Of a stretch of 64,000 bases of DNA, positions 1-64,000 are shown in pieces; positions within the stretch are counted from its first letter, which is position 1, and each line of letters starts with the position of its first letter. This DNA comes from Hormiphora californensis (Eukaryota > Animalia > Ctenophora): contig CM035350.1 in the NCBI GenBank assembly GCA_020137815.1, forward strand, positions 5,518,001 to 5,582,000, in the 5' to 3' direction. The notes beneath the pieces are model-generated. The model searched no databases. It had not been told where the DNA came from and saw nothing but the letters and a program-made list of their open reading frames with translations. A program made the translations under genes and the position numbers.

Positions 1-111
1 GTGAGCTAACTAATACGGGATGTGCAGGACAGGGACTGGTAACGGAATGGTTTTTATAGTATTATTGGGCATGCTTTAGCGGGGCTTTAGCTACCAAGAT
101 TGGGGTGCTTT

Positions 112-1209
112 ATTATACCAAAACTAATTGAAATTAGTAGGCCGGAAAGGTTGCCCTATGATTTGAGCTACCTTTGCTACCGTAACATTCACGGGGTACA
201 GACAGGGTATAACCGATGCTTCTTCTGTCTTCAAAAGGGAATGTACTGGTGCCAAAGGTAGCTCAAATCATAGGGCAACCTTTCCGGCCTACTAATTTCA
301 ATTAGTTTTGGTATAATTTGCATCATTTTTGGGATTTTTTATCCATTTCGATGTTGTAGAACAGGTAAGGAGATGATGGAATCGCAAATTTGCAAAATTT
401 TCATTTTTGACGTCATTTTGACGTCATAAAATGACGTCACGTCGTTATGATGTCATAATGATGACGTCATATCATCGGGATTACCTAGATGAAGATACTG
501 ACCAAGTTTGAGATCAATTGGATGAGATTTGAGTCGGCTATGGCGAAAAACCCCATATCGTCATATCTATTTTTAAACAGTCATAACACTTTAGACGCGT
601 TTTAAGACCCTTATACGTCTAGTTTTGAAAATTCGCGATTAGTTTCTGAAAGTTCAGACAATTCTCTTTCCATGATATAATCTTTGATTTTCGATTAGAA
701 TCCGTCTTCAGGGTGTAAATTGAGCTCAAAGAATTTTGGTCAGAGTCTGAAAAATGACGACTTTAAGACGTTCTGTAGGACGTTCCTGGGGATGATGGAA
801 ACCCTCACCCCGCTAATAACACAATAATTGAGTAGATCTACAAGCTAGTGAAAACGAGAAGTCTCTATCTCTTTCCGTTCGTTCAGAACCGTGTTCAAAA
901 AAAAGCGTCTCTCCTATGCGCGCGCGCGCGCGTGTCCGTTACACTGAATCTATAGCAAATGGGACCAGTCTGTAACTTCGGACCCAGATGAGATAGAGAC
1001 TTCAAATTTTTAACATGAGTCAAAGACCCCAAGCCGGGTATTCATTCCAAATTTCAAGTCAAACCGATGAAAGAGAGCCACGCTAAAGCCTTTTGAAATC
1101 CGGCTTTTTCAGCCAAATACCCATAAAACGTATAACTGCGTTTCTGGCAGCGCTTTTGGGGGGGGGGGGGGGGGGGGGAATGGCAACCTTTGCGTTTGCC
1201 AGCGCAGTG
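112..1209 (+). mobile_element. Helentron/HINE (DINE-1-like) non-autonomous element A
   Basis: Absent in copy B (about 40835), no TSD, inserted at T^A. Starts ATTATACC; long 5' inverted repeat 113-316; subTIR aaaggttgcc/ggcaaccttt followed by a 3' hairpin tgcgtttgccagcgca and CAGTG. Confidence 0.7.
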
Positions 1210-1509
1210 ATAAAGCTTGGTACCTTTAGTTAGTGCTGCTGGTACCAACAGTAATCTAAATTTGTCAAATTTGGCAAAATAGTTGTGACGGCCTAGCCTT
1301 ACCACCGTGGTTGGGGGCCAGTTATTAGATGGAGTTATTCAGTTAGATTGCTTTATCCGAGACACCGCGTGACTTGTATACCGGCAAACCATTTTATATT
1401 ACTATGTAATAATTACATCATGCAGGGTTAGCTCGCTACCTGTCTCTAGTCGGCGTGAGAAAAGGGTTGATAACTAAAACTACTTCCTCATTACAAACAT
1501 ATATTCTAG

Positions 1510-24429
<22,920 letters not shown>

Positions 24430-25460
24430 GATTGTAAATAATTGGAAAGTTGCGTCTGTGTGCTAATGCCATTTTCCTGGAAAAAACCTTGATTGATTGA
24501 GATATCTCGCCCATATTGATATTCTGCGAGAATAGCACGGACGATAGATTTGATAGATTGGCCTGATATATGACAGCTTGAGGGGAAAAAGAAGACTATT
24601 TTTAAGCGATAATTTTATATTTAAAGACTATTTTGTTTTTCGACTTTTAAAACTCTTCTTATCTATTTGAAAATCAATTAAAGCGACAAGTAAAGTTGTT
24701 CAAAGGAGCGACACCCACACCATACCACGTTTTGATCGCTATAATTCTTTCTTTGGGTTTCTATCTAATCCATGGCCCATGTTAGGGATCTTGCCTACGC
24801 CTAGACATTGATGACAATAACATATCTGTATCGGGTGCCAATTTTACATTCATTTTTTACATAGCCCTTGTCAGCGTAGCGCGCGGCTCTAGATTCCCAC
24901 GGCCTCATCGCGCGTACATCTGCACTATGCTGACAACAGCTACTTTGATCTTTCAGAAATCACAAAACCGAGTGATAGCTACTCCAGCTAGCATAATTTC
25001 AAAATAGAAACACGGAGTGTACAAAAACAGCAAGCTAAACTTGGCTTGTTTCCCCTCTCTCGAATGTGTGTAATGACACATGAAAAATACGTTCTTTTTG
25101 GTTTTACAAATTCCAGATAGACAAAATTCCATTTAACATTTTACTTATACTGTCACACACACACTCACTCAATCACTTACACACTCACACACACACACTC
25201 ACTCACTCACTCACACACACACACTCACTCACTCACTCACTCACTCACACTCCCACACACACTCTCTCACACACTCTCTTACTCACACAGTACGCTGTTA
25301 CACCCTGACATCAATAATACAATTTCCCGGGGGTGTGAGTTACACACATTGGTATAAAATCTCAACCCTACTTTAAAAAAACACAAAACCACTGTCCTTG
25401 TCATATCACACATGACAACACACCGTTTAATTCAATCTGTTTAGTTTCAATTCAGTCTGT

Positions 25461-25642
25461 TTATACGGTCACCGCCTGTTGGCTGACAACATCACTCTGT
25501 TTCTCTCGGTGTTTCTGGATGGGAGGACTCTGTCCCTCAACACTCTCTCGCGTTACCACAACTTCACAAATATCAGATCCGGGCACATCAAACATGATAT
25601 CTGTTAGTGTGGTCTCTAGAATGCTCCTCAAACCCCTGGCAC
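25461..25642 (-). CDS. CLPX: ClpX terminal exon, on the opposite strand to the other exons in this assembly
   Basis: The minus strand after ttcccag reads (G)[40 protein letters not shown]...VTV-stop. This continues QKRT-G at 29995 in phase (TGARGLRSI sensor-2 motif). Confidence 0.9.
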
Positions 25643-27356
25643 CTGGGAAAAAGGGGGTTTAGGGACCTGGGAAGAATGGGGTTTAGGGACCTGGGAAGAA
25701 TGGGGTTTAGGGACTGGGAAGAATGGGGTTTAGGGACTGGGAAGAAGGGGGTTTAGGGACCTGGGAAGAAGGGGGTTTAGGGACTGGGAAGAATGGGGTT
25801 TAGGGACTGGGAAGAAGGGGGTTTAGGGACTGGGAAGAAGGGGGTTTAGGGACCTGGGAAGAAGAGGGTTTAGGGAACTGGGAAGAAGGGGGTTTAGGGA
25901 CCTGGGAAGAATGGGGTTTAGGGACCTGGGAAGAAGGGGGTTTAGGGACTGGGAAGAATGGGGTTTAGGGACTGGGAAGAAGGGGGTTTAGGGACTGGGA
26001 AGAAGTGGGTTAAGGGACCTGGGAAGAAGGGGGTTTAGAGACTGGGAAAAAGGGGGTTTAGGGACCTGGGAAGAAGGGGGTTTAGGGATCTGGGAAGAAG
26101 GTGGTTAAGGGACCTGGGAAGAATGGGGTTTAGGGACCTGGGAAGAAGGGGGTTAAATGGGGACTGGGAAAAGGGGGTTTAGGGACTGGGAAGAAGGGGT
26201 TTAGGGACCTGGGAAGAAGGGAGTTTAGGGACCTGGGAAGAAGGGGGTTTAGAGATCTGGGAAGAAGAGGGGTTAAGGACCTGGGAAGAAGGGGGTTTAG
26301 GGACCTGGGAAGAAGGGGGGTTAGGGACCTGGGAAGAAGGGGGTTTAGGGACCTGGGAAGAATGGGGTTTAGGGACCTGGGAAGAAGGGGTTTAGGGACC
26401 TGGGAAGAATGGGTGGGGGGGCCGGCTGAAGTTTTTGAAGTTTGAAGTTTTCCACCCTACTTTTTGAGTTTTTGAAGTTGACTTCAAAAACTTCAAAACT
26501 CTAAACTACTTTTTTATGCTATCAGTGACTATTATTACACTTGTTTAGGTTAGTTTCATGCTTAATACATATTGTGGCAAAGTTATCCGTACTTGTCTGC
26601 ACTTTTTCTACCACAAATTAGGATATTTACAATGATTCCTAACCATGAAATCCATGACACAATTTGGTGTAAAAAATTTAAATTTTTTGTAAAAACAGAT
26701 TTTATTTTCATTCTATAACTCAAAATATTGCCTAGAAAATGCTAAGAAAGTGTTTAAAAATTATGAAGTAAATTTTCAAATTTATTTTTGGGGCCACACC
26801 CTTTTTGCCAGTTTCACAAAATGCAAATTTTTTATGAAGGGAGTAGTGAAAAAAAATATGGTCACCAAAATCATCAGCGGCCTCGAGTTAGTGGGGGTAC
26901 GTGCCAAAATGAAGTCTCCACCTCATCTAATTCGAGGGATAATGGGATATTTTCATAATTTTGTGTGTGCGCATTACTTTTTTTGGGCTAGACCAGTTTT
27001 AATGGTTTATGAGTGACTATAGGCTTTTTAAAGGGTTGCATCTTGTTCGGAATATGCAAGTTCATATAAGAGTTATGAAGCAACATAGGGCCTATCTCCA
27101 ACGGTTTAGGAGATATAATGAGTTTTTGAAGTTTTTGAAGTTTTCCACCCTAAGTTTCTCTTTGAAGTTTTTGAAGTTGACTTCAAAAACTTCAAAAACT
27201 TCAGCCCCCCCCCCCCCCCCCCCCCCGAATGGGTTTAGGGACCTGGGAAGAAGGGGGTTAAATAGGGACTGGGAAAAGGGGGTTTAGGGACTGGGAAGAA
27301 GGGAGTTTAGGGACCTGGTAAGAAGGGCGTTTAGGGACCTGGGAAGAATGGGGACC
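25641..27356. repeat. 23-24 bp G-rich minisatellite in the ClpX last intron (25641-26414 and 27227-27356)
   Basis: Unit acctgggaagaagggggtttaggg, roughly 35-40 copies, interrupted by a TIR element. Confidence 0.95.
26415..27226. mobile_element. TIR element with oligo-G/oligo-C ends and 8-bp TSD (Merlin- or MULE-like)
   Basis: TSD gaatgggt at 26407-26414 and 27227-27234; TIR ggctgaagtttttgaagttt. Confidence 0.75.
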
Positions 27357-27464
27357 GGCAGATATTCAGTGAATACACACTTTTTCCCGTAGACTTAACC
27401 CCACTGGCCACTTCGGGCCCTAGTGGGGGGACCCGGAACACCCTGTACATGGAACTCACCTGTT

Positions 27465-29995
27465 ATTCACTCGTCAGACCTTACCTACCCCGCCTTTAGC
27501 CCTTCAAACTCGATTTGTAAGTCAAAATAATAGTTTATCTTGAAACGTTTAGTTAAAACTATACAGCTGTTAGACTAACAGTTTTTAGTTATTACTTATT
27601 ATATATCCCCTTCTCAGTCCTCAGACAGTACCAGTGATTCTAACAACTGCAGATGCCCTAAATGCGGAGGGGTGCTAAACAACCTGAAAAATGGGCCAAC
27701 TTCACCTCGTTTCTTCAAATGTCAGCACTGCGAGTATTTCTTTGTGCTCGATATTGATATCATGAACGACACATCCGAGTAGAGTCCAGGTAAGAATTAC
27801 TGGTGCTTTACAAGAGAGTAACTAGAGGGAGAGACCTCAGTCCTCACAATACTAATTAGAATTCCCTCAGTCACGTGAACCAAGCACCACCTCAAGAGGA
27901 ACAAGTTCTACCCACGCCCAAAGAGATTTTCAGTTATCTCAATGAGTTTGTTATTGGTCAAGAGCACGCCAAGAAGGTCCTATCAGTGGCAATCTATAAT
28001 CATTACCGAGGATTGAAGTTAACTTATCAGAAGAGAAGAGGCTGAGTGGTGTGTCTCCAAAATGGATAAAACTAATGTCCTCCTACTCGGTCCTACAGGT
28101 ATTTGGGAGGGTAGTGATGGGAGAGAGGTTATAGCATTATGGGGGCATTATGCGTGCATGTGATTTTTATCAAGCATACGCCTTATATTCCGGGAATACG
28201 AACAAGAGAGAGAGAGAGAGAGAGAAGTTATAAACTGTTTCATTGAATTTCTCTCCCATTATCAGGAACTGGAAAGACGCTCCTCGCTCAGTCGGTTGCA
28301 GAATGCCTCAAAGTGCCCATGACCATATGCGATTGTACCTCCCTAACTCAAGCGGGCTACGTTGGTGAGACGTTGAGTCGATCGTCGCTAAACTTCTCAT
28401 TGCCTCCGATTTTAACTTGGAAAAGTGCCAGAAAGGAATTGTATTTTTGGATGAGGTAAGAAAAGAGTAACATGATTCAATTCGATAGTGAGAAATAATA
28501 GTGAATACAGCTGCAGCTGAGTAGAATGGTTTAGTTGACTGTTTTAGTAGTCCGATACATACAGTCGTGTAACTTGTGTTTCCGGGAGGATATTATTAGG
28601 TCAGAGCCGGTATTGGTGTGTAAATCAAGTATGGAGAGAGAGAAAGTGAGAGAGAAAAAAGGAGAAAAGTGTATGAGATAGAGAAGCTCGAGCGGATATA
28701 AATAATGTCTTCGAATATGTAATTATGAAAGAATTCTCTTTAGCCGGTTTAGACGGAGTATAAGAAATTATCCATGTGTCTATTTATAGATAACATGACG
28801 GCTAAACTAAGCGTTGCCAGTAATATAATACCCATCTGCCTGTGGACGTCTGAATTTTAGTTGTATTATCTATTTAAAGTGTTTCAAATCTTATCTAAAA
28901 CTGCCCTGCAGTTGTCATGCTAATATTGGTTTGAATACACACTTTTGTTGACACAATGCACGGTGTAGAATAACATCATGTAAATGAAAACAATCCCCCT
29001 GTTCCCTCCCTGTTTCTAGCATGTTTAGTTGTACATAATTTGAGTACCCCCCCCCCCAGGTTGATAAAATCTCGATGCGATCAAAGGAGACAAGTGTCAG
29101 GGATGTCTCGGGGGAGGGAGTCCAACAAGCTTTGCTAAAACTCCTCGAGGGGACACTAGTCACAATCCCAGAGCGACTTATACCCTCTCGAAAACTCCGC
29201 TCTGATCCCGTTCAAGTTGACACAACAAATATATTGTTTATTGCATCAGGTGCCTTTGGAGGAATTGAGAAAATTGTCAGGTATGGAAGGGTCGATTTGG
29301 TATCTTTGTCATACTATGTGACTGCAGTAAGAGGGCTGTCTTTTGTGAGACAATAATTTCATATGGGCCGTAGACGATTGTAAAATTATAAAATGTTTCA
29401 GATCGCGGAAAATTAAGAAAACAATTGGATTTGGAAGTGTTGTGAGTGGTGACGATGCCGCTCTTAACGACAAGAAAACTTCATTCCAAGATCAGTTGAA
29501 AATAAACGATAAATTTTTGCGGGATATTGACGCAGAGGACTTGGTCAATTTTGGAATTATTCCAGAATTTGTTGGTAGAATGCCCGTAGCAGTTCCTCTC
29601 ATGTCGCTGGGTAAGCTCAAACTTTGTGATACTTCTCCCTAGTATTATAATAGGTGTGGGTAAAGTCTGAAGTTTTGAAGTTGTCACCTCAAACTTAAAA
29701 AAATCAGATTTTAGTGGGTACATTCAGAGGGTTATCACCCATTTCAAAGCCCTGCCTGTTTCCACATTTCCATTTACATTTAATTTCAAACCTAGTGACA
29801 GGTTGGTAAGCACAGCTGCTGACATGTTAACATACTTTTATTCAGATCGGGAGGCATTGGTCACGATTCTAACTAAACCTAAAAACTCCATCATCGCCCA
29901 ATACAAGTACTTATTGGAGCTGGATGAGTGTACGCTAACGTTCACAGATGACTCACTCAACGCTATAGCTGACCTCGCTATACAGAAGAGAACAG
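27465..29995 (+). CDS. CLPX: Mitochondrial ATP-dependent Clp protease ATP-binding subunit ClpX (all but last exon; several single-base frameshifts)
   Basis: Exons about 27465-27516, 27618-27789 (C4 zinc finger RCPKC...FFKCQHC), 27871-28098 ([32 protein letters not shown]; NVLLLGPTG), 28266-28455 ([21 protein letters not shown]), 29060-29280 ([27 protein letters not shown]), 29402-29610 ([12 protein letters not shown]), 29846-29995. Confidence 0.92.
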
Positions 29996-30079
29996 GTGAG
30001 TTCCATGTACAGGGTGTTCCGGGTCCCCCCACTAGGGCCCGAAGTGGCCAGTGGGGTTAAGTCTACGGGAAAAAGTGTG

Positions 30080-30179
30080 NNNNNNNNNNNNNNNNNNNNN
30101 NNNNNNNNNNNNNNNNNNNNNNNNNNNNNNNNNNNNNNNNNNNNNNNNNNNNNNNNNNNNNNNNNNNNNNNNNNNNNNN
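30080..30179. other. Scaffold gap (100 N)
   Basis: Run of N. Confidence 1.
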
Positions 30180-32077
30180 TCAGTTTGTAATACCTGTTTG
30201 CATGGAAGCAGGGCGGCAAGGAGAAGCTTATAAAGACTCCTATTTTTTGGAACCAAAGACTTTTTAGGTGTCAGTAGGCATGATCAGCTTCTTTATCTCT
30301 CGAACTTTGGCTGCTAACCTAAATTATAAATTATAAAATATGAGATTAATCTGTCTGGTAGATCTAAGCGCTATACATGGTCTGGCACCCTCAGACAGGG
30401 ATCACTAAGACATGTCGAACTAATAAGTTATTAAAAAAATAGTAAGCTGTATATTCGTACTTGATCATATCTTTGGGGATGTTTTCTGGTGTTTCAGTAG
30501 TGTTTGTCCTCCCCAGATAGACTGTAACATTCCACACACTGCCACACATTCTCCAGCTCTCTTCCGGTCGTCCTACAGAGAATTAGAGAGCATGATTTAT
30601 GTAAACTGTCCGGTTGTAAAGATAATTTCATACAAGTTCTTTAAAACTTATTTGAACAATGTTCCTTGAGTCCTGCATGCAGTCTAGTCGTGACACAATG
30701 CGCAACTACTTAATATAGTGTTTAATCTTAAATCTATTAAACGGAGATCGGTTAGCGTCTCGCAGCATATTCCGAACCATGAAGGTAGACATTGAGAACA
30801 AGTTTTTTAGCTAACCTATTAACTCGATTCTCCGTGACGCCGATCGCGAGAGGTTATGTCGAGGTTGTGACTGGAAGAGAGTGAGACTTTGAAACTGAGA
30901 ATGGTTTCCAAGAATCGATTCCCCTAAATGATTTCCATAATCGCAACGATATTGAGACCTCACCCGCCCACAATTTAGCATGCAAAGCCAATCCGACATC
31001 CGCGAAGCCAGATTGGGCAGAATTATATAGAAGACCTACCCCAGAAAGGTTAAGAGTTCAATAGATAGAGTTACATTTGTTGAATTCTATTGAGACAAGG
31101 AGGGTAGGTGATGTTTACCATTCGTGCTCTGACTTTAATGAAGTTACAGCAGCTGCCGTGTAATGACTGGTAAAGCATATGAAAATAACACTTGTGTATA
31201 TAATCGCTAGGTTGTAAGGGAGCTGGTTATTTTTCATTAGCGGTCATCTCACAGACCGCACGGTGTGTTGTAGGACGCGTAGGTTCCGAAATATGTGTTC
31301 GTGACATTTTAATAGAGAGAAAGTATAGATATTGAGTTCGAGAATAAATACTGGAGAAAGAAAAAAGATATCGTTTAAGAGTTCACAATCACGCATGAAT
31401 GAGACAGATGTAATTTCTCTAGCGTCGATCTTTATATTTTTCCTGCCATCCGCGCTCTCTCTTTCCCTTCCTCTCTCTCTCTCTATTTTTTCTCAATCTA
31501 TCACTGGCCCATCTCTATCAATCTATAATACATGTTCAACATATTGTGGACGCACATATGCGGCACAGTCTGCCAGGCACACATACAGTATGGTTGACAT
31601 TTCGGCTGCGCACGTGCTCTCTCTCTTCCCCCTCTCTCTTTTCTCTCTCTCTTCTCTCTCTCTCGGTCCACTACACGCACCACTCCCACATGGGGCCGTG
31701 AGGCCCCAGAGAGCAGGGTTAAATCCCCCGTGACCGGATCTGTTGGATCTGAGGGCCCGGAGGGCTGCGGAGTAAAGGTAGGGTAGGTGAACATGTACAT
31801 ACGGGTAAATTTAACAATGACATATGGGTTTTAAGTAAAGGGGATGATATTAAAAAGGGGGAAGTAAAGTGGGATTTAAAGCTATGGTGACGGAGCACAA
31901 GACCTCCTAAACTATCTGCAAAGAAAGACAATTGCTTACAATGAATTCTAAGAAGAGACACTTATCAGGAACTGAGAAGCAAACCGTACTGAATCTAAGG
32001 CAGCCTAAAACAAGCGGAACGGGTGTTCGAGCGAAAAAAATATAATTAATACAAATGGATGATGATTACATGTCGAG

Positions 32078-32530
32078 CCGAGAGGACAGCCAGCCGTTCC
32101 AGAGAAGCCAAGCTGACCCCGTTCCAGAGAAGACAGCCGACCCCGTTCCAGAGAAGCCAGCTGACCCGTTCCAGAGAAGCCAGCTGACCCCGTTCCAGAA
32201 AAGCCAGCTGACCCCGCCCCAGAGAAGACAGCCACCCCGACTCCAGAGAAGACAGCTGACCCCCGCTCCAGTAAGGACAGCCTGACCCAGTCCAGTAAAG
32301 ACAGTGACCCGTTCAGTAAAGACAGCTGACCCCGTTCCAGAGAGGACAGCCCACCCCGCTCCAGAGAGGACGGCTGAACCCGTTCCAGTAAAGACAGCTG
32401 ACCCCGCTCCAGAGAAGCCAGCTGACCCGCTCAAGAGGACAGCCACCCCGATCCAGAGAGGACAGCTGACCCCGCTCCAGTAAGGTACAGCTGACCCCGC
32501 CCCAGAGAGGACAGCCACCGTTCCAAAGAC
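32078..32530 (+). repeat. About 24-bp GC-rich tandem repeat
   Basis: Unit approximately ccagagaagacagctgaccccgtt, about 19 degenerate copies. Confidence 0.9.
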
Positions 32531-32939
32531 AATCATCTCCGATGTAGAACCCTACAAAATGGAAGAAGTGGGTTAGGGGGGCCAGTAGAACAAAAACAGT
32601 ATTGGTTAGGGTTAGTGATAAAAGGGGCCTTGGGGGCACAGTTTGGCTGGAAGATGCCTGTTCCACTGTAACCTGAGCCGGAGAAGGCGGGGTAGGAACG
32701 TCGTAGTCTGGCGTTGATCACACTGTGGGCCGCCTAGCCTTGCAAGATGTTTTTGTATTTTGTATTTCTTATTTTTTTTTCGTATTCCTGATACACAGCC
32801 ACGACTAGCAGCGGCCACACGAGAGACCTGGAAATCGACAGGTGGGAAAGGGGATGGGGAAAAAAGGTACTCCGTTGAACCCGTTGCCCGGGGGAAACCG
32901 CTTGGTGAGGTGGTGGTGGCAGGGGGACCAACTCCCCCC

Positions 32940-33003
<64 letters not shown>

Positions 33004-34880
33004 CCCCGATCATGTGTTTCCCTTACTATATGATGAGGAACTTATACATTCCACGAAGAGAAATGATCATTCGCACTGATCGATTTCTTGTTTGATGATG
33101 AAATGAATTCTGTCCTGGGCTGCTATCGCCGGGATGAATAGTATTTACTGTTCAAACGACTCTTCTCTCCGTCCATATCAATCATCATTAATATTAAACA
33201 TAAATACTCAATAATATAATAGGTGTGACTATTTGACTCATCAGAACATTGGCACTTCTGTTTTGTGATCACTTACACACACAATTCTCTGCTCCCTCTC
33301 ATACAATGGGCCGTGAGACACTAGACTGCAGTTTCCGAGTTGGTCACTATATTTTCACTACTTCACATACTTATTTCACTGCTATGTTATAGACCAGCTC
33401 GATGCTTTGGACCACCATGTTGTATTAGAACCACCTAGTTACAAGACACCCCTAATATTGCTATATTAACGCGGAGGGGTGACAGGTGCAATTGAACCAG
33501 ATTTGTACAAGCCTGAGAATTGTGTCTTTTGAGGGCATGAAAGGGGGGAAAATACTGGAGAGTGTCTAGAAACTACACTCAAGCTTGTACAACTCTGTTT
33601 GGTTCACTCTCACTTTTAAATATTATTTGTATGTGTCGTTCAACTAGCCACTACGCAACTCAGCTGATTCTTGCTAAACGTGGTATGAAACTGTATGATC
33701 TTAAATTAGTGTTTGATTGGATATCTGTATATACTCAGTATGCCATGTATCTATCAGTAGTTATGATTTATCGGGGGAGGATCAGAGAGAGCTAGTAATA
33801 TTGTCATAGAATGGGTTGGAGTGTGATATGAATTTATGCGATATGAAGATCTCCATATATGTATCCAGGAGAAGTCTCTATTATAGAGACTGGCCTGGGC
33901 GGGATAAAATTGCAGATAAGTGCAGTAACCTTAATTATATGTAATATAACATATTTTGTGATTCAAATCCTACAGCCCACATTATATGCCCATCCCTTAA
34001 GGGCAATAGTAGAAAGGTTACCACCTCCTAATGAACTATGATATTCAATGTGGCACAATTTAACTCTCCGAGTCTGATATTGCCCACCATAACTTTCTAT
34101 TCGACAGATCTATACTTATCATGTTAATTGTTGATTTTATTTGCGTGACTAGCAGAGAGAATATGAAACCATCCTGTTCTGACAGTAGTTCCCTTTAGTA
34201 ACCCTGATTGTGATTGGTTTATACGAGCAATCGCCTCGTTAACCCGGCCCACGTAGTAGTTGACAAGCCTTACTAATTTTTTGTGTCGCTTAACTTCACT
34301 AATCATTTCTATTCTTATTCTATCATTACTATCTTCACAATGTTGGGAGTGTCCCATTTCTCACATACATTATTTATATAGTTCTTATGCAATGGCAGCA
34401 ACCAATCGGAACAGAGGCTATTATATATAGTGCTGAAATCTGATTATACCGCGTGGTCCGGCACCTGGAATTATAGGTGCCGACTGCCAGGAGGGATAAT
34501 CATCTAAGATTTACAGATCTCCCTTTTATTGCCCACGCGGTACACGTCGCGGTAAATAGGTGTGTCCGATAAAACTGGCAGTGTTCAGGCTCATTAAGGG
34601 GTGTGTGTATCGAATTAGTACCACAGTCGGACTCCGCTGTAGAAGGGTGCTGCTCCGGTAATTATAATCTTATGAACTACATATAACATGTAGCTAAACA
34701 TTTATTTTAATATCCGTCATCTACTACCACCTTTGTTTTGCTCGCGTTTGTTTCTTTGTTCGCGCGCCGAGACGAAACAGAGGGTACTTTCCTTGGTATA
34801 AATATTTACCCCCCCCCCCCCATCCAGTTCAGCTGCAGTCTCTTATCAGACTCCTTACCGTTTAACACGTTAGCTAGTTG

Positions 34881-37230
34881 AGCATACATTCTCTCCCCAG
34901 TTGTTCTCAATTGGGGAAGTGTAACGCACCACTTGTTGACTCCCTCAGAGGGCACTAGGACTCTGGATGGGACTTGCTGAGGACTCCCGGCTCCATAGCC
35001 CTCCAGAAGGGGTTCCTGCAGTGGCTGATAGTAGGGATGGGGGCCAGGCTGGATATGGCGCTGGAAGAATACCATCACAGGGGGTTTGAGACCCTCTCTA
35101 CAGGACTATCATGCCCAATCGGGGATGGAATGGCTAGATTAGAAAATAGGCATTGTAAATAATTCATTAAAACTAAACACTAAAGTGCCAAGTTTTCCCG
35201 AATTTTTAAGACCTTTGACAATGCAACCAGATCAAGTCTTGATCTTATCAGGAGACGGAGGATATGATCAAAAGAGTTGTCCACACGCCAAGACTTTTTT
35301 TGTGTTAAATAAAATGCACCGGTTCGCCCAAATATTAAAATAGGCTAGATCTCGGATTTAATGGAATCTTGGAATTGACCTTTTCATCCCCAGGGAGGAT
35401 AGGATAAAGATTTTTTAAGTCTATTTCACCTTGGTATGGACTTACATATTATATTAGGAATTATTCCATTTAAGTTATCAGAAGTAGTTATTGAAGGGGC
35501 CCACTGCCGCGACAGGTATTAGATATCCTCCTTTTAATGACTTTAGAGGTGAACCGGGGTGAAAATCTTCCTCTCTCTAGTCTCTCATCCTCCTCTATCT
35601 TCCTCTCTGCTATCCGTCCCTCTCTCCACACAGCTTTGCAATATATTAACATTCGGACCGGGGATTCACGCCGGGGACGGTCGAAATTTTCAGCTTTTCT
35701 GCTATTTGAACCTTTCATTGCGGGTGTTATAGTGACGATAGGCTGGATTGACACAACAACAGTCTCGAATCTTTAGTCCGCACATGATGCATGCATGACG
35801 TTTTCAATGCACACGTCAAAAATGTGAGTCTCAGCTCTTCCCTCTATTTTCTTGTTTGAATTCTAGATGGCTCAAACACATTGGCGTGAATTGCTTGCCA
35901 GCGGCCCAATTTCAGACGGTCATAGGCTCCACTCCCGGTGAGATATAGACTCGGAAAGTTGTTGTTGTAAGAAGAAACGACATGATCTCCTTACAAAAAA
36001 ATTTTCGGAGTCTATATTTATCGGGGTTGGATCTATGGCCGTTCTGAAATTTGCGCTGACAAAGCAACTCCACGCCAACGTGTTTGCTGGGTACTATAGT
36101 ATAAAACCCATAAAATGCTGACATAAAATTTCTATGATGCCTATAATAGCTGCCTATATTTTGTCCTATGATACCGATAGTGTCTCGAGCTGTCAGGTTC
36201 ACCGTTTTTTCAATCAACCTCGTTCTAGTTGTTACCTTTACTCTCGTTATTGAAGCTCCCTATATTCAAAGAAACTTTGTCTTTAGAAACCAGATCGAGA
36301 GAGTAGTAAGCAATCCAAAAACTAAGAATTTTTTAACTTTATTAAAAAAACTAAACCAGGTAGGGGCTCATATTTTGTTGGGGCGTTTCTAAATGTGCGA
36401 TTTGGGATTTTCTTATAAAAATACGACTGAAGCGAGAGTAAAGTAGTTCAAAGAAGCCCCAACATATGTTGTTAAGGGGGATAATTACAAAAGGATGTCC
36501 GTAATTTTGGTCATTTTAACACCCCCCCAATCTCCCTCCTCCCGTCCAGTTTCGTACCACCAACCGAGTATATCTAGCAGAAAAATCAGTAACAAGAATA
36601 TTATCTGCATTATGTTTTCATAATGCTATGTTTCCCGCCAACCTTTATTTTCATAACGCACATCTAAGGGGAAGGCGGGACCAGGCCTTTCCGATCATCT
36701 ATGGGAATCAGTCCAAACGTATAGAACAAATCATTGTGTGTTAGTAGCACTAAATTGCGCGCCACATGGGCGGCTAACAGTTCTGTGAAAACGTGGCCAT
36801 TGAAGTATTTGAGAAGAGCAACATCGTTTTGTCCCTCGCAATGAGCGGGTTCGCTTACAAAAAAGCGTGACAACTTCAATAGTATGTAAAATAAAATTGT
36901 CGAATTTCTAAACCCTTATGCCTTTTTACAAAAGGCTCCGGGTGAATGCCCTTCGGCATTTCACGGGCGGGGAAAGTTTCCTCAAAAAAGTCCGAATTGA
37001 ATCAACCCCTCCCCCTTTTTGAAATCGCCCATAACACCGCAAAGGTAGTCGGAGATGAGAGAAGGGTGGAGATGAGAGCGTTGATATTGCTCGTCTTGTC
37101 TGGGGGACCTACTTAGAGAAGAGGGGTTCTCGGTTCATGGGTCATCTCTCAACAGCAGATATCAACTTCACCTGATAGATCTGGTAACACCCCAAGCTGC
37201 ACCACCCTTTGAACCACGACAGTAACCGGT
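34881..37230 (+). other. Probable further upstream PRKDC copy B exons, frameshifted and unresolved (about 34.9-35.1, 35.5-35.66 and 37.05-37.23 kb)
   Basis: GC-richer, Leu-rich HEAT-like coding stretches directly upstream of the confirmed exons; the first follows a ttctctccccag acceptor. Frames are broken, probably by indel errors. Confidence 0.4.
35657..36965 (+). mobile_element. Possible Helentron-like insertion in a PRKDC copy B intron
   Basis: subTIR-like attcacgccgg (35664) / ccgggtgaat (36938) overlapping hairpin gaatgcc-cttc-ggcattt. No empty site is available to confirm boundaries. Confidence 0.3.
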
Positions 37231-37405
37231 AGAATGACATAAGCTTTAATATATGTACTACAACGTGTCCTCAGTGTGTCCTTAAACGTTCCGTAGACAG
37301 TATTTGCCTAGCTCTACCCTCTTTTATAAAATAAAATGGAACAAATCATATGTCAGTCTTATACCCAATAGCAATTATATTTTTCGATTTGCTATTTCTT
37401 CGCAG

Positions 37406-39328
37406 GAGTTTAAATTCTTCGAAGGACTTGCTCTTACGGAGAAAGGTTCCAAGAAAATATGGGATAATATCGAACCGCCTGCTAACGAAGGTAACGCAAT
37501 ATTCATTATTATATGGAATGGGTATATTTAATGCATTTAAAAAGTCATATATATTATCTTAAGGTTCTTCAAAAAGTGACACTTTTCAAACGCGAAATGT
37601 CTCTGGAGGGGCAGCAGCACAGCAAGAGGATGCAATTAATGATCTTGTAGTTGAGATGTCAAGTTTAAGTCAGGATCTTGCAGGCGGTTCCATGGTAACA
37701 GCGACCTCTCGAACGGGTATAGTACAGCTGCACGGAGAGATAGAAAGATAGAGAGAGAGATAGAAAGATAGATAGAAAGATATAAGAGAGAGAGATAGAG
37801 AGAGATAGAAAGATATAGGTCCGTGGAAATAGAGGTGGGAGTGTAGTAGTTTTGAGAGTTGTGTATAGGTGCTAATTATAGCTTTTTGCAGCTGCTGTGG
37901 CATCAACAAAGATTAGACGACCAGAGGACCCTTTCGTGATAATGTTAAACAGATTCAGTGAGAGTGCAGAAATGAAGGCAAGAATAGAGTCTATGTAAGT
38001 ACTAAGTAGAATACTTTTAATAGAATGCATCACATTATGTAGGTCTGATACTTTAGTAATATGGTAATGTGTTATACTCATATAGGCTCACATTATAAAG
38101 AGGTATATTTCAAAGAAACCTAGATAAAGTGCGATCATGTATAATACACCATGGAATCAAGCTGATATTCTTATAACCGATTTCGTCTATCCTCATCCAT
38201 GGAAATTTCCAGTTTTGCCGACTACACGATAAGTGACTCGATAAAGGCGGAGTTATGTGGTTGGGTGCTAAGCTCTGAACTAAAGGTAGCCCCAGTCACA
38301 TGGTTCTCATGGCTAGGATGCCGCGATATCGTGGACAAGTCTACCATACGAATCCTCTCTGCTGCTCTAATGGATTCCAAACCATTAATCAACCCACTAG
38401 CTGACGTAGGTGCAAATTGTTTAACCTCTCCATTAAATCTAGCCGTCTGTATCCGGAGTTAAATTTAGATCACAGCAGTGATTTTTCCATCGCGTCCCGC
38501 AAGGAGACGTCAATGATTTTGTTTCCTGGAATATAAATAGTTACCCAAGATGGTTATACATGTGGTTATATATGTAGAGAGCGACATGTCTCACTGGAAC
38601 ATTCCTCAGGACGTTGGTACTGTGGTTAAAGTTCTCCTGCTCAACTCAACAACGGGGCAGTATGGTCAGATGATCAACCTAACTACCCATATCCTTGAAA
38701 AGTGGCCATGTGGCACTATCAACACCTCATTTATTTCTCCGTTACTCGCCCGGGAGCCCCGTACAGCATGTCGTGCTTTGCTCATACTCCTTCTCACAGG
38801 GTCACTGTCCCTCACCGGACTGGGGGAGCTGTATGGGACGCTCATGACACTGATGCGTGATCCAAAGAAGCTCACATACGGGCCCGCTGGATCTGTTCTG
38901 GGTCACATCATGGGTCGTGCAGGGGGTCTGTCTGGAGAGCAGGTGGACGAGGTTCACTCTCTCCTACTATCGATTCACCGGGACCCCTTGTTGCTGAACA
39001 AGTTCTTATCCCTCGTACACCTGATCGGACAAGGACACCCAGAAACGGCAGTGAGATTCACTAGTAAACTCCTGGACAGCCTTCCTAAGGTTACCAACGG
39101 GAGGTTGTTAGGGGAAGTTCTGGCGGGTCTGAAGCACCTCAACGGTCCCGAGGTTGTAGCCGCTCTTCTCAACGCGGGGCTGGAGAAGTTTCTAAGGACG
39201 AGCAACGTGGGTAAAGCTGCAGTGGAAGTTCTGATAGGCAACATTGGATCCATCAACCACGAGGAGGTATTATACCTCATATCATATTATATTCAGATCT
39301 TGTTTGATAAATACTTGAAAATTCGTTA

Positions 39329-39400
<72 letters not shown>

Positions 39401-42400
39401 CCTGCTTGTTCGATTGCAACACAGTTTTCATTAAAATAGTTTAGTAAATAACACCATTTCAATAAGTGCAACAATCAACATTAAATAGTACGCAACCTGG
39501 TATCTTTTCATTTATTATCTATATTATCACCTTCTCTCACACAATGTGTTTCCCTTTTAGATATCTCGGATTCTGGGAGAAATGCTAAAAATATTAAGTG
39601 GAAGTGATGATGAATATGCAAGACTACTAATGGACTTTGCTGCTCTCTGCTTCCCCTCCCACCCCACTCCCTCGGCAGCAATTCTCTTTAGAGGTGTCTG
39701 CTCCACACCTGACCTCCGAGAGCACACTCTAACCCTTTGGCGAAATGATTGTCTGAAGGAATACTCGACGCTTGAGGAGAGACTCCGGGCCCTCCTCTCA
39801 CTGTACTCACCTCCCGCAGAAGAAGTCTTTCTGAGGGCAGTTAGTACGATTTGTGCAGGGTGTTACCCAGTTAATGACCTCTCTCGACCAGTGTTCCTGA
39901 AACCCCTCACACACAGGACAGTCACTGCAACCCAGGCCTTGCAGCAATTCTCTCTAACACAAGACGTTGGGGGATCACATAGCCTACTACTCTCAAAGAG
40001 GGGCACTGGTACCCAGACAATCCGAGAGAACATGAAAAGAAAGAGGAGAGAGGCCCAGGCAGCCCAGCGAAGTACTCTGCTGAAAATGGTCCGGAACTAC
40101 CGTGTAGGAGAGTTACCTGATATTGAGATTACATTTCACGATCTAATTGGACCTTTAGTTTCCATCTCCAGTCTATCCGATGCAATGGCGTCAGTGACTC
40201 TCCTCTCCCTAGTAACTCATCATGAAAAACTTGACTGTAAAGATGCCCTCCTTTCTATCCTTCGTACAACCAACTCCAGCACCCTGGGTCGGTTTTGTGC
40301 GGAGCTCTCCCTGCAATGTGGATACATCCACCCAGACCTATCCGGGTTGTGCCTGAAACATGGTACAATCAACCTGGCTAGCCTGGCAGCAGAGGATGCC
40401 TTGGGGGCGGGGTGTGGCTCTTGGGAGGCCCTGGGTGAGGTGTATCGAGCAGCATCCGACTACAACTCCCTCCTGGCTATTGCCACTCACCACCAGGAGC
40501 ACTCCTCCCCGGACACCATTACGGGTCTGCGTCTCCTAGCTGAAAGGGATTACGAGAGAGCTTTGGAGTGGCTGCAGGGTGGCTCCTCCTCCCGTCTATC
40601 TGAGCATGTGGTGGAGTGTTTAGTGAATCTAGGCAGGTGGCCAACTGGGCAGCAGCAGCAGGAGGAGGATATAGTGGACAGTGGACCTGGAGATCTTCTT
40701 TTTGATGCCACACCTGCCAGCAAGGTGAGCTAACTAATACGGGATGGGCAGGACAGGGACTGGTAACGGAATGGTCTTTATAGTATTATGGGGCATGCTT
40801 TAGCGGGGCTTTAGCTACCAAGTTTGGGGTGCTTTATAAAGCTTGGTACCAGTAGCCCTTGAGCTAGTGCTACCATGGTACCAACAGTAATCTAAATTTG
40901 TCAAGTTTAGCAAAATAGTTGCGACGGTCTCCTGACTCCTTACCACCGTGGTTGGGGGCCAGTTATTAGATGGAGTTAGATTGCTTTATCCGAGACACCG
41001 CGTGACTTGTATATATGTAATAATTACATCATGCAGGGTTAGCTCGCTACCTGTCTCTAGTCGGCGTGAGAAAAGGGTTGATAACTTAACTAAAACTACT
41101 TCCTCATTACAAACATATATACCCCAGGTTGAAATGATATGTGGTTTGTCAATCGAACGAGTTTCTGGAGATACGTCATGTCCAGCTGCTCTTGATGCCT
41201 TCTTGGAGGGGTGGTGTGGAGCAGAGCTAGCCGTTCAGCGGACATCTCTCCTGCGGACATGTCAACTGTTGGCCGAGGTGTCCGGAGATACCATGCCTCC
41301 CGACCAGTGTACAGTGACCCCCTGCCCACAGTCCACACCCCCGCGTTGCTGGTGGTCCCTTATTCGGGCGAGGGAGAAATTAGGTAGGTGTTTGTTGAAA
41401 TAATGGAACACTAGGTATGGCTATTAGGGTGTGCTATTTCAAATTTTTTTCGACTAGGCCATTTAGTATCTAGCTAATGTGAAACTATGGACAATTCTCT
41501 ATCACATCAGCAAAACAGAATCGAGATAGTGTTTGTCAGTTACGTTGGCATCGCAATTTAAAAAGTGTAGTTTTTAACCGAAAAATGGTAAAAACAGGGA
41601 AATATGTGTGGTTTTCACCAGTTTTTGACATGTTCTTGATATCAACTTTTTATGTTCAGGATCGTGTTCAGCACCTCGAAACTGACAAGAATTGATATGC
41701 ATCATTAAATGATGCTAAAGTTCATTTTTGACCTAAAAATGTTCATTTTTGACAAAAATTGTTCATTTTTGACAAAAAATATTCATTTTGGACATGTTCT
41801 TAAATTTTGAGAGCTTTTTCATGAACGGGATCGTGTTCCGCAGGCCAAAATTAGTCGATTACAACCAAAATTTGCTTCCCACCAAGAAAAAACTAAAAAA
41901 ATTAAAATTCGTCCCCACAATTCTGCAAGTTGGTAAAAAAGGGAGAAAATTTTTTATTTTTGTTCATAAAGTGGATATCTGAAGACTCAAACTGAAAGTA
42001 ACAGTTGTATAAGTTGTCACGAGACGATTTATATGTGTGTTTTGTTCGAAATCACGCCCTAAAACAGACTTTTTGAAATGAATATGCCCATATATGGGCA
42101 TAGCTCGTGCCAACGTAATTGGGCCATGGTAGAGCCAAAACTTTGTGATAAAATGTTTTAGAATGATCGTAGGAGCTCATTTAACCCGATACCAAGTGAA
42201 ATTTTGAATTAATTTGGGCATTTGAAAAAATAGCACACCCAGCAAATCCATAGCGGTTCCCTCAATTTTTTGCCGACATAGCCATTGGCTATGTCGGCAA
42301 AAAATTGAGGGAACCGCTATGGATGAAATGCTATGCATATCATATTGACTTACTTGACTTAAGGCGAGTGGTATTCGAAAACGCTGTATGTGAATATAAG

Positions 42401-45400
42401 AGATCATGGAGTGGGGAGACGGACGCTAGGTCTAACGCCTAATCGGACTCTAAATATAATACTTTTTGCTCAAAATTTAGAGAGGACTCTATGTCTACCA
42501 AGTCTAAAACAGGGGGACTTTATGTCTACAAAGTCTAAAAATAACGGTAGTTTAAGCCTAAAATCGTAGATTGCGAGCGATCGTTTTCGGCCGTTAGGCT
42601 GGAAACGAGAGCTCGCTGTGGTCCCTAACCTGTCCAGAATGGTTAGGGCTGTTGTTTGGGGTCGAGGTTAGGGTATTGTTAGGGTTAGGTTTTAGACCTA
42701 GAGTCCTGGGACTTAACTCTTTGTCTAACGCCTGAGTATGGGGGACTCTATGTATACCAAGTCTAACACAGGGGGACTCTATGTCTAAAATTTTTTGCTA
42801 AGTCTAAAAAAACCGGACTTTAATGTTAGACTTAGAGTCCGTTTTTGACTTAGAGTCCGCGACTCCATAGGAGTGAGACACCCGGAAACGAAAGCTGATC
42901 ATTCTGGGATACATATACCGCGCGGCCCAAAAAAAACTAAGGGTACGTTGGGCTTCTTTTCTCCCAGAAGTTTAATTTCAATCACTCTGATATTTTGTCA
43001 CAATATTTGTATGGTTACTCATTCGAGGAATCCGGAGTTTCAAAACATAAAAGTGTGAAGTTCATGAATGAACCCAATTTCTCGTTTTTCGGGTTTTTCC
43101 AAGTTTTCTTATGGTTAAATTCGATTTTATTCTTAAAAATAGCAACCATGCATTAGAGGGGGGGGGGTCGGCCGATATTGGCCTTGAATATAAATAGTGG
43201 TACACACACTTACAATGTCAATAATAAATTAAACAAACGGGGTCAATAAATTATATAAATAAAAGATTTAGTCTATTTGGTAGATACTGTCATCCCGACC
43301 GCTGCTGCCTTCTGCCCTCAGTCGTCCGCGGTGCCCCCTGATGGAAATGGTGACGGAGCGGACCATGGCAAATGACAACCTTAGCCTCAGGTACCGGATA
43401 CACTGATCGTATGAATATCCTGTTTTAGTCGCCTTCTTCTCAGCCAATTGTTTCAAAGTCTTATTAAATTCCCTTCCAAGGCCCCCTGTAGTTGACATGA
43501 CCAGTGGTGTGAATGTTGACTTTTCCACCTCTAGGACACGGTGGAGGTAGGATGTTTTCTTCTCTCTCTCGTGTTTTTCATATGTTTTGGCGATGGTCTG
43601 GTTTGAGTTGGACGATATCCTTGGATTGAAAATTCTTACATCGAAATAGATATTGTCCATATCCGACCAAAAGCCGCGACTACTGATGTCAAGTCTGGCG
43701 CCATCGGCTGTTATAGTGCCAGCCGGAAGATTCACCCCTCTAACATTTAGGAGATGGGGTTCGATCTTAGTGTCGACACATACTTTATTCAGTTCGTGGC
43801 CAATGAAATCTCTCACGTTGTTGTGTCGGAAACATACAAAACCTCCGAGTTTACAGGATATGAGGTGATCGATGGTGTTTTCTTCCCCACATGCACAATG
43901 CTGAGGTAAGGCCTGTCCGACGAGAGGCAGGTTATAACGGGCTGACATGGCGTCGTGCCACTCCTGTCTGTTGAGGGTGAAGTTCAAAGATTGGAGAGGG
44001 AGACATGTTAACCAGGATGAGGCCCCCTTTTCCATGAGTAGGTCCAGGTTTCTGATTTCAGCTGTAGTCATCATGTTTTTGATCTCGTCGATTTTCTTCT
44101 GATGAATATCGTTCTTGGTTCGGTGGATGAGGGTTTTCTTCTCTGCTCGTTCCTTTTGGTTGATTTTGAATGTTTCCTGTTGAGCTAGGACTGCAACTGA
44201 GAGCTCTTCAGTAACAAACTTTGAGAAACTGTAGTCTGAGTCTGATGATATTTGAGGGTTGTCTACTCCTAGTCCTCCGAATCTTACAGGGAGGGCTGCA
44301 ACCAATCTCAAGGTTTCATTTACAACTGGCTGACCGGTTATCGCCGGGAGGAGCTTCTGATGAATTTTCTCCTCAATAGTGCCTAGTTGGTCCGAAATCC
44401 CAGGAGTGGTTCTCATGAGATAGCTCCAACGTTTTGATAGTCCGATGTTGTATGCAGTGTATGCAAGCTGAGGTTCGTTCAGGGCAATATCACAAATCTG
44501 ATCAATTTCACTCTCCCATTTCGCAACTTCGTTCCTCACAAACTCTGCCTGACCTTCCTCCGTACCAATGTATGAACCCAGGTAACGCTGGCCCTGAGAA
44601 GTGATGTTTACATCAGGGAACATGGATCGAGCAGCTTCTTCAAATTCTGGTTTCACAATCAGCCAGGATTTCCCTGGATTTGGGAGATAGCCATAACCAG
44701 GTCCATCTTGTTTAACTTTCTCCCACCAGGTTTTTACAGTACTGAGAGTGCCCCCGCCAAGGCCGTCGTCTGCGTAAAAGATTTGAGTCAATTTAGAGTC
44801 CTTATCCTCAACAGACCGTATAAGCGGCATTAGGCAGCAAGCGTACATATGCATAGCAGCAGTATCTCCCTGGGTTGTCCCTTCAGACGACTTCAAAACT
44901 TCATTGTTCTCGCCATCGCATAAAAATAAGTTCGCGGTTAGTCCATATGTATTTTGTAAATAAATCTTAAATTCAGGGCAAGTGTATTTAACGTTGTTTA
45001 AGGCAGCAATTCGATTTAGGGAGTTGAAAGCATTACTCGCATCAATTAACAATAAACATTCAGTACTCTCAAGATCAAACAAGTCTCTAGCAGCGTGAAC
45101 AGCAGCTTCAACGCCGCCTTCCAACCCTGCACACAGCTGGACGGGTGCAGTACACTCTATCAGGTCTGGTTTGAGAGCTTGGGTAATGACTTTTCCAGCC
45201 AGTCTCCTCAGAACTTCCCCTATTCCAATGGGCCTGATACCTGTTGGCCGTTTGCTCAGTGGAACCAAGCGAGATGCAACATAGGCTGATAAAAGTTTTG
45301 GATCTGTAGGTTCTGTTGCTAGTTTGAAGGCAAAGGTGGCAATAGCCTGCGCTAGCTCGGAAGATGCAGGACTGAGTTTTTTAGATAGCAGCATATGCTT

Positions 45401-48400
45401 CCATAGATCGGAGTCAGCCCCTGATGGTCCTCCTGATCCGGATAACATTTTCGCTGCCTTGGTTACTGCCCCAGCTGATATCTCAGAGAACATGCAATGT
45501 GTATTCGGGAGTGCTGGTCCTTGAAGAAGGGATGATGTCTCTGAACTAGGTGGGTGTTTCTTGATCAGTTCACCCACGACTTCCGGTGTGATAGGAACCG
45601 GTGCGACATCACTGTCCCGTATCGCTCTCAGTGCTTGACTCACTTTTCCACGTAGCATGAGTCTCGTAAATGATTTCAGGGCGTTTCTCGACTTGTCATC
45701 CTTGCTGGGTAGTCTGCTTTGGATTACACGCCCTTCTCGCAATAATAAATCAAAGTCTCCGTTCCGAAAAATCGTCAGCCTTCTCTCGATTGCAGCAATG
45801 TGATCTCGGGACTTGCTGTTTGCAGAAGGTTTCTGCAGAACGAGAGGGAAGAGAATCATGAGGAGCATAATAGCATATGTCTTACTCCCTCCGTTGTTGT
45901 TGAAGGAATTCAAAATATTGGCTGCTTCATGCACAAAGTCTTTTCCAGCCTTTCCAGAGGGAACCATAACGAGGTTTTGCCTCCAAAAAACTACCTCATT
46001 GTAAGCACGACATACATCTCGATGAAAGTCAGATTCGTAGTGCTCGTCTGGGTCATTAGTTTCTGGCGTTATTGAAGCGATGTGGTCCTCTAGTAGTTTG
46101 ACTAGTTTAGCTTTGTTGGTGTTGGATTTGAAGGGGACTCCATAATCCCGCAGCTCCTTTTTGATATCTTCTGCTGTCCGTTTTTTCATCACGCATAACC
46201 TCAAATTAATTTGTTTAAAAAAAATGCATGCATTAGAGTAAACAATAATAAATGGCAATCCGAGTTTTTATCAAAAATGAATCAAGTTTAGTTGGTGAAA
46301 TAAATTATTAAAAAACGGTCATTTTTACCAAACATCGATTTTAACCCGTTTTGACAAGAAATTGGTAAATTCAGGCGCTAAAAATTCGTACGGCCGTTAC
46401 ACTTGATCGATATTGATGTTAGCTAGAATTTCGGCTCTCTATCTAAAAATTCATTTTTACGACTGGAATGAATCCTAAATGAACTTAAACAAAAAAGGTA
46501 TTCCAAACCGGAATTTCACAGTCGCCTTTGGGTAACGATTTCCTTTCAAACGCGACTAATTTTAGGTCAATTGTACCACCACAAGAGACACAGTGGCCAC
46601 TTTTCCGACACTAGGTCTGGCCAAGTGACCCCTATTGGACCGCTAGCGTCATTACTAAGTGCCAATAAGCAGGTGTAACGGTCGCGTATCACGTATCACA
46701 TCTGCTAATTAGGACGGTATACCGATACAGCGTCCGTTAGAATGTAAGTTCTCTTGCTAACACGTCATAATTTGATGGGGATCACATGACCCAACCTAGG
46801 CTTGGCAAGCTGGTCACTGTGATTCTTGTGGTGATCCAATTAAGCTCAAACTGGTCGCGTTCGAAAGAAAATCGATAGCCAAACAAATTTGTAAAACTTT
46901 GGGACCAAAATATGGTCCCGTTTTGGCGTTCATTAAATGTTCATTCGGGCGAAAAAAATGAATTTTCATCCAGAGGGCTGAAACTCCGGAATCCTCGAAT
47001 GATTAACCATACAAATATTGTCACAAAATATCAGAGTGATTGAAATTAAATTTCTAGGAGAAAAGAAGGCCAACGTACCCTTAATTTTTTTTGGGCCGCG
47101 CGGTATCTATCAATGCTGATTGATGATTTGGTCATGCTGGGCCATGGAGCAGCTTTGGGTTTGGAAGTGGAAGGCACAAACAACCCGGGCGGGGAAATGA
47201 AAATTGCAATATCGATCAAAATGAAACTTTTCACATTGCTTAGAGAGCTTGTTATAAACTCCGCTTGACAACTTAATTAGTTCTGGCTCTAATACGCTTT
47301 TTACCTGACAAAATGTAATTTATTTTACAACTGACAAAACCCTATCCATCAGTCTGTTAGTTATTTAACTGAAAAACGCGTACAGGCGAAGATGTCATGC
47401 CGTTGAGGGTAGCCGCGACGAAGGCTTGTCTGAATCTGAATTGTGCTACAATTCTGCAAGTTGGTAAAATTAGCAAGAAAAAAAGGGAGAAAATTTTTTA
47501 TTTTTGTTCATAAAGTGGATATCTGAAGACTCAAACTGAAAGTAACAGTTGTATAAGTTGTCACGAGACGATTTATATGTGTGTTTTGTTCGAAATCACG
47601 CCCTAAAACAGACTTTTTGAAATGAATATGCCCATATATGGGCATAGCTCGTGCCAACGTAATTGGGCCATGGTAGAGCCAAAACTTTGTGATAAAATGT
47701 TTTAGAATGATCGTAGGAGCTCATTTAACCCGATACCAAGTGAAATTTTGAATTAATTTGGGCATTTGAAAAAATAGCACACCCAGCAAATCCATAGCGG
47801 TTCCCTCAATTTTTTGCCGACATAGCCATTGGCTATGTCGGCAAAAAATTGAGGGAACCGCTATGGATGAAATGCTATGCATATCATATTGACTTACTTG
47901 ACTTAAGGCGAGTGGTATTCGAAAACGCTGTATGTGAATATAAGAGATCATGGAGTGGGGAGACGGACGCTAGGTCTAACGCCTAATCGGACTCTAAATA
48001 TAATACTTTTTGCTCAAAATTTAGAGAGGACTCTATGTCTACCAAGTCTAAAACAGGGGGACTTTATGTCTACAAAGTCTAAAAATAACGGTAGTTTAAG
48101 CCTAAAATCGTAGATTGCGAGCGATCGTTTTCGGCCGTTAGGCTGGAAACGAGAGCTCGCTGTGGTCCCTAACCTGTCCAGAATGGTTAGGGCTGTTGTT
48201 TGGGGTCGAGGTTAGGGTATTGTTAGGGTTAGGTTTTAGACCTAGAGTCCTGGGACTTAACTCTTTGTCTAACGCCTGAGTATGGGGGACTCTATGTATA
48301 CCAAGTCTAACACAGGGGGACTCTATGTCTAAAATTTTTTGCTAAGTCTAAAAAAACCGGACTTTAATGTTAGACTTAGAGTCCGTTTTTGACTTAGAGT

Positions 48401-51400
48401 CCGCGACTCCATAGGAGTGAGACACCCGGAAACGAAAGCTGATCATTCTGGGTACGTTGGGCTTCTTTTCTCCCAGAAGTTTAATTTCAATCACTCTGAT
48501 ATTTTGTCACAATATTTGTATGGTTACTCATTCGAGGAATCCGGAGTTTCAAAACATAAAAGTGTGAAGTTCATGAATGAACCCAATTTCTCGTTTTTCG
48601 GGTTTTTCCAAGTTTTCTTATAGTTAAATTCGATTTTATTCTTAAAAATAGCAACCATGCATTAGAGTAAACAATAATAAATGGCAATCCGAGTTTTTAT
48701 CAAAAATGAATCAAGTTTAGTTGGTGAAATAAATTATTAAAAAACGGTCATTTTTACCAAACATCGATTTTAACCCGTTTTGACAAGAAATTGGTAAATT
48801 CAGGCGCTAAAAATTCGTACGGCCGTTACACTTGATCGATATTGATGTTAGCTAGAATTTCGGCTCTCTATCTAAAAATTCATTTTTACGACTGGAATGA
48901 ATCCTAAATGAACTTAAACAAAAAAGGTATTCCAAACCGGAATTTCACAGTCGCCTTTGGGTAACGATTTCCTTTCAAACGCGACTAATTTTAGGTCAAT
49001 TGTACCACCACAAGAGACACAGTGGCCACTTTTCCGACACTAGGTCTGGCCAAGTGACCCCTATTGGACCGCTAGCGTCATTACTAAGTGCCAATAAGCA
49101 GGTGTAACGGTCGCGTATCACGTATCACATCTGCTAATTAGGACGGTATACCGATACAGCGTCCGTTAGAATGTAAGTTCTCTTGCTAACACGTCATAAT
49201 TTGATGGGGATCACATGACCCAACCTAGGCTTGGCAAGCTGGTCACTGTGATTCTTGTGGTGATCCAATTAAGCTCAAACTGGTCGCGTTCGAAAGAAAA
49301 TCGATAGCCAAACAAATTTGTAAAACTTTGGGACCAAAATATGGTCCCGTTTTGGCGTTCATTAAATGTTCATTCGGGCGAAAAAAATGAATTTTCATCC
49401 AGAGGGCTGAAACTCCGGAATCCTCGAATGATTAACCATACAAATATTGTCACAAAATATCAGAGTGATTGAAATTAAATTTCTAGGAGAAAAGAAGGCC
49501 AACGTACCCTTAATTTTTTTTGGGCCGCGCGGTATCTATCAATGCTGATTGATGATTTGGTCATGCTGGGCCATGGAGCAGCTTTGGGTTTGGAAGTGGA
49601 AGGCACAAACAACCCGGGCGGGGAAATGAAAATTGCAATATCGATCAAAATGAAACTTTTCACATTGCTTAGAGAGCTTGTTATAAACTCCGCTTGACAA
49701 CTTAATTAGTTCTGGCTCTAATACGCTTTTTACCTGACAAAATGTAATTTATTTTACAACTGACAAAACCCTATCCATCAGTCTGTTAGTTATTTAACTG
49801 AAAAACGCGTACAGGCGAAGATGTCATGCCGTTGAGGGTAGCCGCGACGAAGGCTTGTCTGAATCTGAATTGTGCTACGGAGGCATTCCTAACAGAGGAG
49901 GATCAAAATAACAGTCTCCTGGTGGAGGTTACCCTAGCACACTCTTACAAGAATCCCTCCCTGCTGAACCGGATATTGGGTGAAGCGGGGGATAGTAGCA
50001 GGGACGCTGTAATGCGTGCTAAATTGTGGCTGAGAGCTGGGGAAATGGGCCAACAAGGTGGTATAAAATCTGCAGTGGATGCCCTACAGGAGGTGGACTT
50101 AACAAACGAGGTAAACTACCCTTTCATATAGCCATAAATGTCATAAAATGTGCACCTAATTCTATAGCCGAAGGCCGAATTGCATCAACTAGTAATACAA
50201 ATTGTGATACAGAATCAAGTTGTAGTTATACCTTATAGCTAGACAGCGATTATACCTACCTTATAGCTAGACGGCGATACAGTGCTCTATCCCTTTACAG
50301 AGAGCTAATATATAACAACATCAAAAGAAAACGATTTTCTTTTGATATTTGGTAGTACATACATACCTAGCCCACCCCCCACCCAACTATAGACAACTAT
50401 ATATTAACTGCTTTTAAACTTTTAAAACTCAGACAACTATATTCTGCTTTTAAAACTCAGACAACTATATTCTGCTTTTAAAACTCAGATTCCATGTCCT
50501 AACTCCTCGTACTTTGCACCTAGACCGTTAACAATCTAGAGGTTGTAATAGAGCTATGTCTCTCACTGCTGCAAGAATTCGCCGACAAAGATGATAGCAG
50601 CATTGCTGATAGTTTAACAGAATCGAGAAAACTGACAACCTCTGTTCTCTGGGAATCAACTATGCAAGCTTTGAGGTGAGCTGATGATATTAGGGTGATA
50701 CTATATAATATGTTATCAAGAGTCTCAGTGTCGTTATAGGAAACGAGGGTTTCTGTTAGGACAAGGAATTTTAACAACTCAACTTCTATACGTACCCACA
50801 TCTTCTTCGAAATAATCAGTATAGATTTGGGAGAAAATCAGAAAAAAGACTGGGGTTGGTCCCGTGATCTACTTCTGCCCGATACTTTAATATATACAGT
50901 CGGACCCCGATTTAGTGGCCCCCGATTTAGTGGCACCCTGATTTAGAAGCAGGATTTTTTCCCCCGAAATAGGAAATTAACATTATTTGACCCCGACTTA
51001 GTGGCACCCCGATTTAGTGGCAGGATTTTTTCCCCCAAGGATGTCACTAAATCAGGGTCCGACTGTATTAGTGGGAGGGGGTGGGGGCTGTCACAAGAAT
51101 CTCAGCTACCCTATTTACCAGATTTTTAGATTTCTTCCCTGCGGGAATTCGCCTGGATGATCTTTTTAAAAAAATCGCATATTTGTCTTAAAGGTTGACA
51201 AGATACCTAAAACTTTTCGTATATCGTCTTATTTTGATTTATCATTAATTTTCAGCATTTTTTCAGAATTTTTTGTCGGCTAGAAATATGTGCAAAATAG
51301 GGGGTCTACTGACAAATGAGTGTGCCTTTTTTTAAATTGATACTGGAATATCTCCGGTTCCTGATGAGATACAGAAACCGTTTTGGTAGCGTTGGAAAGG

Positions 51401-52213
51401 TCTTATTGAGACCAATCCAACGCAACCAAGATCAAGTAGCTATCTTTTGAGGAACCGGAAACGTGAATTTCAATTTGCGAGACGCAGTGAGTGTGCCCAG
51501 TAAAACCAGTGCTGACAATATCGGTAGACCCCCTATTTCGAATTTTTTTCTAGCCGACAAAAAATTCTGAAAAAATGCTGAAAATTAATGATAAATCAAA
51601 ATAAGACGATATACGAAAAGTTTTAGGTATCTTGTCAACCTTTAAAAATCGCATAAATCTCTTGTCGGCGCGCGAAGTGCGGCAAACTAAGGCCGTGAAG
51701 AGTGTGATCAGGTACAGGTATCTTCGATACCAAATAAATCTCACGTTTTTTTGCCCAAAAAACCGAGGATCTTATAAATCTCACCAAAATCTTATCTTTC
51801 GAAAGTGATGGCGATTTTCTTATGGCGAGCCCCCCCCCCCCCCCCCCCTCCCATGTTTAAAATACCCGATGTATGTGATGGATGATGTATAAATTGCACG
51901 CCTTCCAGACGTCAGAAGGGGGATAGTTAACAGTTATATGTCTCCCTACCCGAAGGTGTATATAGCTACTTTATAAACCGCCCTGTTTATAACCCGCACT
52001 GCCTCTCCCTCCCCTCTTTTTCTATCTCTACTTCCCTCTCTCACACGAATTGTCTAGGGGGTAATGTCTATAGTCGATGATGTAATATATAAAATCCTTC
52101 GTTTAACATGCACCATTTGCCAATACAGGCGAGGCAGTAGGAAAGGTAGTTTAACGTTCCCAAGTATACTACAATGTATAGCGCAAGAGGGCCGTCTTTC
52201 TCTCCTATCCCAG
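37406..52213 (+). CDS. PRKDC: DNA-PKcs copy B (second haplotype or tandem duplicate), central HEAT/NUC194 region into FAT; multi-exon
   Basis: Exons 37406-37490 (EFKFFEGL...IWDNI, NUC194-like), 37564-37694, 37882-37994, 38213-38405, 38610-39266, 39561-40724 (RNYRVGELPDIEI, ATQALQQFSLTQ), 41128-41383, 49815-50110, 50524-50675, 52129-52213. The last four match copy A exons with mostly synonymous differences. Position 40725 corresponds to window position 1. Confidence 0.88.
41425..42242. mobile_element. Probable non-autonomous TIR element in a copy B intron
   Basis: gggtgtgctattt / aaatagcacaccc termini; absent in copy A. Confidence 0.55.
42248..42322. repeat. Perfect short palindrome (about 37-bp arms); repeated at about 47792-47866
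   Basis: ccatagcggttccctcaattttttgccgacatagcca-t-tggctatgtcggcaaaaaattgagggaaccgctatgg. Copy A retains only one arm (about 3047-3086). Confidence 0.85.
43268..46189 (-). CDS. Retrotransposon ORF (973 aa): HeH/SAP-like N-terminus, reverse transcriptase, CCHC knuckle, restriction-like endonuclease
   Basis: RT motifs GIRPIGIGEVLRRL, LIDASNAFNSL, GTTQGD, FYADD, YLGS; CACG...DHLISC; RHNNVRD; RLDI...YFDVRI; EKKTSY; FTPLVMSTTGG. The first ATG inside the TSD-defined element is at 46189. Confidence 0.93.
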   Translation of the reverse strand: MKKRTAEDIKKELRDYGVPFKSNTNKAKLVKLLEDHIASITPETNDPDEHYESDFHRDVCRAYNEVVFWRQNLVMVPSGKAGKDFVHEAANILNSFNNNGGSKTYAIMLLMILFPLVLQKPSANSKSRDHIAAIERRLTIFRNGDFDLLLREGRVIQSRLPSKDDKSRNALKSFTRLMLRGKVSQALRAIRDSDVAPVPITPEVVGELIKKHPPSSETSSLLQGPALPNTHCMFSEISAGAVTKAAKMLSGSGGPSGADSDLWKHMLLSKKLSPASSELAQAIATFAFKLATEPTDPKLLSAYVASRLVPLSKRPTGIRPIGIGEVLRRLAGKVITQALKPDLIECTAPVQLCAGLEGGVEAAVHAARDLFDLESTECLLLIDASNAFNSLNRIAALNNVKYTCPEFKIYLQNTYGLTANLFLCDGENNEVLKSSEGTTQGDTAAMHMYACCLMPLIRSVEDKDSKLTQIFYADDGLGGGTLSTVKTWWEKVKQDGPGYGYLPNPGKSWLIVKPEFEEAARSMFPDVNITSQGQRYLGSYIGTEEGQAEFVRNEVAKWESEIDQICDIALNEPQLAYTAYNIGLSKRWSYLMRTTPGISDQLGTIEEKIHQKLLPAITGQPVVNETLRLVAALPVRFGGLGVDNPQISSDSDYSFSKFVTEELSVAVLAQQETFKINQKERAEKKTLIHRTKNDIHQKKIDEIKNMMTTAEIRNLDLLMEKGASSWLTCLPLQSLNFTLNRQEWHDAMSARYNLPLVGQALPQHCACGEENTIDHLISCKLGGFVCFRHNNVRDFIGHELNKVCVDTKIEPHLLNVRGVNLPAGTITADGARLDISSRGFWSDMDNIYFDVRIFNPRISSNSNQTIAKTYEKHEREKKTSYLHRVLEVEKSTFTPLVMSTTGGLGREFNKTLKQLAEKKATKTGYSYDQCIRYLRLRLSFAMVRSVTISIRGHRGRLRAEGSSGRDDSIYQID
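46200..46219 (-). other. Spliced-leader-like sequence TTTAAACAAATTAATTTGAG at the retrotransposon 5' end
   Basis: Lies between the 5' TSD and the ATG (10 nt upstream of it). Resembles the 3' half of ctenophore SL exons ending AATTTGAG (from memory, not database-verified). Confidence 0.7.
47450..49878 (+). repeat. Direct duplicate of 41919-47449 lacking the CRE element
   Basis: Near-identical sequence; leaves a truncated exon copy at 47386-47449 before the full exon 49815-50110. Confidence 0.92.
50897..51065. mobile_element. Tc1/mariner-pogo type MITE, same family as 11243-11415
   Basis: ta-cagtcggacccc...gggtccgactg-ta. Confidence 0.85.
51192..51641. mobile_element. Kolobok-like MITE, TTAA TSD
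   Basis: ttaa-AGGTTGACAAGATACC...GGTATCTTGTCAACCT-ttaa, TIRs of about 95 bp. Confidence 0.8.
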
Positions 52214-52254
52214 GTCAGTTCAACTGCAGGTGGATACTCATAAAACTTTTATGC

Positions 52255-55200
52255 TTTTAAAATCTTCAAAATAAAAAAACCCATTTTTTTGTTCAAAAGG
52301 GTTTTTTGGAAAACCCCCCCGGCTTTGGGCCTTTGGTTTTTTTGGGCCCCCTTTTAACCGTTACTAAAAAAAGGGTTCCAATTGGGCAACTAAATTAATA
52401 GGGGGGGGGGGGGATTTTTAAAAAATTTCATTCCGAAAATTTTAAAATTTAAAAAGTAATTTTTTCCCCAAATTGTGAAAACCAGTTTTAAAAATTTTTG
52501 GTCTAAAAGGTTTTTAAAGTTGGTTAATAAAACAATTTTTTTTTTTAATTCTTTTTTTGAGCAAAACCCCAAAAATAATTTTAGAGATTTTACCGGGGTT
52601 GACAATGATTTAATTTTTAATTTTTTCCCCCTTTTAAATTTTAAAATTTTTTGGGGTCCAAAAAAGGGTCAAAGTGGAAAAAAAAAATTGTTTTTTAAAT
52701 TTTTGGTTGATGCAACCCCAAAATGGAAAATTTCAACCCTTTTTGGGGGGGGGGCCGGGAACAAGAAATTTTTGGTTTTTTCAACCCCTTTTAATTTTGT
52801 GGAGGGTTTTTCCCCCGGTTGGGGCCCCCCGCACGAAACAAAAAATTAAAAAAGGAAAAATTTTTTAATTTTAAATATTTATAGGGAATTAAAAAATTTT
52901 TAATTTTGGTTTAACCCCTCGAAATGGGGGTTGGGGGGGCAAGAAATTTTTTTCAACTTTTAATTCTTTTATTTTTTCCATTGATTTTTAGGGGCCCCCC
53001 CCCCGCCCAAAAATTCAAAAACTTTAATCCCCAAAAATTTATAAAATCCCAAAAAAAAAAAGGGAAAACCCTCGGATTATTTTTTCCCTTAGGGAAATAT
53101 TTTATCAAAATGGGGGAACCCCCCCTTATTTCCCCAACGGGGGAAAAAATTTCCCATTTTTTAATTTAATGGTTTTTTTAAAACCCTTTGTAACCTTCCC
53201 CAATATTTTTTTGGTTGCCAGAAAAAACTGAGAATCCAAAAAAACCCCGGGAAGGGTTTACCTTTTTTTTTTTCCTAAAAAGGGGTACCCCCCAAGTTAT
53301 TTCCCCCGGGTCCCTTTTTTATTAAGAGCTTTTTTTCCAAAACCTTTGCCTTTAAAAATTTTTTGTTCCAAAGAAATATTTTTTAAATTTTATAGGGAGG
53401 AATCCCTAAAAAACCTTTTCCCCAAATCTCCTATTAAAGAAATAGAAGGGTTCCCCCAAAAATTCCCCCTTTTTTTACCCCTTTAACCATTCCCAAAAAG
53501 TTTTTTTCCCTTTAAGGATTTTTGGGAAAACCCACAAAATTATAATTTTTTCGGGCCCCCATTTTTTTGGAAAAGGTTAACTGGAAATTTCCCCCGGGAA
53601 AATCAGCCTAAAAAAAGGGAAATTTTCCATGAAAGGGGTTTTTTTTGGAGCCCAACCCCCCCCCCCCCCCTTCCTTTTTTTTATTGGAACAAAAAAAAGA
53701 TGTGAGGTCCCGGGTTCCCCCAAGGGTACCAAAGGAAAGGAAAAAATAAAAAGGGAAAAAGTTTGCGGGGCCAAGTGAAAAAAGGGATTTTGGGAAGGGG
53801 AAGGGGGGACGGGGGAAAGGGAAAAGGGGAGAACGGGTTTACTAAAAGAATTGAGAAGGTTTTCCAGGGGGATTTTTTTTAAAAAAAATCGGCTGGTGTC
53901 CCACCTACCCAATTTTAAAGTTTACTCAATTTTGGGTACCACGGCCCAAATATGTGATGGACCCCTTGAAAATCCCTGGGGGAATTTGCTTTGTTCCCCC
54001 GGGGAGGGATTGGTTCGAAAAAAGTAAGTTGCAGGGTCCCTGAAAAAAGGATACACCCTCCCGAAATGGGGGGGCCCAGAAAAAACAATTAGGAGGATTG
54101 ATTTTAAACAGATTATATAGAAAAACGGGGGTTGGAAACCTGCAAAAAGAAACAGGGAGATTGATAAGAAAAGGGGGGGCGGGGGTGCAACCCCCTCCCC
54201 CCGGGGAAAGTCCCAAAAATAAATTTTAAAATCTAAGGTTTTCTCTCATTCGTTTCGGAACTCGAAGCTATGGGAGTGAGAGAGCGATAAGGGGCCAATT
54301 TTGAGACAAAAGAGAGAGAGAGAGAAAAGGAGAGGAGAGAGAAGAGGGGGGGGCGAGAGAGAAAAGAGAGAGAGAGGGGAGAGAGAGAGAAAGGGGGAGA
54401 AAAAAATTAGGGAAAAAACCCCGGGGGGGGGGGGGGGGGGAAAAAAAAAAGGGAAAATAGAGGGGGGAACATTTAAAAATTTTTGGTGTTTTTCCCAGCC
54501 TCCCATTTAAATACCCTGGGTGAGCAGCGAGGGTGGGAAATTTGGGTTTTAATATTGTAAATTTCACGGTGATGTTTAATCGTAAAGTATGCTGCTTTAC
54601 TTTGCATTACCCAGGGTTTTAGTTTTGGGGCGGGGAAAAAAAAAGTGAAACCAAAGGGGGGGGGGGGGCCAACAGATCTCCGGTTATTTCAGTCACATTT
54701 TAAGCTTTTTTTCTATGCACTTAGTCGGGGTCTAAGGGGGATTTTTCCCCAAAGGGGTTACCGTAAGGGTTGGTGGAAAAGGCGCGGGAAAGGCGGCATT
54801 CATACTTTCTAGTTTTAAACCCATGGAGAATAAGGTGATGGGGGAAAATTTGCAATATTCCATATAGTGTACAGATCATAAAATTTATCATAACCAGGGG
54901 AAAATGTAAAATTAAAAATTTTGACCCCCCGGGTCCTGCATGATCTACGCTCAAAACCGACGTAGGGAAAAGAGCAACAAAATTTGAAGCAAGAAAAACG
55001 ATAAAAAAAACTAAAAACCCCGGTTAACAACCCATCATTCCCCCAAGTCGATGTCTCATAAACCTTTAGGGTTCGGGGAAAAGAACATAGTTGAAGCAAG
55101 TTTGTACGGCAAAAGGGGGGTTTCATAAAAAAAATAGAGTGCCCGATACTATTACGCTTAACCGCCGTCGTGGTCAGGCAAGCAAATTTGAAGCAAGTAA

Positions 55201-58200
55201 CGATAAAACTTTAAGGGGGTTACCCCCCTTTCCCAAAATTTCATCTCATTTTCCATGAACTCTTTTTTTTGGGAAATACAGAGGGGGGAAGGAAAGAACC
55301 CCCCTTTAAACTCTCTTTTTTTTAAAAAGCTTTATTAAGAAATTTTTTTATAAAAAAATTTTTAAAAATGTAAATTACACAATTCGGGGGACGCCAAAAC
55401 AAAATAAAACACCCCAAACGTTTTTATTTTCTTGTTTAAAGGAGAAATTCTTTTTTTTTTTGGGAAATTTGCAACACCTGTATTTTCCCTAGAAAAAAAG
55501 TTTCTTTTTTAAAAAGTTTCTTGAAATATGGGGAGCTTAATTAAGGGAGATTGGGGGTAGTTCAAGTTGGAAAAAACAGAGAAAAAAGACAGAGAAAAGA
55601 AGGAGGGACAAACAGATTAGTAAAATATGCAGAAGGGGTATGCAATGGGCCCTACAAAAAATAGAGGGACAGATATGGAATTTTTTTCCCAATCGCCTCT
55701 AAATTCCATGATGGTCCCGGGGGGGTGTAACCCCAAAGGGGGTTAGTGAAATAGTATTACCCGCTTCCAAAACAGACCCAATGTTTAGCAGCCCCAGGGA
55801 AAGGAAATTAAATTAAAAAAGGTAAATTTAAAATTTATGAATACCTATTTTACTCAAACTTTTTCCCGAATCTTTTCTCTTTTTGGGAAAGCCGGATTTA
55901 AAAGACCACAATTTCCTAAACCCCCAAGGTAAGGGGTGCAAACCTTCCCAAAAGGAACCCCGGTTTAAAGATACGTGATTCTGAAAACCGGTCAGGCCCT
56001 CTTCTCTGTTGGTTAAGGGAGGAGGGACCTTCGAAGGGGACAATCGGTTAGCAGGTAAAAATTTAGGTAGTATGAGGGTCAAGCAAGATTAAAAATTAGT
56101 TAGGAAAAACAACAAAATTCTAGCGGGGAAACCCCCGTAAAAAAAATCGGGAAACCCCGGACAGTAGTTTGACCCAGGGGGGGTCGGAAACGTTTATTGG
56201 GCCTCAGGTTTGATTGTCAAGTTGTTATTATTCTCTCTGGCTTTTACAAATGAACGATCCTAAACCCCCGTCTGGTTCATTTTTTAACCCCCCAGAGAGA
56301 ATAATAAAAACTTGAAAATCGGGGAACCCTGTGCCGGGTTTAGAAAAATTTCTGTTTTTCATGTGTTTTTAAAATCCCCCAAATTTAAAGGCCCAATTAG
56401 GGGTAAAACCTCAACTACTAGGTTGGAAAACTTTTGGATTCCTATTCGGGGGCCCTTTTTGAGAATTTAGTAAAAATTTTAAAATTTTTTTTTTGCATCT
56501 TGCCGGGTTGGAAAAACGCCTAAAAAACCAATTTCCGCGTCGGCAAAAGGTTTGGGGGTTTTCCTTTTGCGATCTTTTAAAATCCCCGGGTAGCAGGGAA
56601 GGGGCCCCATAATTTTTGTAAACGCTAATTCCACTTCTAGGGCATTTCTAAAAATGAACTTAAAAACAATTTTGTTTCTGTCGAAAATGAACAACGTTTT
56701 CACCGTAATTTAAAATTTAAATTTGGGGCCCCTGAAATTAATGGTTATACGGTGGAAAACCCCCATTTTGGGAAACGATTAGGAAAATACATTTTCCCCG
56801 GGCCCATCACTAAATTTCTAAATTTGCAGGTTTTTTGAATCTTTAAAACCCTGCCCTTAACCCCCCAAAAACGCCGCAAAACAGTAAAAGCAACATGTAA
56901 AAGCGAACAGGAACTGTCAAAAATAATTTAAAATCCCCCCGAGCGAAAAGTTTTTAAATTTTTTTTTAAAACATTAAGGGTTTTTTTAAAGGGAAACCTC
57001 TTTCCTTTCAGACCCTTCCGATTTAAAAATGGGGACTTTTAGTGAGAAGTGGGGTTTCTAGAGCGTTCAACCCTTTTTTTACTAAAACGTGGTTCCCATC
57101 ACACCAAAAATTTAGGGGAAAATTTAAAAAACCCCCCCCCTCAGGTGCCACCAACTTGCCCCCCCCCCCAAATTTGTCTCTTTTTCTAGGGGTTTCCCCC
57201 CAAACCTTTTTAAAACTATGTTTTCCCTAAATGACTTAAAAATGATAAAAAGGTGTAATTTACTCAAAAATTTTTTGGGAATTTTTGTGTAAAAAAAGGG
57301 GGGGGGGGGGCCAAAAATTTTTTAAAATTTTCCCTTTAAATTTTGGAATTTTTTTATATATAAAAAATTTAAAAAAAAATAAAAATTATAAAAATATATA
57401 AAAAAATAAAAATTTTAAAATAAAAAATAAAAAATTTATAAAAATTTAAAATTCCCCATTTTTTTTCACCCCTTTTCTTTAAAAAAGGGGAAGTTTTTCC
57501 ATTAGGGCCCCTGAAAGGGTTCAAGAGTTTTAAGTTTTTGAGAGGGTGGCTTTTTTTTTTTTGTTTTACTTTAATTATGCACGGTAAAAAGGAAAAAATG
57601 GGAAAAAGGGGTTCCCGGGCCCCTAATAAATTCTCCCTTTTTTTTGGTGTGTTTCAATCTTTTTTTTTATGTTGACCCGGGAAATTTAATTTCCCGGAAC
57701 TGGTGAAGAGGGGTTTGGGGATCCGAAACTAAAAAAAAAATAATTTTTTACGTCTTTTTGGGACGTCAAAAGTTTTTGGACGCGACTCACGATGTTAAAA
57801 AACGTCACATTGATGAGGGGAAAATATCAGGTTTAATCTAGTTTGAAGTTGTGACCAATTTTTGGATCAATTAAATTTATTTTTGATCCCGTTTATGGCG
57901 AAAAAAAACCTTTCTTTTTTGGAGTTTTTTACACTTTGGGGCCAAAATTTTTTTTTAATAATTTTTTATTTTTTAAAAATTTTTATTTTTTTATATTTTA
58001 TTTTAAATTTTTTTTAATTTTTATATATTTTTATAACAGTGGGCCCCCGGTTCCCGGGACCCCCTGGGGGGAAAAGGGTTTTTTCCCCCGGGTTTTAAAA
58101 TCGGGGTGCCCTTTAAGGGGGGGGTTTAAAAAATCCCGTTTTTTTCCCATTTTGGGGGAAGTTTTATCCCCCCCGGTAAACCCGGGGGTTTGGGTTAAAA

Positions 58201-61200
58201 TGGGGGGGCCCGGGAAAATCGGGGTCCGTGTATTAAAAAAAAATTATTTTTTTTTTTTCCAAAAAAAAAAGGTAAAAAAAATTTTTTAAAAATATAAAAA
58301 AAAGGAGCGTTGGCCCCCCCCCCCCCCCAAAAACTTGTTAAAGACTTGATTTTCCCATTTGAACTAAATTATACCCAAAAACCAAAGCACCCAATGTTGC
58401 CCGGGCCCCAGGGGTGGGGGGCCAGTTTTTGTAATAAATCCATAATTTTTTTACGAAAACCAAATGGGGAAAAACCCGGAAAATTTCCCCTTTAAGTACT
58501 TTCTTGTAGTGGGGTTTGCTAAACAATATTTGTTTCAAAGGTTGTGTTCATTTTAAAATGTTTGAAAATGTCACCCTTTTATAGGTACGTGACTCTTTTA
58601 GCCTTTTTCTTTTGAATCTGTGGTGCTAAACCCTTTTTTATCTAGGTGCTCAACTTTTGTCTGTGGTGCTGACTTTTTGGGTGGTGTAAATTTTGTCTTT
58701 TGGTGCTGTATTTTTTGGCCCCTGTGGTGCTCAATTTTTGTCTGGTGCTCCATTTTTGCCCTGGGGTTTACTTACTTTTGGCGGTGGTGCTCAATTTTTG
58801 GGTCGGTGGTGCTAACTTTTTGACTATGGTGCCCCATTTTTAAAGGCTGGGTGCTTAATTTTTTGGTTTGTGGTCCCCAAATTTTTGGGGTCGGGGTATG
58901 CCACTTTTGCTGTGGTTCTTTTATTTTTTGGCTGTGGTGCTAACTTTTGTCTGGTGTTTGGGGAACCCGGGCCCGTTTAATATCGAATCGAATCGAAGCC
59001 GAGAAAATTGAATCAAAATCGAATCGAATCGAGTAGTTTTTTCCCCCAAAAGATCAAACGAGATTTTTTAAACCCCCAAAGTCAAATGGGAGATTTTTTT
59101 AAAACCTCAAAGACCGAATCGAGATCGAATCAAAAATTTTTTGGGAACGCCCCAAAGACGAATCGAGAATCGAATCGAAATTTTTTAAACCCCCAAAAAG
59201 ACCCGAATCGGATCGAATCAAAAGTTTTTTACACCCAAAGTTTCGAATCGAGACAAATCGATTTTTTTGATCCCCCAAAGATCGAATCAAAATTTTTCGA
59301 ATAAAAAAATTTTGCGGTCCCCCCAAAATCGATGGGGGGATCGAAAGAAAATAAAAGAATTTTGGGTTTCCCTTTACCCAGTAAAAAAACCGGCGTTATT
59401 ATAGGATCAAATCGAAGGATCGAAAATCGAATCAAATTTTAGACAAAATAAAAAAGTTTTTGATCGCACAAAGTTTCGAATCGGATCGAACGAAATTTTT
59501 TGAAACCGAAAGACAATGGGAATCGAATCGAGATTTTTTGAACCCTAAAAGATCAAATCGAATCAAAAATCGAGTTTTTTTGTTTAAAACCCTAAAAGAT
59601 CAAATCGAGATTTTTTAAAAACCGAAAGATCAAATCGGGGATCGAATCAAAAGTTTTTTAAAACCCTAAAAGTTTCGAACGAGATGATCAAAAATTTTTT
59701 AAAACGCTCAAAGAGGGAATCGAGATCGAATCGAAATTTTTTAAAACCCCAAAAAAATCGAATCGGATCGAATCAAAAAATTTTTTGGTCGCCCCAAAAA
59801 AGATGAGATCGGTTTCGAGAAAAAAAACCGGTATCGCCGGTTCCATGGTGTGTACCCTGCCCAAAAAACCGAAGAGGGGGGGGCTGTCGAATAAAACATG
59901 AATTCTCATAGTGATCCTTGCCCCTTGTCAGTCCCAAATTTGTTTTTTGCATAATTAATCATGAAATGGCCCCTTTTTTGGCCCGGGGGTGGTGTATTTT
60001 TTTTGGGTTTGGGGTGGGGAAACTTGTAAATGAAAAAGGGTGTCAATTTTTTGTTTTGTTTTTTTAATAATTATTTTTCTGGTGGTAAAGCTTCAGGATT
60101 TACGGCAGTTTGTGTAGGATCTTTTCCATATATGGATGTGGGTGGATCTTTCAGGGTTATAAAAAAAGGAAAAGGGTTTTACTTTTTAATTTTTAAATTA
60201 TACACTCCCGGTTTAAATTTTTTGTATAAAAACGGGGACTGAAGTTTTGGCAAACTTAAAATTTTACCCAAAAATTTAAAATTAAATTCCCACATAATTT
60301 AGGTGAAGCTTTAATTATTTTAAAATTAATAAATCATGTAGTATTTTATTATTTTTACGGGCCTGTGCACCCCACATCCATAAAATGGTTCTTTTTTTTT
60401 TTTTAAAAAAACAGGAGCCCCTTTGGCAGGGGAGAAGAAGCCCGACCGGAAAGGGGCCCCTTTTTAAGGGACCCTTTAAGGCCCCTTTTAGGGCCCCTTT
60501 AAAGGGGACCCAAAGAAATTTAAGGGCCCCTTTAAAGGGGGCCCTTTAATTTGGGGAAACCCTTTTAAAGGGCCCCTGGGAAATTAGGGCCCCTTTTAAT
60601 GAGGTAGAACAAAATCGTGGCAGTCCCCTCGTATCATTTTACATTTTTAAGGGGTTTCCACTGCTAAGGAGGTTCCCACCGAATCTTGAGCGTGAGCAGT
60701 ACCGGGGAAACCCGGTTTTCCCCTTTAAATTTTCTGGGGGCCCTTTAAAAGGGTCCCTTAACTTCTGGGGGCCCCCTTAAAAGGGCCCCAAAAAGGGCCC
60801 CTTTAAAAGGGGGCCCTTAACCGGTCGGGTTTCTTTCCCCCTGCCAGCACCTTTGGTTTTTGCACGGCTCATTGCTAACCCCGGGGATTCCCCCGGGCGG
60901 GGAAAAAAGGGTCAGGGGCCAATAGCTTTTATTTTGGAGAAATTTGACCCGTGAATATCACGTGTATGCGTTTTTACCTCCCCGGGGTAAAAAATTAGGA
61001 GCGACAAGAACTGGGCCAGACCTTTGGCCTAAAAGATCAAACGCGTTTCATTTTTGATCATCTCCCCCGGCTCCCCCTTTCCGAACAAAAAATTGAAAAG
61101 AAAATAAACCCCTTTGTTTTGGGGGAAAAACACGGCCCCTGACTCTGAGCAACAATAGAAGTTAATGATTTTAACTTTCTTTTAAATGGGGGCCCTCCCC

Positions 61201-64000
61201 CCGGGGGGCCACCCGAAAAACCAAAACCCCCTTTTCCCAAAGAGCAAGCAGTTTTATGTTTAACAAAAACAAAAACCCCATTTAGGGGGATCGAGTGGTT
61301 AAAAAATACGTAACACAAAATCTTATGGAAAAAACAAAGTACAAGTGGCCCCACTCCCAAAAGAGTACAAAAGGGAGGGGGAAAATGGGTCGTTTAAGCG
61401 GATCTCACTTTCAGCTTAGGGTTAAGGTATCCCCTTTTTCCCCCTCTATCAAAATTTTGGAGATGTCGCGTCGTGAGGGGCCGTTCGTTCAGCGCTAAAC
61501 GACAGCCTGCCCCTTTCTTTAAAACCTTCATTTTTTGGTAATGGGGGCCCCTAACCGCCCGGGAGGGGTTTTAAAGGGCCTTTTGTTTGGGGTCGGGGTT
61601 GGGTTAAAAATTGGGGTAAGGGTTAGGTTTTAAAGCTCTCTTTTCCCGGGCCTGAGGGCCGAGGTTAAATCAAAAAGCCCTTATTTGAGGCGCCCCCAAA
61701 CCCGGTGCCTATGATATAACCGTGCGGGGCAATAAATCCCCCCCCCCCCCCAAGTCTACCAATTCCAGTATTGGGGAGCGCAAAAATTAGGTATAGTAAC
61801 CTATGAGACTAAAAAATAATTTGCCCAAAAATTTCAGCCCTCTAGTTTAAAAAATCTTTTTTTTAACGGAATGAACCTTTTAAACCCTTACAGAAAAAAA
61901 AATTTTTCCCGGCCCAAAAATTTTTCCCAAAAATGTTTGGCTATCAAATTGTTTTCCCCAATATGCCCCAAGATCAGTTAAATTTGGGGACAACCACAGA
62001 GCCCCGGGGTTTTTTTCTGAAAGTTAGTCAGGTCCTGGGGATCCTGTTTAATGGGTTGAGTGCCCCGTTTTGCGAATTTGGAATAAAAAGGAAAAATGTT
62101 TTCCGAAAAAAAAAATAAATTTTGGGAGTTAAGGTCGGGAAATTTTGGGGTCAAGTTTTTTATTTGTCTCATAGATTTTACTTTCCCAAAAATTTTACGC
62201 TCCCACGAATCGGGAACATGGTGGGACTTGGGGGGGGGGGGCATTTTTATTGCCCCATACCAAACTGTTCTATTTTGGTTGTTTCCCCTGTTTTTTTCTT
62301 AGAAAAAAAGTTTTCTCATTTAAAAGTTTTTGAAAAAAAGGGGTTTAATAACCGATAGTAACTTTGTTATGTATTGATTGGGGGTTTCTTAGAACAAAGT
62401 TTTTTTTTAAAAAGTTTCTAGAAATTGCCCCTTTTTTTTAAAAATGAAGTTTTTCAATTTTGGCGATTTTGGTTTTTTTCCCCCAAATTTGATGGGAAAA
62501 AAAGCCCTACAAGAGGGGCTGTCTGGTTAATTTTCAAAAAGAGTAAAAGGTTTTTTTTTGGAAGTACTTTTATTTTAAAAAACTGCAGAAAGTGAAGCAA
62601 ATGGCAATTGTTTCCCGCTAATAAATTCGGAAAAAAATACGCTTCGTAAACTTTTTTACCATAGAAGTAATTTAAACCCCAGAAAAAATTTTCTTCAGTT
62701 TTTTTCTTTTATTTAAAAAAAACTAAATTTAAATACTTCAATTTAGCTGCCCGATTTTGTTTTAAGTATTTGGCCACTTTAGAAAAAATACTTCACTTCA
62801 TTTTCTTTTAATTTGAAAATGCCTTTTTATAAAAACGTTTGGGAGATTTGTTTGAATATTTTTAAATCAGAAGATACTTCACCCCCCTTATTTTCTCCAA
62901 TTTTTAAAAAAACTTTTAAATCTTGGGTGGGAAATTTAAAAAGCTTTTTGTCGCATCCGAAAAAACTTCCCAAACTAAGAATACTTTTTTTTTTAAATTT
63001 TTAAAAATTTGCCATTTATAACACCCCGTCCGGCCCAAAAAGAAAAGGGAAAATTCCAAGATTTGTTTGGGTGCAGATCATCAAAGGGTGAAAGGGCGCC
63101 CGGGGGGCGTCCCCTTTTAAAAAAATATTCTATTCTGAGAATTTAATTATCGTTACATTTTCGAATTACTCATCCCACCGTCCCCAAAAACGTCACTCCA
63201 ATCTCTTCTTTTGAACTTGAACCCCACATTCAAAGGTTAACATTATGTTCCAGTACCGGACTGTCGTAAAGAACAACACAACCAGTTGTTAGGGAACTCA
63301 ACAAGTGGAGAGCGAAGGGCCCGGGGGCCCGGGGGGATCATGATTCTGGGGGTTATCTCTTTTAAGAAATTTACTTTTGGGCCCAAAAAGAGAGGACAAC
63401 CCCAAAAAGTGTTTTCAAACCCCTGACCTTTATGGTTTTTTAAGTGATTTTCCCTAGCGTTTTTGGTTTCAAAATTTAAACATTCCGAAAGGGTAGGGGG
63501 CCCGCTCAGCCTGGTTTGAAAAAATCAAACCCTTTTTGGAGTTAAAATAGTGTAACGGGGCCCTCCGGGGTGTTAGGGATCATGCTGCAGCGGTACAAAG
63601 TTTTTTTGTCATCTCAGACCTTTTTGGGTTTTAAAAAATAAAAAATATTTGGGTAACCATTTCCCCCACCACCCGAGCTGCTGCTTTTGTTTTGCCACCA
63701 TGGGGAAAATTTAATTATACCGTTTCGGGTTTTTTCCTCCATTGCAATTTTCAAAAACCTTTTTTTTTATGATAATAATTATTGTTATCAGGAAAGGGGG
63801 TTTAAAAACACGTTACCCTGTTTTTGATGAAAATTTGGAGCCAAAGGGGTTTAATTTTTCTTTTTGATAGGGCTATGACATGACTATGAAATTACTATGG
63901 TACTTTTCCTCCCCTTAACCCAGTCCCCCTTGTATCCCAAACAATCCTCCAGCTGACATCAATGTCAGGGACTATCAGGAGGGCCCGGAAACCCCGGGGG
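52255..64000 (+). other. Low-accuracy (homopolymer-expanded) continuation of PRKDC copy B
   Basis: Collinear corrupted matches to copy A: about 55880-56055 matches exon 15115-15275, about 57010-57110 matches exon 17735-17826, about 61280-61426 matches exon 19589-19736. Homopolymer runs are inflated throughout, typical of unpolished long-read sequence. Confidence 0.9.

Follow-up and report, generated by a model that had tools for sequence, protein, structure and literature searches.

An R2-type retrotransposon of Hormiphora californensis headed by the host spliced leader and probably copied from a trans-spliced RNA

Structure and insertion site of the element

The window, a 64,000-nucleotide stretch of Hormiphora californensis contig CM035350.1, contains an intact 3,068-nt non-LTR retrotransposon at positions 43159–46226 of the minus strand, which encodes a single protein of 973 residues. 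The element is flanked by a 12-bp target-site duplication (TSD), CTCTAATGCATG, with the 5′ copy at 46227–46238 and an identical 3′ copy at 43147–43158, both on the minus strand. It is inserted in a MITE with terminal inverted repeats (TIRs), the parts of which lie, unstranded, at 42960–43146 on the 3′ side of the element and at 46239–46420 on its 5′ side. The two flanks joined after removal of one TSD copy yield an empty site, which aligns without gaps over 381 bp with over 20 further copies of the TIR element, at 96–99.7% identity. Both ends of the retrotransposon are fixed because of this alignment, which bears out the 5′ end at 46226 and the insertion into a MITE, as given in a first-pass annotation of the window; all of its coordinates and letters hold. 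A terminal-repeat check detected no LTRs or TIRs belonging to the element itself. The TSD, the lack of LTRs and TIRs, and the presence of 5′-truncated copies constitute the footprint of target-primed insertion.

The whole leader preceding the open reading frame is 37 nt long and consists of CATTTTT, TTTAAACAAATTAATTTGAG, and GTTATGCGTG. The first seven nucleotides (46220–46226, minus strand) are extra letters at the junction that belong neither to the spliced leader (SL) nor to the MITE, since they differ from SL positions 16–22 and are absent from the empty site. The following 20 nt (46200–46219, minus strand) are a remnant of the host SL, equal to the 3′-terminal 20 of its 42 nt, as established from genomic copies, the SL RNA gene exon, and the published H. 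californensis sequence, GAGTTTCAAACTTTTCAACACTACTTTAAACAAATTAATTTGAG (PMC8527503). The combination of the T-run and the 3′ part of the SL at the 5′ end of the window copy is unique in the genome. The body of the element begins with the 10 nt GTTATGCGTG (46190–46199, minus strand), the putative start of the exon downstream of the trans-splice acceptor, and this junction is common to all three full-length copies. An out-of-frame upstream ATG is located at 46196, within these ten nucleotides. The possibility that the junction of the SL and the body is an assembly artefact of cDNA contamination was considered, and the TSD and the empty site argue against it.

The single intact open reading frame (43268–46189, minus strand) starts with the ATG at 46189, encodes 973 residues, and ends with a stop codon at 43268–43270. 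It is followed by a 3′ untranslated region (43159–43267, minus strand), which terminates in a run of nine C (43159–43167); further genomic 3′ ends stop at or near the same point, and a poly(A) tail is absent from the 3′ end of the element. The protein has over 1,000 homologues, with full-length matches at the top of the ranking, and its AF2 model has a mean pLDDT of 88.5. The reverse transcriptase (RT) domain spans residues 313–512 (44654–45253, minus strand; Pfam RVT_1, 37.4 bits against a cut-off of 29.6), and its catalytic motif A473, D474, D475 is invariant in 40 homologues. C-terminal to the RT (43559–43897, minus strand), a CCHC zinc knuckle (C765, C767, H775, C779) is followed by a PD-(D/E)xK-like restriction-like endonuclease (RLE) core (R788, H789, E810, P811, D834, D850, K877), and all of these residues are likewise invariant in the 40 homologues. 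The N-terminus contains a helix-extended-helix (SAP/HeH-like) region at residues ~7–36 (46082–46171, minus strand), with an HeH match of E = 0.026, which is below the Pfam cut-off, and AF2 helices at residues 6–15 and 26–39. At this place, Cys-rich/PHD or OTU domains occur in relatives.

A Foldseek search with the AF2 model identified R2 proteins as the best matches (E = 3e-20 to 2e-15, ~890–1,100 alignment columns), covering the whole protein through the C-terminus, followed by LINE-1 ORF2p and group II RTs. The element has an R2-type architecture, in which the RT precedes the CCHC knuckle and the RLE. This single-ORF arrangement, with a PD-(D/E)xK-type endonuclease, is shared by R2 and other RLE non-LTR elements (the CRE, NeSL, R4, and HERO clades), and R2-type elements likewise have TSDs, 5′ truncation, and no LTRs. 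However, the sequence of the element is too distant from R2 for detection by phmmer, and it has the SAP/HeH-like motif at the N-terminus instead of a zinc-finger or Myb domain. Furthermore, its insertions are dispersed rather than located in rDNA or SL genes, and its 5′ end is formed by the host SL instead of being generated by an HDV-like ribozyme or by co-transcription with rRNA. The element had previously been assigned to the CRE clade, a label that is not supported. The RLE architecture and R2-like fold agree with it, but the specificity of CRE elements for SL RNA gene exons is not shared, as none of the three full-length copies or of the 3′ ends listed is at the 16 SL-gene loci. The HERO clade, described as largely non-specific, accounts for the dispersed insertions no less well than CRE.

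Spliced-leader junctions in the family and across the genome

The SL is present on 56% of H. californensis Iso-Seq reads (PMC8527503). The 20-mer from the window matches its 3′ end at 20 of 20 positions, and the ctenophore SL ending given in the first-pass annotation was correct. A search of the 110.7-Mb genome with up to one mismatch yielded 662 occurrences of the 20-mer and none of its reversed control, so that a chance match can be dismissed. Sixteen of the occurrences are true SL RNA genes, which contain a conserved upstream region, the 42-nt exon, and then GTAAGCTGAG and an Sm-like site, CCTTTTGG. After the GAG at the junction, the SL genes continue with GTAAGCTGAG (GTAAGCTGAGTT), whereas the element continues with GTTATGCG (GTTATGCGTGATG), so that only the GT is common to both and the sequence downstream of the element's junction differs from the SL intron.

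Full-length copies of the element are located at C1:5.56 Mb, C4:0.52 Mb, and C7:1.67 Mb. A sister copy, L032 (C4:516127), is 100% identical to that in the window and carries the whole 42-nt SL, from the +1 position of the SL gene to the last G of its exon, joined to GTTATGCGTGATG. The third copy, L033, retains 13 nt of the SL at the same junction. The leaders thus match the host SL exon over 20/20, 42/42, and 13/13 nt in the window copy, L032, and L033, respectively, and in all three TTTGAG directly precedes GTTATGCG. The unusual 5′ extensions of the two SL-truncated copies, in the window and in L033, are each unique in the genome. A search with the 5′-terminal 600 nt identified these three copies at more than 90% identity, and none of them extends upstream of GTTATGCG. 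Further 3′ ends of the family number ~28 at ≥85% identity (~25 at ≥90%), and nine of them are 100% identical over ~400 nt; those among the matches listed sit on eleven large contigs. Compared to the three complete 5′ ends, this is the 5′ truncation typical of LINEs. The window element is a young copy of a family that is currently or was very recently active.

A sister lineage, L035, with 77% amino-acid identity, has a 31-nt T-rich leader that is not the SL and ends CTTGAG/GTCATG. Relatives from marine metagenomes with 38–45% amino-acid identity contain three other ctenophore-like leaders ending in TTTGAG at the same junction, and two of the relatives, mutually 47% identical, share one version of the leader. 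Within the RLE clade of the element, the SL is invariably followed by GT, the dinucleotide also found at the SL donor. At the RNA level, pieces at least 99% identical to the element are present in three RNA-type marine runs, as short metatranscriptome contigs, none of which crosses the 5′ junction.

About 646 of the 662 copies lie outside SL genes. Among 60 sampled copies, three were SL genes, and nearly all others head repeat families or single ORF-bearing units, including more than 30 unrelated repeat families. ORF1-type reading frames in these families begin 10–60 nt, or ~200 nt, downstream of the SL. Most SL copies have a precise 5′ end at SL +1, and the upstream element of the SL genes (...CCATCAGCA) is missing from the retro-copies. 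In seven family groups with bodies 10–42% divergent, the unselected part of the SL has one mismatch in 629 pairwise comparisons. The genome paper reported 718 'leader sequences', regarded there as spliced-leader loci on which Iso-Seq mappings become trapped (PMC8527503). These correspond to the same 42–44-nt sequence in a similar copy number (662 here at ≤1 mismatch); however, the 16 with an SL intron are accompanied here mostly by retroelement heads. Retro-copying of SL-trans-spliced RNAs is the apparent origin of most of the ~700 copies.

An A-to-G variant of the SL (CGGCAC; ...TCGGCACTAC...) occurs 16 times and matches none of the 16 SL genes. It is restricted to one element clade in three copies sampled, and is common to element families with ORF1 proteins 40.6% identical, which suggests that a DNA-encoded SL may be inherited unreplaced. 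Stacked relict SLs, as in the SL recycling of dinoflagellates, are absent from this element, and a single direct tandem was found among the ~660 copies of the genome (C2:7543001), where the junction with the new SL lies 5 nt ahead of a truncated DNA-encoded SL rather than at its AG.

Proposed origin of the 5′ end

The template RNA of the element was almost certainly SL-trans-spliced, because an identical sister copy carries the whole SL and a third copy 13 nt of it at the same junction. The first-pass annotation had proposed such a template as the first half of its first inference, and the SL remnants of 42, 20, and 13 nt, all ending at the same AG, substantiate this half. The locus as a whole is best explained, with good probability, as a young, SL-headed R2-type element copied from trans-spliced RNA. 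In the full-length RNA of the family, the 42-nt host SL was evidently trans-spliced to an acceptor located 10 nt before the start codon (...GAG/GTTATGCGTGATG), and the RNA including the SL was then copied by target-primed reverse transcription. In the window copy, the cDNA synthesis stopped 20 nt from the 3′ end of the SL and seven extra nucleotides were added at the junction, whereas in L032 the SL was copied in full.

We infer that the family lacks a 5′ promoter or ribozyme of its own, and that the SL machinery of the host supplies a capped, unit-length mRNA. Against the lack of a promoter, internal promoters of the Inr/DPE type need only ~35 nt, part of which could lie in the SL or in the ORF. 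The source copy was probably itself SL-headed and transcribed from outside by read-through, because all full-length copies end at the SL junction and none has an outron. Re-splicing of the read-through transcript would then take place at the DNA-encoded SL or slightly upstream of it. The SL contains one AG, its last two letters. Therefore, each new copy in which the SL is reverse-transcribed together with the element would carry an acceptor, and rebuilding of the acceptor by the copied SL would leave no trace in DNA. Stacked, truncated relict SLs are common in dinoflagellates because DinoSL has an internal AG, whereas here the sole AG is terminal and one stacked case exists. The re-use of the SL's own AG as the acceptor is conceivable but doubtful. 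A G at position −3, as in TTTGAG, is disfavoured at canonical 3′ splice sites, the stacked case was joined 5 nt upstream of the SL, and the SL variant is confined to one lineage.

A less probable explanation is that SL-headed copies are dead-end processed products of a conventional master, which has an upstream region of its own, be it a promoter or an outron that ends in a native acceptor (...AG/GTTATGCG), and is polymorphic, lost, or missing from the assembly. The species is highly heterozygous and a single haplotype was assembled (PMC8527503). The T-rich leader of L035 could be such an outron, and the rarity of stacked SLs and the weak acceptor expected from the G at −3 also fit a conventional master. 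However, none of the three copies found with the 5′-terminal 600 nt reaches upstream of GTTATGCG, the same absence would be needed in many other SL-headed families, and mobilisation of an SL-headed copy has recurred at least once, as seen at the stacked-SL locus.

It is improbable that the DNA-encoded SL serves as a heritable 5′ UTR or initiator, with transcription from or near SL +1 and no fresh trans-splicing in each cycle. The SL sequence doubles as a promoter element in some SL genes of nematodes, and such inheritance would be consistent with the precise 5′ ends at SL +1 and with the variant that is shared by diverged families but matches no SL gene. However, an SL gene missing from the assembly could equally be the source of the variant, as could recurrent A-to-I editing, given that the variant contains A-to-G changes alone. 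The retro-copies lack the conserved upstream element of the SL genes. In addition, each of the more than 30 unrelated families has the SL of its own host, as do the relatives found in other hosts, so that every lineage must have undergone trans-splicing at least when it arose.

The second inference of the first-pass annotation, in which a master copy just past the donor of an SL RNA gene uses the promoter of that gene and has brought the SL exon to ectopic sites, has in its favour the GT that always follows the SL in this RLE clade and the SL-gene targeting of the RLE elements CRE1/2, SLACS, CZAR, and NeSL-1, but it is contradicted in this assembly and highly improbable: all 16 SL genes read GAG/GTAAGCTGAG, which GTTATGCG mismatches beyond the GT; among 84 genomic SL+GT sites L032 alone continues into the element, with an upstream flank that is not an SL promoter; no family copy, full-length or among the listed 3′ ends, is in or beside the SL genes; and most other SL-headed families do not begin with GT and therefore need trans-splicing anyway.

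Implications for retroelements and gene models of ctenophores

The copying of a trans-spliced template can be compared with known systems. CRE1, CRE2, SLACS, CZAR, and NeSL-1 are also RLE elements physically tied to SL sequences; however, they insert into SL RNA genes, whereas here the SL probably rides the RNA of the element to unrelated sites. A further parallel is 'SL recycling' in dinoflagellates (PMC6050394, PMC5585692, PMC12014239). DinoSL retrogenes similarly carry a 5′ DNA-encoded SL as the footprint of a reverse-transcribed trans-spliced mRNA, but they are copies of host genes and not, as here, of autonomous retrotransposons from many families. About 30% of the Iso-Seq reads of transposable elements in Hydra carry an SL (PMC12220107), which is evidence at the RNA level alone, whereas the DNA junctions described here are fixed by the TSD and the empty site. 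Six SL-containing transposable-element loci of Schistosoma mansoni were tentatively interpreted as trans-spliced and reverse-transcribed elements, which according to the authors might be assembly chimeras (PMC5832876); in contrast to that handful of loci, H. californensis contains hundreds of copies. No report of SL-headed retrotransposons in ctenophores was found in the literature searched.

The ~700 'spliced-leader loci' of Hormiphora can be re-interpreted, since only 16 of them are SL genes. Retroelement heads confound the gene models of ctenophores that rely on the SL, as well as their 'shared first exons', and full-length retro-copies carry a built-in marker in the SL head.

Non-LTR retrotransposons lose their 5′ ends in each cycle, and the known remedies are internal promoters and ribozymes or co-transcription with host genes. 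The SL-headed families point to a different route, in which the trans-splicing machinery of the host gives a capped 5′ end that is written back into DNA. We tentatively extend this to a general proposal, the full form of which is rather unlikely at present: LINE-like elements of many clades in ctenophores may have no 5′ promoters and ride host or read-through transcripts, from which trans-splicing would excise and cap a unit-length mRNA, with the copied SL as a traceless, self-renewing acceptor. The hypothesis of promoterless LINEs is directly testable with existing Iso-Seq data. If it is true, promoterless, SL-dependent LINEs would represent a third general solution to the 5′-end problem, beside internal promoters and 5′ ribozymes.

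Ends, protein and class of the insertion

The window contains an insertion of 3,068 nt on the minus strand, which we interpret as a restriction-like endonuclease (RLE) retrotransposon; it extends from 46226 to 43159 between two identical 12-bp direct repeats. The target-site duplication (TSD), CTCTAATGCATG, is present in two perfect copies at 46227-46238 and 43147-43158. The flanks joined without one TSD copy form a 381-bp sequence that gives full-length, ungapped matches to more than 20 other copies of a TIR element (96-99.7% identity). The TIR element providing this empty site is approximately 1 kb long, and one matching copy is located 2.4 kb away within the window. This defines both ends of the insertion exactly, as the first-pass annotation had proposed for the 5' end from the TSD and the empty site. 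No terminal repeats of its own were found in the insert (46226-43159), and its 3' terminus is a run of nine C without a poly(A) tail. The 3'-terminal 400 nt have approximately 28 further genomic sites with at least 85% identity, nine of which are 100% identical, and nearly all of these 3' ends stop within a few bases of one terminus. The first 500 nt occur just two more times in the genome. This profile of 5' truncation is indicative of very recent LINE activity.

The sole open reading frame of the insert starts with the ATG at 46189, ends with the stop codon at 43268-43270 on the minus strand, and encodes a protein of 973 residues. The only Pfam domain detected is RVT_1 (residues 313-512), with an additional weak SAP/HeH-like signal at the N-terminus, a position occupied in relatives by a Cys-rich motif, PHD fingers or an OTU protease. 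The protein has more than 1,000 homologues, which align across over 90% of its length with approximately 40% identity and mostly originate from marine assemblies. The homologue from Pleurobrachia bachei is 95% identical across the covered part, and nearly unit-length ENA contigs encode relatives at 91%, 68% and 53%. Across 40 aligned homologues, the ADD motif of the reverse transcriptase (residues 473-475) is invariant, as are a C-terminal C-x-C-x7-H-x3-C knuckle and the RH, EP, D, D and K positions that follow it. The AlphaFold2 model calculated from this alignment has a mean pLDDT of 88.5 and a pTM of 0.83. A sequence search of the PDB gave no match to R2; the likeness emerged from the fold search against solved structures, in which R2 retrotransposon proteins were the best matches (E = 3e-20 to 2e-15, approximately 890-1,100 columns), followed by LINE-1 ORF2p and group II intron reverse transcriptases. 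The invariant residues of the reverse transcriptase, knuckle and endonuclease, together with the predicted R2-like fold, identify the element as an RLE-type non-LTR retrotransposon, which is a known kind of element. Its earlier assignment to the CRE clade is not supported: the RLE-type architecture agrees with it, but site specificity for spliced leader (SL) genes is lacking, as none of the listed ends of the family is located at an SL-gene locus. The HERO clade, described as largely non-specific, fits at least as well.

The host-gene and intron context of the insertion was considered from a 383-residue open reading frame at 39582-40730 on the plus strand, a segment of which matches DNA-PKcs CC5 (DNAPKcs_CC5, profile positions 542-607). 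The segment, however, recurs 40 kb upstream (C1:5517302-5517496 of the assembly) in a similar frame; both frames are about 390 residues long. The open reading frame may belong to a repeat or derive from a fragment of a gene.

The spliced leader at the 5' end

The assembly of 45 contigs (110.7 Mb) contains 662 copies of the 20-mer TTTAAACAAATTAATTTGAG (46219-46200) and none of its reversed control. Of the first 30 places, 27 have all or most of the 22 nt (G)TTTCAAACTTTTCAACACTAC ahead of the 20-mer, and unrelated sequences follow. The H. californensis leader GAGTTTCAAACTTTTCAACACTACTTTAAACAAATTAATTTGAG was reported on 56% of Iso-Seq reads, with 718 genomic copies counted (Schultz et al. 2021, PMC8527503). 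The 20-mer matches this leader, which confirms the suggestion that it is a piece of the host SL.

Three full-length copies of the family share one junction to the leader and carry 42, 20 and 13 nt of the SL. L032 (C4:516127), which shows no difference from the window copy across the available 2,020 nt (100% identity), is headed by the whole 42-nt SL, from the +1 G of the SL gene through the last G of the exon, joined directly to GTTATGCGTGATG. The window copy begins with the last 20 nt of the SL preceded by CATTTTT. In L033 (C7:1670545), which matches the window copy at 99.65% identity (7 differences in 2,027 nt), ATTTTTTTCAAGTG stands before the 3'-terminal 13 nt of the SL. The CATTTTTTTT... 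of the window copy and the ...TTCAAGTG... of L033 were tried as SL variants and rejected, since each occurs once in the genome; both are therefore additions made at the junction. A single junction combined with three SL lengths is what would be expected if an SL-trans-spliced RNA had been reverse-transcribed with its 5' end completed to varying extents. It is thus very probable, as the first-pass annotation had proposed, that the RNA template bore a trans-spliced SL and that the DNA copies retain it. The motif ATTATTG is located 12-26 nt upstream of the 5' junction in all three full-length copies (window 46243-46249, L032 1460-1466 and L033 1468-1474), and its background frequency is 8.6e-5 per base. 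The motif may reflect a target-site preference of the endonuclease.

The RNA data containing the element are environmental RNA-type runs only. In three studies, contigs with at least 99% identity cover parts of the open reading frame, and none crosses the 5' junction. A metatranscriptome contig (run X2), 90-95% alike, matches the flank of the host MITE and the leader at window 46189-46361 and diverges at both 46189 and 46361.

The family probably has neither its own 5' promoter nor its own 5' ribozyme, being dependent on transcription from outside and on trans-splicing. No full-length copy keeps sequence from upstream of the splice site, and therefore the source of new copies is probably an SL-headed copy. 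It is conceivable, but somewhat doubtful, that the terminal AG of the copied SL is re-used as the acceptor. Re-use is compatible with the sequence. The SL holds a single AG, its last two letters, and because this AG is terminal, re-use would be traceless, so that DNA cannot prove it. Three points were counted against it. A G at position -3 makes a poor canonical acceptor. The stacked leaders at C2:7543001-7543033, which read ...CAAATTAATTTGAG ATATG CAAATTAATTTGAG and are the sole same-strand tandem within 90 nt, comprise a truncated DNA-encoded SL and, 5 nt upstream of it, a newly joined SL; this looks like an SL-headed copy re-mobilised through an AG other than the SL's own. Lastly, an SL variant ...TCGGCACTAC... 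(...CTTTTCGGCACTAC...), in which all changes are A to G, is present in 16 places (e.g. L028, L073 and L085), none at SL genes. The three variant copies read belong to one clade with ORF1s just 40.6% identical, encoding a 2OG-Fe(II) oxygenase and a GDSL esterase. The variant is a hint that the SL encoded in DNA is heritable; it could also stem from an unassembled SL gene or from A-to-I editing.

True SL RNA genes are present at 16 loci (those read include L088, L089 and L091), which leaves approximately 646 of 662 SL copies that are not SL genes. Each gene has a conserved upstream region ending ...CCATCAGCA, the 42-nt exon, GTAAGCTGAG, a structured intron and the Sm-like site CCTTTTGG. Divergent pairs, with members approximately 535-612 bp apart, are located at C5:6431347-6432001, C9:4528291-4528868 and C11:221863-222517, a single gene at C12:4023264, and a cluster of nine with approximately 740-bp spacing at C13:3181658-3195351. 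The proposal of a master copy just past the SL donor of such a gene was rejected: the SL intron begins GTAAGC and the element GTTATG, just L032 among 30 sites read of the 84 genomic SL+GT sites runs into the element, with an upstream flank that is not the SL promoter, and none of the full-length copies and listed 3' ends of the family has an end at the 16 SL-gene loci. In every lineage of this RLE clade (window 46199-46198, L035, L093, L094, L105, L106 and L153), the body begins with GT immediately after the leader. The GAG|GT at this junction resembles the SL donor, and the start codon follows within 3-28 nt.

Leaders of relatives and of other repeat families

A profile scan of metagenome contigs identified 80 relatives, all of them distant; no close relatives were found in JGI metagenomes. 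Five (L093, L094, L105, L106 and L153; 38-45% amino acid identity) carry leaders that are like the Hormiphora SL yet different. Their three versions, ...TTTTAATACTTTCAACACTACTATATAACAAATAATTTGAG, ...CATAAATTAAATTTGAG and ...ACAAACGATATTTTGAG, are ctenophore-like, end in TTTGAG, and had no match in the literature searched. One version is common to two elements with just 47% mutual identity, and the leaders differ between two elements with 75% identity. This distribution suggests that the leader follows the presumed host and not the element. L153 is a genomic copy, because 740 nt of unrelated DNA lie upstream. The sister lineage of L035 (C4:19954-20853, C6:7858457 and C1:9634453) has 77% amino acid identity, and none of its copies found in the genome is headed by the SL. 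L035, its one complete copy, is inserted in another repeat and has a 31-nt T-rich non-SL leader ending CTTGAG|GTCATG. The reading of this leader as a decayed SL was rejected, since the alignment was not above shuffles (p = 0.24).

Sixty sampled SL copies fell into 35 similarity groups. Three were SL genes, and the rest comprised more than 30 repeat families and single loci. In most of them, the distance from the SL to the start of an ORF1-like frame is 10-60 nt or approximately 200 nt, and some of these frames encode a PHD domain or 2OG-oxygenase and GDSL-esterase domains. ORF1s of the CR1 type are known with PHD and esterase domains. SL positions 6-22, which were unused for selection, had one mismatch in 629 pairwise comparisons within seven family groups, in which the first 300 body nucleotides differ by 10-42%. 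Therefore, the SL does not diverge with the element, and SL heading appears from these comparisons to be genome-wide and repeatedly renewed.

Several further features were observed next to the SL. A short GC hairpin, GCCC-N3-5-GGGCAG, is located 20-45 nt after it in the 5' UTRs of families otherwise without nucleotide similarity (L001, L004, L010, L012, L015, L021, L024, L027 and L063). CTGATGA-stem-GAAAC motifs just after the SL (L005, L006, L014, L017 and L026) look like minimal hammerhead cores. Their interpretation as ribozymes of Penelope-like elements was rejected, as Rfam gave no hammerhead at E = 0.1 or better, and its hairpin matches there were all sub-threshold. Head-to-head SL palindromes with inverted bodies are present at L017/L018 (C1:3434329-3434395), L014, L023 and C7:4141605-4141661, for example ...CTCAAATTAATTTG...GAAAC|GTTTC...CAAATTAATTTGAG, where the Rfam matches are sub-threshold miRNA-like hairpins. 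The palindromes may be products of snap-back or twin priming.

The closest precedents for an SL-headed 5' end are the SL-tagged retrogenes of dinoflagellates, the SL on approximately 30% of TE Iso-Seq reads in Hydra (PMC12220107) and six tentative SL-containing TE loci in Schistosoma (PMC5832876). No description of SL-headed retroelements in ctenophores was found in the literature searched. The Hormiphora paper counted the leader copies but took them for SL loci (PMC8527503). Only 16 of the published H. californensis SL loci are SL genes here, and the others, judging from the 60 copies sampled, mostly head repeat families.
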